Shown here piece after piece: positions 1 to 64,000 of a stretch of DNA of 64,000 nucleotides. Origin of the DNA: an uncultured cyanobacterium (lineage in GTDB: Bacteria; Cyanobacteriota; Cyanobacteriia; CAKZMO01); NCBI GenBank assembly GCA_963719515.1, contig CAVRCJ010000010.1:576001-640000 (forward strand). The letters are read 5' to 3'. The notes below the pieces were generated by a model. That model was not told the origin of the DNA and made no database searches. It saw nothing but the letters and a program-made list of their open reading frames with translations. Made by a program: the position numbers and the translations under genes. Position 1 is the first letter of the stretch. Each line of letters begins with the position of its first letter.

Positions 1-43
1 CGGAAGACGCTGAATGAGACGGCGGCTGTAATGGTGAAGTCAT
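1..43 (-). CDS. Possible 5' end of a gene running off the window (purF often follows purL in cyanobacteria)
   Basis: ATG at 43-41 opens MTSPLQPPSHSASS to the window edge, downstream of and co-directional with purL. Too short to identify; the identity is inferred from synteny only. Confidence 0.25.
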   Translation of the reverse strand, partial: MTSPLQPPSHSASS

Positions 44-138
44 ATCGGCATTGGTTGTAGTAGAGTACACGGCGAGTTGAGCGTGATGTCAATTCCGGCT
101 CCATTAGCGGATGCTAGATAGCCTGCTGCCCTAGGTTG

Positions 139-146
139 GCGATCGC
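139..146. repeat. HIP1 octamer GCGATCGC (first of many copies scattered through the window)
   Basis: GCGATCGC recurs dozens of times in coding and intergenic DNA. This is an established hallmark of many cyanobacterial genomes. Confidence 0.95.
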
Positions 147-285
147 TAAATAATCTATAAAGATTGAAATTTTGAGATTAAGAATTTGTTAACGCCGTAT
201 CTTCACAATACCGTAACAAAGGTCATCATAGCGAGGGGACAGGTGCTTTGTGTCGACTTTAAGGCTTATACCGAATGCTGCCTCG

Positions 286-2649
286 CTACTGGGAAGCCTG
301 AGCCATCCGCTGAGAAATAGCGCCGCGCCAGCTATTGCCCATAGCTTCCAAACTGGCGTCAACCAAGACCTTACCGTCGCTAGTGAGCAGCCGCAGCGGC
401 TCGCCTTCGATGCCGACCTGTCCAAGGCGGGTCCAGTTATTGCCCAACTGGCTGGAGAGGTAAGCTTCCCAAGCCGCTGCCTGGTTCGCCAGCACCGAGA
501 CGATAATCTTAGCGCCCCCCTCGCCAAACAGCAGGGTGTCCCAGCGTCGGTCCGTTTGGCCGCTATCGAGGGTAAGGCGGATGTCTGTGCCTCGCCCCCC
601 GCTAAGACAGCATTCCGCCAAAGCGATCGCCAGTCCCCCTTCAGCGCAGTCGTGCGCCGACTGAATCCAGCGTTGCTGAATCCCTCGGCGACAGGCTTCT
701 TGCACTGCTAGCTCGTTAGCAACATGCAGCTTGGGAGGCTGCCCCGCCACGGTGTGGTGAATGGCGGCCAAATACTCGGAGCCCCCCAACGTCAGTCCCC
801 CCGAATCGATGGGCAGCGTCAGGTCCGTTCCTAAGATATAGATAGCATCGCCCTCCTGCCGCCAACCCTGGCCCCGCATCAGGGAAATTTGCGGCAGCAG
901 GCCAACCATCCCCACAACGGGGGTAGGATAAATGGGCTGTGGTCGACCTTGAGAATCTAGGGTCTCATTATAGAGAGAGACATTGCCGCCCGTCACTGGG
1001 GTTTGAAAAGTTTGGCAGGCCTCCGACAGACCTCGACAGGCCTCAGCCAATTGCCAATAGCCCACCGGTTTTTCGGGACTGCCAAAGTTGAGGTTGTCCG
1101 TCACCGCCACAGGGTCAGCGCCAACGCAGCTGAGGTTGCGGGCCGCTTCCGCGACCGCCATTTTTGCCCCTTCGTAGGGATTGAGGTAAACGTAGCGGGC
1201 GTTGCAGTCCACCGTAGCGGCGACGCCCTTAGCCTCATCAGCGCGACTTGCGCCGCCCTCATCGCTCTGAGGCCGTATCCGCACGACGGCAGCGTCGGCG
1301 TCACCGGGAAACACCACCGTGTTGTTTTGCACTTGATGATCGTACTGGCGGTAGACCCATCGCTTGGAGGCGAGGGTGGGGGTATCGAGGAGGGCCAACA
1401 GGACAGTGGTCCAGCTCAGATGCTGGTTCCCTACCGCAATGCCATCAGCGTCAGCGGCGGGCAGCTTATCTTCCGTCCAGGCCCAGGCCTCTTGAGCATA
1501 GGCGGGTGGCTCTGCCAGCATCTCGCGGTGATAGATGGGGGTATTTTCTGACAAAGCCTTGGCGGGAATTTCAGCGGCGATCGCCCCTTGAAACAAAATT
1601 CGCACCACCGGCGCTTCGATAATGTGGCCCGCTACCACCGCCTGCAGCTCCCAACGATGAAAAATATCGATCAGCTCCTGCTCGCGCCCTGCCTCAGCAA
1701 CAAACAGCATCCGCTCTTGGGACTCAGAGAGCAGGTATTCGTAAGGAGTCATGCCGGTCTCCCGCACGGGGATGCGGTCTAGATCCAGCTCAATGCCTAC
1801 GCCTCCTTTCTCAGCGATCTCGGCGGTGGAGCAGGTGAGGCCGGCGGCTCCCATATCCTGGGCAGCCACGACAGCCCCAGTCTTGAAGGCTTCCAGGCAG
1901 GCTTCAATCAGCGATTTTTCTAAAAAAGGATCTCCCACCTGCACCGCAGGGCGATCGTCCAAGGAATTGTCGCTCAGTTCAGCGCTGGCAAAGCTAGCGC
2001 CCCCCATACCGTCTCGTCCGGTGGTCGATCCGACGTAGAGAACTGGGTTGCCGATACCGGAGGCTCCCGACTTGATAATCTCTGGGGTCTCCATCAGGCC
2101 TAGAGCCATGACGTTCACCAGTGGATTGTCGGAGTAGGCCTCATCAAAGTAGATTTCTCCTCCCACCGTAGGCACCCCAACGCAGTTGCCGTAGTGAGAG
2201 ATTCCCGCGATCACGCCGCTAAACAGCCGCCGCGATCGCCCGTCGTTGAGCGAGCCAAACCGCAGTGAGTTGAGCAGGGCCACGGGCCGCGCCCCCATAG
2301 TAAAGATATCCCGCAGGATGCCGCCAACCCCCGTCGCCGCTCCTTGAAACGGCTCCACCGCCGATGGATGGTTGTGGGACTCGATCTTGAACGCCAGGCG
2401 ATCGCCATCCCCCAGATCAATCACCCCAGCGTTCTCTCCAGGCCCCACCAAGACGCGATCGCCCGTCGTTGGAAATTGCGACAGCAGTGGGCGAGAGTTC
2501 TTGTAGCAGCAGTGCTCTGACCACATCACGCCAAACATCCCTAGCTCGGCGCGGTTGGGATGGCGACCGAGCCGCTGGACAATGTCGTCATATTCGTCGG
2601 GCTTGAGCCCTTCAGCAGCAATCTCATTCGGAGAAAATGGGGTAGACAT
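286..2649 (-). CDS. purL: Phosphoribosylformylglycinamidine synthase subunit PurL
   Basis: 787 aa with [54 protein letters not shown] and GGNVSLYNE motifs. Confidence 0.98.
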
Positions 2650-2966
2650 GGCGATAGAGGCGGTGAGGGAACGCGGCGTTAGCAGCCCTTATTCTATCCC
2701 CTCGTGCCGTTGGGTTAGACGAATCGCAGCTGGTGTGAAACACCCTATCCAAAGCAGAAAAAAATCCGTTAGCGTATTCAGAATACTGTAGACAAAAGAG
2801 CACTTACGTGGCTATTGTGCAAATAGTTCGCTAGAGTGACGTTCCGTCAGCGCGTAACTCCGTAAAGTGTTCACATCGAAAAAGTTTTCACGCCGAAACT
2901 GATGAATTCAGGAATTGCTGATCTAACCGCTGAAGCAAGAGTGACTACTGTTTGACGGGGTATCCT

Positions 2967-3182
2967 ATGGCTGACTTCCACATCGATTTAGAGGCTCAAA
3001 TCCGCCACGCGCTCGATGTCGGTGAGGTCTCTCCAGCACTGGAGCGGTACCTGGTTTTGGCGAACCCCTGTACCGACCGCGAGCAAAAACTGCTGCAGCT
3101 GCTGCAGGATGCCGTTCAGAGCGGTCACGTGCGGCGGCTACCGAGAGCTCCCTCAGCTATGAATTGTCTAGGGAGCCGCTAG
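2967..3182 (+). CDS. Small hypothetical protein (71 aa)
   Basis: ATG at 2967 in the ORF-track frame. Helical sequence (EQKLLQLLQDAVQSGHVRR) fills the gap between purL and nth, and the stop overlaps the nth stop. Confidence 0.65.
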   Translation: MADFHIDLEAQIRHALDVGEVSPALERYLVLANPCTDREQKLLQLLQDAVQSGHVRRLPRAPSAMNCLGSR

Positions 3183-3850
3183 CCACGGCTTGATGCCTTA
3201 GTCTCGGCAGAGGGACAAAGATCACACAGCGCACAGCGATCGCAGGCGGGTTTACGGGCGTCGCACACCGCTCGTCCGTGATAGATCAGGCGGATAGACC
3301 AGTTCTCCCAGTCGGGCTGGGGCAGCAGCGGCATCAGGTCCCGCTCAATCTTAATCGGTGACTCGTGCTGAGTCAGCCCCAGCCGGTTACTCAGCCGCCT
3401 CACATGGGTATCGACCGTAACTCCCGCATTGACGCCGTAGGCGTGAGCCAGCACAACGTTAGCGGTCTTCCTGGCCACGCCAGGAAGGGTGAGCAGCTCC
3501 TCCATGGTTTTGGGCACCTCTCCCCCATATGCCTCCATAATGCGGCGGCAAGCCCCTTGAATGTTTTTGGATTTGTTGCGGAAAAACCCCGCGGAGCGCA
3601 CCATGGCCTCTAGCTCTGGTAGCTCAGCGGCAGCGAGGGCAGCGGCATCGGGGTAGCGAGAAAACAGAGCCGGGGTCACTTTATTGACCCGCTCGTCGGT
3701 ACATTGGGCCGACAGAATCGTCGCCACTAAAAGCTGCACTGGAGTCTCGTAGTCTAAAGAGCAGGGAGCCTCAGGGTACAGCGTCTTGAGGCGCGCCAAA
3801 ATCTCTAGCGCCCGCTGCTGTAGGGTGTGCTGGTGGGGTAAAGCTGTCAT
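3179..3850 (-). CDS. nth: Endonuclease III
   Basis: LLVATILSAQCTDERVN, HhH LPGVARKTANVV, VDTHV, and C-terminal 4Fe-4S motif CDARKPACDRCALCDLC. Confidence 0.97.
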   Translation of the reverse strand: MTALPHQHTLQQRALEILARLKTLYPEAPCSLDYETPVQLLVATILSAQCTDERVNKVTPALFSRYPDAAALAAAELPELEAMVRSAGFFRNKSKNIQGACRRIMEAYGGEVPKTMEELLTLPGVARKTANVVLAHAYGVNAGVTVDTHVRRLSNRLGLTQHESPIKIERDLMPLLPQPDWENWSIRLIYHGRAVCDARKPACDRCALCDLCPSAETKASSRG

Positions 3851-3876
3851 AACCCGCAGAAAAGGGACGGTACCTC

Positions 3877-3912
3877 AAAAGCAAGCGCTAGTCTCGAAAA
3901 ACTAGCGCTTGC
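3877..3912 (-). terminator. Intrinsic terminator or stem-loop after rseP
   Basis: Perfect 12-bp stem GCAAGCGCTAGT (3881-3892) / ACTAGCGCTTGC (3901-3912) with an 8-nt loop, followed by TTTT on the minus strand. Confidence 0.7.
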
Positions 3913-3921
3913 CTATCACAG

Positions 3922-5043
3922 CTATCGAAACAGCTTCTGAACCACATCGAGTTGGGTCGTGTCTCTCACGATCAAAAAGAGCCCTAAACCCAACAGCAGC
4001 AGCAGGCCCGTCTGCATGACGTTCTCTTGGAGCCGCTCGGGAAGCGGGCGACCGCGCACCCCTTCCACCAGCAAGAAGGCGAGCTGGCCGCCATCGAGGG
4101 CGGGTAAAGGCAGAATATTGATGATGGCGAGGTTGATGCTGATGATGGCGGCAAACGGAAACAGGCGAGAGGCATCGCGCTGAGCAAACTGGGCCCCCTG
4201 TTCCACGATCTTGACGGGGCCTGCCACCTGGTCTGCCACTTCCGAGAAGTTAGTGACGATAGAGGCTAATCCCTGAGCGGTTTGAACCAGCGTACTTTGA
4301 AACTCATTGGCCGCATAGCCCAACACCTCACCCGCCCCCTCGGGGCGGCGGTATTCGAGGGTGCCGTTGGGCGTTAGCCCAACGCCCACAATGGCCTTAT
4401 CTTGCTTTTGACTCTGCAGCGGCGTCATTTCCACATCCAGGGTGCGCTCGCCTCGCTGCATCGTAAAGGTCATGGGTTGATTCGGGCTCTCCTGAATCCT
4501 GTTCATCAAGGTTCGGGTGGCCTCTTCCCCTTCCCCAAGAGACTTCCCGTTGATGGCTAGGAAAATGTCGCCTTGCTTGATCCCAGCCTGCAGCGCCGGA
4601 GACTTAACGGTTTGTCCCTCGGGGGTAACGACCTCCGTCTGGATGCGGGGAACCAGGACGCCGGGTTCGTAGTTTAAGCTCTCAGGAATACCAACGCTCG
4701 TGAACTGAACCACAAACACCAAATAGGCAAAGACGAGGTTGGCAATCACGCCCGCGCTGATGACGATCGCCCGGTCAAGGATGGGACGGTTTTTGAGCAG
4801 ATCTCTGTCGCTGGGCGGAATCGTGCTCTCAGGGTCGTCATCTGGAAACCCAACGAAGCCACCCAGCGGGAACGCCCGCAGGGCATATTCGGTTGTCGCC
4901 CCCTGATAGCTCCACAAAACAGGGCCAAACCCAATTGAGAACCGATTAACGTGGATACCCTGCAGGCGGGCTGCCGCAAAGTGCCCCAGCTCGTGAACAA
5001 TGATCAAAAGCGCAAGAACTGCGATCGCCGCTAAGACAGACAT
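3922..5043 (-). CDS. rseP: RIP (site-2) metalloprotease RseP with PDZ domain
   Basis: HELGH zinc motif, FSIGFGP, PLGGFV and NILPLPALDGG motifs. Confidence 0.96.
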   Translation of the reverse strand: MSVLAAIAVLALLIIVHELGHFAAARLQGIHVNRFSIGFGPVLWSYQGATTEYALRAFPLGGFVGFPDDDPESTIPPSDRDLLKNRPILDRAIVISAGVIANLVFAYLVFVVQFTSVGIPESLNYEPGVLVPRIQTEVVTPEGQTVKSPALQAGIKQGDIFLAINGKSLGEGEEATRTLMNRIQESPNQPMTFTMQRGERTLDVEMTPLQSQKQDKAIVGVGLTPNGTLEYRRPEGAGEVLGYAANEFQSTLVQTAQGLASIVTNFSEVADQVAGPVKIVEQGAQFAQRDASRLFPFAAIISINLAIINILPLPALDGGQLAFLLVEGVRGRPLPERLQENVMQTGLLLLLGLGLFLIVRDTTQLDVVQKLFR

Positions 5044-5149
5044 AGCTGGTTTTGTCGTAAATATTACTCAATCTATTCATTCTAGCGGTCGCCCTAGCTT
5101 CCGGGGACGGTTGACCACCGCAAAGTCCGAAATCCCGCAGGCTATGCCC

Positions 5150-5425
5150 TCAATCCTCTAGGGGAATAGCGGTGACGTTGATGGTTGTCGTTGCCGCTTG
5201 ATCCTCATCGTCAAGGGTATGAGCTCCCTCAGCTGACGCCGTATTTTGCCCCAACAGCAGCCGAAAGACTTGTGACATCAAAAACGCCAGCACAACGAAA
5301 TCGTCGATCTGTCCTAAAATGGGCACAAAATCAGGGGATAGATCAAACGGGCTAACGACGTAGAGCAGACTAACTAGAAGGATGAGCCAGCGGTAGCTAG
5401 GAGATTGGAGCCAGCGGCGTTTCAT
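5150..5425 (-). CDS. YkvA/DUF1232 family membrane protein
   Basis: LYVVSPFDLSPDFVPILGQIDD signature. Start taken at the ATG at 5425 (MKRRWLQ). Confidence 0.85.
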   Translation of the reverse strand: MKRRWLQSPSYRWLILLVSLLYVVSPFDLSPDFVPILGQIDDFVVLAFLMSQVFRLLLGQNTASAEGAHTLDDEDQAATTTINVTAIPLED

Positions 5426-5780
5426 GGTGAATGGCGTTGGAGGGTATAGCGGTGAGACGCCGGGGTTGCCGCTATACGCAATGCGGCATCTTTGAAAGGG
5501 GCATCTCCCCATCTTTCACTATAGGATTAGTTTCACCAGTAGGATTAGCTTGCTCGGTTGGAGGTCTGTTGGGCTGTGCGCGCTGGGTTGTGTGCGCCGA
5601 GTTGAGTTCACCGAGACTATGCGCCAGAAAACACATACGGCGCAAGACACATTCAACGACTGTCCCGACGGGGATACGATGGGGCTGGAAAGCGATTAAG
5701 ATTCATATGGTTGTGGTGGTTGCGGCTTAACCATGACCGACGTCGAGTGATTGGCTAGCACGGTTAACAGGAGGTGGCGG

Positions 5781-6563
5781 GTGAATATTGGGGAGCTATT
5801 TGTAAAAGGCGGGCCGGCAATGTGGCCTCTCTTGCTGCTGTCGGTTTTAGCAGTGAGCACGGTAATCGAGCGCGTATGGTTTTGGTCTAAGATCTTGACC
5901 CGTGAGCGCGAAATTGTGGGAAGAACGCTGGAAGCGGCCAGTCGCGATTGGCAATCCGCCAGAGATATCTCGCGGCGATCGCTCAAGCTACCGATTGGAC
6001 GCTTTTTGAACTCTGGCTTAGATCTTCAGGACCCTGACCCAGAGGTCTTTCAGCTGGCGCTACAGACTTCTGCCGACGAAGAGCTGGCCGCCATGCGTCG
6101 GGGAGACAAAATCCTAGAAACCGTGATTGCCCTGTCGCCGCTGCTAGGTCTTTTGGGAACAGTGTTAGGTCTGATCAATTCTCTGGGCGCTATTCGCATC
6201 GGCGACATTGTTTCAGGGTCCAACGTTGAAGTAACTCTCGGAATTTCAGAGGCGTTGGTCAGCACCGCCTTTGGCCTAATTGTGGCGATTGTAAGTCTTG
6301 CGTTCTACCGCATCTTTCAGGGACTAATCACGGGACAAGTTAAGGTGTTTCGGCGGGCGGCCAACGAGCTAGAGCTGCTTTATCGAAAAAACTGGTCCCG
6401 TCAGCAGCGCTACGGCACTGTCTCCGGCGGCATATCCTCAAAATCCGGGGCACGCCCTGTCCCTGACGCGACCGTGACAGATGCCTCCAGCACAGGCCCG
6501 TCCAGCGCCAACGCTCCCAGCACATCGACTTCAAAGCCCCCAACCCCCAATCCTTCGACCTAG
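5781..6563 (+). CDS. exbB: MotA/TolQ/ExbB proton channel family protein
   Basis: KGGPAMWPLL, SPLLGLLGTVLGLI and GISEALVSTAFGL motifs. GTG at 5781 is preceded by AGGAGG. Confidence 0.92.
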   Translation: MNIGELFVKGGPAMWPLLLLSVLAVSTVIERVWFWSKILTREREIVGRTLEAASRDWQSARDISRRSLKLPIGRFLNSGLDLQDPDPEVFQLALQTSADEELAAMRRGDKILETVIALSPLLGLLGTVLGLINSLGAIRIGDIVSGSNVEVTLGISEALVSTAFGLIVAIVSLAFYRIFQGLITGQVKVFRRAANELELLYRKNWSRQQRYGTVSGGISSKSGARPVPDATVTDASSTGPSSANAPSTSTSKPPTPNPST

Positions 6564-6624
6564 ATCAGCCTACGCCCTGACTGCCAGATTCCCCTACCGC
6601 CGCTAGATATAGCCGCCAGACGCG

Positions 6625-7188
6625 ATGAGAACTAACTGGGATACCCCATCAGAAGACGTCCGAATTGAAATTCTGCCGCTAATCGACGTCATCTTTTGCA
6701 TTTTGACCTTCTTTATCCTGGCGGCTGTGACGCTGACGCGCCAGTCGACCATTGGCGTCGATTTGCCCCAGGCCCAGACCGGAACGACGCAGATGCGGGA
6801 GATGCTGATCGTCAGCGTTGACCCTATCGGACAGCTGTATTTGGAGCAAGATCCAATCAGCGAGGCAGAGCTGACCCAGGCTTTAAGCGACTATTTATCG
6901 CTGACTCCGGAGGGCATCGTGGTGCTGTACGCCTCTCGGCTGGCCCAGTATAACGACGTGGTTGAGGTGTTGGATCTGCTGCGCTCGATTGGCGGTGAGC
7001 GCATTGCCCTGGCAACCCTGCCGGAGACCGGGCAGCCCACTTCTGCTGAGACTGGACTGCCTGACATCGAGACGTTTGACCTGGATTTAGATTTGGACAC
7101 CGAAGGGCTAGACCTACCCGAGCTGCCCGGCGGTGATGTGGAGGGCAATGCTGGAAGCGAGCAGAATGCAGGTCAGCCGCCGCAATAG
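6625..7188 (+). CDS. exbD: Biopolymer transport protein ExbD/TolR
   Basis: IEILPLIDVIFCILTFFI transmembrane motif with the conserved Asp, plus VDLP; directly follows exbB. Confidence 0.92.
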   Translation: MRTNWDTPSEDVRIEILPLIDVIFCILTFFILAAVTLTRQSTIGVDLPQAQTGTTQMREMLIVSVDPIGQLYLEQDPISEAELTQALSDYLSLTPEGIVVLYASRLAQYNDVVEVLDLLRSIGGERIALATLPETGQPTSAETGLPDIETFDLDLDLDTEGLDLPELPGGDVEGNAGSEQNAGQPPQ

Positions 7189-7228
7189 ACTAGGTTTGTA
7201 GGCCTAGCGTTTTAGGCTTTTTCAAAGC

Positions 7229-8014
7229 TCAAGCGGTTTTGAAAAAGCGAATAATTTCGCGGACCCGGTCAAGAAACTGACTGTCTTCATTGAGCTGGGC
7301 AATGGCGCTGCGAGCCTCGGCAGCGATATGCTCGTGGGATTGGGCGTTCGTAGCTTTCAGATGCTCATGGGCGGCGGTAAGTTGAGCGATATCTTGCTGG
7401 AGACGCTCCAGGCTGCGCTGCTGCCTGGACACCCATGAGCTAGCGTCCTCTGGGTCAAGCTGCAGCGCTATGGTCTCTTGCCGGTGGCTCAGCGTCTGGA
7501 CCTGGTGTCGCAGCTCGACGACGTCTTCGCGAGGGTAGGTCAGCCCTTTGCCAATGCTGGTCAGGCGCTGCATCAGGTATCGATACGAGGCGATCGCTGG
7601 CCGTAACCCCGTTAAAAGTATTGCGACAGCCGAGCTCAGATAGCCGATAGCACTCACCCCTGTGGCCGAGAGAAGATAGAGGGCGATCGCCGAGGCAAGA
7701 TGCAGGCCCAGAGCTGTGATCAGCACCCGCCGCTGAACTTTGTTCACGTAGTCACAGGCGCGCTCGTCTACTTCGATATCTCTTTGGCGAGAAATTTCGG
7801 CCTCTGTCAGCACGGCTCTAGCGCTGAAATAGAGGTTCCAAGGAACGGTGGTGATGACAATTAGCCACCAAAAGCTAACTGCTGCAATAAGCCAATCAAA
7901 AAAGTTTCCCGTCGGAACATTTAGCAGGTTTAAAAGGCCAAAGGTTAAAAGGGCGAGCAGGGTCCAAACAACCGTAAATCCCGTAAATCCGGAAACTTCT
8001 CGCGCTAAATTCAT
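7229..8014 (-). CDS. Hypothetical membrane protein with C-terminal coiled coil
   Basis: Several hydrophobic segments followed by a heptad-rich tail (ERLQQDIAQLTAAHEHLK). Probable start is the ATG at 8014 (MNLAREV); the longer ORF-track start overlaps the amt leader. Confidence 0.75.
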   Translation of the reverse strand: MNLAREVSGFTGFTVVWTLLALLTFGLLNLLNVPTGNFFDWLIAAVSFWWLIVITTVPWNLYFSARAVLTEAEISRQRDIEVDERACDYVNKVQRRVLITALGLHLASAIALYLLSATGVSAIGYLSSAVAILLTGLRPAIASYRYLMQRLTSIGKGLTYPREDVVELRHQVQTLSHRQETIALQLDPEDASSWVSRQQRSLERLQQDIAQLTAAHEHLKATNAQSHEHIAAEARSAIAQLNEDSQFLDRVREIIRFFKTA

Positions 8015-8336
8015 CGTGTTTTTCCTCATCCAATGACCCAGTTCTAATCGCTTTAGCTTGATGGTTGAGAGGCCCTTGTGCAGGTTGAGACTTTGGGAGC
8101 CGTGACCGGACGCAGACCCGCATGAGGGCGGGCTAGAATCATTGCAGACCGGCGACGGACCATAGAGCGGCCGTTTCGCCAAATTAAGCTCGTTTTTGAG
8201 TTTGGAGAAGCCTGGAGAAAAACTCCGGAAACCTGCTCCGGGCTTAGAGTAATGCTTCAAGCAGCTCACCAGAAGCTGTTTGCAAACCTTGTATCGCAAG
8301 TCAGGCCTCTTCTTTAGGTTTTTAAAGCTCACTACT

Positions 8337-9788
8337 ATGGTTCAACCTGTTTCGAGACGGGGTCTCAAGCCTCCAAGCCGCGCCAAAGCGTCAGCGGCAG
8401 TCTGGCCTCCCTCACAAAAAGTATTGGGGGCGATCGCCCGCACCGTTTCAAAGTCCTCCTGGCGCTGGCTCGCGACTGTTCCTCTCGTAGCTTTGATTGT
8501 TGGACTGTGGAGTCTTTCAGCGACGGCCCAAGAAGAGCCGCTCACGCCTGAATATGTGAAGGGACTGCTAGACACGATTTGGGTGACCATTGCCGCCATC
8601 TTGGTCATCTTTATGAACGCGGGATTTGGCATGCTGGAGACAGGGTTTTGCCGTCAAAAGAACGCCGTCAACATTTTGTCTAAAAACCTCATTGTGTTCG
8701 CGCTAGCGACCCTTGCATTTTGGGCCGTTGGGTTTTCCCTCATGTTTGGAAATGGGGGAGCAATTGTCGGCGGCGGCGGCTGGCTTCTATCGGGAGACGC
8801 CGGCAACTATGGTCTCGAACCCTTTCCTTCTGGGTTGCCGGTGGCGGTGTTTTTTCTGTTTCAGGCGGCCTTTGCTGGAACATCGGCCACGATTGTATCG
8901 GGAGCTGTCGCCGAGCGAATTCACTTCATGGCCTTTTTCATCTTCAGCCTGCTGCTGACGGGGCTGATCTATCCCACGGTGGGGCACTGGGTCTGGAGCA
9001 ATAACAGCTGGCTCACCGATGCCGGCTTCGTAGACTTTGCCGGTTCCACCGTTGTCCATTCCGTTGGGGGCTGGGCCGCTTTGGTGGGGGCTATTGTCCT
9101 AGGGCCCCGCATTGGTAAATATCAAGACAACCAGCCCATCGCGCTGCCGGGGCATAATCTTAGTCTGGCCATGTTGGGGGGACTCATTCTTTGGGTGGGC
9201 TGGTTTGGCTTCAACCCGGGATCAGAGCTCGCCGCGACTGAAAACGTTCCCTACATTGCCGTAGTCACCAATCTGGCCGCTGCCGCTGGCGGACTAGCCG
9301 CCACTGTCACCTCTTGGATGATGTTTGGTAAACCCGATCTATCGATGTCCATCAACGGCGTGCTGGCAGGCCTGGTTGCCATCACTGCCGGTTGCGCCGG
9401 AGCCTCGTTTTTAGGCGCGGTGAGCATCGGTACTGTCGGCGGCATCGTCGTCGTATTTTCAGTGCTGTTTTTTGACAACATCAAAGTTGATGACCCCGTA
9501 GGCGCACTTTCCGTTCACCTGGTCAACGGCATTTGGGGCACCATAGCGGTAGGCCTATTTGACACTGAGGCTGGCCTATTCTACGGCGGCGGCGTCAATC
9601 AGCTCTTTGCTCAGATTCTGGGCATCATAGCCGTAGGCCTATTTGTGTCGGCGATGTCTGCTGCTATCTGGGTTGCCTTAAACCTTACCCTTGGCATCCG
9701 AGTCTCCAAAGAAGATGAACTCCTCGGCCTCAGCATTGCCGAACACGGCATGGAAGCTTACACCGGCTTTGTCCCAGAGGAAGACTAG
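8337..9788 (+). CDS. amt: Ammonium transporter (Amt family)
   Basis: [34 protein letters not shown] and [10 protein letters not shown] motifs. ATG at 8337. Confidence 0.96.
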
Positions 9789-9828
9789 CGCGCCGGTCTG
9801 ATGCCGCACCGCTTCAATTTCTGGGCGC

Positions 9829-12360
9829 TCAGCCCAAAATGAGCCGCCAAAACAAGACCCCCAAGCCGACGATCGCCCCGTGCTGTGGCCACAGCTGGAT
9901 CAGGGGCTGGCGCGCGATGCGCTGGGTCAAAAAGAAGCTCAGCCACACCGAGACGATCAGCACGACCCCCTGCAAAAAGCCCACCACCGCCGGGGGAGCG
10001 ATCGCCACGGGCCATCCCAAACCGCTATAGCCAAAGGTGGCCGCCGTGATGGGCAGCACCCGTCCCCCTTCATTGAGCCCTAGGTAGAGGTAGTGGGCTA
10101 GGCTGCCCCCCAGCACCAAGGGCAAGTAGCCGTAGGCTAGCTCCAGGAAGGGGCGCGGCTTGAGCCGGTTGACTATGACGATCGCCTGATGGGCCAAAAG
10201 GGCGATCGCCCCAGGGGCCGAGAGCGCTAAGACTGCCGCCAGGGCATGGCTGCCGAAGGAATCTAGGTTGAGGGCAAGTCCCCAGCGGGACTGAATCTGC
10301 ATTTGGATCTCTGGCAACCGGTGCAGCGGCACAGCCCCCAGCAGCAAAAATAGGAGCGCCACTTCATAGAAGGTGGGCTTGTGGGTTGTCCACAGCTCAA
10401 TGCCCGGCGGCCGTAGGTTAAGCTCCACCGAGCGATGGGGACAGGCCTTAAGGCAGGTCATGCAGAGGACGCAGTCGCGGTTGTCCTGCAGCTGAGCCGG
10501 GTGGGAGTAGATGGGGCAGCCTCCGGTCGCTCGCCCTTCCCCCTTTCGCGGGCCGCCCTTGTAGCATTGGTAGGTGGTGCAGGTGGCGGTGCAAATGCCC
10601 TGCTGCGCCCGCAGCTCCACCATCGACAGCTTGGCGAATAGGCCATTCATGCCGCCGATAGGGCACAGGTAGCGGCACCAGAAGCGCCGCTCGAAGAGGA
10701 GAGAGAAGATAACGGCCCCGGCGGTGATCAGCAACAGCAGGCAGCCCGATAGGTAGGCCACATTCTCCAGGTGCCACAGCTCTTCCCACAGCAAAATTAG
10801 AGCAAACAGCCCAAACAAAAACCATCCACCCCAGCGGTCTGCCTGCTTCCGAGGCCAGGGCCGCAGGGAGTTGGGGTAGGCCTTTAGGGAAAGCTTTTGG
10901 GCAATCTCGCCGTACACCATAAACGGGCACACCGCACACCAAATTCGCCCTAGAACCGGGAACAGTATCAGCACCACGGGCCACCACCAGGCCCAGAACA
11001 GCGTGAGGCCAACGTTGACGTCTCGCTGCTGTGGCCCTAAGAACAGAATCCCCAGCACGATGGGAAATCCTACCAGCACGACGCTGTAGTTGATGCGGTC
11101 GGGCCACCAAGGACTGCGGAGAAAGTGGCGCAGCTCAGGATAGAGGTTGAGCAGGTTGATACGGAAGCGCCTCACCTTGTTGCTGTCAGACCAAAAGACC
11201 TCTTCAGTGAGTGCGCCCCCCTCGCTTTGAATCAAGGCCCGCTCCACCATGCTTTCCAGCTCAGAGAGGTTGCTGGGAAAGTCGTAGCCCTGCAGACGGC
11301 GTATCGCCTGCGGGTCTAAGGTTGACTTTTTGAGGTCTCGCGCTCGGCACAGCAGGCTTTGGTAGTACTGCACCTGGGCCGCGATATCGGCCTTACGGAC
11401 CCGCAGCGGCGGCACCTTAATGGTGTGGCCCACGCGCCGCTGGCAGCCTTGGAGCAACGTGCGCTCGGCGGTGAGGATGATGCGGGCGCGACAGGTGCGC
11501 AGCGGCGGTTGAGCGTCATCGCGGTGTAGAGGGCTGTATTGTCCGGTCTCTAGCAGCTGCGCCAGCGTCGGTATCAGCCGCTCAGGTAAATCCTGAACGT
11601 TGTTGAGCAGCAGCGTCCCCTCGCCAATCCACTCCAGCAGCCCCGGACTGCCCCCTTCTCGTCCCAGCAGCTCAGCCCCGCTCACCTGGATGGTGTCGCA
11701 GTCTAGCTTGATCATGGGCTGGCGACGATCGCGCGCGCCAAAGTGAATCAGGGCGGCAATGTTGTCTTTCCCAAGACCCGGTTCCCCAAAAACCAGGACA
11801 GGGCGGCGATCGCCCGACGCCTGGCGAATTTGCTGCCGCAGCCTCACCGCATAGCGGCTGCCGCCGATGATGCCCCGCCGGACTTTAGGCACCAGGTAGG
11901 GGCGCAGCTCGGCCTGCCGGGTTTGCTCTTGAACCAGCTGGGAGGAGACCTGCCGTAGCTCACTGGCCAGCTGTTGGGAAAAGGTGCGGCTGATCTCAGG
12001 GTGCTGTTCAACCAAGGTTAAAAATGCCGCTCGGGGAATTTGCCACAGCTCGCAATCCGTGAGGGTAATGGTGGTGTGCTCGGCGGGCTGGTCCAAGAGC
12101 AGCTCCTGTAGGTAGAGCACGGAACCCGGCAGCAGGCTGGTGGCGGCGGCGGTATCCTGCGGGTGGGTCCGGTAGCGCTCCATACGGCCAGACCGCAGGA
12201 AGTAGACGGCGGGGGGTGGGGTATCTTCTAGGACGAGCCGCCGGTTTTCTTGGACGGCGAGGGGCTCAATCTGGGCGGCGATCGCCTCCAGCACAGAGGA
12301 GGGCAGCGCGCTCAGGGACGTGTGCTGCTGGAGCCATTGAGCTTTTGAATTGATGTCCAC
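9829..12360 (-). CDS. cNMP-binding / sigma54-interaction-type AAA+ / polytopic 4Fe-4S-binding fusion protein
   Basis: N-terminal CRP-like domain, Walker A GEPGLGKD, YDFPSNLSELE, then TM segments with GRIWCAVCP, RFWCRYLCPIG and CVLCMTCLKACP. GTG start with GGAGG RBS. Confidence 0.88.
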   Translation of the reverse strand: MDINSKAQWLQQHTSLSALPSSVLEAIAAQIEPLAVQENRRLVLEDTPPPAVYFLRSGRMERYRTHPQDTAAATSLLPGSVLYLQELLLDQPAEHTTITLTDCELWQIPRAAFLTLVEQHPEISRTFSQQLASELRQVSSQLVQEQTRQAELRPYLVPKVRRGIIGGSRYAVRLRQQIRQASGDRRPVLVFGEPGLGKDNIAALIHFGARDRRQPMIKLDCDTIQVSGAELLGREGGSPGLLEWIGEGTLLLNNVQDLPERLIPTLAQLLETGQYSPLHRDDAQPPLRTCRARIILTAERTLLQGCQRRVGHTIKVPPLRVRKADIAAQVQYYQSLLCRARDLKKSTLDPQAIRRLQGYDFPSNLSELESMVERALIQSEGGALTEEVFWSDSNKVRRFRINLLNLYPELRHFLRSPWWPDRINYSVVLVGFPIVLGILFLGPQQRDVNVGLTLFWAWWWPVVLILFPVLGRIWCAVCPFMVYGEIAQKLSLKAYPNSLRPWPRKQADRWGGWFLFGLFALILLWEELWHLENVAYLSGCLLLLITAGAVIFSLLFERRFWCRYLCPIGGMNGLFAKLSMVELRAQQGICTATCTTYQCYKGGPRKGEGRATGGCPIYSHPAQLQDNRDCVLCMTCLKACPHRSVELNLRPPGIELWTTHKPTFYEVALLFLLLGAVPLHRLPEIQMQIQSRWGLALNLDSFGSHALAAVLALSAPGAIALLAHQAIVIVNRLKPRPFLELAYGYLPLVLGGSLAHYLYLGLNEGGRVLPITAATFGYSGLGWPVAIAPPAVVGFLQGVVLIVSVWLSFFLTQRIARQPLIQLWPQHGAIVGLGVLFWRLILG

Positions 12361-12725
12361 CCGGTTTCCTCCCTGGTATTTTGGCCTTTTCTCATGCTAG
12401 CGAGGTGAGTAATCGGCGCTTTGAGTTATTACAGTTCGACACGAAACGGGGAACTCCGAGAGATGCTGAGGCTTCAGATATTGAGCTCCTTGCTGTGCTA
12501 GGGTGCGGCGAGTGGATCGCAATGGAGCACTCCTATGGGTGTGGATATGGGCATTGATACTACGGCAGCCCTGACGCTGTGGGTTGCGGCGATCACCCTG
12601 TTGGCGGTCACGGTGCAGAGTGCTGTTGGGTTCGGATCGGCGCTCATCTCAGCGCCATCTAGTTCTCCGGGGTACTCCCACCAGAACGCGCTAGCGTTTG
12701 GTGGCGAGGGGGATAGGAGCGAGAA

Positions 12726-13136
12726 TCAGCTAGGCCCGACGCCTGGTTGATTCTCGACATAGGCTTTGACCTGCTCCAGGGTGACGCCGCCGGTTGAAGC
12801 GACAAAGTAAGCCCCAGACCAGAACACCCGTTTTCGATACGCTTTTGCAACACGCTCTTCAAACTCCTTACGAATCAATCTGCTCGACACGGTCTTCAGG
12901 TTATTTACCAGTTTGCTAAGCTGCACGTCCGGTGGATAGCTAATCAATAAGTGAACGTGGTCTGCTTCTCCGTTTATCTCGACAAGGTTGCTACTCCACT
13001 TCTCGCAGGTATCAGCAAAAATCTCGTAGAGACGCTCTTGAATTGGCTTGTCAATGATGTTAAGCCGGTATTTAGTTACAAGCACTAAGTGTATGTTCAA
13101 GCTGTAAATACAGCGATAGCCCTTGTTGTAGGTCAT
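12726..13136 (-). CDS. tnpA: IS200/IS605 Y1 HUH transposase TnpA
   Basis: HLVLVTKYR, EADHVHLL (HUH), FWSGAYFVAS and catalytic Tyr in VKAYVENQ. Confidence 0.96.
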   Translation of the reverse strand: MTYNKGYRCIYSLNIHLVLVTKYRLNIIDKPIQERLYEIFADTCEKWSSNLVEINGEADHVHLLISYPPDVQLSKLVNNLKTVSSRLIRKEFEERVAKAYRKRVFWSGAYFVASTGGVTLEQVKAYVENQPGVGPS

Positions 13137-13158
13137 GTCACTAAGCTATGATGATGAC

Positions 13159-14418
13159 ATGATTCTAGCCTACCAATACCGACTAAAGCCAACTGCTCAG
13201 CAGGCCGACACTATGGCCCTCTGGGGAGAGTTGCTGCGTCGGCATTGGAACTACGCTCTGGGGGAGCGGCTAGACGTGCTATCCCGATGGCGCTGCCAGA
13301 TTGATAGATGCAGCCTGCGCTCAGAGCCGATAGGCGAGATTGGCGGAAAGATTGACTATTACTCACAGGCTGCTGCCCTCAAAGAGACGAAACAGCTGTT
13401 CCCTGAGTACAAAGGCATTTACGCTGATTGCCAGCAACAAAACCTGATGCGCTTGGACAAAGCGTGGAAGCGCTGGATGTCGCCGGACAAAAATGGTAAG
13501 CGGGGCGGTAGGCCACGTTTTAAGAAGCGGGGCAACCTGTGCTCGTTTACCTACCCAAGGGTGAACTGCCCTAAGGCCGGCGCGTTTTTGAACGGCGACA
13601 TGCTGAAGCTGTCGAAGATTGGCGAAGTACAGGTCATCCTGCACCGACCAATTCCTGACGGCTTCAAATTGAAGCAGGCCACAATCTTGAACAAGGCCGA
13701 TGGTTGGTATGTCAGCTTGTCTCTTGAAGACGGGACGGTCCCAGAACCGTTGCCGGTCAGCGAGGTTGAATCCGTCGTTGGTATTGATGTGGGACTTGAA
13801 AAGTTCCTCACTACCTCTAATGGTGAAGCGGTAAGTATTCCGCAGTTTTATCGCAAAGCTCAAGAGCGTCTTGGCCGTCAGCAGCGCAAATTGGCCCGAA
13901 TGGAGAAGGGCTCTAAGAACCACCAGCGGCAGGCCAACAAGGTGGCGCGGCTGCACCTGCATGTAGGCCGCCAGCGCAAAGAGTTTCACTATCAGCTCTC
14001 GCATTGGCTTTGCGCCAACTACGACTTGATAGCGTTCGAGAACCTGAACATCAAGGGACTTGCCAGAACCCGGCTGGCTAAGTCGATCCTCGATGCGGCC
14101 TGGGGCCAATTCCTCAATATCCTGCAAGCGGTCGCGGTAAAACGCAGCAAACTGGCTATTGGCGTCAACCCCAACGGTACTAGCATTGAGTGTTCGGGCT
14201 GTGGTGAGCGCGTCGTCAAGACGCTGGGTGATAGGGTTCATGTCTGTGGGTGTGGGCTCAAGATGAACCGGGATTGGAATGCAGCAATCAACATATTGAA
14301 TAGGGCGGTCGGACAATCGCTCTCTGGCTGTGGAGGCTTATCCGTTGGGATGCCGTTGAACCAGCAACTCTCAATTGTGAATTTGGAAAGCCCCCGTCTA
14401 CAGCCCGTTAGGGTTTAG
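13159..14418 (+). CDS. tnpB: RNA-guided endonuclease TnpB
   Basis: YQYRLKPT N-terminus; RuvC triad GIDVG, AFENL, NRDWNAAINI; Zn ribbon CSGCG...CGCG. Probable start is the ATG at 13159. Confidence 0.96.
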   Translation: MILAYQYRLKPTAQQADTMALWGELLRRHWNYALGERLDVLSRWRCQIDRCSLRSEPIGEIGGKIDYYSQAAALKETKQLFPEYKGIYADCQQQNLMRLDKAWKRWMSPDKNGKRGGRPRFKKRGNLCSFTYPRVNCPKAGAFLNGDMLKLSKIGEVQVILHRPIPDGFKLKQATILNKADGWYVSLSLEDGTVPEPLPVSEVESVVGIDVGLEKFLTTSNGEAVSIPQFYRKAQERLGRQQRKLARMEKGSKNHQRQANKVARLHLHVGRQRKEFHYQLSHWLCANYDLIAFENLNIKGLARTRLAKSILDAAWGQFLNILQAVAVKRSKLAIGVNPNGTSIECSGCGERVVKTLGDRVHVCGCGLKMNRDWNAAINILNRAVGQSLSGCGGLSVGMPLNQQLSIVNLESPRLQPVRV

Positions 14419-15050
14419 CGGGGGAGGATGTCACTTCTGATTAGCCTGCTGAGCATTGAGGTGGCGGTTCCGCTACTGTCGGTGCTGGGCGTTGTGCAGC
14501 AGAGCATTCTTTGGGGAGTTTACCGCCAGGCGTTCAACTGGCAAGCGATGATGCGGGTGACCGTCGCCTCGCTGGCGCTAGTTCCAGTTGGCGTCCTGCT
14601 GATCGACTACTGGCCTGAGCGTATCCTGCTAGCGGGCCTGGGTATTGTTCTGATTAGCTACGCGACCTATGAATTGGCCCAGCTTCAGCTCCCCAAGCTA
14701 GAGTCACCGTGCTGGGGCTACCTGTTTGGCGGAATTGCTGGCGTCTTATCGGGGGCATACAATATTGCAGGCCCGCCGGTCATTCTCTACGCCAGCTGTC
14801 AACGCTGGCAGCAGGATGAGTTTAAGAGCAACCTCCAGGGGTATTTTTTGATCAACGCGATTCTGCTTGTCTTTAGCCGAGGGCTACAGGGCCAGCTGAC
14901 GAGGGAGGTCTGGCTGCTTGGCCTTGTGGCGCTGCCCGCGATCGCGATCGGCAGCTTTGCGGGTAAGCGACTATCTGACCGGCTCAACCCACAGCGCTTT
15001 CGCCAAGCTGTTCTCGGTTTGCTGCTGGTGTTGGGCATTCGGCTGCTTAT

Positions 15051-17246
15051 CTAGGCCACTGCTGTCATCGCCTGAACCGGCAGCGCAATTCGAAACTGGG
15101 TGCCCTGCTCAGAGGTATGGTAAGTCAAGTTTCCCCCATGCTTTTCGACGACAATCTGGTAGCTAATCGCCAGCCCCAGCCCGGTTCCCTTGCCAATGGG
15201 TTTGGTGGTGAAGAAAGGATCAAAGAGGCGGGGGCGGACCGACGCCGGAATTTCCGGGCCGTTGTTGGCAATCCACACCAACACCTGATCCGAGGCTACC
15301 TCTGTTTGAATGGTCAGGACTGCAGGGGAGAGTCCCTTTGGAGAGAGCATCGCTTCCTCTAGGGCGTCGATGCCGTTGCTAATAATATTCATAAACACCT
15401 GGTTGAGCTGGCTCGCATAGCACTCAATCTTGGGCAGGTCGCCATAGTGCCGGTAAACTTCAATCTCCCCGCGATCGCCATGGCCTTTGCAGCGATTCTG
15501 CAAAATGAGCAGCGTACTGTCTAACCCCTCATGAATATCAACCCCTCCAGTCTGCGCCTCGTCAACTCGCGAGAAGCTGCGCAGCGAATACACAATCTCC
15601 CGAATGCGCTCGGCTCCCACTCGCATAGAGTTGAGAACGCGGGGCATGTCTTCTTGAATAAAGTCAACGTCAACCGCAGCGGCGGCGGTCTGAATCTTAT
15701 CTGCGGGCTGAGGATAGTGAACTTGGTACTGGTTGATGAGGTGGAGCAAATCCGTAGAATAGGTATCGACGTAGTCCAAGTTGGCGTACACAAAGGTGAC
15801 CGGATTGTTGATCTCATGGGCAACCCCCGCCACGAGCTGGCCCAAGCTCGACATTTTCTCTGTTTGAATGAGCTGCGCCTGGGTTCGCCTGAGGTCATTT
15901 AGAGTCTGCTCAAGCTGTTTGTTCTTTTGCTGCAGCTCCTGCGTGCGCAGCTGCACCCGAATTTCTAAGGTGTGGCTGTAGTGCTCTAAATCATCCCGCG
16001 ACTGCTTGAGCGATCGCGTCATCTGATTGAGGGCCGAGGCCAAAATTCCAATCTCATCGGCTGATTCGACGGTCGCCTGAGCGCTCAGATCTCCTTGGGT
16101 CACCCGCTGAGTAACCTGCGTGAGGCGGTTGACGGGGTCGGCAATCTGCCGCCGCAATATTACCGTCAACACGCTGCCCAGCAGCAGCGCCGTGAGCCCA
16201 AACAGCAGCGTTTGCCACTGGGCAGATCGCAGGGCGGAGCTGCCCGTCCGCAGGTCTGAAGTTAGGGCGCTTTGCTGGACGTCTACAATATCGTCTAGGG
16301 ACTCCAGCATCTCATCGGCCAACGGCTCAGCGTCTTCCCGCAGCAGCACTAAATCCTGACGATAATCCTCGCTTTCAACCGTCGAAAAGAGCCGTTTTGA
16401 GAGCGAGGTAAACTGCTGTCGATGGTCGAGTAGGTTGTTGAGGTTGCTCTGCTGCTGAGCTGTGAGCTGCCCTTGCCGCTGCCGGATGTTTTCTAGCGCT
16501 CGGTCGCTGCGCTGCAGGTTGGCGGTGTAGTCAAACCGAAAGGACGGCTCCTGCGTGACTAGGTAGCCCCGCAGCGCCACAACGCTCAGCTCGAAGGAAT
16601 GCTTAAATTCCATCAGCTCTGTCAACAGCGCCGTGGTTTCTTTAGAGGCGGAGCGGGATTTTTGCAGCTCAATCGCCGTATTTATGTCCGATATAATAAT
16701 GGCGATCGCGAGCTCTCCCTGCTGATCTAGGAGCGCTAAAGCGGGCTGGTTCTCTAAAAAGTTGTCCTTTAGCGAAAACATCTGCTCCGGCAGCACGGTC
16801 CAACGCTGATAGGCCTGGAGCAGCTGTTCAAGCTGAAAGCTACTTTTGGAGACCTTTTCTTGATCGAGCAGGCGCTGTAGCTCAGTCAAATTCTCCTCAA
16901 AGCTTTGGCGCGCCTCGTGGTACTCGCTGCGAAAGTCCGACTTCCCCGTTGCCATGTAGCCCCGCACGCTCGACAGCATCTGCAGCAGATTGCTCTCTGC
17001 CTCCGCCGACTTTAGGGCCGTCGGCATCCGGACCGTTTGGGTGCGCTGCAAAACCGTCGTGGCGTAGAGGCTACCTAAGTAGTTGCGCCCTACCACCAAG
17101 AACGTAATTCCTACAAGTACCCCAAAGCCCGTGGTTAGCTTGCGGCGAATTCTCAAGTTTCGGTAGCGCGTCGACAGGGCCAAAGCCTGCTTCGCGGCCT
17201 TCGTGGAGGCGATCGCAGTTTTAATGTCGAAGGAGTTGAAGGACAT
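15051..17246 (-). CDS. Membrane sensor histidine kinase (periplasmic helical sensor, HAMP, HisKA, HATPase)
   Basis: Two TM segments, HAMP (VESADEIGILASALNQM), H-box VAHEINNP, QVFMNIISNGID, FDPFFTTKPIGKGTGLGL. Confidence 0.95.
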   Translation of the reverse strand: MSFNSFDIKTAIASTKAAKQALALSTRYRNLRIRRKLTTGFGVLVGITFLVVGRNYLGSLYATTVLQRTQTVRMPTALKSAEAESNLLQMLSSVRGYMATGKSDFRSEYHEARQSFEENLTELQRLLDQEKVSKSSFQLEQLLQAYQRWTVLPEQMFSLKDNFLENQPALALLDQQGELAIAIIISDINTAIELQKSRSASKETTALLTELMEFKHSFELSVVALRGYLVTQEPSFRFDYTANLQRSDRALENIRQRQGQLTAQQQSNLNNLLDHRQQFTSLSKRLFSTVESEDYRQDLVLLREDAEPLADEMLESLDDIVDVQQSALTSDLRTGSSALRSAQWQTLLFGLTALLLGSVLTVILRRQIADPVNRLTQVTQRVTQGDLSAQATVESADEIGILASALNQMTRSLKQSRDDLEHYSHTLEIRVQLRTQELQQKNKQLEQTLNDLRRTQAQLIQTEKMSSLGQLVAGVAHEINNPVTFVYANLDYVDTYSTDLLHLINQYQVHYPQPADKIQTAAAAVDVDFIQEDMPRVLNSMRVGAERIREIVYSLRSFSRVDEAQTGGVDIHEGLDSTLLILQNRCKGHGDRGEIEVYRHYGDLPKIECYASQLNQVFMNIISNGIDALEEAMLSPKGLSPAVLTIQTEVASDQVLVWIANNGPEIPASVRPRLFDPFFTTKPIGKGTGLGLAISYQIVVEKHGGNLTYHTSEQGTQFRIALPVQAMTAVA

Positions 17247-17269
17247 AGAGGGCAGGCCGGAGAGACCAG

Positions 17270-18385
17270 CTATGTGGGCTCGGTGAGATTAAAGCTGAAT
17301 TGGGCAAAGCCTAACTCATTGAGGCGGTTCCAGCTGTAGATTCGTTGGCGAAACGCTTTCCAGCTGCTGTACACCGCTCGAAAAGACGCATCGTCCGTCA
17401 AGTCTTCGTACATTTCAAATGCCGTTTGATGTGCTTGAGTCAAAATGGCGTCAGAATACTGCCGCAGCTGGGTGCCCTGAGCGACGAGCGTCTCTAGCGC
17501 CTGACTGTTGATGGCATCGTACTTGTTTACCATCTCGCCACTCGCGCTTGCCACTGCCGCCTGAAAAATATCTCGATAGGCCTGGGGAAGCGTCTGCCAC
17601 GCCGCCTGATTGACCTGAATTTCGTAGGTGGTTCCCGGTTCCCACCACCCAGGGTAGTAATAGAACGGTGCGATGCGGTTGAGGCCTAGGCGGCTGTCCT
17701 CGTAAGGGCCAACCCACTCAGCCGCGTCGATGTCCCCAGATTCTAAGGCCGCGAAAATCTTCTCTCCCGCTAGGACTTGGGTCTCTACGCCAAGGCGCTG
17801 CAAAACGTCTCCCCCCAGCCCCGGAATCCGCATTTTTAGATTTTTGAGGGCCTCAATGGAGTCAATCTCTCGGGTAAACCATCCCCCCATCTGCGCCCCA
17901 GTGCTGCCTGCTGGGAAGTTAATGATGTTGAAGTCCGCGTAGATTCGCCGCATGGCGTCCAGTCCGCCCCCCTGAAGTAGCCAGGCCTGCTGCTGCTGCG
18001 CGTTGAACCCAAAGGGGACAGCGGTGCCAAAGCCCAGGGCAGGCTGTCGGTCGATGTAGTAATAGCTAGCCGTATGTCCACATTCAACGGTGCCAGCCGT
18101 GACGGCATCGAGGACGCCTAATCCAGGGACTAGCTCCCCCGATTCGTAGGGGGTGATGGTGAACCGGCCATTGGTCATGGCGCTAATCTGCTGGCAAATC
18201 GCGTTTGCCGTGCCAAAAACGATGTCGAGCGCCTTCGGCCAGCTGGTGGCCATGCGCCACTGGACGAAGGGCTGGGTGAGACGATCGCCTTCGCCAGGTC
18301 GTGAAGGGGGTGGGGGAGCGCTGCAGGCGGCCACGGCAGCGGTCGTGGCCGCAGCGGTATAGCGAATGAGGCGGCGACGCTTCAT
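17270..18385 (-). CDS. TRAP transporter substrate-binding protein (DctP/TakP-like), Tat/lipoprotein-like signal
   Basis: MKRRRLI...AVAAC signal, WRMATSWP, GAQMGGWF, KMRIPG, DAAEWVGPYED and YYYPGWWEPG motifs. Confidence 0.93.
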   Translation of the reverse strand: MKRRRLIRYTAAATTAAVAACSAPPPPSRPGEGDRLTQPFVQWRMATSWPKALDIVFGTANAICQQISAMTNGRFTITPYESGELVPGLGVLDAVTAGTVECGHTASYYYIDRQPALGFGTAVPFGFNAQQQQAWLLQGGGLDAMRRIYADFNIINFPAGSTGAQMGGWFTREIDSIEALKNLKMRIPGLGGDVLQRLGVETQVLAGEKIFAALESGDIDAAEWVGPYEDSRLGLNRIAPFYYYPGWWEPGTTYEIQVNQAAWQTLPQAYRDIFQAAVASASGEMVNKYDAINSQALETLVAQGTQLRQYSDAILTQAHQTAFEMYEDLTDDASFRAVYSSWKAFRQRIYSWNRLNELGFAQFSFNLTEPT

Positions 18386-18601
18386 AGCTTTAAGGGGGGG
18401 GCTTACGGACTGATATCGATGGGGGCGATCGCCTACGGACTGCGATCGATCAGGTCATAGATGCCTCGCCTATGTCTATTATGCTATCAAAGCGCTGTGA
18501 AAGTCTGCTGACTCAGCAATTTTACGGAAGCGATCGCCACCGCCGCCGCTTGACGATGCTCACACCACCGATTTCATTTCACTGGCCTTACACCACCGGT
18601 C

Positions 18602-19783
18602 TCACTTTACCGGGAGGCGGCCACTTTGCTGCTGCAGCCCCAACACCACCAGCGCGGTGACCAGCACCAGCGGCCAGCTGAGATGATTGAGCATCGCCCA
18701 GTCAAATCGATAGAATACGCGGCCCGAGAGCAGGGTTGTCAAAGCGACGAAGCTGAACACCAAGAAATCGTGAGCCGCCTGCACTTTGCCCTTCTCCGTC
18801 GGAGCGTGAGTTTCCGTCAGCAGGCTCGTCGATCCGACATACATAAAATTCCAGCCTAGGCCCAACAAAAGTAAGGCGATCGCGAAATGCTCAAAGCTCG
18901 TACCCGCTAAATTGACCCCCATGCAGCCCAGAAGCAGCGCTGCCCCGGCTTGAATAATCGTCAAAACGCCAAACCGCTTGATCAGCCAGCCCGTTATTAA
19001 AGAGGGGCCAAACATTCCTAGCACATGCCACTGAATCACCGTCGCCGTCTGGGCAAAGGAGTGCAGCTCGGCGGTCATGGCGAGAGGCGTTGCCGTCATC
19101 ACAAACGCCATGATACCGTAGCTCACCATACTGCCCAAAGTGGCCACCAAAAACTTGGGCTGACCCATAATCTGCGCTAGAGAGCGGGTGGGCAAGTCAG
19201 CCTGGCCTACAGCAATGACGGGGGTATGCAGCCCCAGCAGCAGCAGGCCCGCCAGCCCTTGTAGTCCTAGCACCGCCACCATTGCCCCAGCGTAAAGCTG
19301 GCTGTTAAACCACTCTTGAGACTGGGTCGCGAGCCAGGGCCCTAATACAGCGGCAATAATGCCACCGGCAATCACCCAGGAAATGGCCTGGGCGCGGAAA
19401 GCCTCAGGGGTCACGTCCGCTGCAGCAAAGCGATAATACCCGACGAAGCTGTTGGCGATTCCCAGCAGTCCCATAGCCCCGGTAAACCACCAGAAATTGG
19501 CGCTGGTCAAGCTATAGATGCCGACGATCGCACCGATGATCCCCACTAAAGTACCTACAAGGAAGCCGCCGCGTCGCCCGATGCGCTGCATCAAGAGGGA
19601 CGCGGAGATGGTGGTGGACATGGTAGCAATCTGACGCGTGGCTAAAGGAAGGGTGGCCAGGGCTTTGTCTGCCGCCAAAGCGTAGCCAATGAGAGCAGCG
19701 GTAGTGATTAAGACGGTGTTAGTGGTCATCGCTAAGGCCTGGCAGCAGGCCAATAAAGCGACCTGAACTTTTGCAGAGGTCAT
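18602..19783 (-). CDS. MFS transporter
   Basis: About 12 TM helices; MQRIGRRGGF loop, YRFAAAD, IQWHVLGMFGPS and GLGWNFMYVG motifs. Confidence 0.92.
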   Translation of the reverse strand: MTSAKVQVALLACCQALAMTTNTVLITTAALIGYALAADKALATLPLATRQIATMSTTISASLLMQRIGRRGGFLVGTLVGIIGAIVGIYSLTSANFWWFTGAMGLLGIANSFVGYYRFAAADVTPEAFRAQAISWVIAGGIIAAVLGPWLATQSQEWFNSQLYAGAMVAVLGLQGLAGLLLLGLHTPVIAVGQADLPTRSLAQIMGQPKFLVATLGSMVSYGIMAFVMTATPLAMTAELHSFAQTATVIQWHVLGMFGPSLITGWLIKRFGVLTIIQAGAALLLGCMGVNLAGTSFEHFAIALLLLGLGWNFMYVGSTSLLTETHAPTEKGKVQAAHDFLVFSFVALTTLLSGRVFYRFDWAMLNHLSWPLVLVTALVVLGLQQQSGRLPVK

Positions 19784-19919
19784 GTACGAAGGCTTTAATG
19801 GAACTTGAGCCTACCACGGCTATCTGGCGCTGAACCATGCAGGGGTGAGCGAGCTATCAATCTTGTTCATCTCTAACCAGGCCAGCCCTTAACCAATTCT
19901 GAACACCAATACTGAACCG

Positions 19920-20672
19920 ATGACGCCAACGGCCCAAACCGCCCCCTCCCGCCCAGTCTTCTGGATTCGCCGCTACGTTCTGCCCATAGGGTTTGTGCCT
20001 ATCCTCGTTGCCGTGCTGGGCGCGGACTCTGTCCAGCTTGCTGAGATGGGTTACTCCGCCCAGTGGCTAGCTGGTCTCCTGGCGATCGCCTACTTTTTAG
20101 TGATGTTCTGGGGACTACGGCCGGAAGAGAGACGGATTGCGCTCGTCTTTGTCCCTTTCTCGGCGGTGGCGGAGTATCTGTTTAGCCAAGTGTTTGACCT
20201 ATATTTGTATCGGTTGGGCATGGTGCCGCTGTATGTGCCCTTTGGTCACGCGATATTGTTTGGCACCGGTTTAGTCCTGGCAGATTTAGAGGCCCTCAAG
20301 CAGCGAGACAGCCTGCGCTGGGGCTTATTGGCAGCTCACCTGCTGCTGTTTACGCTGGCGATCGCCCTTTGGCACGACGGGCTTAGCGCCATCTTGGCTT
20401 TGATCTTTGCCTGGATTGTGCAGCGTAAGGGGGCACGACTGCTCTACGGCATCATGGGAACGCTGGTGCTGATGGTAGAGCTGCTCGGCACCTCTTTGGG
20501 CTGCTGGGTTTGGCAACCCGAATCTTGGGGCTGGCTCCACACCACAAACCCTCCCGTGGGTGCGTTCGTCTTTTACGTCTTAGGCGATTTGGCCGGTTTC
20601 CGGCTAGGGCAATGGCTCGAATGCTGGCAGCTAAAGCTGCGGCGCAAGCGTGGCGCGCTCAAACCCTCGTAG
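19920..20672 (+). CDS. Hypothetical integral membrane protein
   Basis: 250 aa, multiple TM segments with two related half-motifs (EYLFS..FDLYLYR..VPLYVP; ELLGT..GCWVW..NPP). Confidence 0.8.
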   Translation: MTPTAQTAPSRPVFWIRRYVLPIGFVPILVAVLGADSVQLAEMGYSAQWLAGLLAIAYFLVMFWGLRPEERRIALVFVPFSAVAEYLFSQVFDLYLYRLGMVPLYVPFGHAILFGTGLVLADLEALKQRDSLRWGLLAAHLLLFTLAIALWHDGLSAILALIFAWIVQRKGARLLYGIMGTLVLMVELLGTSLGCWVWQPESWGWLHTTNPPVGAFVFYVLGDLAGFRLGQWLECWQLKLRRKRGALKPS

Positions 20673-20723
20673 GGTTACAGCGATCGCCTTTCAGAGGGAA
20701 AATATTAAGGATCTTTCACTTTC

Positions 20724-20739
20724 TGTAAGCCTTGCTACA
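20724..20739. promoter_or_regulatory. Candidate NtcA-binding site
   Basis: TGTA-AGCCTTGC-TACA, an exact match to the (T)GTA-N8-TAC(A) NtcA consensus, about 95 bp upstream of the small ORF at 20835. Confidence 0.6.
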
Positions 20740-20749
20740 AATTGGCCCT

Positions 20750-20771
20750 TATGTCACAAATTCTTGACATA
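20750..20771. promoter_or_regulatory. Palindromic operator TATGTCA-N8-TGACATA (NrrA-box-like), overlapping a TTGACA hexamer
   Basis: Perfect 7-bp inverted repeat with the AT-rich spacer CAAATTCT. TTGACA lies at 20764-20769. Confidence 0.5.
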
Positions 20772-20834
20772 GCAAGGATAGTCTTTTAGAAGAGCCGTGC
20801 AAACTAGGCCAATCTCTCTAAAGGATATCTACTT

Positions 20835-21008
20835 ATGAAACTTCAATTTTTGGGTGTAGAGTACGTCCGCTCAAATGCTGATGCCCTCGATATGTCTATC
20901 GCAGGCCGCTACCGAGGTAAAGCCTGGCGGTCTGAGCCTTCTACTGGCCTTCAGCGCTCTGAAGTCACCCTCCACTTCTTGGGGCGGGCCTACCAATCAG
21001 AAGTTTAG
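20835..21008 (+). CDS. DUF4278-like small protein (57 aa; absent from the ORF track)
   Basis: MKLQFLGVEYVRSNADALDMSIAGRYRGKAWRSEPSTGLQRSEVTLHFLGRAYQSEV*. The repeated L-x-(F/Y)-(L/R)-G-x-x-Y and GRYRG motifs are typical of the family; AAGGA RBS upstream. Confidence 0.75.
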   Translation: MKLQFLGVEYVRSNADALDMSIAGRYRGKAWRSEPSTGLQRSEVTLHFLGRAYQSEV

Positions 21009-21458
21009 CTAGTTCGTGACAGCCCCCGCGCTGTATGCGCAGCATCAGCGTCGGGATGTAAGCGAGCGAGTCGAGGTGCGCCCTTGACTGGATGCCGAAG
21101 GCGGCAATTAAGGGCAGCGCCGAGGCGAGCAAAGGGTACAATTGAACCAAGCTCAAACTACTTCATGGCGGCGGCCTGCTATCGTGACACAAACGTACAG
21201 CCCTTGGCTGGTGAACAGTGCAGACGGTAGAAAACGTAGCTGGAAATTGAATACTCGTCACTGTCTGGGGTTGGTCATTGCCTGGACATTAAACAAATCG
21301 CCTGTCGATGGGATCTAATCGGGGTTGCACGGCTTGCTGCGTAACTAGACAGGACCAGATGAAGCAGGATACCTTCTTGCGCGGCATCCATTAAATTGTG
21401 GTGCGTGAGCCAAGAAGCCCGCGCTCTATCTAAAAGATGAGCGTCGGGAGTATGTCAC
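21009..21458 (+). mobile_element. Non-autonomous IS200/IS605-derived element (PATE/MITE-like, no tnpA/tnpB ORF)
   Basis: Left hairpin CCCGCGCTG...CAGCGTCGGG-ATG; right hairpin CCCGCGCTC...GAGCGTCGGG-AGTATGTCAC. Preceded by TTTAG; same ends as the element at 26105-26496. Confidence 0.85.
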
Positions 21459-21562
21459 GATACGGGTGGCGGTGAGGCGCGGGTTTGAAAACTGGCCGCG
21501 ATCGCAGCCTAGGGCGGCGGCATTCATGTCATGCTTTAAGACACTGATTTTGTCCTCCTTTT

Positions 21563-22984
21563 ATGCCTTCTGCCGCCCCGCCTTCCACCGCCGCCAACGC
21601 GCCACTTTCCCTATCCACCAAGCTCGCCTACGGTGCGGGAGATATGGGGGCTGGCCTAACGGCTAACCTGGTAGTCTTCTCATTCCTGATTTTTCTGACC
21701 AACGTCGCCGGTCTCAGCCCAGCGTTAGCGGGCACGGTGCTGCTGGTGGGCAAAATTTGGGACAGCGTCAGCGACCCGATGGTAGGACTGTTGAGCGATC
21801 GCACCCGGTCTCGCTGGGGCCGTCGCCACGTGTGGATGCTGTTTGGCTCCATCCCGTTCGGCGTCAGCTTTATGCTCATGTGGATTGTGCCGGGGTTTGA
21901 GCAAACTTGGCTCAAGTTTGTCTACTACTTAGTGGTGTCTATCCTATTTTTCACCAGCTACACCGCCGTCAACCTGCCCTACGCCGCCCTCACTCCCGAA
22001 CTCACCCAAGACTACGACGAGCGCACAACCCTCAGCAGCTTTCGCCTCGCCTTCTCTCTGGGTGGTGCGGTGATGGGTCTGGCTTTGGGGGTAGTCTTGG
22101 ATCAATTCATCACCAGCCCCCAGCGCCAGTTTCAGCTGCTGGGCATCATCGGTGCGGTTGCTGCTGTCTTGCCGCTCTACTGGTGCATCTGGGGCACAAA
22201 GCACCGCGTTCAGCCCCAGGCGTCTAGCGCGTCAGCTGAGCTAGAGGCTGAGCCTGCAGCTGCAGTGGAACCGTTTTGGCAACAGCTGCCCATCGTCTTT
22301 AGCAACCGCCCTTTTCTCTACGTCATCGGCATCTATTTAACGTCGTGGCTGGCGCTGCAAATCACCGCGTCGATTATTCCCTTCTACGCCGTCAGCTGGA
22401 TTGGCCTAGAGTCTTACTTCTTAGTAGCGTTGGCGGTTCAGGGAACGGCGATTCCCATGCTGTTTCTCTGCAGCCTCATTAGCCGCCGCATCGGCAAGCG
22501 GGGACTCTACTTTATTGGAATGAGCAGCTGGATTGTGATTCAAATTGGCCTGATGTTTTTGCAACCGGGTCAGGTGGGGCTGCTCTATGGGCTGGCCGTC
22601 GCCGCTAGCTTTGGGGTAGCGACGGCCTACGTGGTGCCCTGGTCCATGCTGCCCGACGTCATTGAGCTAGACGAGCTCAAAACAGGCCAGCGCCGAGAGG
22701 GCGTCTTCTACTCGTTCATGACGCTGCTGCAAAAGGTGGGCCTCGCCGTCGGCATCTTTTTGGTGGGGCAGGCGCTGCAGCTAGCGGGGTTTATTCCGGC
22801 AACTCCAGGGGAACCCATTCCGGTACAGCCTGAATCGGCCTTGTTTGCCATCCGCGCCGCTATCGGACCGTTTCCAACCGTCTGCCTGATTCTGGGGCTA
22901 GTGCTGGTGTATTTTTACCCGCTGACGCGGGAAGTTCACGAAGAAATCATGCTCAAACTTCAAGAGCGTAAAAAGGCTAGCTGA
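21563..22984 (+). CDS. MFS glycoside-pentoside-hexuronide (MelB-like) cation symporter
   Basis: KLAYGAGD, WDSVSDPMVGLLSDRTRSRWGRR, PYAALTPELTQDYDERT and DVIELDELKTGQRREG motifs. Confidence 0.94.
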   Translation: MPSAAPPSTAANAPLSLSTKLAYGAGDMGAGLTANLVVFSFLIFLTNVAGLSPALAGTVLLVGKIWDSVSDPMVGLLSDRTRSRWGRRHVWMLFGSIPFGVSFMLMWIVPGFEQTWLKFVYYLVVSILFFTSYTAVNLPYAALTPELTQDYDERTTLSSFRLAFSLGGAVMGLALGVVLDQFITSPQRQFQLLGIIGAVAAVLPLYWCIWGTKHRVQPQASSASAELEAEPAAAVEPFWQQLPIVFSNRPFLYVIGIYLTSWLALQITASIIPFYAVSWIGLESYFLVALAVQGTAIPMLFLCSLISRRIGKRGLYFIGMSSWIVIQIGLMFLQPGQVGLLYGLAVAASFGVATAYVVPWSMLPDVIELDELKTGQRREGVFYSFMTLLQKVGLAVGIFLVGQALQLAGFIPATPGEPIPVQPESALFAIRAAIGPFPTVCLILGLVLVYFYPLTREVHEEIMLKLQERKKAS

Positions 22985-22996
22985 CAAGGTAGGCGC

Positions 22997-23716
22997 TTAC
23001 CGGGCGTAGCGCTGTCCCGGTTGACGTGGCCCCGCCTGACGCGGCGGATTCTGGCGTGATTGGACCTGGCGCGACGGGGGCTCCTCCCCATGCAGCTGCT
23101 GTCGCCCGTTGCGAATCACCCGCAGCATATCCGTCAGCTGATTCTCGACGTTTGCCAGCACCTGACCGGCATACTCATCGGCACCCCTTTGGATGTCGTC
23201 GCATTCGGCGATCGCCACTTGCTGCATTTGCTCAAGCTCTTCTTGAGCCTGCTGACGCCGCTGCTCAATCTCTCGCATCACGCCCTCTCTCATGGCGTCA
23301 CTCTCCTGCTGGATGCCTTGACGGACCTGAGCCGCCTCCATTTCGGCCTGACGCACGATGCCCGTTTGGTTAAGCATTTGAGCGGCCTGTTGCTCTGCCG
23401 CCGCCAGCATCTCCTGGATATACTGCTCGGCTTCAGCAATAATGGCCTCTTTTTGCTGAATCAATATTAAAGCCTGCTGAAACGCCGCGGGAAGCGATCG
23501 CTGCACCTCTTCTAGCTGGTCGAGCACCTCCTCCTCGTCAATGAGGGTATAGCGGCTCAGGGGAATGCGGACGCCTTCAAAAATGATGTCTTCTAGCTTC
23601 GAGATCTGCCGCTGAATATCAAGCGGATTAGAGTCTGGACTAACATCAATGGGGTTAGTGGACGATAGGGGTTCAGGGTGTGACACGGCTTGCGCATTGG
23701 GGGGACTAGAGAACAT
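22997..23716 (-). CDS. cdv3: DivIVA-like cell division protein Cdv3
   Basis: LEDIIFEGVRIPL...IDEEEVLDQL N-terminus, long coiled coil, GADEYA...IRNGRQQL. Downstream of coaD, the conserved cyanobacterial arrangement. Confidence 0.8.
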   Translation of the reverse strand: MFSSPPNAQAVSHPEPLSSTNPIDVSPDSNPLDIQRQISKLEDIIFEGVRIPLSRYTLIDEEEVLDQLEEVQRSLPAAFQQALILIQQKEAIIAEAEQYIQEMLAAAEQQAAQMLNQTGIVRQAEMEAAQVRQGIQQESDAMREGVMREIEQRRQQAQEELEQMQQVAIAECDDIQRGADEYAGQVLANVENQLTDMLRVIRNGRQQLHGEEPPSRQVQSRQNPPRQAGPRQPGQRYAR

Positions 23717-23733
23717 ACGGTTCGGTAGACGAG

Positions 23734-24231
23734 TCAGAGCTTAGGCACTGTTGAGGTATAGCGCTGGCTTAGGGCTGATGCAACGGGGGCAGGCACCAGG
23801 TGATCGACAGGCCCTCCAAATTTTGCCACTTCCTTGACTACAGAACTGCTGAGGAAGCTATATTCGTTCGAAGTTGCCAGAAAAACGGTCTCAATGTGAC
23901 TGGACAGAGTTTTGTTGGTGTGGGCCATCTGCAGCTCCATCTCAAAGTCTGACACAGCGCGTAACCCTCTGAGGATCACCTGAGCCTGCCGCGCTTTGAC
24001 GTAGGCCACAGTCAAGCCGCTGAAGCTATCCACCTCTACATTGGCCAAATCGGCGGTAGAGAGCTCTATCTGCTCAAGCCGCTGCTGCACGGTAAACAGA
24101 GGCGTTTTGCTGGGATTTGTGAGGACGGCCACAACAACGTGCTCGTAAATGCGGCTAGCGCGCTCAACGATATCGAGATGCCCCAGCGTAATTGGGTCGA
24201 AGCTGCCTGGGTAGACGGCAATCACAGGCAA
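23734..24231 (-). CDS. coaD: Pantetheine-phosphate adenylyltransferase
   Basis: [27 protein letters not shown] and [10 protein letters not shown] motifs. Confidence 0.98.
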
Positions 24232-24651
24232 GAATTAACGTTGACGATATACAGCAGTATAGGGGGCGCTGAGGCGATTATACTAGGCCACCCCTTGCAG
24301 ATTTTGCGGATTCTTTATGGGGACATCAAGAGCAGATCGCTGGGTGAGGCGGCTCAAAGGCAGTGTCCTGGTTTGCCTTCAACCTCTATGCTCTACATTT
24401 ATCTCTTCTGCAAACCTTGGCTTCGTGAGCCTTGTCGCCATCGGGGCGCAGCGCCTAAATCACCCCAGAAAGTAAAAGCCCCCTAAGCCATAATGGCCCA
24501 AGGGCTGGAGTTCCTGAAAATCGTCACTGAACATATAGTGGCAAGTTCTTCAATTAGCCGCAAGGGGGTTTCACCCCTCACTCTACGATATTCATCCAAA
24601 ACGAAACTTCATCAAGCAGTGATGTGCGTCCTGTCCCTCCGGTGGGCGTGG

Positions 24652-25866
24652 TCACAGGGGGCCTGAGCTCATGGCTTGAGCTGACGGTAGCTGAGCTTCG
24701 ACTAGCGCCTTGTGCTCTAGCGTTAACGCCCGGTCACCGATGGGAATGTAGGGGAGGCCATGCTCGCCGGTGTAAATCTGCGTGGGACGGAAAATCCGAT
24801 TTTCTGCAAGCTGGTCTTTCCAATGAGCCAGCCAGCCGGCTACGCGGGCGATCGCAAACACTGGGGTAAACAGATCAGACGGAATGCCGAGACGGCGGTA
24901 GACCAGTCCCGAGTAGAAGTCGACATTGGGGTAAATGCCTTTCCCTCCTAGCTTTTCTTCAATCACCCGCTCTAGCTCAACGGCAATCTCATAATACTTG
25001 TCGCGCCCGAACTGATCGAATAGCTTTTCAACCAGCTCCTGCAAGATGATGGCGCGCGGGTCTTTCACCTTATAGACGCGGTGGCCAAAACCCATAATCT
25101 TAGACCGCCGCTGCAGACAGTTCTCGACGTAGGGCTTGACGTTCTCCACCTCTCCAATCTCTTCAAGCATCGTCAACACCTCCTCATTTGCCCCGCCGTG
25201 GAGCGGCCCCGCTAGGGTCCCCACCGCAGAAGCCACCACCGCGTAGGGGTCAGTGAGGGTCGAGGCCGTCACCATCGCTGAGAATGTGGAGGCGTTGACG
25301 GTGTGCTCGGCGTGAAGGGTGAGACAGACGTCGAAAATGTGGGCCGCTAGGGGATCGGGCTCCTGCTCGTTGAGCATGTAGAGAAAGTTGGCTGAGTAGT
25401 CTAAATCGTCGCGGGGCTGCACGGGGTCATTGCCGCGGCGCATCAGCTGAAACGCCGCCACCATTGTAGGAATCTTGGCCAGTAACCGTACGACAGCCGC
25501 CCGAATGTAAGCCGGGTCATCCAGCGCTCGCCGAGAATAAAACAGCCCTAGCGCCGCGGCACAGGACTGCAGAGCATCCATGGGATGACCGGATTCGGGG
25601 AAGCACTTCATCATGTCGCGGATGCGATACTTGAGCCGCCGGTGGTAGCGAATTTCGTGCTCAAAGTCCGCTAGCTCTTGCTCAGTGGGCAAATGGCCCC
25701 AGATTAAAAGAAACGCGGTTTCGATGAAGCTGCTCTCTGTCGCCAAACTCTCGATGCTGATGCCGCGATATTCTAGGATTCCGCGTTGTCCATCCACAAA
25801 GCTGATGCCAGACTGTTTGGCGGGGATACCTTCTAAACCGGGGCGATATTCGTATGCAGCGGACAT
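24652..25866 (-). CDS. gltA: Citrate synthase
   Basis: HAEHTVNASTF, GPLHGGANE, MGFGHRVYKVKDPR and YPNVDFYSG motifs. Confidence 0.98.
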   Translation of the reverse strand: MSAAYEYRPGLEGIPAKQSGISFVDGQRGILEYRGISIESLATESSFIETAFLLIWGHLPTEQELADFEHEIRYHRRLKYRIRDMMKCFPESGHPMDALQSCAAALGLFYSRRALDDPAYIRAAVVRLLAKIPTMVAAFQLMRRGNDPVQPRDDLDYSANFLYMLNEQEPDPLAAHIFDVCLTLHAEHTVNASTFSAMVTASTLTDPYAVVASAVGTLAGPLHGGANEEVLTMLEEIGEVENVKPYVENCLQRRSKIMGFGHRVYKVKDPRAIILQELVEKLFDQFGRDKYYEIAVELERVIEEKLGGKGIYPNVDFYSGLVYRRLGIPSDLFTPVFAIARVAGWLAHWKDQLAENRIFRPTQIYTGEHGLPYIPIGDRALTLEHKALVEAQLPSAQAMSSGPL

Positions 25867-26024
25867 AGTGATGTGCTTAGAGCGCCAGTGTACAGTTATT
25901 TAGAATTAAGCTTGACACATTTCTAGTCTCTCGGAACTGTTAATGGTGGTTTTTTGATATTTTTTGGGGGTCCGTCGAACGGCAGCAGCGCTACTTTACT
26001 GTGGAATTCGCTATGGGGACCTGA

Positions 26025-26899
26025 CTAAAGCAGCAGACGCGGTGGCGTCAACCAAAACAAAAGACTTTGTCCCTCGGGAGACCCAACGTCGGGTAAGTCC
26101 AGCCGTGACATCCTCCCGACGCTGACAGCAAGCTGTACAGCGCGGGCTTCCTCAGTGACTCCCAGCTATTGCCGAGACATATCCTGAGATAGGTTTATAC
26201 TCCGCCTGATGCCCCACGGCAGAGTTTTGAATTTTCATCTCCGCGAGGGAGGATACGCACTATGTGTCGCAGATACATTTGCAAACTGAGGAACGGGTGA
26301 CTTGCAGCTTTCGCCTACGGGCCCGTCACACTCTTTGCGGGGTGTATCACCTTGCTATCTCTATCATACCAACTGCTAGCCTCAGCGCTGAGCGCACTAT
26401 CCGCTGTGCATCATTTTGCGGGCGCACTTCGGCTAGCGCGACTCTCATCCCGACGCTCACCCTGACGGGTAGAGCGCGGGGCTTCCTGTCTAGTAGCTAA
26501 AACGCTCGCCTTTTTTACCTCGAGGCAACCTTTGGCCTCTCCCCACAGCAGCCGTTCAGCCCATTGCCCCAGGTCCGGCTGGTGCCCCACAATGGCTAGG
26601 GCCTCTCCGGACCACTGGTCTAGCCACGATAGCCACTCCTGAAAGTCCCCATCCGGCGCGAGGTGATTCGAGACCGCCAGGCGATCGCCCACCCCCGCCT
26701 CCAGCAAAATCTCAGCGGTCTGCTGAGCCCTTACTAAAGGGCTGGTCAAGATCAGCGCGACGTGAATCCTCTCCGCTAGCTGCCCGGCCACCTGGCGGGT
26801 ACGCTGCCGGCCTTTTCCCGTTAGGGGGCGATCGCGATCGCTTTTATAGGTGCCATGCTCGGCGGCGATGCCGTGGCGGATGATATAGAGGGTGGTCAC
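26025..26899 (-). pseudogene. sixA: Phosphohistidine phosphatase SixA interrupted by a non-autonomous IS605-type element
   Basis: RHG, RPLT, SPLVRAQQTA and VGHQP motifs in the 5' part. Removing 26105-26496 gives ...KKASVLG|LDLPDVGSPEGQSLLFWLTPPRLLL* (403+80=483 bp, 160 aa). Confidence 0.92.
26105..26496 (-). mobile_element. Non-autonomous IS200/IS605-derived element (PATE/MITE-like, no tnpA/tnpB ORF)
   Basis: On the minus strand it starts CTACTAGACAGGAAGCCCCGCGCTC...GAGCGTCGGGATG after TTTAG and ends GAAGCCCGCGCTG...CAGCGTCGGGAGGATGTCAC. Boundaries are confirmed by in-frame restoration of sixA. Confidence 0.92.
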
Positions 26900-27666
26900 G
26901 AATTAAACAGCTGAAAGCGGCGCAGCTGTCCCTCTATGGCCTCTGGCAGCGCCTTGCGCAGATCTTTTTGATTGCGGAAGGAGAGCCGATAGCGGTTGGG
27001 CAAATCGAAGGGGTAGGGTCCCAAATCCTCAGAGCGCTCCATATGCAGCAGCAGCACCTGCTCCGGGCGCTTGCTGTGTAGCGCGTAGCCCAACTCAACG
27101 CATACTTCGGGGCTGGGAATGAGGCGGGGCGGACTGCCGTCAATTTGATGGATGGGGGTACCGTCGGCCACGAACAGCAGGCACTGATTGATTTTGCGCA
27201 TTAGGGTGCTGGTGAGGCGGGCGGGACCGTCGGACAGGCGGTTGGATTCTTCAAGCTGTAAGGAAAGGCGCGATCGCTCATTGAGCTTATCGACCAAGCG
27301 GTTCAGCTCGTCTCGCAGTAGGTCGCCTGAGGCAGAGTAGTCCGTTTGGTAGGAGAAGAATATTGTGGGCTCTAGGCTGGCCATCAGCTCTTGCTTCGAA
27401 AAGTAGATTTCATGGCTGATTAGGTCCACGTTGGCCACCCGGTAGCCGCCGCTGCCCTCAATGTAAAACTCTACCGGCTCGCCGCTCAGATAGCGCTCGA
27501 ACCAGTCGGACTGACGCACGGCATCGGCCTCGTCTAGAAAGTCGGCCCGCAGCCCCGATTTCAGCAGACTGTTGCGGCTGAGGCGCAGATCGTGGGGGCG
27601 CTCTTCTAGCTCGCGGATGGGAACGTATTCGTCTAGATACCAGGCTTTGAGGGCAATTATTGCCAT
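26896..27666 (-). CDS. Conserved hypothetical protein with a C-terminal TIR/nucleoside-deoxyribosyltransferase-like domain
   Basis: IFFSYQ...KINQCLLFVADGTP...PEVCVELGYA...PFDL pattern. The stop overlaps the sixA start. Confidence 0.8.
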   Translation of the reverse strand: MAIIALKAWYLDEYVPIRELEERPHDLRLSRNSLLKSGLRADFLDEADAVRQSDWFERYLSGEPVEFYIEGSGGYRVANVDLISHEIYFSKQELMASLEPTIFFSYQTDYSASGDLLRDELNRLVDKLNERSRLSLQLEESNRLSDGPARLTSTLMRKINQCLLFVADGTPIHQIDGSPPRLIPSPEVCVELGYALHSKRPEQVLLLHMERSEDLGPYPFDLPNRYRLSFRNQKDLRKALPEAIEGQLRRFQLFNS

Positions 27667-28067
27667 GGGAAGGGCGGTGTAGGGCTTGTGGATTGGCGAA
27701 TTATACCGCAGCGGCGGCTTATGGCTAATTATAGTACAAATATACTTGATAAGTGTCGGCTGAGGGATGGTGCTGACGCAGCTCTGTCTATGTCGCTACT
27801 AGGGCCGTTAATCTTTGCGATCGCCTCCAACTGGCCTAAACCGAAAGGCGATCGCTTTCAAGCAGAGTTAAGCTCGATTTTGGCAATCGAGAGCAATTAA
27901 GATATGTGTAATTGCTGGATACTGTGCTTAGCTAGATCCGAAATTACATTTACTATAGATTATTAAGCTTCACTTGCCCCAGATCCTAAAAATAGGTGAA
28001 GTTTTAGGGGTATGCCATAGCTTTAACCGGTAAGACCCACTAAGCTGAATTAATCATTAGCTGAATC

Positions 28068-29759
28068 ATGGCAAGAGACACGTCTAAAGATGGACTGAGC
28101 AACAAGCTTCTACTCTATATTTTGACTCACTTCAGGCCGATTTGGAGTCTTATTAAGAGTAGTAAATTTCTTAACCGAAAGGTCAACAAATTTTTAATCG
28201 ATAGCCTCTGCAACAAAGTTCCCAATCGGCCGCTTCCCTTCAGCATGATGACGCTGGACTCGTACAGCCCAGGTACAGATATTCCCAAAAAAGCAGACCT
28301 CTACACCTCTTGGGATTCTCTCACAGATCGTAGCTATACGGGCCGCCATCTTCCACCGGACCCCGACCTGAATCGAGAAGAAAATTTACCCGATCTGGCT
28401 GACTTAAAGGTCCTATTTCAGCAGCGAGACGGCCAAACCAGGTATTCGGAGAAATCGACGCTGCTGTTTCCCTATTTTGTACAGTGGTTCACCGACAGCT
28501 TTTTACGGATTGACCCTAAAAACCGGTATAAAAACACCTCCAATCACCATATCGATCTCTGCAACGTTTATGGCCTAACGCGGAAGCAAACCAATCTTCT
28601 GCGGGCCTTCCAGGGAGGAAAGCTGAAAACCCAGTGGCTCCAACGCTCAGACGGGATTGAAGAGGAGTACCCGCTGTTTTACTACGCCAACCCTGAGAGC
28701 GGAACGGTAGATCCTCAATTTGAAGGGCTCTACCAGGTTTTAGGAACGGAAGAGCGGCTGCGCCCCCAGCTCAAAGCAAAGCTATTTGCTATGGGGGTAG
28801 ACCGCGCCAACGTTCAGATTGGCTACGTCATGCTGACAACCCTCTGCGTGCGAGAGCACAATCGTCTCTGTATTGTTTTAGCAGAGCACTATCCCGATTG
28901 GGATGACGAGCGCCTCTTTCAGACGGCTCGCAACATCACGATTGTGATGCTGCTGAATATCATTATGGAGGAGTATATTTCCCACATCACCCCTTACCAT
29001 TTTACTTTTTTCGCCGATCCAGAAGGCTTTGCCAGTTCGAGCTGGAATAAACCTAACTGGATGGCGATTGAATTTAGCTTTGTCTATCGGTGGCATAGCG
29101 CAATTCCAAAGACGATTGTCTATCAAGGCCAAGACCTGGGTTTAGGCGAATCCCTATGGAACAATCAGCTAATCATCGATCAAGGATTAGGGGCTTTGAT
29201 GGAAGAAACCTGTTCTCAGCCGGGCGCTTTGATTGGGCTGTTTAATACGCCTGATTTTCCCATGTCAAAACCAGAGAGGCAGGAGAAATCGGCGTATCAG
29301 GAGAAATCAGCGAAGTGGGAACCGACGTTTATCGATGCCACTGAGCTGGCAACCGTTGCGCTAGGCCGAAAGATGCAGCTGGCGAGCTACAACGACTACC
29401 GGAAACTATGTGGCTTTCCCAAAGTCACGGATTTCGACCAAATTACTGGAGATGAGTATACCCAGCAAAAGCTCAAAGAAATTTATGGAGACGTGGACAA
29501 GATTGAGTTCTTCGTCGGTCTTTATGCCGAGGATGTGCGCGAAGGGTCTACTATTCCGGCTCTCGTAGCTCGTCTAATTGGCATTGATGCTTTCTCACAG
29601 GCGCTGACGAATCCTTTGCTAGCCCCCCAAATTTATAATCCACAAACGTTTTCTCCGGTAGGGTGGGAGATCATCCAGCAGACAAAAACGATGTCGGACT
29701 TGGTGAACCGCAATGTTCCGGCGAGCGATCGCCCCTTCAAAGTGACTTTCGACCTGTAG
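28068..29759 (+). CDS. Animal heme peroxidase / cyclooxygenase-like protein (probable fatty-acid dioxygenase)
   Basis: REHNRLC..L..HYPDWDDERLFQTAR, IEFSFVYRWH (COX Tyr385/His388 equivalent), SYNDYRK..GF and IEFFVGLYAE motifs. Confidence 0.9.
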   Translation: MARDTSKDGLSNKLLLYILTHFRPIWSLIKSSKFLNRKVNKFLIDSLCNKVPNRPLPFSMMTLDSYSPGTDIPKKADLYTSWDSLTDRSYTGRHLPPDPDLNREENLPDLADLKVLFQQRDGQTRYSEKSTLLFPYFVQWFTDSFLRIDPKNRYKNTSNHHIDLCNVYGLTRKQTNLLRAFQGGKLKTQWLQRSDGIEEEYPLFYYANPESGTVDPQFEGLYQVLGTEERLRPQLKAKLFAMGVDRANVQIGYVMLTTLCVREHNRLCIVLAEHYPDWDDERLFQTARNITIVMLLNIIMEEYISHITPYHFTFFADPEGFASSSWNKPNWMAIEFSFVYRWHSAIPKTIVYQGQDLGLGESLWNNQLIIDQGLGALMEETCSQPGALIGLFNTPDFPMSKPERQEKSAYQEKSAKWEPTFIDATELATVALGRKMQLASYNDYRKLCGFPKVTDFDQITGDEYTQQKLKEIYGDVDKIEFFVGLYAEDVREGSTIPALVARLIGIDAFSQALTNPLLAPQIYNPQTFSPVGWEIIQQTKTMSDLVNRNVPASDRPFKVTFDL

Positions 29760-29930
29760 ACGAAACATCTGAGTAGTGATGCCGCTCCCACACCCTAAAT
29801 TGACCACGATTCCGCTGCTAATGTCGGCCCGCTTCAATACCTCAAGCACTACGGGTGCGGCATGTTCAGCAAGGTGGCCAAATCTCGCGTCATGAATGTG
29901 GGCCAGATCGGCTTTGTAGGCAGGCTACAT
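29760..29930 (-). pseudogene. Truncated class I SAM-dependent methyltransferase fragment
   Basis: AGGAGA RBS, then ATG TAG (nonsense in codon 2), then PAYKADLAHIHDARFGHLAEHAAPVVLEVLKRADISSGIVVNLGCGSGIT (SAM motif I). The fragment runs into the peroxidase stop. Confidence 0.75.
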
Positions 29931-30068
29931 GCGGTCTCCTTGGGAATGTCAGCGTACGCCATGGGTGACGTTGATAATAAACCGGTTGCTTGGGGCCCCC
30001 AAACCCCTTGGCAGGGGGACGGGATGCCTCCTCTAGACCCCCTGCATACGAGAGCGCTTGTGAGAGCT

Positions 30069-30722
30069 TTAGGGTTTGGGTGGGGCGATCTGAGCTTTTG
30101 CTTCAATCCTCTCGGGTGATTCATTCAGGGCTTTGTTTAGCGGCGTCCCCATTTGGCTGAGATTGAGCACGTGGCCTGCTGTAACTAGGTACGTCGTGTC
30201 GGCGATCGCTCCCACGGCGCGAGTTACTGCCCCCAGGCGATCGCGAAACCGTCGCCCGATGGGGTAGCTGGGCACTATGCCCCAGCCCACTTCCTCCGCC
30301 ACCAGGATGACGTCCGCCGCTGTGTGCTGCAGAGACTGAAGCAAATTGTCCAAGGTCTCTTGCCAGGCAGCCTCACCCTGGTCCAGCACATTGGCTAGCC
30401 AGGTGCCCAGCGAGTCCACCAGCAGGCATTGATCTGTCATGGCGCTCTGAATCATTGCGGGTAGCGCCACCGGCACCTCGGCGCTCCTCCAGTCCGGCGG
30501 GCGGCGCTGCTGATGCTGCTGGATGCGGGTTTGCCACTCGGGGTCATCAGGGGTTTCGAGGGCGGTGGCGACGTAGATTACCTGCTGCCCGGCTTGCTGT
30601 CGCTGAGTGGCGATCGCCTCGGCCCATTCGCTTTTACCGGAGCGGGCGGGCCCGGTGACTAAAATACGCGAGTTGGGTTTTTCTCGGTCCACTGCGCTAC
30701 CAGCTGCGCTGTCTTTGCTCAC
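30069..30722 (-). CDS. cobU: Bifunctional adenosylcobinamide kinase / cobinamide-phosphate guanylyltransferase
   Basis: LVTGPARSGKSEWAE, YVATA, RIQQHQQRRP, LVDSLGTW and EEVGWGIVP...RRFRDRLG motifs. Confidence 0.95.
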   Translation of the reverse strand: MSKDSAAGSAVDREKPNSRILVTGPARSGKSEWAEAIATQRQQAGQQVIYVATALETPDDPEWQTRIQQHQQRRPPDWRSAEVPVALPAMIQSAMTDQCLLVDSLGTWLANVLDQGEAAWQETLDNLLQSLQHTAADVILVAEEVGWGIVPSYPIGRRFRDRLGAVTRAVGAIADTTYLVTAGHVLNLSQMGTPLNKALNESPERIEAKAQIAPPKP

Positions 30723-32812
30723 GCTTCAAGTCCAAGACAGTCCAGCACAAAGGCATATTCAAACGCCGTTTCCTTCAGCCGCTCGTAGCGGCCGGAAGCG
30801 CCGCCGTGCCCCGCGCCTAGATTCGTTTTCAGCAGCAGGCGGTTGTCGTCAGTCTTGGCGACCCGCAGCTTGGCAGTCCATTTGGCCGGTTCCCAGAAGC
30901 CGACGCGCGGGTCATTTAGACCGGTGGTGACCAGCAGGTGGGGGTAGTCCTGGGCTTTAACGTTGTCGTAGGGCGAGTAGGAGAGCATGTAGTCGTAGTA
31001 CTCCTGCTCGCTGGGGTTGCCCCATTCGTCCCACTCCAGCACCGACAGCGGCAGGGAGGGGTCCAAGATTGTGGTGACGATATCGACGAAGGGTACGGCG
31101 GCGATCGCCCCCTTGAATAGGTCAGGGCGCTGATTTACCACCGCACCGATCAGCAGCCCTCCGGCACTGCCGCCGTAGATGGCTAATTGCTCAGGACTTG
31201 TCCAACTTTCTTTGACTAAGTGAGTGGCGCAGCTGATGAAATCGGTGAACGTGTTCTTCTTGTGGAGAAACTTACCCGCCTCATACCACTTGCGGCCCAT
31301 CTCTCCGCCGCCGCGAATGTGGGCAATGGCGCACACCATCCCCCGATCGAGCAGCGATAGGCGGGTAGAGGAAAAGGCGGCGGGATAGGGATAGCCATAG
31401 GAGCCGTAGCCGGCGAGCAGCAGGGGCGTCTCTTTGCTGCGAGGGGTGTCGCTGCGGTACACCAGGGAAATGGGGACCTCAGCGCCGTCTTTGGCCACCG
31501 CCATCAGCCGCTCACTGCGGTACTGGCTGCGATCGTATCCGCCTAGCACGGGCGTCTCTTTCTTCAGCTCCCGCTCGTAGGTCTCCATGTCGTAGTCAAA
31601 TACCGAGGGCGGGGTTACCAGAGAGGTATAGGTGAACCGCAGCACCTGGGCCTCAAACTCGGGCATAGTGCCGTCGTAGACTTCGTAGGTAGGCTCTGGG
31701 AAGGCGATCGCCTTCTCATCCCCCGTGGAAAATTTCTGAACGCGGATGGTGGGCAACCCCTCTTGCCGCTCATAGATGACTAAATGGTCTCTGAACACAT
31801 CAATGTCGCTCAGCATCACGTCTTCCCGGTGGGGGATCACCTCACGCCAGTTCTCCTTGCTCGGCGCGGTCACCGGCGTCACCATCAGCTTGAAGTTGAC
31901 TGCGTTTTCGTTAGTGACGATGTAGAACCGGTTAGTCTTGGGGTCTGCATCGTCCCCCGGATGATGGGAAATCCAATACTCGACGCCCTGCTGCCGGGGC
32001 TGAATAATCTGAAAGCTGCCTTGGGGATGGTCGGCGTCTAGGGTCTGAATCTCTGAGGTCACCTTGCTGCTGCTAGAGAGCACGACGTAAGCATCGCTGC
32101 GGGTGCTGCCAACGGAGAGGTAGAAAGCCTCGTCGGTCTCCTCGTACACCAGCACATCCTCGCCGGGGTCAGTGCCGAGGACATGCTGCCACAGCTGATA
32201 GGGCCGATGGGCCTCATCGATACGCGTGTAGAATACCGTTTTGTTGTCTTTAGCCCAGGCCAGTCCCGCCACGTCCTCGATTTGCTCATCAAAAAGCGTA
32301 TCGGTACTCAGGGTCTTAAAGACCAAGGTGTAGCGCTCTGAGCCGTTGGTGTCGGTGGAGTAGGCCAGCAGCTCGTGGCTGGGGCTGACGTCAAAGTCTC
32401 CCAGGCTAAAAAACTCTGTGCCTTCCGCGAGCTGGTTACTGTCCAGCAGGATCTCTTCATCGGCCTCTAGGCTCTCCCACTTACGGCAGTAAATGCTGTA
32501 GGCCTTTCCTTCTTCCGTACGGCTGTAGTAGTAGTAGCCGCCGTAGCGGTAGGGCACCGACAGGTCGGTCTCCTGAATGCGGCTCAGCATTTCGTCGTAG
32601 AGCTTCTTTTGCAGGGCTTCAGTGTGCCCCATCACCGCATCGGTGTAGTCGTTTTCGGCCTTGAGGTAGTCAATGACTGCGCTGTCGTCGCGATCGCGCA
32701 GCCAGTAGTAGGGGTCCGTGCGGCGATCGCCGTGAATTTCGAGGATTTTAGACTGTTGAGGGGCGATCGGTGCGGCGGGAAGTGACGTTTTCGAGGATTG
32801 CGTGGAGGTCAT
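30719..32812 (-). CDS. ptrB: Oligopeptidase B (S9A prolyl oligopeptidase family)
   Basis: DPYYWLRD, GYGSYG, HIRGGGEMGRKWY, GGSAGG catalytic Ser, DPRV and GAGHGG motifs. Confidence 0.95.
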   Translation of the reverse strand: MTSTQSSKTSLPAAPIAPQQSKILEIHGDRRTDPYYWLRDRDDSAVIDYLKAENDYTDAVMGHTEALQKKLYDEMLSRIQETDLSVPYRYGGYYYYSRTEEGKAYSIYCRKWESLEADEEILLDSNQLAEGTEFFSLGDFDVSPSHELLAYSTDTNGSERYTLVFKTLSTDTLFDEQIEDVAGLAWAKDNKTVFYTRIDEAHRPYQLWQHVLGTDPGEDVLVYEETDEAFYLSVGSTRSDAYVVLSSSSKVTSEIQTLDADHPQGSFQIIQPRQQGVEYWISHHPGDDADPKTNRFYIVTNENAVNFKLMVTPVTAPSKENWREVIPHREDVMLSDIDVFRDHLVIYERQEGLPTIRVQKFSTGDEKAIAFPEPTYEVYDGTMPEFEAQVLRFTYTSLVTPPSVFDYDMETYERELKKETPVLGGYDRSQYRSERLMAVAKDGAEVPISLVYRSDTPRSKETPLLLAGYGSYGYPYPAAFSSTRLSLLDRGMVCAIAHIRGGGEMGRKWYEAGKFLHKKNTFTDFISCATHLVKESWTSPEQLAIYGGSAGGLLIGAVVNQRPDLFKGAIAAVPFVDIVTTILDPSLPLSVLEWDEWGNPSEQEYYDYMLSYSPYDNVKAQDYPHLLVTTGLNDPRVGFWEPAKWTAKLRVAKTDDNRLLLKTNLGAGHGGASGRYERLKETAFEYAFVLDCLGLEA

Positions 32813-33049
32813 AGCGCCTTGGTGAGGAGTCTCGATGCTTGTTAGTAGCTAATCTAACAAGTTACGCTCCCCTGACTACGCCCAAAACTGGCAATCTTTG
32901 CCTCACCAGAGAAAACAGCCGCCGCAGTTTCTCGAGGTCGGTCTGCTCTTTAACAAAGCTGAGCTGCCGTCCTCGCTAGCTCTCAACGCCCGCTGAGCGC
33001 TGTCCTTGCCGCATCCTCAAGCCAAGTCCTGACGATTTTGTCAGCCCTT

Positions 33050-33260
33050 TTGGTGGCCAGGTGGCTCTAGAATCAGCCTTGGAACAGCGATCGCCTGCTG
33101 AAGTCGACTTACTATTGCACTCTGATAGAGGGACACAGTACGCCAGCGGTGACTATCAAGCACCCACTGCGGCGCGCTAATATTGGCTGTAGTACGAGTC
33201 GCCGTGGCAATTACTGGGACAATGCGGTAGCCAAAAGCTTCTTTGGTACGCTCCAATCAG
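33050..33260 (+). pseudogene. IS3-family transposase (integrase core) remnant
   Basis: + strand reads ALESALEQRSPAEVDLLLHSDRGTQYASGDYQA, then a frameshift, then LRRANIGCSTSRRGNYWDNAVAKSFFGTL. These match the IS3 DDE motifs HSDRGSQY and SRRGNCWDNAVAESFF. Confidence 0.85.
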
Positions 33261-33329
33261 GACTCCCTTAAGTTTACGGCCGAGCATTTGTACTCATCAC
33301 TAAAGTGAGATGCACTTAAAATATACGTC

Positions 33330-36300
33330 TTACTCAGATGATGAGTAGGTTACGACTGTGTAAGTGGATTCCTTTACTTGATATAGATTGGGTGACGCGA
33401 ATTCAAGAAAATCCATGCCTTTGTCTAGCAGAACTTTACATATCGCTCCAGACTGGTAAGAAATCTCAAGTTCTCGTCGATGGGGAAAGTATGGGGAATG
33501 ACGTCGGAGATAAGGCCTCATTTTGAGCTGGCAGTTATCCAGATACTCTCCTAGTGCGGCTTCAACTCCAGAACGGCGTTGTCTGTTCCTATGTTTATGC
33601 TCATCGTAGGATTCCTGAATATGTACTTGTACTGGAAAATTAGAAGGTGCTCCTAGTTTTAGAAGTTGAGCCAACACTTTTGCTCCTACTTCGTCAAGAT
33701 AGCGATCGCTGTATTCTACACAGGCTATTTTTTCTTTGGCCAGGATTGCCTTAAATCCTAGGCGTCGTTGAAGGGTTTCTAGATCCATCTGTCCCCAATT
33801 AGGTTCGGGAAAAATAGCTTCGGTTTGAGGATCATCGAGTGCTTTAGTAGAGATCTGAGAGGCTTGGCACCTCAAGGCATTCAGATTCTGTTGAACAAAA
33901 TCTATTCCTCTTTGGCTGCGGGTTTGGAACCATTCGGTAGGTTCCCCGGTATCAGCTAGACGCATCTGGAGGGCTACGCGGTTGGAAGACTGACTACTAA
34001 TACAGAGAGTGGGCTGCATGTCAGATTGAATCTTACTGAGCATTATCAAGCCTTGGTCAATCCACTGCGATAGTCGCTTACGCAAAACCTGAATTTCGAC
34101 AGGCGACAGTTTTTCTGACTTGCTGCTTAGGCCTTGTTCCGGTAACCGGCTCACGATCAAATGGAGCTGTGTATTTTGCTTAGCCAGAGATCGCACCAAT
34201 TTGGTCAGCAATGCCAGATTGAACGGGGGCACAATCTCGGGTAGGTAAAGGATGGTTTCGGCACGGGCGTTGTCACAGTAGCCGGGTAGACGCTCGGCTA
34301 TAGCCGCTAAAGGCATTCGATTCGTATCCGGGGCAAAGGCTTGCAGATCAGGGTCAGGGTTGACCTGCGCTACTAGGGAGCGTAAATACTCAGCGACTGG
34401 GCGACGATCCAACTCATGGTGAAAGGCTTGGTTGGTATAGGTGCGCAGACAGTCATAACAACTGCTGCTGCATCCGCAAGACTCCACTAGCTGATAGGTC
34501 CGTTGAAGGATCGCCTCAAACTGAGCAGCAATTCTTTGGCTGTAGCCAGCTCCCCCTGGTACGTTATCGTAGATCACAATTTCAGCCGTGCCCGAACCCT
34601 CGCTATCGGGTGGCCTAAATAGGCCATCCAACTCGGCTCTGGGTACGTCGATGACCTGGGCTGCGGCGGCTAACAGGGCGTAGGTGAGCGATCGCCAGAA
34701 TCCTGTACCACCCGATGGGGAAGAGACGACGGATCCATCAATGTCTGACTGGATCGTGTCTCCTGCATTGAGGTGAATAACCTCTTCAAATAGGGGAGGC
34801 GGATTAGTTCTGCGAGTAAACCGGATCTTGAGTAGGTCACTGGAGAACTCATGCCCCAGGTGAACTCTTTGGTACCAGCCCACGCAGATTTTGCCAGTGA
34901 CAGGATGGGTGTGCCTCCCTTGTCCCTTACGGCGATTAACGTGGGCTCTCGGCAAGTCATCACTCAAATCTCTGCCACAACTTTCACAAATGGCAAAACC
35001 TAAGTTTCTAAAGCCCCGGCCCCCTTGGTTGGCCAGAAAGAATTCACCGCCCCGGCTCAATTTCAGTTCGTACAGCTCATGGGGAACGATGTCGATCTGT
35101 TCCCCTGCCTGGGCCAGAAAGACCTGGGACGTGGGCTGTCGTAGGGGCTTAAGGTAGGGAGTCACCCTTGGCGTCACGCTCCAATCGGTCGTAAACGACT
35201 TGGGTACTTTGTAAAACCGGCTGCCCTGTTCCATGCCATTGACGGGTTCCTGGCAGGTTGGGCAGGCGTCATGCTGAAACTCTTGCGCCTGAGATTCAAA
35301 GAAGTTGCAGTGGGGGCAAACCCAGTAGTACCGACTATTCAGGTTATCGGGCCGCAGAATGCCAACGCTGGTATGCACCCGGTCGTCTACCACAATATCT
35401 TGGCCAGGGGCGTATTCTGCCAGGGCCATACGCCGATCCCGTTGAAGACGATGTTTCCCTTGACTAGAGTAAGATTGTCCCCGGCTGTCTTGAGTCAGCA
35501 GTTGAACGACATCAATAGGAAAGCCATAAATGGGCAGAATACTGGCTTTAGCCAATTCTTCATGCAGTTGTCGCTTTTGAATTTTGCGAAGTTCATCTTC
35601 GATGCGATCGCGCTTCACTTCTAATGCTCGGCGTACCTTAGCTTTTGTTTCCCCAAGAATGTCGGCTTTAAGAGTAGTAAGCAGCTCCGCCAGCCCATTC
35701 CAATCCTTGAGCTGCTCAGCCTGAAAGTCATCCAGCTCCCTATGAAAATCATCCAAAGTCCCTTCAACCGTTTGTGAGCTATCCAATGACTGTAGCCATG
35801 GTGCCAAGAGCTGCCTGGCAGCTTGACTACTCAACCACTCCTGGAATTGCACAATCAGCGTACTACTTGAAAGTGTGGCAATTGCTTGAAAAGCATCATC
35901 GCTCTCTTCATCGGGTAGATCGAGGAAGGCGCTGATTTTGACATGCTCAGCCCCCGTTTCGCATTCAGATCTCAGAAACTTAGCCAAAAGTTCCGCCCGC
36001 AAATGGCGCTGCTGAATCTGAAAATTGTCAGTATCTAGCCGAGGTACCTGATTGCAACCATTGATCAACTCGGCGGGTTGGTCAAAGTAATAGCGATCGT
36101 GGGGGCGACGCTGACCATACATGAGGCTGATGGCCACCCCATCAGTACGGCGACCTGCCCGCCCAGCCCGCTGTTGATAGTTGCTCACATGGGGTGGAAA
36201 GTTACGCATCGCCACGGCCTGCAATTCGCCAATATCGACCCCCATCTCTAATGTAGTTGAACAACTAAGGAGATTGATTTTGCCCTGGCGAAAGCGGCTT

Positions 36301-39300
36301 TCCCGATGGGCTAGTTCCCCAGTGCCCAACTGGGCAGTATGCTCCTGGGCGCGGAGGGGAATAATCTCTCGGTTTTGAATGATATGGCGGTAGTGATGTT
36401 CCTCAAAGGTTGATGCCTTCGCTGAAGCGGTGCCCCAGGGCTGTAGTTGCCCACCGCAGCGGGACGCCAGGCAGTGATCTAACGCTAGCTCAGAAAATTG
36501 TCGAACCTCAGTCAGACCTGGTACATGAAAGATCTGTTGGCAGGAATCGCACTGATACCAGTCTGTCGCGGTCTGGTACAAGGAAAATAGTTCCCAATTC
36601 AGTTGCCGACCATCTCCAAACCCCTTGAGATATCCTTGGTGTTTTAACTCGTCAAATAACCACAGCAAGTTTTCCTCAGCGGGGTAATTGCCGTTGAAAA
36701 AGTTTAGGTAGAACGAAACAATCTGATTTTGAACCTTGGTTGGCTGCCCCTTATTAGTTTCTCGCCAGAGAAATCCAAGGGCATTAGGTGAATCGTTTGG
36801 ATCACGTCTGAGTTTGATGTATCGCTTTGAACGTCCCTGGGGACTCAGGCGAGCTGGCTGTCCACCTTCAACCCCTCCCGTCTCAGGAAAGTAACGAGAT
36901 GCCCCTTCCAGGTCAGTGGCTCCTAGTGATCGGATGATGTTGGTTAGACCAGCTAAGAAAATTTTGGCTTCAGCCTCGTCTATCTCAAACTTTCGTGCAG
37001 TATCCGCTACTAGGGTTGGATCATCGTTCCAGTCGATATAGCAGGCCAGTAATCCTAGAGCCTCGATGGAAAACCGCTTGGCGGAGGGCAACCCAAACTC
37101 ACGGAGCATGAGTTCTTTGGCCCGACTACGGGCTCGATTTTCGCAGTCTCGTTTATTTTGAGTTTCCTCATTGACAGGATCCTTGGCTACATAACTACGA
37201 TGGTGAAAGTCAGCCTGGCGATCGGGATGAGGAATTGATACGTTCAAAAAACGACGGATCAGCTCTTCCTGAACTTCTGTAACCGAAGCGCTCCCATTGT
37301 CCTGTACGTCCTCAAAGGCCTGCCACACCAATTGACGGTACAGGGTCTCGGTATGGGTTCGTTGAAAATCTGAAGCGAAGAAAGAGGCATCTTGACGACC
37401 ATCTGAGAAGGTTAAGATTTTGCGCTGGCTGAAGGTGCCGTTTGCTTCTCCGGTCTCTGGCAACAGCTCAAACAAACTGTCGAGCATCACCTCTAAGGGA
37501 GCATCGGTATAGGAGGCAAACCGCCCAATGGCTGACATTTGCGATCGCCCCGCACTACAGGCTGGACATTTAGTTAAGTAACCGCCTTGTAAATTTTTGG
37601 CCTTTGGGGGTATGTGCCAGTGCAATCTATATGCGTTTTCGGCCTGAGAGGATGCCTCCGGGATACTATTGCTGGCACCACTAAGCCACCCATCAGTATG
37701 GTTGCCCTTAATCAAGAAACTGCCGATTAGAGCATTTTCAGAATTTTCGCTGTCCTCCGTGACCTCTTCGCCCTCATCGTCAGTAACGCTGTCTAGCGCT
37801 CCTGAGCTCAAAACATAGATGCGATCACTATTCTCAGCCGCTTCTAAGGCACGGAGAACCGGCAACAGCTCTTTTTGGTGACCTTGAAAGGCCAGTGCAT
37901 AACCTTGTCCACATTTACGACAGCTAGAGAGCTCCAGCACGGGAGCCTGGCACGCATCACACTCAGCCTTGCTGCTGAGGAACAACTTGCCGTAGCGGCG
38001 AGGACGATCCTTAAACTGTTCATCGGTTACCGCACTAGGACAATCGGAATTAATACAGGCGTGCAATCCCTCTATGCTGCGAAATAGCAAGTGAAGCCTA
38101 ACAGGCAAGAGCGGTAAATCTTCCGGGTTCAATCTGGCCAGGGTGCCCAACTGAACTAAGTGGGCTAGAGCCTGTTCCGCCTTGGCCTCCTCCTGGGCAT
38201 CTAGGCTACCGTCCAAATGGGTAGGCAGTATCCAAAGGTGAGGAGATCGCGCTATCCAATTCCAGGGCTTTGGTCCCTGACTTAGTAAATTAATCAAGCG
38301 GTGGACTATCGGATGACCTTTCAGGGCAAACCAAAGGAACTGATGGGCATCACCCTCAGCATTCTGCTCAGCCTGTTGTAAGACATCGTAGGGCGCTAAG
38401 TAGCTCAGACAGTCTTTCCAGGTTTCTAGGGAGTCCTCAAGGGCCGGTAACTCCAGAGCGTATAGGAGTTCGTATAGATCTTCTTCGGCAAGCCCTTCTG
38501 GTAATGCGTAGGCATCACCCAGCCGTTCTGCAACGGTGACCCGGTCTCCCCAAATGACCTGCTCAAAAGGCTCGCCAAATAGTTCTTCGGCAAAGTCTGT
38601 GATTTGGTCAAAGGCTGCTGCGTCATTGCGATCGCCTAAGGTGGCACTGGTGGCGATGCCGCGGATTTGCCCCTTTACCTTCAATCCTATAGCGGCTTTA
38701 AACCGCTTGAGCAGCATGGAAACTTCAGTACCCGTGGATCCGCTATAGGTGTGAGCTTCGTCAACCACCAGCATTTTGAAGTTAGGCGATCGCTCAAAAA
38801 TCTGCTCGCGCTCCACCGGGCGAATCAGCATATGCTCCAACATGGAATAGTTGGTCACCAGAATCTGGGGTGGGTTTTCCCAAATTTCCTTGCGGGAGAT
38901 GGCTTGAATACGCTGGACTCGTTCGACTACGGCTGCGATCAGGTCATCCAAACGACCGCGCTTCATCGCCTCTCGCTGGCCCTCTGGCAGCAATTTCAGC
39001 AGTTCTTCTCGCTCGGTGGCCTGCAATTCTTCTTTCAGGGCAGATAATGCCTGGGCTGACTCAGTTTGTGTGCGGCTGGTGTAAAACCCAAACCGGATCA
39101 GCTCTTGGTCATCGCTCTGTTGAGAAAGCAGCTGCCGCAGGCGTTTCACTTGGTCATTAACTAGCGCATTCATAGGGTACAAGATGAGAGCTTGCACCCC
39201 TGGAGCATGTTCTTTCAGAAGGCGATCCAACATAGGAATCAGGAAACACTCTGTTTTCCCAGAGCCCGTGCCGGTGGCGACAACAATGTTTTGCTGTTCT

Positions 39301-39596
39301 CCTACCACCTGCTCAATGGCTTGCTCCTGATGCTGGTAGAGGGATCGAGTAGGGTTAAAAAGCTTACTTAGTTCGGGATGTAGTAACCCATCCTCTATTA
39401 AAGCTTGAATCGAACGGGTGGCTCGGTAGGGCTGTGCCCCTTCTAGGTAAGGCTGCTGGTAAACATTACCGGGTGCTTCAAGCAGCTTCCTGAACCCATG
39501 ACGAAGATGAGGATCGCGCAATGGGTAGGTGGTCAGCAAGTAGCGAATTAGATCCTCACGAGGTTGTCGCGCCGCCTCTACTGGATTCAGATACAT
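33330..39596 (-). CDS. Large DEAD/DEAH-box helicase with Zn ribbons, DUF1998 and C-terminal PLD-like domain (DruE-like defence helicase)
   Basis: Q motif LYQHQEQAI, Walker A TGTGSGKT, YPMNALVNDQ, DEAH, TSAT, STTLEMGVDIG, QRAGRAGRR, several CxxC pairs, and DUF1998 YDNVPGGAGYS...CGCSSSCYDCL. Confidence 0.93.
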   Translation of the reverse strand: MYLNPVEAARQPREDLIRYLLTTYPLRDPHLRHGFRKLLEAPGNVYQQPYLEGAQPYRATRSIQALIEDGLLHPELSKLFNPTRSLYQHQEQAIEQVVGEQQNIVVATGTGSGKTECFLIPMLDRLLKEHAPGVQALILYPMNALVNDQVKRLRQLLSQQSDDQELIRFGFYTSRTQTESAQALSALKEELQATEREELLKLLPEGQREAMKRGRLDDLIAAVVERVQRIQAISRKEIWENPPQILVTNYSMLEHMLIRPVEREQIFERSPNFKMLVVDEAHTYSGSTGTEVSMLLKRFKAAIGLKVKGQIRGIATSATLGDRNDAAAFDQITDFAEELFGEPFEQVIWGDRVTVAERLGDAYALPEGLAEEDLYELLYALELPALEDSLETWKDCLSYLAPYDVLQQAEQNAEGDAHQFLWFALKGHPIVHRLINLLSQGPKPWNWIARSPHLWILPTHLDGSLDAQEEAKAEQALAHLVQLGTLARLNPEDLPLLPVRLHLLFRSIEGLHACINSDCPSAVTDEQFKDRPRRYGKLFLSSKAECDACQAPVLELSSCRKCGQGYALAFQGHQKELLPVLRALEAAENSDRIYVLSSGALDSVTDDEGEEVTEDSENSENALIGSFLIKGNHTDGWLSGASNSIPEASSQAENAYRLHWHIPPKAKNLQGGYLTKCPACSAGRSQMSAIGRFASYTDAPLEVMLDSLFELLPETGEANGTFSQRKILTFSDGRQDASFFASDFQRTHTETLYRQLVWQAFEDVQDNGSASVTEVQEELIRRFLNVSIPHPDRQADFHHRSYVAKDPVNEETQNKRDCENRARSRAKELMLREFGLPSAKRFSIEALGLLACYIDWNDDPTLVADTARKFEIDEAEAKIFLAGLTNIIRSLGATDLEGASRYFPETGGVEGGQPARLSPQGRSKRYIKLRRDPNDSPNALGFLWRETNKGQPTKVQNQIVSFYLNFFNGNYPAEENLLWLFDELKHQGYLKGFGDGRQLNWELFSLYQTATDWYQCDSCQQIFHVPGLTEVRQFSELALDHCLASRCGGQLQPWGTASAKASTFEEHHYRHIIQNREIIPLRAQEHTAQLGTGELAHRESRFRQGKINLLSCSTTLEMGVDIGELQAVAMRNFPPHVSNYQQRAGRAGRRTDGVAISLMYGQRRPHDRYYFDQPAELINGCNQVPRLDTDNFQIQQRHLRAELLAKFLRSECETGAEHVKISAFLDLPDEESDDAFQAIATLSSSTLIVQFQEWLSSQAARQLLAPWLQSLDSSQTVEGTLDDFHRELDDFQAEQLKDWNGLAELLTTLKADILGETKAKVRRALEVKRDRIEDELRKIQKRQLHEELAKASILPIYGFPIDVVQLLTQDSRGQSYSSQGKHRLQRDRRMALAEYAPGQDIVVDDRVHTSVGILRPDNLNSRYYWVCPHCNFFESQAQEFQHDACPTCQEPVNGMEQGSRFYKVPKSFTTDWSVTPRVTPYLKPLRQPTSQVFLAQAGEQIDIVPHELYELKLSRGGEFFLANQGGRGFRNLGFAICESCGRDLSDDLPRAHVNRRKGQGRHTHPVTGKICVGWYQRVHLGHEFSSDLLKIRFTRRTNPPPLFEEVIHLNAGDTIQSDIDGSVVSSPSGGTGFWRSLTYALLAAAAQVIDVPRAELDGLFRPPDSEGSGTAEIVIYDNVPGGAGYSQRIAAQFEAILQRTYQLVESCGCSSSCYDCLRTYTNQAFHHELDRRPVAEYLRSLVAQVNPDPDLQAFAPDTNRMPLAAIAERLPGYCDNARAETILYLPEIVPPFNLALLTKLVRSLAKQNTQLHLIVSRLPEQGLSSKSEKLSPVEIQVLRKRLSQWIDQGLIMLSKIQSDMQPTLCISSQSSNRVALQMRLADTGEPTEWFQTRSQRGIDFVQQNLNALRCQASQISTKALDDPQTEAIFPEPNWGQMDLETLQRRLGFKAILAKEKIACVEYSDRYLDEVGAKVLAQLLKLGAPSNFPVQVHIQESYDEHKHRNRQRRSGVEAALGEYLDNCQLKMRPYLRRHSPYFPHRRELEISYQSGAICKVLLDKGMDFLEFASPNLYQVKESTYTVVTYSSSE

Positions 39597-39614
39597 GACT
39601 TCACTTCCTTATGA

Positions 39615-40550
39615 CTAAACCAGGACACAGCCCAACCGTTCGAGAGCAGCGTTTACCCGGGGTTGGTTTTGAGAATTAACTAAACGAAGTCGATTGTGGC
39701 CAGGCTCGGCTTCAGACAAGCGCCAAATCAGTTGGGCGTAGACCTTTGGTAAATAGGTATCGCTCAAATCCAACCGTCCAGACCTTGTATCTGAGGCGAT
39801 CCGAAGCGGTTGATTGACCTGCTGATCGAGCTTGAACATGGCCAGGTAAGCAGCATCTGGGGTGAGCTCAGAAAACTGTCCGTCCTGCAGCCACAAAAAC
39901 TCCCCCTCAGGGGTTCGTAGCAGGCTCAAACACGAAAGACTGGATAAGTGCTCTAGTCCCACAACAGGCTTCCATCGATTGTGTTGCGTTTCAGGGCAAG
40001 GTTGATACCCGTCGATGGAATCAAACCCTTGATAGGTAAAAAACGGATTCTCTAATCGTTCCTGCCCTCTCAAATTCCATGCAGCGGGCTTTTCTGGCAA
40101 AGGAAGTTGATCAATTGACTGATCGATGGTCAGGCACTTAATACCAGCTTTGGCGAGTTGTTCATAAATCTTTGAGAAGCTTTGCTTTTCGGGTCTCAGC
40201 AGGGTTCGAGAAACAGGCTGCCCAGTATTGAGCATCTGATGGGCCAATCTCAAGTAAGCCCGATCGCCCATGAATTTTAGACCAACTAAATTTTCTGGGC
40301 TCTCGACTACAACAGTGGGCTGAGCCATACAAACTCGTTTGCCAATGCCAAGCAAAACCTCTCCTTGAGCTTCTAAATTGTGCAATTCGTTATCAATTTT
40401 GGCTGGGGTTAGACCAGATTCAGCAAATAGGGGTGGCTCGCTATTTCTCAGGAGTCCCAACAGTTGAAACCGCGTCAATGCCTGCGGCAGATGCGGCCTA
40501 TTGAGAACCCGATGATGGCTCAAAATCTGGACAATCTGCTTGTTTAGCAT
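39615..40550 (-). CDS. Hypothetical protein (311 aa), middle gene of the putative defence operon
   Basis: Intact ORF, 9 bp after the upstream gene and 18 bp before the helicase ATG. No family recognised with confidence. Confidence 0.85.
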   Translation of the reverse strand: MLNKQIVQILSHHRVLNRPHLPQALTRFQLLGLLRNSEPPLFAESGLTPAKIDNELHNLEAQGEVLLGIGKRVCMAQPTVVVESPENLVGLKFMGDRAYLRLAHQMLNTGQPVSRTLLRPEKQSFSKIYEQLAKAGIKCLTIDQSIDQLPLPEKPAAWNLRGQERLENPFFTYQGFDSIDGYQPCPETQHNRWKPVVGLEHLSSLSCLSLLRTPEGEFLWLQDGQFSELTPDAAYLAMFKLDQQVNQPLRIASDTRSGRLDLSDTYLPKVYAQLIWRLSEAEPGHNRLRLVNSQNQPRVNAALERLGCVLV

Positions 40551-40559
40551 GGGTGATAG

Positions 40560-42944
40560 TTATCGAGGAATTAGATTAATTTTTTGGCGAAGTCTCTCTT
40601 CAAATGATAAGCACATACTTTTAAGAATAGGCTCATACTTTTGGTCGCCAAGCCTGACGATTACAAATTCCGGAAGAGACCTATCATAAGAAATCGAGAC
40701 CACTCCAGCTAATCCCTCTGCCTGAATTTGCGAGGTCATCAACTGCTGCAACTGCTTTGCCTTGCTTCTGCCTATCTCGATCCAGTAAACCAATGCCTTG
40801 GCAGGTGGATCATCTATAGGAGGTGAGAGAGATTTCACTGGAGGTGAGTTTTCAGGCTGGTCTAGAGACCAATGTTCCTTGTCAAGATTAAAAGACAACA
40901 ATTGGCAGTCCTTTCCCTCGCGAAGCCATGCAAGAGAGTAACGATCTGTCTCTGCCAGAACATCCCTGAATGAAGCTAGATTAATTACCACGTTACCCAA
41001 TCCATCGGCCTTCCTCAAAATGCTTATCTTATCTTCTCCATTGGTCAGCTCAAAGCTGGCTTCTTCTAGAGGCCAAAGTCCTTTGATGGTAAGTTCTTCG
41101 AGCCAAAAATCTTGGTTTTCTGGACAACCTACTGGAAAATCTTGAATCAAAATTTTCTGCCGATCGAGTATGTTGATGTCTTGCGTAGATGAGAAGTGGC
41201 TGAGCTGAAAATCTTCATGAATCTGAAATTTTTCTGCCCACTGCGTATTGCTATTCCATAGCTGAAGATTATAAGTGCCAGAGGTTTGAATCCATTGACG
41301 TAAATTTACCTCCTGCCAGCCTGTACTAGCCGCGATAGTAATTTGCTCATTGGGTTGGGTAATGGCTACACGTCTCGTCAGATCTTCTATTAGTATGTTT
41401 AGAGTCTCAGCAAGAATCTCTGGAGGATGCCAGAGAGTAGGGGTCCCGAGAAAACTGACGTTATGACTTTTTAGATGAATTCCTTGTAATTTTGGTTGCA
41501 GGCACCTATTTCTATCCCAAGATATTTTTTGAACAAGGCTACCCAACCGCAAGGTAATATCCGCACTGCTTCCCCTACGTTGTATAAGATGACCTCGCCA
41601 ATTATGGAGGCTACAAGGCACAAAACTGTCAATTAGTTCTATGTTTTCTCCATAGTATCTTTCTACTTCGTTAGGGGTAAATAGAATTATTTCGGAAGAA
41701 ATTTGAAGCTGTTCGGGCGATCTCAATTCTCCTGTATCAGCACCAAAGACTAAGCAAATCTGCTCAGATTTGATGCCAAGATGATGCCATTCGAGCAAGG
41801 CAGTGTTTTTGTGAGACCGTAACCGCCAAGTCCACTGTTCGGCAGATTCTGTAATAGTCTGACGTAGTTTAGGGATTTTAATAACACCAGAACGTATGTT
41901 AATCGCCCCTTCCCAGTTTCCTTCAGGAACCGTACAGTAATCTGCCTGTAGTTGCTTCCACTCCTTCCGATAAATTTCTTGTTCTGGAAGCACTAGCTGA
42001 ATGTCAAAAGAGTCAGTAATATCTAGCAGAAGAGATAAAGGTTTCCTGCGCTGACTAATAATAGATGAACTGGAGGTTTTCTTTCTACGAGGAGTCAGAA
42101 CGTTGATAAGACTATCCCAGCTACGGAGAAAGAACGTATTAGGGAGTGAATAGTTCTGAAGAACTCGTGTTCGCTGGATTTCATCACGAAGAATCTCTGG
42201 AGATTCGCCCCGACGCTCAAGTTCATGAGCAACGGTAGCCAAGCCTTGCAGCAAAGTGCCAGAAATTGGGTCGGCTTCTTCTTCATCGTCTTCAAGACAG
42301 CTGCTTCTCAGGAAAGTTAGCAAACGGCCCCTATTAGGAAACTTATGCTGACACACATCACAAAGCAACTGAGCTAAGTCAACTGGATCTGCGTGGGCTA
42401 TATCCCACCAGTCATAATTCAAAGCCTGAAGTAAGTCTGCGAAATGCCTCAAGCTCTGACAAGGAATTCCACTTTGCAACCAGAGGCTAGACACGTAACG
42501 ATTAGCTTTGCTAGAGCTAACTAAACCTAACTCTTCAATACCTTGCCAGGCAATTTGTTGTAGAGCATGAGTAGTTCCTTGGCCACAATGGATATCTAAC
42601 CGATCGCAAAGCCCCTGCCAATAACCATGCTTCCCGTCATCATAGTATGCATACTCTGAGAGAGCAAAGGTTACGATTTTAACCCAACTCGTCTCATGTT
42701 TTCCAAAATAGTTGCGTAGTCGAGTTAATGTTATAGACTCTAATCTTCTAAGATTTTCGCTGACAATATCTAATATCTCTTCTGTGGAATCTCTTTCAAT
42801 TTGAACACTGCCAAGAAAACGTTGGCCTGGCGGCAGCTCTTGGTAGTCCCAATGGTTTTGAATTTTCTCCCAAAATTGTTTGGCAATGGCCCTATCCGAG
42901 AGATTGATGAAAGGTCTTGCTGCGACAGAGGTAGAAAGAGTCAT
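40560..42944 (-). CDS. Hypothetical protein (794 aa), first gene of the putative defence operon; possibly DruH/DruF-like
   Basis: Long intact, visibly AT-rich ORF. Helical N-terminus with YWQGL...YVSSLWLQSGIP, and a Trp-rich, beta-strand-like C-terminal half. Confidence 0.85.
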   Translation of the reverse strand: MTLSTSVAARPFINLSDRAIAKQFWEKIQNHWDYQELPPGQRFLGSVQIERDSTEEILDIVSENLRRLESITLTRLRNYFGKHETSWVKIVTFALSEYAYYDDGKHGYWQGLCDRLDIHCGQGTTHALQQIAWQGIEELGLVSSSKANRYVSSLWLQSGIPCQSLRHFADLLQALNYDWWDIAHADPVDLAQLLCDVCQHKFPNRGRLLTFLRSSCLEDDEEEADPISGTLLQGLATVAHELERRGESPEILRDEIQRTRVLQNYSLPNTFFLRSWDSLINVLTPRRKKTSSSSIISQRRKPLSLLLDITDSFDIQLVLPEQEIYRKEWKQLQADYCTVPEGNWEGAINIRSGVIKIPKLRQTITESAEQWTWRLRSHKNTALLEWHHLGIKSEQICLVFGADTGELRSPEQLQISSEIILFTPNEVERYYGENIELIDSFVPCSLHNWRGHLIQRRGSSADITLRLGSLVQKISWDRNRCLQPKLQGIHLKSHNVSFLGTPTLWHPPEILAETLNILIEDLTRRVAITQPNEQITIAASTGWQEVNLRQWIQTSGTYNLQLWNSNTQWAEKFQIHEDFQLSHFSSTQDINILDRQKILIQDFPVGCPENQDFWLEELTIKGLWPLEEASFELTNGEDKISILRKADGLGNVVINLASFRDVLAETDRYSLAWLREGKDCQLLSFNLDKEHWSLDQPENSPPVKSLSPPIDDPPAKALVYWIEIGRSKAKQLQQLMTSQIQAEGLAGVVSISYDRSLPEFVIVRLGDQKYEPILKSMCLSFEERLRQKINLIPR

Positions 42945-43147
42945 GGTGGTAATCCAAAAAAAATGCTGGCCGGCGACTCCATAGCAAAACCAGAGGCTCT
43001 ATCGGTTGCTTCATTCTATTGTAATGATGCCCGGTGGCTTCAAAGAAATCGCAAGATTGAGATCTTCATGCTGAAAATATCTCAAGGCTTTATTAATCAA
43101 GATTTTTTGAAGCTTTGGTCAGCTTTCCAGTCAGCACTTCCTTTTTA

Positions 43148-44324
43148 TTAGCCAGGGTCGGAGTACAAATTTACTTGCTGTTGAACGGCCTGTCGGTGCT
43201 GTTCAACAAAGGACCCTGGCGATCGCACCTGCGCTTGGCCCATAAATCGATAGACCCAAAAGCTGAATCCTCTCAACGATCGGGACGGCAGCTTCACCAC
43301 ATAGTCCACATACTCAGTTTTGCGATTGAGATGGCCAGGGGGATGGGGCTCAATCTTCTAGGTGGGTGACGTAGAGGGCCTTGAGTGACAAACCCCATCA
43401 CCTTTGGGAAAACCTCAATCCTGACCTTAATCAGCTCCAGTTGACCTGATATTTCTTACTGTTGCGCCTCGGGATCGCCGAGAAATAGCCCCCACCCGTT
43501 TTCTAACAGCTCGTGTGCTAGCCTCAGGTTCCGACGCTGGATGGTCAGACTGCGGCCTCGGGGGTCAAGGATAGTGCATCGGTCTTCTAACCGGTCAATG
43601 CGCGAAATGGCTAGGTGGCCATTGTCACAGGTCTGATAAGTGCGATACCAGGCGATGTCATAGTAGAGCAACTGGAGAGGCCAGACATCAAAGGACTCAG
43701 CCCTATTTCAAACCAGGGGCTAGGCTTGCGGTGCAGCCGGATTCTCTGGCCTTTAGTGATGGCAGATTTAACGGTATCCAAGCAATCGAAGAGATTGCGA
43801 TCGCCAAAGGCCTCAGCAATCTTAACTGGGTCAGTTTCGACAATGGAGCGGTTAAGCTGTGCTCGCACCGGGTCAAACAACTGCTCTTTAGATTCAATTC
43901 CTTTCAGACGGCGGATAAGACGGTTGTAGAGTTCCTAAGGTTGCACGTCTCGCTGGTACTCGGCCTGAGAGTGGAGGACGTTGAGGGCAGCCGTTAGCTC
44001 TTGTTCGCCCATGACCCCAGTGCCTAGATAATAGCCCCAACAGTACATCTGTTTTACAAAAATGCCCATGGACCGCAGAAATGCTAGGTCTTTATAAATG
44101 CTGTGGCTGGAACACTTGATCATGCCACTTTCTTCCTGAGCAACCGCTAGCAGATAGGTTTGTACCTCTTCAAGGGCGTTGTGATGCTTATCGGGGTGTT
44201 CAGACTTCTCTAGGGGCTCTACACCAGGGTGTCGCAGCAGCGTGGCAATCAAGAGCATTAACCGTGCGAAGGCACCGTCATTAAAGTACTTAGACTGTGG
44301 CGACTGCGACTGTTTTGGGGGCAT
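43148..44324 (-). pseudogene. WYL-domain transcriptional regulator, frameshifted
   Basis: Consecutive fragments in different frames: FARLMLLIATLLRHPG...SIYKDLAFLR...GYYLGTG (wHTH); PVRAQLNRSIVETDP; VWPLQLLYYDIAWY...HLAISRIDRL...GWGLFLG (WYL); an internal TAA at 43456-43458; and VDYVVKLPSRSL...WVYRFMGQAQVRSP (WCX-like) ending in TAA at 43148. Confidence 0.85.
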
Positions 44325-44408
44325 GCTGTTGTCGTTTGCTCTAAAGCTAGTATTTGAACATTAGCCTAGTCAGGCTACATAACAACCAATCTTTAGAGTC
44401 CATGAGCA

Positions 44409-44446
44409 ATCTCTCTTCCCGTAAAATAGTTTGTGGGAAGAGAGAT
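44409..44446 (-). terminator. Stem-loop downstream of the YHS gene
   Basis: 12-bp stem ATCTCTCTTCCC / GGGAAGAGAGAT with a 14-nt loop, 23 bp past the YHS stop. The U-tract is weak. Confidence 0.55.
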
Positions 44447-44469
44447 CGCCAGCCCCTTACTTCCAAAAC

Positions 44470-44982
44470 CTACTGCTCCAAAATTCCAGGCCACTTCTCA
44501 TTAGCCAGCGAAATGAACCCCGGAATATCCTTCTCCCAACGCGCCTGAATGTCACTACTAAAATTCAGATACAGCTTCCCATCCACAATCGACCAGGCCG
44601 TCGGGTCAATCGGAGCCAAGTTATCTTGGCTAATGGCCCAGGCACAATAGCCGCCATACTGAGGCGCATACTGCTCCGGGTTAGCTGCAAACAAATCTTT
44701 ATTCTCAGCGCTAGAGAACTGCCAGGTTGCCCCCTTCCAGTCATACTCGTGGGCGCTGCTGCCGAGAACAGACTGCCCTTGAGTGAAGTAGGCCACGGGG
44801 TCAGCCCCTTTAATCGCAATGCCGTCTTCAGCGTAGGTTTCCGCCTTCGCGCCAGCCGTGCTTTGCGCCGCGATCGCCAGCGGGTTGAAGCTGCCGCCGG
44901 TGACAGAGCTGTAGGTGGCGGTGACTGCCCCCAAGCCCACGACTGAGGCAGCGGCAATAGCGATCCATTTGCGATTGGTCAT
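44470..44982 (-). CDS. Secreted YHS-domain protein
   Basis: Signal peptide (MTNRKWIAIAAASVVGLG), AIKGADPVAYF, ATWQFSSAENKDLFAANPEQYAPQYGGYCAWA and IVDGKLYLN. Start taken at the ATG at 44982. Confidence 0.9.
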   Translation of the reverse strand: MTNRKWIAIAAASVVGLGAVTATYSSVTGGSFNPLAIAAQSTAGAKAETYAEDGIAIKGADPVAYFTQGQSVLGSSAHEYDWKGATWQFSSAENKDLFAANPEQYAPQYGGYCAWAISQDNLAPIDPTAWSIVDGKLYLNFSSDIQARWEKDIPGFISLANEKWPGILEQ

Positions 44983-45108
44983 GAGGGTCGTCCTTCCGCG
45001 GAGTAGGTTGTCGTTCTGGTAACTTTCGCTATAGTCGCCTTCCGAGCTGAACCTGCTCTGATCCACAGCTGAGAGCAAAATAAATTTGCTGCAGCGGCCT
45101 TGATCGAT

Positions 45109-46707
45109 CTACTGGGGTTGGGGCCGTAAAAACGTCGGCAGGTCGATAATACGACGGCCCTCTTGAAGGGGTTTTTGGCGATCGCGTTCTGGCTCTGAGA
45201 CGAGCTGAGGAGACGGCCAGCCCGCCTGCGGTGAGCTGAGCGGAGTCTCTTGAGGGGTTAGCGGCGCGGGCTGGCCTGCAGCGTCCTCCGCTGCTGGTTC
45301 GGTAAAGGACGCTCGCGCTGGGCTAGAAGGCGGCTCCGGCAAAGTGGGCGCCGAGGCTGTAGCGTTTGCCTGAGGCAGCTTTGGGCCTTGAGCGCTGGCA
45401 GCGTCAGCCTCTGAGGGCCGCAGCTGACTGGCGATCGCCTTTGCCCCCTGAATTACGACGTCGAAGATTGTGTCTACTCCCTCGGCGGGGCTGCGAAGCT
45501 TTGCGGCCTTCGGAGAGAGAGAACTGTTGATTGGCGGTGGGGTGAATGGCTGAGAGGCCTCGGCAGCGGGGGAAGTCGCCTGAGTCGGGGTATCTAGAGC
45601 GCCGACCCTCTGGACTAAGTCTGACCAAAAAGCATCTTCGGCTGACGCGGCAGGGGACTGGGCGCTCTTGGCGTTGGCGTTAAGGGGACTCTCCTCAGCT
45701 GCTGGTGCTGACATCTGAGCTGAAGCATAGATTGAGGCACTAGGCGGGGGATTGGGAACGGGGGCGCTGCTGACAATAGCGTCGGGGGTCGCCGGACTTT
45801 CCTGAGGCTGATGAGCCAGGGTAAACAGCGTGGTTTTGAACCGAGACATTTGGGGAACCTGGGGCTCTGGCTTGAGCGGCTTGATCGCCCCCATAGGCAT
45901 GCCAACGGCGCTAACGGAGGGTTGGGCGGAATTGGCCCGGTGGGCCGACGAACGCGCCTGGGCCGACCAGGTCGGGATGCCGCCTGTCTTGGGCAAAAGC
46001 GGCGAAACTAAAGCGGTGAGGTCATCTTCTAAGGTTGACGCGGCCTGAGCGCTACTGGCCTGAGCGCTACTGGCCTGAGCGCTACTGGCTTCAATGACCT
46101 CAGGCGTCACGTAACTCGGCGGCGGCACCTCCAGACATTTGTCTAGGGCCGTCTTAAACTGAAGCGTATAGCGCTGCTGCCGCTGCAGTCGCTGCTGCAG
46201 CTCCTCGCAGCGTAGCTCAAGATGCTCGATACGGTTCGATTGAGTCCGACAGCGCTTTTGAAAGGCCTGACTGTCTTGCTCTAGCTGCAGCAGCTGCACC
46301 CGGTCAGAATTAACCTGCTGAGCCAGACTCTCGATGCGGATGGCCTGCCGCTGGTTTGCCTGTTGGGCGAACTCTAGCTGATTGAGCAGGTAGGCCACCT
46401 GGGCCTCTGCTGGCGCGCCGTTGGGCAAGGATATTGGCGATGGGGCTTGAGCTTGCCCTGCAGCTAGTTCCTCTTTGAGGTCTTCCACCTGGCTCGAGAG
46501 AAGATGGTTTTGCTGGGTCAGATCCTGCACCAGGTTAATTAATGCGTCTGTTCCTTGCCCTCCCGTTTCTGCATTCTGACTGTTGCCACCATCCCCCTCT
46601 GAGCCCTGACGGCCCTTCCGGTACTGACTTTGCCGTTTGCTGGCACCAGCGCTGATTGCGTTTGGGAAATTAACGCGATCGCCTGAGGGGGGGGTGGATT
46701 CGTTCAT
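45109..46707 (-). CDS. Hypothetical protein: coiled-coil N-half, Pro/Ser/Ala-rich C-half
   Basis: LQQRLQRQQRYTLQFKTALDKCLE coiled-coil block and an IIDLPTF C-terminal motif; 532-aa intact ORF. Confidence 0.8.
   Translation of the reverse strand: MNESTPPSGDRVNFPNAISAGASKRQSQYRKGRQGSEGDGGNSQNAETGGQGTDALINLVQDLTQQNHLLSSQVEDLKEELAAGQAQAPSPISLPNGAPAEAQVAYLLNQLEFAQQANQRQAIRIESLAQQVNSDRVQLLQLEQDSQAFQKRCRTQSNRIEHLELRCEELQQRLQRQQRYTLQFKTALDKCLEVPPPSYVTPEVIEASSAQASSAQASSAQAASTLEDDLTALVSPLLPKTGGIPTWSAQARSSAHRANSAQPSVSAVGMPMGAIKPLKPEPQVPQMSRFKTTLFTLAHQPQESPATPDAIVSSAPVPNPPPSASIYASAQMSAPAAEESPLNANAKSAQSPAASAEDAFWSDLVQRVGALDTPTQATSPAAEASQPFTPPPINSSLSPKAAKLRSPAEGVDTIFDVVIQGAKAIASQLRPSEADAASAQGPKLPQANATASAPTLPEPPSSPARASFTEPAAEDAAGQPAPLTPQETPLSSPQAGWPSPQLVSEPERDRQKPLQEGRRIIDLPTFLRPQPQ
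46042..46089. repeat. 15-bp tandem repeat x3 (encodes SSAQA)
   Basis: GGCCTGAGCGCTACT repeated exactly three times. Confidence 0.95.
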
Positions 46708-46854
46708 AGAAGTGCGGATGAGGTAAGGAACGTCTAGGTCAAGGGGGGCGCTGAGTGACGGAGTAATACTGACTATGTGTTATCACAGTTGCTCGCTAGC
46801 GTCCTCTTAGATAATACAAAACTCTAGATTTTGGCGATTTTTGGCGGGCGATTT

Positions 46855-48684
46855 CTAGCGCGATGGGTTGAGCCACTGCAAAAGTTTGACCAGCCGCGTT
46901 TCTATCCACACCAGGCTCTGATCAACCCACTGCAAAACTTGCTCTAGAAAGTGACGCTCATAGCCGAGGGGGGTAGCTTTGGTTTCTAGCCAAGTGGTTT
47001 GCAGTCCCTGAGTCCCCGTAGACAGGGTGATTGACGTATCGCTATCGTCTTCCAGGCTGCCCCCCAAAGCCCTTTCACTTTCAGCCTCTCCGCGCGGGGT
47101 GAGCGGCCCCCCGCCGGTAGGCACATCGGGCCCACTGGCCATATCGCTATCTTGAATCAGCTCTAACGCCAGCTCTGATTTTGGCGCTGTCTCACCGCCC
47201 AGAAGACCGCGTAAATACTGCTCTATCTCGTTGAGCAGGTCGGGGGCTGCCCGATATTCGGGGGAGGGAGAGCTGCTTGTACTGTTGGCCAGCACATTGG
47301 CCTGCGGTGCCTTTGGCGTACTGGCCTGCGTCAGGGTAAGCTCACCGGCCTCAGCAGAGGGGGAATCATCATAGAGTTGTGCTAGGTCGCCTGGCTCGGC
47401 GTCCTCTAACGCGAGACTGTCGCCAGCCGGAATATTTCCCGACTTTCCCCAGGGCCATAGTCCTGCCCACCGCTGCGTAGCAGGAATTGGCAGAGAGGGT
47501 CTCACCGGAGGCAGTTGGGCCTGGTGATCTTGGGCGATTTGGTTAGCGTTTTTCCAGCCCTTTGAGTCACCCTGGTGGTCGGGGTCAAACCAGCGCGGGG
47601 GGGAGGCTATATCGCTACTCTGAGGCTGCATCCAGGCCGGTATCAGCCGAGACCACCAGGACGCTGCGTCCGCTGCAGTCGGGGGAAGAGCCGAGGCGGG
47701 CACACCGCCTAGCGCGGGCTGAGGTAGGGGCTGAGAGCTCGCCTCTAGCAGGGGCTTGAAATTTGTACCCCCCAGCAGCGCCCCCTCGCCATCCCCGGCC
47801 AGGCTTGACAGACTCTCCGCCAGCAGCGCCTCCTGAAACAGATTTGTAGAGACCGCAACGGGGCTGGTCTGCATCCAGGCCATCAGCCGTCGCCAGGCCC
47901 GGACGGGGGGCAGCATCGTCTGGCGATCGCGGGGCAGGGGGAGGGGCACTGCGGGCTGGTGGGCGAGCTGAAAGCGCTTGTGGACCTGCCAAAATTTGGC
48001 CAGCTCTAGTACGAGGCGGCGCTGGAGGTGAGCGGCCTGGGCCGGGGTCAGCAGGTCGTGAACTGCGTTGTTCTGGTCGACGAGGACTAGGCGCTGAGAG
48101 TCGGTGAGGCAGGCAATGCCGCGAATTTTAGGAGCGCTGGGCGGCTGCATCGCGCTGGGCTGCGGCTCAGCTGGCGCTGGGCCCAGCTGAGTGGAATTTG
48201 CTTGGACAGCATTGGTCTGAATAGCATCTGTCTGAACGGCATTTGCCTGAACAAGGTCAAGCTGAGATGCTGGGTCAAGCGGCAGCTCGGGGGTTGGCGC
48301 TGGAGAGGCGATCGCCGTCCTGACTGAGGTGACCGGCAGCGGCAGCGCCAGTAGGTCCAAGCTGCGCAAGGTGTGGCGAATGGGGCTGTCGGAGGTGGGC
48401 AGCGCCCCGGAGGGGACAGGCTGTGGGCTGGGATCAACGGTTTGCTTGACCGTCTGAGCTGCGGACTGGATCTGGGGAAACACGCGCCGGGCCGTTTGCC
48501 CAATTTGGCGGCTCACCACCCGCGTCGACTGAAACGCAGCGTAGACCGGATAGAGGACAATTTGAGCGCTCCAGGCCGCCGCAGTCTTTGCCTGACGTAG
48601 GCGCCTTTGGGCCTGGTCTCTTAGCTTTAGCGATCGCTCTGAGAGGACCGTCAGCAGGCGACTTTTGTAGGGACTAGAAGGCAT
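46855..48684 (-). CDS. Hypothetical Pro-rich protein
   Basis: Intact ORF of about 610 aa with ordered blocks (QIVLYPVYAAFQ; IRGIACLTDSQRLVLVDQNN; WMQTSPVAVSTNLFQE; WLETKATPLGYERHFLEQVLQWVD). Probable ATG at 48684. Confidence 0.8.
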   Translation of the reverse strand: MPSSPYKSRLLTVLSERSLKLRDQAQRRLRQAKTAAAWSAQIVLYPVYAAFQSTRVVSRQIGQTARRVFPQIQSAAQTVKQTVDPSPQPVPSGALPTSDSPIRHTLRSLDLLALPLPVTSVRTAIASPAPTPELPLDPASQLDLVQANAVQTDAIQTNAVQANSTQLGPAPAEPQPSAMQPPSAPKIRGIACLTDSQRLVLVDQNNAVHDLLTPAQAAHLQRRLVLELAKFWQVHKRFQLAHQPAVPLPLPRDRQTMLPPVRAWRRLMAWMQTSPVAVSTNLFQEALLAESLSSLAGDGEGALLGGTNFKPLLEASSQPLPQPALGGVPASALPPTAADAASWWSRLIPAWMQPQSSDIASPPRWFDPDHQGDSKGWKNANQIAQDHQAQLPPVRPSLPIPATQRWAGLWPWGKSGNIPAGDSLALEDAEPGDLAQLYDDSPSAEAGELTLTQASTPKAPQANVLANSTSSSPSPEYRAAPDLLNEIEQYLRGLLGGETAPKSELALELIQDSDMASGPDVPTGGGPLTPRGEAESERALGGSLEDDSDTSITLSTGTQGLQTTWLETKATPLGYERHFLEQVLQWVDQSLVWIETRLVKLLQWLNPSR

Positions 48685-48838
48685 AGGACTCAAATCAGCT
48701 CACCCGGCAAGACTGGCGCTGAATCTTCTGGCGCTGAGACGCCCAACGCCAAAACCTCTAAACACCAAGACATCAAGAAACCTGTGGGATACTGAAAGGC
48801 GGTTTTGTTCGATAGTTAATACTGGCGATCTCATTGTA

Positions 48839-51800
48839 ATGGCCCTAGCCCACTCTGAACTCAGCCCTGACGCCGATACGGCGGAGACCCGAGCGATTGA
48901 AGCGGCGATCGCCCGGCTGCGGCACTGCTCCCAGATCGATTTGTGCGCCGGCTGGCGGGGTATGGAGGCCGATCTGTCTCTCCAAGAGGCGCTAGACCCG
49001 CAGCGTTGGGCCCGCTGGCCCCTCCTGTCGCTTAACGACAAGGGCCATGTCGCTTGGCCGAAAGGCCAGCGGGTAATTTGGCTGGGGCAGTCGGTGGTCA
49101 TTCCCCAAGCATTGCCCAATGACCAGGGCTATCCGCTCGGCGGGCTGACCCTGCGGCTGGCGCTGCGGTGGTGGGCGGAGGAGACTCAGGTTTATGTCGA
49201 TGGTCGTCTGGTGCAGGAAGGCGATCTCTTTGACTGCTTTGCGCGGGTGCTGCTCCGCCCAGCATCAACGCCAGGGGAGGCTATTTCCGTAGCGCTGCGG
49301 CTGGTGAGCCCCGGACACGACGCGGGGGCGCTGGTGCAGTCCCTAGGGCTGTATGAGCGCCCTGACGCTAGCCCGCCGGAACCAGGCTTTGTGGCCGATG
49401 AAATGGCGGTGCTGCATCAGGTGCTGCAGCGATTTGATCCGAATCAGCTGCCGGTCTTGGCTCAGGCGCTGAGTGAGCTGCCCTGGGACAAGGTTTCAGA
49501 TCGCTCTGCCTTCGACGGAGCGATCGCCCCGCTGCGGCAGCGCCTTTTGCCCTTGGGGGAGGGGGTGCGGCAGCGGCAGATTACCCTGCTGGGCCATGCC
49601 CACCTCGACCTGGCCTGGCTGTGGCCCATTGCCGAAACTTGGGCGGTGGCGGAGCGCACCTTTGAGTCGGTGTTAGACCTGCAGCAGCGCTTTCCCGAGC
49701 TGGTGTTCACCCATTCCACCCCCGCCCTCTACGCCTGGATGGAGGCCCACCGCCCCGAGCTCTTTCAGCGTATCTGCGATCGCGTCCGGTCTGGGCAGTG
49801 GGAGGTGGCGGCGGGGCTGTGGGTGGAGCCGGAGCTGACCTATGTGGGAGGGGAGGCAGTGGCGCGGCAGGTGCTCTACGGCCAGCGATACGTGCTGGAG
49901 CGCTTCGGCCAGCTCAACCGCGTGGCCTGGCTCCCCGACAGCTTTGGCTTTTGCGGCCAGCTGCCCCAGATTTTGCGGCAGGGGGGCGTTGACTACTTCG
50001 CCACTCAAAAGCTGCGCTGGAACGACACTACCCTCTTTCCCCATGAGTGGTTTCGCTGGCAGGCTCCCGACGGGACGAGCGTGATGGGGGTTAATCTGCC
50101 CCCCATCGGCACAGGTATCGACCCGACGCCCATGGCCACCCACCTGTGCGACTGGGAAGCCGCCACCGGCCATCAAACCGCCCTCTGGCTTCCTGGCGTG
50201 GGGGACCACGGCGGCGGCCCCACCGCCGATATGCTGAACCAAGTGCGCCGCTGGCAGCAATCGCCCTTTTTTCCCAAGCTCGGGTTTGGTCAGGTCCACG
50301 ACTTTTTAGACCAGCTTCCCCAAGAAGCCCTGCCCACCTGGACCCAAGACCTCTACCTAGAGTTTCATCGGGGCTGCTACACCACCCACCCCGACCAGAA
50401 GCGCTGGAACCGCCGCTGCGAGCGTCAGCTCTACCAGGCGGAGCTGTTTGCCTCGCTGGCCGCGATTGCGGCGGCAGCGCCCTACCCCCAAACAGAACTC
50501 ACGGGCGCCTGGAAGACCGTTTTGTTTAACCAGTTCCACGACATTCTCCCTGGCTCCGCCGTGCGGGCGGTGTACGAGGAGGTGGACCCCACCTGGGCGG
50601 CGACGGAGGCCATCGCCACCCGAATTACTCACGCGGCCTTAGAGGCGATCGCCGCCCAAATTACCCGACCCGCGCCGCCCGTTTCCGGCGCTCAGCCCTG
50701 GGCGCTGTTCAACAGCCTCAGCTGGTCGCGCGGCGGAATCGTCGCGCTGCCGCTGCCCCAGGGCGAGCAAAGCTGGCGGGCCTACGACGAAGCCGGGGGA
50801 ACAGCGCCGCTGTGTCAGGTTGACCCCGAGGCCCAAACGCTGCTGATCCAGGTCCCAGAGGTGCCCGGGGTGGGCTACCGGCTGCTGTGGCTAGCTCCTG
50901 GCGAACCTGCCTCACCATCACCGCCGCCAGCGGCCTACGTCCTTGAAAACGAGCACCTGCGGGTCACCCTCGACCCCAATACGGGAGCGATCGCTCAAAT
51001 TCTTGACAAAGCCCAAAACCGCAGCGTGCTCAGCGGCCCTGGCCAGCTGCAGGCCTTCCGCGACCAGGGGCAGTACTGGGACGCCTGGAATATCGACCCT
51101 GACTACGAGCAGCACCCGCTGCCGGTGACTTTTGTTTCGATAGCGTGGCAGACCTACGGTCCCCTGCGGCAGTGCGTCCGCGTGGTGCAGCGCATCGGGG
51201 ATTCTGAACTCCAGCAGGACTACCTGCTCGACGCCGGTAGCCCCCAGCTCACCATCCAGACCCAAACCCACTGGCGTGAGCGTCACGTGCTGGTGAAGGC
51301 TGCCTTCCCCCTAACTCTAGAAGCGCCTGAGGCCCTCACCGAGACCCCCTTCGGCGTCACCCCCCGCCCAACGCAGTTTCAGACGCCCGCCCAGCAGGCC
51401 CAGTGGGAAGTCCCTGCCCTCAACTGGAGCGACCTCAGTGACCCTGAGCAAAGCTACGGCGTCTCGCTGCTGAGCGACTACCGCCACGGCTACGACTTTC
51501 AGCCTTCCTGCATGCGGCTGACCCTGCTGCGAGGAGCCTGCTGGCCCGACCCCCTAGCCGATGAGGGTCACCATGCCTGGCGCTACAGCCTCTACCCCCA
51601 CGATGGTCCTTGGGGCCTGCGCACCGTACAGCTGGGCTACGAGCAGCACCACCCGCTGCTGCCGGTGCGCCTGTCGCTCGCCGCTACCCCCACGCTCCCC
51701 AGCACTAGCGCTCTGGTTCAGATGCCCCAAAACGTCATTCTCAGCGCCTTCAAGCGGCAGGAGGACGGCGAAGGCTGGGCGCTGCGGGGGTACGAATGCT

Positions 51801-51946
51801 TGGGGGAAACGGCTCAAGCAGAACCGCAGCTCGCGGTGGGTGACCTAACGGCGTTTTCCGCAGACCTATTGGAGCGGCCCCAGCCTGGCGATCGCCACTG
51901 GCGACCCTGGGAAATTAAGACGCTTGTTTTGAGGTCTGTTTCTTGA
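48839..51946 (+). CDS. Alpha-mannosidase (GH38)
   Basis: GHAHLDLAWLW, WLPDSFG, GVGDHGGGPT, LYLEFHRGCYT and NQFHDILPGS motifs. Confidence 0.95.
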   Translation: MALAHSELSPDADTAETRAIEAAIARLRHCSQIDLCAGWRGMEADLSLQEALDPQRWARWPLLSLNDKGHVAWPKGQRVIWLGQSVVIPQALPNDQGYPLGGLTLRLALRWWAEETQVYVDGRLVQEGDLFDCFARVLLRPASTPGEAISVALRLVSPGHDAGALVQSLGLYERPDASPPEPGFVADEMAVLHQVLQRFDPNQLPVLAQALSELPWDKVSDRSAFDGAIAPLRQRLLPLGEGVRQRQITLLGHAHLDLAWLWPIAETWAVAERTFESVLDLQQRFPELVFTHSTPALYAWMEAHRPELFQRICDRVRSGQWEVAAGLWVEPELTYVGGEAVARQVLYGQRYVLERFGQLNRVAWLPDSFGFCGQLPQILRQGGVDYFATQKLRWNDTTLFPHEWFRWQAPDGTSVMGVNLPPIGTGIDPTPMATHLCDWEAATGHQTALWLPGVGDHGGGPTADMLNQVRRWQQSPFFPKLGFGQVHDFLDQLPQEALPTWTQDLYLEFHRGCYTTHPDQKRWNRRCERQLYQAELFASLAAIAAAAPYPQTELTGAWKTVLFNQFHDILPGSAVRAVYEEVDPTWAATEAIATRITHAALEAIAAQITRPAPPVSGAQPWALFNSLSWSRGGIVALPLPQGEQSWRAYDEAGGTAPLCQVDPEAQTLLIQVPEVPGVGYRLLWLAPGEPASPSPPPAAYVLENEHLRVTLDPNTGAIAQILDKAQNRSVLSGPGQLQAFRDQGQYWDAWNIDPDYEQHPLPVTFVSIAWQTYGPLRQCVRVVQRIGDSELQQDYLLDAGSPQLTIQTQTHWRERHVLVKAAFPLTLEAPEALTETPFGVTPRPTQFQTPAQQAQWEVPALNWSDLSDPEQSYGVSLLSDYRHGYDFQPSCMRLTLLRGACWPDPLADEGHHAWRYSLYPHDGPWGLRTVQLGYEQHHPLLPVRLSLAATPTLPSTSALVQMPQNVILSAFKRQEDGEGWALRGYECLGETAQAEPQLAVGDLTAFSADLLERPQPGDRHWRPWEIKTLVLRSVS

Positions 51947-51969
51947 GGTCTGTTCCTTGGAGGCCCGCT

Positions 51970-52806
51970 TCAAGATAGCGGCGTTGCGAAGACCTGCGTC
52001 CAGTAGTGGTTGTAGTTAATGCTGCCGGTGTCGTTGGGCAGCGAATAGTAGCCGATGCCAATCTCCGTGAGAGCGGGATTGAAAATGTTGGCGCTGTGGC
52101 TAGGACTCTTCAGCCAAGCGTTCACCACTCCTTCAGCGGTACGGTAGCCCGCGCCAATATTTTCAGCGGTAGCGCGGTAGCCGTAGTTGGCGGCGGCGAC
52201 TCGCTGAGGAGAGCGATCGCCGCTGGGGTCAACGTGGTCGAAAAAGTCGTTGATAGCCATGTTTTGGCTATGGCTCTGGGCAACGGTGCTCAGGGTTTCG
52301 TTGAGCTGGAGCGGTGCTAGGCCAGCGTTTTGGCGAACCGCATTGGTTAGGGAGAGAACGCCCCGAGCTAGCGGGTTTAGGGATGTCGAGGCGTTGGAGG
52401 CGGGTCTGGGAGGGGCTGCGGGCTGGACAGCTGGCGTGAGCGGCGCTGCAGAGGGCGCAGTCTGCCCAGATGAGACCAACTTCAGCTTGTAGCGCGTGCT
52501 GCCTCGGCGACGGGACACCCGAACAAAGTAGGTTCCGGACTCTAGATTGGTGGTGATTCGCTCAGACCGTTTGCCGCGGCGCCGCGATCGCCCCACAACG
52601 GCCCTGGTGCGGTCTAGGAGCGTCACGTCTGCGTTGGCAGAAAGGTTGGAGAGGGAGACCGCAAGTCGGCTACTGCGGCCTAGCCTAAACCGATAGAAGT
52701 CGTGTTTGTCTGAGCGACTTACCGCGTCGCGAAATACATTAGCACCCCCGCGTAAGGTAACGTTTCGGGCCCGGCGGGCCGAATTTCCAGCGCGATCTCT
52801 AGCCAT
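51970..52806 (-). CDS. PPC-domain + CAP (SCP) domain protein
   Basis: DFYRFRL...LSNLSANADVTLL...GTYFVRV (PPC); LTNAVRQNAGL...HSQNMA...AENIGAG...WLKSPSHSANI...YWTQVF (CAP). Confidence 0.9.
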   Translation of the reverse strand: MARDRAGNSARRARNVTLRGGANVFRDAVSRSDKHDFYRFRLGRSSRLAVSLSNLSANADVTLLDRTRAVVGRSRRRGKRSERITTNLESGTYFVRVSRRRGSTRYKLKLVSSGQTAPSAAPLTPAVQPAAPPRPASNASTSLNPLARGVLSLTNAVRQNAGLAPLQLNETLSTVAQSHSQNMAINDFFDHVDPSGDRSPQRVAAANYGYRATAENIGAGYRTAEGVVNAWLKSPSHSANIFNPALTEIGIGYYSLPNDTGSINYNHYWTQVFATPLS

Positions 52807-53087
52807 GGTCGTCTCTCACAGTTTCTTAACAAACACAGCGCTAGCATTCCGATTCCAGGACAGGGCTATCTCGGTAGATTCGGCTAAATCAGAAGCAAGG
52901 AGAGTAAAAAGACCGTGCATGTCACTACGCGGAAAGAGGGTGCATTTGAACTAATGGGCGCTGTTCTATGGCGAGGCGAGATGCGGACTATAGCTAAGCT
53001 GTTCCCGCATCACGGGCCATCCGCGCCGTTAGGAGTTGCCGCCGGCGAAATTCGTTTGTACTATGGTACAAACAGCGTCTCGGCCCC

Positions 53088-54392
53088 GTGATTAAACTCC
53101 TACACCTGTCGGATATCCACTTAGGGAGCGGCTTTTCCCACGGAAAGACCAACCCTGAAACCGGACTTAATACCCGCTTCGAAGACTTCGTGCGGGCGCT
53201 GGAGCGCTGTATCGATCGGGCGATCGCAGAGCCCGTCCATCTGGTGCTGTTTGGGGGAGACGCCTTTCCCGATGCCACCCCCGCCCCCCGCGTGCAGGAG
53301 GCCTTTGCCCAACAGTTTCGTCGCCTGTCCGACGCCGATATCCCGGCGGTGCTGCTGGTGGGCAACCACGACCAGTATGCTCAGGGTCAGGGGGGAGCCA
53401 GCCTTTCCATCTACCGCACCCTAGGAGTTCCCGGCATCGTGGTGGGCGATCGCCTCACCACCCACACCATTGAGACCGCCGCTGGCCCGGTGCAGGTGGT
53501 AACCCTGCCCTGGCTCACCCGCTCTACTCTGCTCACCCGGCCTGAAACCGAGGGGCTTTCTATGGGAGCGGTAAGCCATATGCTCTTGGATCGGCTGCGG
53601 GTGGCTCTGGAGGCCGAGATTCGACAGCTCGATCCCGAGCGGCCTACGGTACTGCTGGCGCACCTGATGGTAGATACGGCAGAGTACGGGGCCGAGCGTT
53701 TTTTGGCGGTGGGCAAAGGGTTTACGGTGCCCATGGCCCTACTGGCCCGCCCCTGCTTTGACTATGTGGCTTTGGGGCATGTGCATCGCCACCAGGTGCT
53801 CTGCGAGTCTCCCCCAGTGGTCTATCCCGGCAGCATTGAGCGGGTCGATTTTAGCGAAGAGCAAGAGACTAAAGGGTTTGTGCGGGTGGACCTAGAGCGG
53901 GGCCGAGCAAATTTAGAGTTTTGTCCGCTGCCGGTGCGGCGGTTTCACACTATTGAGGTAGACCTGTGCCGAGAAACCGATCCGCTGGCGGCGCTGGTTT
54001 TAGCCATCGATGGGGCTGACATTGACGATGCGGTGGTGCGTCTCCGGTATCGGGTGCACCCTTCGCAGCTCGATGCCGTGGACGTCAGCACAGTCCAGCA
54101 GCAGCTCGCGCGGGCCCATTCCTACACTATCCATCCCGAGCTAGCCAGCAAGATGGCGACACCGCGCCTGCCAGAGCTGAGCGACGGCTACCGCTTCGAC
54201 CCGCTGGAGGCGCTGGATCTTTACCTCCAGCACCGCGCTGACTTAGAGCAGGGTGCAGTTGACCTACGCAGCGCGGCGCGGCGCTTAATGGAGGGAACGT
54301 GGGAGGATGCTCCTGAGGACATGCCGGATTTCGACGTCAGCGTGAACCGCTGTCGGGAGGCCAGTCAAGATCAGCAGCTCAGGCTTTTGTAG
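53088..54392 (+). CDS. sbcD: Exonuclease SbcCD subunit D
   Basis: HLSDIHLG, GGDAF, GNHD, DYVALGHVH and YPGSIERVDFSE metallophosphoesterase motifs. Confidence 0.93.
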   Translation: MIKLLHLSDIHLGSGFSHGKTNPETGLNTRFEDFVRALERCIDRAIAEPVHLVLFGGDAFPDATPAPRVQEAFAQQFRRLSDADIPAVLLVGNHDQYAQGQGGASLSIYRTLGVPGIVVGDRLTTHTIETAAGPVQVVTLPWLTRSTLLTRPETEGLSMGAVSHMLLDRLRVALEAEIRQLDPERPTVLLAHLMVDTAEYGAERFLAVGKGFTVPMALLARPCFDYVALGHVHRHQVLCESPPVVYPGSIERVDFSEEQETKGFVRVDLERGRANLEFCPLPVRRFHTIEVDLCRETDPLAALVLAIDGADIDDAVVRLRYRVHPSQLDAVDVSTVQQQLARAHSYTIHPELASKMATPRLPELSDGYRFDPLEALDLYLQHRADLEQGAVDLRSAARRLMEGTWEDAPEDMPDFDVSVNRCREASQDQQLRLL

Positions 54393-54403
54393 GAGGATGT
54401 GAC

Positions 54404-54718
54404 GTGAGAGCTCGAATTGAAGACGGCGTTGTGTTTCTGCATAAAGACGACGTCCCCCCCTATAAAAAAGGGGGATCAACGGTGAGAAACAGCTACTTTT
54501 GGGCGCTGCGATCCATTGCAGGACGGGCCTATCGGGGGCAAGCTTGGGAGTTTGAGTCCGACGTCTGGCTGGCGCTGCAGCGGATGCTGCTATCTTTTGG
54601 GGAATCGAGGTATTTGGGGACGCAGGAGCTTGTGCTGGAGTTTCCCGTAGACCAGGCGATTCCTCCCGAGCTGCGGGCCGTATCGACCTGGCAGGACCCG
54701 GTGGCGGAGTCTCTCTAG
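54404..54718 (+). CDS. Small hypothetical protein (104 aa)
   Basis: GTG start with AGGAGG RBS right after sbcD; globular-looking sequence (KKGGSTVRNSYFWALRSIA). Confidence 0.8.
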   Translation: MRARIEDGVVFLHKDDVPPYKKGGSTVRNSYFWALRSIAGRAYRGQAWEFESDVWLALQRMLLSFGESRYLGTQELVLEFPVDQAIPPELRAVSTWQDPVAESL

Positions 54719-54900
54719 CACCAGCGAACCGTAAGAAAGCTGGGCATGGGGCCTCCATAATTCCAAGCCTTAGGTTAGGCCTACGTCAAAGCGCCCTGAG
54801 CGTGTTGTGGTTGTGTGACTATGTGTTGCGAAGGGTGAATAGGCTTTGCGAAACGCGCAATACCAGATATAACTTTTTTAGGTTGTGCGTTTTACTCAGT

Positions 54901-54980
54901 GCTGCTACCTAGGCATATTGATGTCTAGGCATACTGCTATTCCAGCAGGGTGCTATCTCAGCAGATTGATATCTAGGCAC
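54901..54980. repeat. Five tandem degenerate 16-bp units in the promoter region of the response regulator
   Basis: GCTGCTACCTAGGCAT / ATTGATGTCTAGGCAT / ACTGCTATTCCAGCAG / GGTGCTATCTCAGCAG / ATTGATATCTAGGCAC. Confidence 0.8.
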
Positions 54981-55070
54981 ACGGTGGTAGAGCAAAATTA
55001 TCTTGGGAAGTAACTTTCGTGAAGAAAAACCGCGGCTTCCCAGCCCAGACGAGGTTTGTAGGCGAACATT

Positions 55071-55790
55071 GTGGATGAAACTATCGTGGACAAAATTCGA
55101 GTTGTACTAGTTGAAGACCATGACCTGACTCGAATTGGTCTAAAAACTGCGCTTCAGCGTCACGAACAGATTGACATCGTCGGAGAAGCGGCAAATGGGG
55201 CCCAGGGCATTAGCATCATTCAGAAAACCCAGCCTGACGTTGCCATTGTTGATATTGGCCTGCCGGACATTGATGGCATCGAGGTCACCAGTCAGTTGAA
55301 GCAGATCGGCCCCAACCAGGCGAGCAGCGCGGAGGGAGCCCAGCTCAAGATTCTGGTGCTGACAATGCACGATAACGAAGAAGCGGTGCTGGCGGCCTTT
55401 GCCGCTGGAGCAGATTCCTACAGCGTCAAAGATGTAGGCATCGATAAGCTAGTGGAAGCGATTATCTCTACCCACGGCGGTAACGCTTGGATTGACCCCG
55501 CGATCGCTCGCATCGTGCTCAAGCAGGCCCAGGCCCAGGCCCAGGCCGGACGCCCGCAAGACCTGCCGGAGTATGAGAAAGTGCTGGAGGCCGATCCCCT
55601 CACGGAGCGGGAGCTAGAGGTGCTGGAGCTGATCGTCGACGGCTACAGCAACGCCGACATCGCCAAAGAGCTTTACATTACTATCGGCACCGTCAAGACT
55701 CACGTGCGCAACATTCTCAGCAAGCTCTCGGCTGCGGACCGCACCCAGGCCGCTGTGCGGGCGCTGCGCTCTGGCCTAGTGAGCCTGTAG
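55071..55790 (+). CDS. NarL/LuxR-family response regulator
   Basis: VLVEDH, DVAIVDIGLPDIDG receiver domain; LTERELEVL...GYSNADIAKELYITIGTVKTHVRNILSKL HTH. Confidence 0.96.
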   Translation: MDETIVDKIRVVLVEDHDLTRIGLKTALQRHEQIDIVGEAANGAQGISIIQKTQPDVAIVDIGLPDIDGIEVTSQLKQIGPNQASSAEGAQLKILVLTMHDNEEAVLAAFAAGADSYSVKDVGIDKLVEAIISTHGGNAWIDPAIARIVLKQAQAQAQAGRPQDLPEYEKVLEADPLTERELEVLELIVDGYSNADIAKELYITIGTVKTHVRNILSKLSAADRTQAAVRALRSGLVSL

Positions 55791-55859
55791 CGCCCCGACG
55801 AGTCTATGAGGCCAAGAAAGAGGCCCAGCAAGCCGCAGCCTGGCCATCGGCCTGGCCGG

Positions 55860-56669
55860 TCAGGGTTGATCCCCGCAGCCCAGATCGAGGGTAGGCCAGT
55901 CTGCCTCCCGGTCGAAGGCGCTCATATCCTCAAACTTACGCAGCTCCACCCGATGGACCTGGAACAGCTGTGTCTTACTGTCGGCCTGCCAGCTCTCGTT
56001 GAGGGCGGTGACGCTGCGCTGAAGCTCGCTCCGCTCAGCAGTGTCAATTTGTGAGGTGAAATAGCCCAGCGTGATATGGGCCGTCAAATGGTACTGTTGC
56101 TCAATCCCCAAGGCGATCACCTGGCGGTTTTGGTAGACGGCTCGCCGCAGATCGAGCACTTTTTGGTACGCGCCCTCTGTCTTCGGCGCGAGGCTCACCC
56201 CAATAGCGCGGGGCATAATCATCAAGCCCAAAATCTGCCAGGCGCAGGGCGCGGCAGGCGCTTGGGATTTACTGCTATAGGTCTTAAAGCTGTAGGCGAT
56301 CGCCTGCCGCAGTTTGTCGTCGAAGCTGGGAGATTCTGTGGCCAGGCGGTAAGCGTCATCCCAAATGAGGTCGGCCACCGTGAGGTGCAAACTGGACGCC
56401 GGCACCAGCCCCAACACTCCCTGAGGCAGCATCTGGTCGAGCTGGGTTTGGAGCTGCCCTAAAGCCTGATAGATCGCTTCATTGGGCTTGTCTTCGGGGT
56501 GAGGCGGGGTCACGACGGAGTAACCCGGAAACGGGACGGCGGCGTTGGCCCCGTTGTTGGACTGACGATATTTAGAGGAAGGTTGGGCGTAGCGGAGCTG
56601 CGAGCCATAGCTTTCGGGCAGCGACATCCGCGCCACGCGGTTAATATAGTCCATGTAGAGATCGTCCAC
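55860..56669 (-). CDS. DUF1868-like protein, 2H phosphoesterase fold
   Basis: PFPGYSVVT, two HxT motifs (SLHLTV and AHITL). Confidence 0.8.
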   Translation of the reverse strand: MDDLYMDYINRVARMSLPESYGSQLRYAQPSSKYRQSNNGANAAVPFPGYSVVTPPHPEDKPNEAIYQALGQLQTQLDQMLPQGVLGLVPASSLHLTVADLIWDDAYRLATESPSFDDKLRQAIAYSFKTYSSKSQAPAAPCAWQILGLMIMPRAIGVSLAPKTEGAYQKVLDLRRAVYQNRQVIALGIEQQYHLTAHITLGYFTSQIDTAERSELQRSVTALNESWQADSKTQLFQVHRVELRKFEDMSAFDREADWPTLDLGCGDQP

Positions 56670-56769
56670 GAGCCCTCCCTTATCTGAATAGGTTCACTCC
56701 AGCCTAGCCTCTCCGCCTAGCTGTCGGGTACAGGCATAATTTCTTGTCACGATTTTTGAGCAGCCCGCG

Positions 56770-57801
56770 ATGCCTATCTATTTCTTTTGGGGAGACGACG
56801 ACTACGGCGTCAATCAGGCGGTTCAGACCCTGCGCGCCCAGGCCCTCGACCCCGACTGGGCCAGCGTCAATTTCGATAAACATACCGCAGATGGCGACGC
56901 CGTGATTCCGGCCCTCGCCCAGGCCATGATGCCCCCCTTTGGGGCCGGCCAGCGGTTCATCTGGCTCGCCAACACCGGGCTGGGGCAGCAGTGCCCTAAA
57001 CCCGTACTCGAAGAGCTCCAGCGCACTCTGCCCAGCGTGCTGCCCACTACGGTCTTGCTGCTTACGGCGGCCCAAAAGCCCGACGGACGCCTGAAATCGA
57101 CAAAGCTCCTGCAGCAGTACGCCCAGGTGCGTGAGTTTTCTACCATCTCTCCCTGGAAGACAGATCAGCTGGTGCGCCAGGTCCAAGACACCGCCAAGGC
57201 GCTGCAGCTGCCCTTAGCAGCGGGCACCGCTGACCTGCTCGCCGAGGCCGTGGGCAACAACCGGCGACAGCTATACACCGAGCTGGAAAAGCTGCGGCTT
57301 TATACCGACGGTCAGCCTGTGACGCCGGACGCTGTGGCGCTACTGGTCAACAGCTACACCCAGAGCAGCCTCAAGCTGGCCGCCGCGATTCGAGAGGGTG
57401 ACGCGGCAGAGGCGCTCACCCAGCTGCAGGACTTGCTGAACCGCAACGAGCCTAGCCTGCGCATTCTGGCGGTGCTGGTGGGGCAGTTTCGCACCTGGCT
57501 GTGGATCAAGCTGATGCTGGAGGCGGGGGAGCGGGACGAGCGGGCGATCGCCCAGGCTGCGGAGGTGCGCAACCCCAAACGCATCTACTTTTTGAAGCAG
57601 GAGGTGCAGCGGCTGCCGCTCATGGGCCTGCAGCAAAGCCTACCGCTGCTGCTAGAACTGGAGTCGGGATTAAAGCTGGGGGGCGGGGAGATGCTGATGC
57701 AGACGAAAGTTATCGAGCTGTGCCAGCTGTTTAATCGTCAGCAGTCCGAGCGTCAGCAGTCCGGTCGTCAGCAGTCCGAGCGTCAACAGAGGCGAGGGTG
57801 A
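56770..57801 (+). CDS. holA: DNA polymerase III subunit delta
   Basis: IYFFWGDDDY, MPPFGAGQRF, KPDGRLKSTKLL, ELEKLRLY and NEPSLRIL motifs. Confidence 0.93.
   Translation: MPIYFFWGDDDYGVNQAVQTLRAQALDPDWASVNFDKHTADGDAVIPALAQAMMPPFGAGQRFIWLANTGLGQQCPKPVLEELQRTLPSVLPTTVLLLTAAQKPDGRLKSTKLLQQYAQVREFSTISPWKTDQLVRQVQDTAKALQLPLAAGTADLLAEAVGNNRRQLYTELEKLRLYTDGQPVTPDAVALLVNSYTQSSLKLAAAIREGDAAEALTQLQDLLNRNEPSLRILAVLVGQFRTWLWIKLMLEAGERDERAIAQAAEVRNPKRIYFLKQEVQRLPLMGLQQSLPLLLELESGLKLGGGEMLMQTKVIELCQLFNRQQSERQQSGRQQSERQQRRG
57736..57789. repeat. 15-bp tandem repeat x3.6 at the holA 3' end (RQQSE/G)
   Basis: CGTCAGCAGTCCGAG / CGTCAGCAGTCCGGT / CGTCAGCAGTCCGAG / CGTCAACAG. Confidence 0.9.
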
Positions 57802-57804
57802 GAG

Positions 57805-58572
57805 ATGCTGCCCTTCCTGCTATCAAGCCTGATGCTGCTGGCCTTTAGCGGTCTTTTGTTTCGCCGTCGCCAGCGGCTGAAGCAGCGGCTGCTGGCCATT
57901 AAGGGCACGGAGGTCGGCAGCTTGGGGGAGCTGCGGCAGCTCGTAGGCCAGGTGGCTGAGGAGCTAGGGCCGGGGGCATACCGAGAGCGGGTAGCGCTGG
58001 TGGGAACGATTCGCTGCGACGCTCCGCTAGAGGCTCCTCTATCGCAGCAGGCCTGCGTCTACTGTCAGACCATCGTCAGGGAGAAGTACCGGGACGTTAC
58101 CACCACCACCGACAGTCAAGGCAACCGCTCTCGGCGATCGCAGCGGCGCACGAAGGTGATCAGCCGCGACGTGATTCAGACGCCGTTTTACCTAGACGAC
58201 CCCTCGGGTCAGGTACGCATCGACCCCGATTGCTTCGATATCGAGGGGGTGACGGTGGTCAAGCGGTTCGAGCCCGCCTCTGGTAATCGGCGCCGCACCC
58301 ACCACAGCACCCTGGGGTATCACTACCGCGAGGACATTCTGCCCTTAGGGACCCCTGTATATGTAATGGGGGAGATAACGGACGAGGGGCCAGAGCTGTC
58401 TATAGTGGCACCGCCAGCAGCGCCCAAGGGCGTTATTACCCACCAGTCGCGGCAGGCCCTGGTGGGTAAGCTAGAGACCTCAGTGCAGCGACAGAGCGCT
58501 GCCAGCGCCGTGCTGCTGGCGGCGAGCGTTGGCATTTTGGCGTTTGGCGTCTATAGCCTGCTTTTGGGCTAA
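57805..58572 (+). CDS. GIDE-domain membrane protein
   Basis: N- and C-terminal TM helices; PLEAPLSQQACVY, PFYLDDPSGQVRIDP and YREDILPLGTPVYVMGE motifs. Confidence 0.8.
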   Translation: MLPFLLSSLMLLAFSGLLFRRRQRLKQRLLAIKGTEVGSLGELRQLVGQVAEELGPGAYRERVALVGTIRCDAPLEAPLSQQACVYCQTIVREKYRDVTTTTDSQGNRSRRSQRRTKVISRDVIQTPFYLDDPSGQVRIDPDCFDIEGVTVVKRFEPASGNRRRTHHSTLGYHYREDILPLGTPVYVMGEITDEGPELSIVAPPAAPKGVITHQSRQALVGKLETSVQRQSAASAVLLAASVGILAFGVYSLLLG

Positions 58573-58764
58573 ATTGTCAGCAAAGCTGCTGAAAAAGGGG
58601 GCCTCCTTCACAAAGGCTTCTTTCAGCGGCCTGTCGCCGTGAGGAACCCGCGAAAGCACTCGCCTAAGGGCTCATAACCGGTTAATATGTATGGCCAGGT
58701 ATGGCTTGTAATTTAGCCGAATTTCAACCCGCACCGGCCACTCAAATCCCACAGGATCTCGGAT

Positions 58765-59748
58765 ATGTCAGAAATTTTTATGTTTAACGCGCTTCGCGAA
58801 GCGGTCGACGAAGAGATGGCGCGCGATGAGACGGTGATGGTGATGGGTGAAGACGTGGGTCACTACGGCGGCTCTTATAAGGTAACTAAAGACCTGCACA
58901 AAAAGTACGGCGATCTGCGTATTCTCGACACCCCCATCGCCGAAAACAGCTTCACCGGCATGGCTGTCGGGGCTGCGATGACGGGCCTGCGGCCCATTAT
59001 TGAAGGCATGAACATGGGGTTCTTGCTGCTGGCCTTTAATCAAATCGCCAACAACGCCGGCATGCTGCGCTACACCTCCGGCGGCAACTTTAAGATTCCC
59101 CTTGTGATTCGCGGTCCGGGGGGAGTGGGGCGTCAGCTGGGGGCGGAGCATTCCCAGCGGCTAGAGGCCTACTTCCAGGGCGTGCCGGGGCTAAAGATGG
59201 TGGCCGTCTCCACCGCCGTCAACGCTAAGGGGCTGCTGAAAGCAGCCATCCGCGACGACAATCCGGTGCTGTTTTTTGAGCATGTGCTGCTTTACAACCT
59301 CAAAGGCGAGATGCCCAAGGGAGACTTCGTGCAGCGGCTGGATAAGGCCGAGATGGTGCGCCGGGGCAAAGACGTCACGATTTTGACCTATTCCCGCATG
59401 CGCTATCACTGCATCCAGGCGGCAAAGACCCTAGAGGAGCAGGGCTTTGACCCCGAAATCATTGACCTAATTTCCCTGAAGCCCTTCGACTACGACACCA
59501 TTGGCGACTCCATTCGCAAGACTCACCGCGTGGTGGTGGTGGAGGAATGCATGAAGTCCGGCGGCATTGGCGCAGAGCTAACCGCCTCGATCCAAGAGCG
59601 CTTTTTTGACGAGCTGGATGCCCCGATTGTGCGGCTGGCCTCCCAGGATATTCCCACCCCCTACAACGGGGCGCTGGAGAATTTGACCATCGTGCAGCCG
59701 AAGCAGATCGTGGATGCCGTGAAGGAGATGATGGCGGTAGCGGCGTAG
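58765..59748 (+). CDS. pdhB: Pyruvate dehydrogenase E1 beta subunit
   Basis: [33 protein letters not shown] and DNPVLFFEH motifs. Confidence 0.97.
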
Positions 59749-59769
59749 TCCGTAGGGCTGGGGCGGCGC

Positions 59770-60633
59770 TCAGGCCCCTTGCCGGTCTGAGCGCCGCTGA
59801 CCTTGGCTGAGGAGCATGGCTCCCAAAACAAAGGCCGCCCCCAACAGCCCCCGCCACCCCAGCTGCTCCCCCAGCAGCCAAAACGACACCACCGCCGCAA
59901 ATACGGGTTCCAGGCTCCCCAACAGGGCTACCCGGTAGGCGGGAACCCAGCGCTGGGCGATCGCCTGGGACCACAGGGGCGCCACGGTGACGGCCAGTCC
60001 CAGGTACATTAGGATGCCCGCGTGGTCGGCGATCGCCGTCGTTTGCTCCAGCAGCTCGGGCAGGGCCACCAGTAGGCCTAGCCCCGCCATCACCGTAATT
60101 TGCACCGCCGCTAAGGGCAGCGCGGCGTGGCGTGGGGCCACCGTCTCAAGCACCAGCAAATAGACCGCCACACCCAAAGCCGACCCCAGGCTAAGCAGGT
60201 CGCCCCAGGCCACACCGCCCCCCTCCCAGGCCATGACGCCGATGCCCGTAAAGGCCAGCAGCCCCGCCACCAGCACCGAGCGCGGCAGCCGCTGACCCAT
60301 GAGGGTGGCTAAGAGGGGCACGAAGATAACGTTGAGGCTGATGATGAATGCGGAGCGGTTGGCAGAAACGGTCTGCAGGCCGTTTAGGGCGCTGGTGGTT
60401 TCGACGAAGTAAATCGCGCCGAGCAGCGCCCCGTCGCGCAGCAGCCGTGGGTTGACCCGCAGCAGCCACGGCGCTAAGGCCACCGCAGCGATCGCAAAGC
60501 GGACGCCGATTAGGGCGGCGGGGGAAAGCTCGCCGATGGTCTCCTTGAGCACGGCGAAGGACGTGCCCCAAAGGAGGGTCGTCAAGAGGATGAGCGCCGT
60601 GCCTTGGGTGGCGCGAGTGGGTGAATACAGCAT
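59770..60633 (-). CDS. DMT/EamA family transporter
   Basis: LLWGTSF, RFAIAA, SAFIISLNVIFVP and LEPVFAAV motifs. Probable ATG at 60633, divergent from the LysR gene. Confidence 0.92.
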   Translation of the reverse strand: MLYSPTRATQGTALILLTTLLWGTSFAVLKETIGELSPAALIGVRFAIAAVALAPWLLRVNPRLLRDGALLGAIYFVETTSALNGLQTVSANRSAFIISLNVIFVPLLATLMGQRLPRSVLVAGLLAFTGIGVMAWEGGGVAWGDLLSLGSALGVAVYLLVLETVAPRHAALPLAAVQITVMAGLGLLVALPELLEQTTAIADHAGILMYLGLAVTVAPLWSQAIAQRWVPAYRVALLGSLEPVFAAVVSFWLLGEQLGWRGLLGAAFVLGAMLLSQGQRRSDRQGA

Positions 60634-60805
60634 TGGTAGAGTCTTCCTGCATGGGGCTGCTCTCACCCTAGCTACGCCCAGCTTGGGAAAACCACCCGCA
60701 GCGCTCATCACGTCTATGAAGAAATTTGATGGCAGCTGGCCCAAAGCATAGCCCTGCGTCAGGGACAATGTTTTCTAGACCATTGCCCTCTCAAGCTCCG
60801 TTGCC

Positions 60806-61711
60806 ATGCAGGACGCTCAGACCCAGCTCAAACTCTCCCACCTGCAAATGCTGGTAGCGGTAGCCGACTGCGGCAGCTTCAGCGAGGCGGCCCTCACCCT
60901 CCAGGTGTCGCAGTCGGCGGTGAGCTATGCGATCGCCGCCCTAGAGAGCGAGCTTGGGGTCACGCTGCTGGCCCGAGGCCGCTACGGCGCTCACCCGACG
61001 CCGGTGGGCGAGCAAATTGTGCAGCGATCGCGGCGGGTGATGGACTTGCTCAACGATATTACCCAGCAGGCCAACCTCTCCAAAGGGCTACAGGGGGGCT
61101 ACGTGAGGCTTGCGGCCTTTCGCAGCGCGGCGTCCCACATTTTGCCAGAGGTGATCGCCGAGTTCTGCCGCCGCTACCCCGCGATCGCCGTAAACATTGC
61201 TGAATACGACGATCGCCCCGAGGTCGAAGAGACTTTGCGCCGGGGCCGCGCCGATATTGGCATTACCTATCTGCCTGCCGACCCCGGCCTGGAAACCTGG
61301 GAGCTGCTGCGCGATGAGTTTGTGGTCCTGGTGCCGCCGACCATCCCCCACGAGGAGGAGGCGCTGAGCTGGCCGACCCTCAAACAATATCCGCTGATCA
61401 TGGCTCCGGTGGGAGATTTCTGTGACGCGATGGTCTATGACCACTGCCAGGTCTACGGCGTCGCCCTCCACCCCACCTACCAGGTCCGCTCCGACGCCAC
61501 GATTGTCAACATGGTGGCCAAAGGTCTGGGAATTACCATTAGCCCCCGACTGGCGACGGAGCCAATTCCTGCAGGGGTGAAGGTGTTTAGTCTGCCGGTG
61601 CCGCTGTTTCGCGTCATCAGCGTGGCGACTCTGGAGGGGGCGCTGCTGCCCCCCGCAGCGTTTACCTTTTTAGATTTGCTGCGGGAGATGGTCTGTGAGA
61701 CCCAGCGATAG
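60806..61711 (+). CDS. LysR-family transcriptional regulator
   Basis: GSFSEAALTLQVSQSAVSYAIAALESELGVTL HTH plus a substrate-binding domain. Confidence 0.96.
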   Translation: MQDAQTQLKLSHLQMLVAVADCGSFSEAALTLQVSQSAVSYAIAALESELGVTLLARGRYGAHPTPVGEQIVQRSRRVMDLLNDITQQANLSKGLQGGYVRLAAFRSAASHILPEVIAEFCRRYPAIAVNIAEYDDRPEVEETLRRGRADIGITYLPADPGLETWELLRDEFVVLVPPTIPHEEEALSWPTLKQYPLIMAPVGDFCDAMVYDHCQVYGVALHPTYQVRSDATIVNMVAKGLGITISPRLATEPIPAGVKVFSLPVPLFRVISVATLEGALLPPAAFTFLDLLREMVCETQR

Positions 61712-61714
61712 GGG

Positions 61715-61990
61715 CTACAGCGACCGAATGCGCATCAGGTAGGCCAGCGCCTGCCCTTCCCGGCGGCTGAGCCTCACGCCGTCGCCCCTGATCTCCACAG
61801 GGCCGGTCCAGAGGGACTGCTCCACGGCGTAGCGGTTGATATGCATCAGGTGTATCGTTTCGCGGAGGGCGGGCGGCTAGCCGATGATGATGTGACGCAC
61901 CACCTCGCCGTCGGGGGTGGGCGGGGTTTCGTCTAGGCGAAGCAGTGCCGCCTCGCGGTCGAGGGGCTGGTCAGGGTATATGAATGTCAT
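61715..61990 (-). pseudogene. Small hypothetical gene (91 codons) with one in-frame TAG
   Basis: AAGGA RBS, ATG at 61990: MTFIYPDQ...EVVRHIIIG*PPALRETIHLMHINRYAVEQSLWTGP...QALAYLMRIRSL*. The TAG at 61879-61877 is one substitution from TCG, and the frame stays open after it. Confidence 0.65.
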
Positions 61991-62255
61991 TTGGGTTCCT
62001 TTCTTTGTGGATTAGGGAAGAAACCCAAGCTTTGGCCATCCCTGGACGTGACGTGTTTCGGGATGGCACGGGATAATGCCCGTAGCCGCCGAGACAGGTT
62101 AGATCTGTCGAGGGGGTTAGGCGGCGATCATTGGGCTTAACAATGACCGTCGCCGCTGACCAAATACTTGGGAGCCGAACTGCGGGATGCAGCTCTCAAG
62201 AAGTGACAATATCGCATCTAGTACAAACAATCAAGCCCGAGTTTTGGTTTTGGCG

Positions 62256-63074
62256 TTATCGCTGAGTCTGCTGGCGCGCCTCTTGGGCTAGCTCTAGCAG
62301 CGCCGCCGGGGTCACCTCCGGCGATCGCCGCTCCCCCTCAGCGCTCAGCCACAGCAAATACTCGATATTTCCGGCAGGCCCCACCAGCGGCGACCAGGTC
62401 ACCCCCGCCACCTGCCAGCCCAGCTCTTGAGCCGCCGCAATCACCCCGGCGATCGCCTCCGCATGCAGCGAGGCCTCCCGCACCACCCCCTTCTTGCCCA
62501 CCTTGTCTTTCCCCACCTCAAACTGGGGCTTGACCAAGGCTACGACTTCTTTGGGCTGCGCTAGCAGCGCCCAAAGCGCAGGCAGCACCTTTGCCAAAGA
62601 AATAAACGAGACGTCAATCACCCCCAGGTCTGCGTCCGGCGGCCCGTCATACAGCAGCTCCGGCGTCAGGTGCCGCAAATTAGTGCGCTCTTTGAGCAGG
62701 ACGCGGCTGTCCTGCCGCAGCTTCCAGGCCACCTGGCCGTACCCCACATCGACGCCGTAGACCTTTTTGGCCCCCGCCTGCAGTAGGCAGTCGGTAAACC
62801 CGCCGGTGGAAATGCCCCCGTCCAGGCAGACGCGATCGCCCACCTGAATCTCAAACGCCGTGAGGGCTTTCGTGAGCTTCTCTCCCCCTCGCGAGACAAA
62901 GGGCGATCGCGCCTTGAGGTCAATTTGGGCAGTGATATCAATGGGGGTACCGGGCTTGTCCACCAGCTGCTGATTGACCCGCACCTCCCCCGCACGAATC
63001 AGCCGCTGCGCCTGCTGGCGAGAGGGACAAAGCTGGCGGTCGACAAGGAGCTGATCGAGGCGCTGTTTGGTCAC
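62256..63074 (-). CDS. tlyA: TlyA family RNA 2'-O-methyltransferase (S4 + FtsJ-like)
   Basis: KQRLDQLL S4 domain, FVSRGGEKL, DGGISTGGFTDCLL, DVSFISL, LVKPQFE and GNIEYL. Probable GTG at 63074. Confidence 0.95.
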   Translation of the reverse strand: MTKQRLDQLLVDRQLCPSRQQAQRLIRAGEVRVNQQLVDKPGTPIDITAQIDLKARSPFVSRGGEKLTKALTAFEIQVGDRVCLDGGISTGGFTDCLLQAGAKKVYGVDVGYGQVAWKLRQDSRVLLKERTNLRHLTPELLYDGPPDADLGVIDVSFISLAKVLPALWALLAQPKEVVALVKPQFEVGKDKVGKKGVVREASLHAEAIAGVIAAAQELGWQVAGVTWSPLVGPAGNIEYLLWLSAEGERRSPEVTPAALLELAQEARQQTQR

Positions 63075-63184
63075 CGGAGTCTTTGGCTGAGCCTGTAACA
63101 ACAAGTTGTCTATTCGACGGTCGCTGGGAGTCGCTGCCTTGGGTGGCTCTTGACGCGGCACAATGAACGACATCCTAATGAATA

Positions 63185-64000
63185 TTGACATCCTCTCCAC
63201 GCAAATCAAAGATTATGCGTGGAGATTCCTTGGGTCACCCCAAAGAGTTCCTGCTTCGCTGCCAGCCAGCTAGACTGAGTTACCCCAGCCCCCGCCGCAT
63301 CGACTCCACAGGCAGTTTCTATTCCCCGTTGCCCACGGGTACTAATCACTTGTGCTGTCGCCACATCCCTCGGCTTGAGTGAACCGCAAGAGCGGCAGTG
63401 CGATATTCGGGTGCTCAGGTCTTTGCGCACCTGCGCGCCGCAATCGGGGCACTCCTGAGAGGTGCCCCTCGGGTCCACCTTGCCGTAGTAGACATCACGC
63501 TTCCAGCACACCCAGGGCAACACCTGATTGGTGAACTGCCCCAGGCCAGCGTCAAGGATGTGTTTGCCCAGCATCCCTTTCGCCATGATGCGGAAGTCGA
63601 GGTCTTCGACAAACACAGCGCCTGCGCCATCACACAGATGATGAGCTAGCTTGTAGTGCCAGTCCTTGCGGGTGTCGGCAATGCGCTGATGCACTCTCGA
63701 TATCTTCTTCTGCAGCTTCAGCCAGTTGTTGCTCCCCTTGCGCTTAGTTTTGAGTCTACGTTGCAGCGATTTCAGCTTGCGGTGCAGCTCGTCGAAAAAG
63801 CGGGGTCGCTTGACCTGCTCGCCGTCAGAAGTCGAGAGGAAGTATTCAAGGCCCACATCGATGCCAACCGGGTGGCCATGGAACGGCACAGCGGGGACAT
63901 CGATGTCGGTTTCTAGCGACAGCATGACAAAGTAGCCCGACGCTTTGCGGACGATGCGGGCCTGCTTGACGGTGAACAGCGCCGGTATCTCACGGGACCA
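63185..64000 (-). mobile_element. IS200/IS605-family element, right end plus 3' part of tnpB (continues beyond the window)
   Basis: Right-end hairpin CTCCACGCA...TGCGTGGAG followed by AGGATGTCAA ending at 63185 on the minus strand. Confidence 0.88.
63206..64000 (-). CDS. tnpB: RNA-guided endonuclease TnpB (partial; 5' end outside the window)
   Basis: The frame is open to the edge (WSREIP...VKQARIVRKASGYFVML); RuvC GIDVG, FVEDL, PRDVATA; Zn finger CPDCG...CRSCG. Confidence 0.93.
   Translation of the reverse strand, partial: WSREIPALFTVKQARIVRKASGYFVMLSLETDIDVPAVPFHGHPVGIDVGLEYFLSTSDGEQVKRPRFFDELHRKLKSLQRRLKTKRKGSNNWLKLQKKISRVHQRIADTRKDWHYKLAHHLCDGAGAVFVEDLDFRIMAKGMLGKHILDAGLGQFTNQVLPWVCWKRDVYYGKVDPRGTSQECPDCGAQVRKDLSTRISHCRSCGSLKPRDVATAQVISTRGQRGIETACGVDAAGAGVTQSSWLAAKQELFGVTQGISTHNL

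Follow-up and report, generated by a model that had tools for sequence, protein, structure and literature searches.

The window analysed here is the whole 64,000-nucleotide stretch of a contig from an uncultured cyanobacterium. On its minus strand lie a WYL-domain pseudogene and three open reading frames (ORFs) of 794, 311 and 2088 aa, which are intact in this genome and separated by gaps of 9 and 18 bp (Table 1). The ORF calls bear out the four-gene arrangement described in the original prediction. The cassette is part of an insertion bordered by an S9 peptidase gene and a 532-aa gene, which also takes in a YHS-domain gene. The insertion was missing at this site in two genomes of the same genus, G403 (L076) and G402 (L077), where the flanking genes are ~100 and 40 bp apart. 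In a DNA search of 20 relatives, the sole match to the cassette was a 53-bp piece in G407.

Table 1. Features of the cassette and its insertion, in window positions
Feature	Position	Strand	Remark
DruE, 2088-aa ORF	33330-39596	-	last ORF of the trio
311-aa ORF	39615-40550	-	middle ORF of the trio
794-aa ORF	40560-42944	-	first ORF of the trio
NGN-like domain of the 794-aa protein	40563..40799	-	C-terminal, ~aa 716-794
WYL-domain regulator pseudogene	43118..44324	-	in-frame stops, two frameshifts
YHS-domain gene	44470-45078		within the insertion
Insertion	32870..45110	.	~12.2 kb; borders S9 peptidase gene and 532-aa gene

The cassette had been placed in AT-richer DNA, and we observed GC contents of 0.51, 0.49 and 0.43 in the three genes compared to flanking values of 0.565 and 0.611. 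GC3 was 0.38-0.51 in the cassette and 0.63-0.78 in six flanking genes. Six HIP1 sites lie in the helicase gene, for which composition predicts 0.10 and the genome rate 9.2. The two partner genes contain none, where the genome rate predicts 4.9 (P = 0.008). HIP1 had been read as a sign of long residence in cyanobacteria; it supports such residence for the helicase only and not for the partner genes.

The WYL gene proved to be a pseudogene, as proposed. Compared to an intact 403-aa homologue at locus L002, it aligned in three frames (87%, 82% and 70% identity) from ~44324 to 43118, and therefore reaches well beyond the 129-aa ORF. Its pieces matched the PADLOC WYL/Csx1 model, on which the intact L002 protein scored 142 bits. 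WYL proteins of the BrxR/CapW type are regulators of defence operons. The present system resembles them in its neighbourhood: in 19 of 51 cyanobacterial loci a WYL gene lies immediately upstream of the operon or is transcribed divergently from it. It differs in that the WYL gene here is a pseudogene. Lacking an intact regulator, this copy may be expressed constitutively, or it may be decaying.

The sequence identifies the 2088-aa protein as DruE, a YprA/MrfA-family SF2 helicase with an MZB (DUF1998) zinc domain (aa 1637-1717) and a C-terminal tandem PLD/MITD1-like region (~aa 1750-2088). The motifs reported as intact were all located, namely Walker A (GTGSGKT, 109), DEAH (279), SAT (317), motif VI (QRAGRAGR, 1142) and the MZB/DUF1998 Cys cluster (1707), and the Pfam DEAD, Helicase_C and MZB models were all above their cut-offs. 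The best PDB match was 9tu7 (2108 aa; E 1e-92), with the alignment extending to residue 2064. The type III DruE tail consists of two PLD-like domains (typical of III-A, occasional in III-B), and the type I tail is an inactive Vsr. We observed that the tail profile of our helicase matched type III DruE tails (probability 97.3, E 1.6e-11), compared to E 0.38 for type I tails. The tail keeps D1964-R1965-Y1966, H2039-x-R2041 and D2062, with a spacing that fits the P. aeruginosa DruE site (D1917/R1918/Y1919, H1999/R2001, S2022) by motif rather than by alignment to that sequence. P. aeruginosa DruE depends on the Asp D1740 for its nuclease activity; upon motif mapping, this residue had no conserved counterpart in the cyanobacterial alignment.

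PADLOC, which had been named as a check, recognised the helicase (DruE1, 770 bits; DruE3, 740; DruE2, 557; DruE4, 520) and neither partner protein; the 794- and 311-aa proteins also matched no Pfam or NCBIfam model. The top score on DruE1 would be expected of a reduced type I system that had lost DruA, replaced DruB and DruC and kept DruD. In type I (DruABCDE) DruD lies just upstream of DruE (in N. watsonii the order is DruA, a 955-aa gene, DruD, DruE), as does the DruD-like gene here, and 9 of 55 homologues of the 311-aa protein weakly matched the DruD1 model. However, a true type I DruE scores 2068 bits, the helicase clade is separate from type I in both DruE trees, and the tail is PLD-like, not Vsr-like. 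DruA, DruB and DruC were missing from the 51 cyanobacterial loci and from this genome (tblastn with six reference proteins, E 1e-3), as was any match to the 955-aa N. watsonii protein. These data make a reduced type I system highly improbable.

The cassette had also been suggested to be a type II system without its methylase, a proposal that did not survive. The helicase falls outside the type II/IV clade, its DruE2 score compares with more than 1900 bits for true type II/IV DruE (one member, 1916), and neither DruF nor DruG was matched by any of 50 homologues of the 794-aa protein. The window contains neither the DruM methyltransferase nor DruG. As originally noted, its ORF lists place no methyltransferase and no second helicase next to the cassette. 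Across the 51 loci, a crude motif scan of neighbours of at least 150 aa found no methylase, and an SNF2-like neighbour occurred in only 4. The operon thus differs from ARMADA/DISARM, whose BrxHII/SNF2 helicase and PglX-like methylase are missing here.

The 311-aa protein begins with a winged helix (aa 1-77; AF2 pLDDT 91; structure matches with Z up to 9.9), and Foldseek with its model returned nothing at E below 0.001. Its profile matched P. putida DruD (probability 68, E 4.8e-5). With a wider 30-sequence profile of the family this match dropped (probability 29, E 6e-4), and a wider profile matched eight DruL-model hits over 241 columns (probability 70, E 4.1e-5). The DruD and DruL links scored above shuffled controls, and they weakly suggest a winged-helix protein distantly related to DruD of type I and DruL of type IV. 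The family was never fused to another protein (longest of 46 matches, ≤401 aa). Neither the DruD1 nor the DruH3 family gave a match in this genome, though the controls of these searches gave none either. When viral contigs were scanned, P. putida DruD and the DruH alignment returned nothing; a scan with N. watsonii DruD returned two loci.

Type IV (DruF-DruL-DruE; PADLOC, PMC8565338) likewise has three genes and no methylase, and it also occurs in cyanobacteria (L090, 685/358/1911 aa; L091, 677/336/1902 aa). The original prediction, that no known layout fits, holds in that no named subtype matched completely; it had overlooked type IV. The cassette could be a type IV system that has diverged too far for the PADLOC models to recognise, or else a type IV accessory pair that acquired a type III-like helicase. 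Its order and sizes are those of the cyanobacterial examples (~680 aa, then 310-350 aa, then the helicase), and the small proteins appear distantly homologous, with one homologue of the 311-aa protein matching DruL4 (E 0.0014). However, the DruL4 model found nothing in this genome, and our DruE falls outside the well-supported clade of the helicases of loci L089-L093, whose tails do not match its PLD-like tail. Deep nodes of the DruE trees had support of 0.07-0.27, and the trees include no verified III-B reference. The large partner was not detectably DruF: against two DruF4 proteins its profile stayed at shuffle level (E 0.14, with a shallow template), and DruF was matched by 0 of 50 homologues compared to 3 of 50 for DruH. 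The NGN-like tail described below was not seen in the two DruF4 proteins inspected. We regard a type IV origin as improbable.

The 794-aa protein (AF2 pLDDT 83.5) comprises a helical N-terminal domain (~aa 15-290), Ig-like beta domains (~aa 300-686), a linker and the NGN-like tail. Its N-terminal profile matched six DruH N-termini (E 0.0012; score 31.8 compared to a shuffled maximum of 17.0), with shared motifs E97, W109, G135 and L154-x-x-Q-S-G-x-P. The DruH3 matches among its homologues reached E 7e-5. The top ESM Atlas cluster (0.91) carried YjiT_N on 11% of its members. Foldseek with the model returned generic Ig folds only, from a library without a DruH structure, and PDB sequence searches with the 794- and 311-aa profiles gave nothing significant. 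The DruH C-terminal domain found no match in the 794-aa protein. As rejected candidates, DruB, DruC, the N. watsonii 955-aa protein and a C. butyricum 1069-aa partner were unmatched by the 794-aa profile. One alignment (A4), in which a row proved to be DruK, did not enter the scores. The matches to DruH and DruD/DruL are weak, with pairwise E of 1e-3 to 5e-5 and hhalign probabilities of 20-70; judged by them, the 794-aa protein resembles a DruH of reduced length. The two proteins earlier called unknown do have detectable, if weak, Druantia relatives.

We also assessed the tail of the 794-aa protein. Spt5/NusG NGN domains held VIA-align ranks 2-4 (Z 9.6, 9.3 and 9.0; rmsd 2.1-2.2 over 69-72 residues), on a par with other ferredoxin-like folds, and NusG/Spt5 made up 10 of 50 rows. 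The tail was present in 98 of 126 homologues and absent in 28; natural homologues without it measure ~690 aa. TIGR00922 (nusG) was matched by 3 of 50 homologues, with a best E of 1e-17 in one that has a KOW domain. Homologue P0008 has an NGN and a KOW domain, the latter 50% identical to the host NusG. The window's own tail was linked to the host NusG by a two-step profile chain; its subgroup gave no direct match (E 0.69). PDB searches with tail alignments reached NusG at E 0.52 only, and the window subgroup gave helical chance matches. The tail thus has the fold and sequence pattern of an NGN domain, the window's copy by a two-step sequence link and a tied fold. It differs from the NGN of NusG/Spt5 in being divergent and fused to a putative defence protein. 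The Druantia literature examined describes no helicase and partner pair with a NusG-like tail, and in the wider, mostly open-access literature covered, neither this three-gene layout nor a defence protein fused to NusG is described.

The 794- and 311-aa proteins are predicted to bind each other. Their complex scored 0.74, compared to 0.00 for the best of three controls; the runs agreed in at least 88% of contacts, and the partner pLDDT was at least 81. Of 157 solved complexes, 116 reach the mark applied to this score, as do 2 of 215 mismatched pairs. The predicted interface involves residues 578-586 and 622-627 of the 794-aa protein and residues 11-25, 66-77 and 97-102 of the 311-aa protein. 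A literal split of DruH into the two proteins (794 + 311 = 1105 aa) was dropped: the 311-aa profile matched none of five or six DruH sequences, C-terminus included, so only functional equivalence to DruH is retained.

The gene order was kept in 46 of 51 cyanobacterial loci, with a separate 311-aa gene between the other two, in agreement with the proposal of a Druantia-related three-gene unit. The helicase is one ORF of >2000 aa in 28 of the 51 loci; in the others it is split, cut by contig ends or missing. Full-length matches to the 311-aa protein occurred in 5 of 401 genomes of the phylum, and some homologous loci lie on plasmids. This scattered occurrence, the plasmid loci and the linkage to WYL genes are consistent with defence cargo. 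They speak against an MrfA-like mobile module for DNA repair or plasmid maintenance, and against a cassette in decay that currently plays no part in the defence of this strain, as do the intact ORFs and the position of the helicase in the long defence branch. YprA/MrfA helicases do act in repair, the regulator is broken here and many homologous loci have split genes; even so, we judge a repair or decay explanation very unlikely.

We conclude that the cassette is probably a type III-B Druantia in a new form from cyanobacteria, laid out much like type IV. In type III, DruH is described as the only gene besides druE. The III-B branch is that of Bell et al. (PMC12458937), who tabulate Scytonema WA1_16685 as 'Druantia type III-B-like'. 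WA1_16685 adjoins WA1_16690, a homologue of the 311-aa protein. On that one adjacent locus tag, among the table rows covered, the helicase clade has probably been catalogued already. Similar to type III, and especially III-B, the cassette has a DruE with an MZB domain and a tandem PLD-like tail, an upstream partner with a helical N-terminus and Ig-like domains, and no methylase. It differs in that the core of the DruH-like protein stops after ~690 aa and gives way to the NGN-like domain, so that the helical C-terminal domain with which DruH binds the DruE stalk is missing. A separate DruD/DruL-like gene comes next.

We consider it probable that this III-B variant is an anti-phage system in which a 794-311 heterodimer takes the role of DruH and DruE is loaded on phage DNA. 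Phage defence is inferred here by analogy. On the model of type III work in other species, the helical N-terminal domain would sense ssDNA or forks, and clearance would be direct and non-abortive. DruE would be recruited via its stalk, probably by the 311-aa subunit because the DruH C-terminal domain is missing here. Once loaded where phage DNA lies exposed as a single strand or a fork, DruE would unwind it 3'-to-5', and its PLD-like tail may cut that DNA. The NGN-like tail, which some lineages have lost, would have an accessory part and may dock the complex on RNA polymerase as a tether. On type III, published accounts disagree about the trigger of DruE, the role of DruH and the subunit that cuts DNA.

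A more far-reaching version is possible but rather unlikely. It posits a transcription-coupled Druantia, in which the DruH-like sensor has acquired a NusG NGN domain that sits on elongating RNA polymerase, and ssDNA of the transcription bubble on phage DNA triggers DruE loading, together with a single ancestral winged-helix adaptor family (DruD, DruL and the 311-aa protein) that pairs with a DruH/DruF-like Ig scaffold. If true, this clade would bridge the Druantia types.

For III-B, a branch of Druantia that has received little study, these results provide a composition in cyanobacteria that can be tested, with partner genes outside the current PADLOC models. Our data suggest that DruD and DruL are homologous and able to stand in for the DruH C-terminal domain. 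Such homology would bring the accessory genes of types I, III and IV together. This variant, whose subunits are separable and whose NusG-like tail is optional, would make the dispute over the type III mechanism testable, including whether RNA polymerase can steer a defence helicase.

Our analysis confirmed the original prediction's description of the three ORFs, separated by 9 and 18 bp, and of the WYL remnant upstream. Aligned with its intact 403-aa counterpart in Leptolyngbya sp. FACHB-60 (L002), the WYL gene is spread over three frames, interrupted by internal stops and by two frameshifts. GC and GC3 of the cassette were below those of its flanks. In two same-genus genomes (G402 and G403), the S9 peptidase gene lies directly beside the homologue of the 532-aa gene; because these flanking genes adjoin there, ~12.2 kb including the YHS gene is an insertion relative to those two genomes, the third locus being too short to show the junction. 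YHS homologues occur elsewhere in both. HIP1 sites, previously taken as a sign of long cyanobacterial residence, were far over chance in the helicase gene (6 observed, 0.10 expected) and lacking in both partner genes (0 observed, 4.9 expected at the genome rate), so the argument is limited to the helicase.

Two further features were observed nearby. The intergenic stretch 3' of the helicase gene, single copy in its own genome, matches other contigs of G404 and G402 (same genus) at 81-84%, away from the S9 peptidase site, and is possibly a mobile-element remnant or small RNA. The animal-haem-peroxidase family gene (Pfam PF03098, E 3e-49) lies in lower-GC DNA (0.48-0.50) and is perhaps a separate acquisition.

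Coordinates of features in the window and at compared loci (L-numbers)
Feature	Sequence	Coordinates	Strand
Animal-haem-peroxidase family gene	window	28068-29759	
Intergenic stretch, ~190 bp	window	33063-33256	
2088-aa helicase (DruE)	window	33330..39596	minus
311-aa protein	window	39615..40550	minus
794-aa protein	window	40560..42944	minus
WYL pseudogene	window	43118..44324	minus
YHS-domain gene	window	44470-45078	
~390-406-aa gene	L015	18128-19300	
~390-406-aa gene	L021	17828-19048	
Coiled-coil 794-aa homologue	L012	6060-10001	
Coiled-coil 794-aa homologue	L013	4754-9061	
Coiled-coil 794-aa homologue	L058	3516-6083	
Type I-like locus	L061	2008-12757	
C. butyricum plasmid locus	L060	4783-12668	

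The 2088-aa helicase matched all four PADLOC DruE classes, led by DruE1 (770 bits) and DruE3 (740 bits). True members reach 1900-2700 bits on their own class, and the helicase therefore falls outside every modelled DruE clade. Its closest solved relative is a 2108-aa chain of 9tu7, with the alignment reaching residue 2064. By profile comparison, the C-terminal 335 aa matched the tails of type III DruE (prob 97.3, E 1.6e-11) but not those of type I (E 0.38). Judged by motif and spacing, this region retains the D-R-Y, the H-x-R and the D/S position after them in the published PLD site; the cyanobacterial alignment shows no conserved equivalent of the essential D1740. Two FastTree trees of 23 sequences each, the second with five rows exchanged for five new ones, left deep nodes unresolved and placed the cyanobacterial helicases in their own clade (support 1.0), apart from the type III-A, type I and type II/IV clades.

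The 794-aa protein itself matched no PADLOC, Pfam or NCBIfam model. It has 126 homologues, and all organism-named ones are cyanobacterial. Its predicted structure comprises an N-terminal helical domain, a run of Ig-like beta-domains and a small alpha/beta tail. Three independent sequence signals weakly tie its N-terminus to DruH. The DruH3 model was matched by 3 of 50 homologues, YjiT_N is found on 11% of the members of the top ESM Atlas cluster (0.91), and an N-terminal profile matched six DruH N-termini well over shuffles (E 0.0012), its invariant E97, W109, G135 and LxxQSGxP pairing with invariant DruH residues. Model searches of the 50 homologues and profile comparisons gave no link to DruF, DruB or DruC. 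Many homologues (P0072 and three tabulated examples among them) have long N-terminal coiled coils, some behind a hydrophobic segment, and membrane anchoring is possible; these coils account for 'chromosome segregation ATPase' and 'ParA' annotations.

At their C-termini, most homologues show an NGN pattern like that of NusG. An HMM from 23 tails matched near the C-terminus in 98 of the 126, a partly circular count since it was built with members of the scanned set; the remaining 28 include many of ~690 aa that end past the last Ig domain. TIGR00922 was matched by 3 of 50. A better-conserved tail subgroup matched the host NGN (E 2.5e-4, against prob 1.6 or less for shuffles) and the window's subgroup (prob 85, E 6e-6), which had no direct match to NusG by profile comparison. 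Structurally, Spt5 and NusG NGN ranked 2-4 for the window's tail (Z 9.0-9.6, rmsd ~2.2), and other ferredoxin-like folds scored equally well. It seems rather unlikely to us that this is a transcription-coupled Druantia, whose putative NGN tail would dock a DruH-like sensor on RNA polymerase. In one 890-aa homologue (P0008), the NGN-like end is followed by a near-canonical NusG KOW, 50% identical to that of the host NusG.

The 311-aa protein has a confidently predicted fold with an N-terminal winged helix; the Atlas gave just a lead, Helicase_C_3 (0.82-0.83). Its profile matched P. putida DruD colinearly over the full length (prob 68, E 4.8e-5; no shuffle above 0.4) and did not match N. watsonii DruD alone. 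When the profile was widened, it aligned with eight DruL-model hits across 241 columns (prob 70, E 4.1e-5; shuffles no higher than 0.4), and the DruD match dropped to prob 29. DruH gave no match, and no fusion occurred among 46 matches in 1.84 billion representatives (none over 401 aa). Complex prediction with the 794-aa core scored 0.74 (best control 0.00), above a mark passed by 116/157 solved complexes and 2/215 mismatched pairs. Contact agreement was at least 88% and partner pLDDT at least 81, with the last Ig domains predicted against the winged-helix half. This model supports binding of the 311-aa protein by the 794-aa core.

The three-gene order, which the original prediction had proposed surveying, was kept at 46 of 51 GTDB loci (large partner upstream at 50, helicase downstream at 47). 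Among the five incomplete loci, one begins at the edge of its contig, another two have <2 kb of downstream sequence, and the last two offer enough space yet lack the helicase. The helicase is a single ORF >2000 aa at 28/51 loci, and a WYL homologue occurs at 19/51 (17 divergent, 2 co-directional). DruA, DruB, DruC and methylase motifs were not found near the 51 loci. Of 401 genomes of the phylum, 5 had a full-length 311-aa match, with one fragment besides, and the full-length helicase was found on six cyanobacterial plasmids. Two recurrent ~390-406-aa genes lie downstream of the helicase at 8 and 7 of the 51 loci, mostly in Nostocales.

The cassette is probably neither type I, II nor IV. The methylase-less type II half of the earlier proposal is not supported, and the cassette matches no listed type completely. 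Three-gene type IV is already described in the accessible text of PMC8565338, and true DruF4-DruL4-DruE4 loci, with the cassette's gene order, occur separately in cyanobacteria. The helicase probably places the cassette in III-B. The available part of PMC12458937 covers this helicase branch, giving III-B as DruH alone beside DruE with merely occasional PLD domains; we infer that the window's clade was already counted there. In the literature searched, the gene set, DruD-DruL homology and a Druantia partner bearing a NusG-like domain were not described; preprint supplements and subscription papers may differ.

Other layouts were seen among the compared loci. L089 and L092 (genomes G149 and G253) are type IV-like, but an additional coiled-coil gene (~630 aa) separates the DruF-like gene from the DruL-like one, and one more ORF follows the helicase; this is perhaps a type II/IV variant not yet described. 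L061, L072 and L073 are type I-like, with a single ~955-aa gene without PADLOC match in place of DruB and DruC. The Clostridium butyricum locus (L060), likely type III-B, pairs a 1559-aa DruE without nuclease tail with a 1069-aa partner matching no PADLOC model.

By analogy, the cassette likely works like Druantia type III, but it lies outside the two-gene definition of that type. The analogy draws on four type III papers (10.64898/2026.05.13.724313, 10.64898/2026.05.12.724681, 10.64898/2026.05.12.722862 and 10.64898/2026.05.13.724758), whose available portions are at odds over nuclease roles and direct DruE-DruH binding. The 794-311 heterodimer would likely bind or trim ssDNA ends on intermediates of phage replication or recombination, and its optional NGN-like tail may recruit the complex to transcription bubbles. 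DruE would likely be engaged by the 311-aa subunit, substituting for the absent DruH C-terminal domain, and would likely unwind 3'-to-5'. DruE may then degrade phage DNA, and the phage would likely be cleared without cell death.
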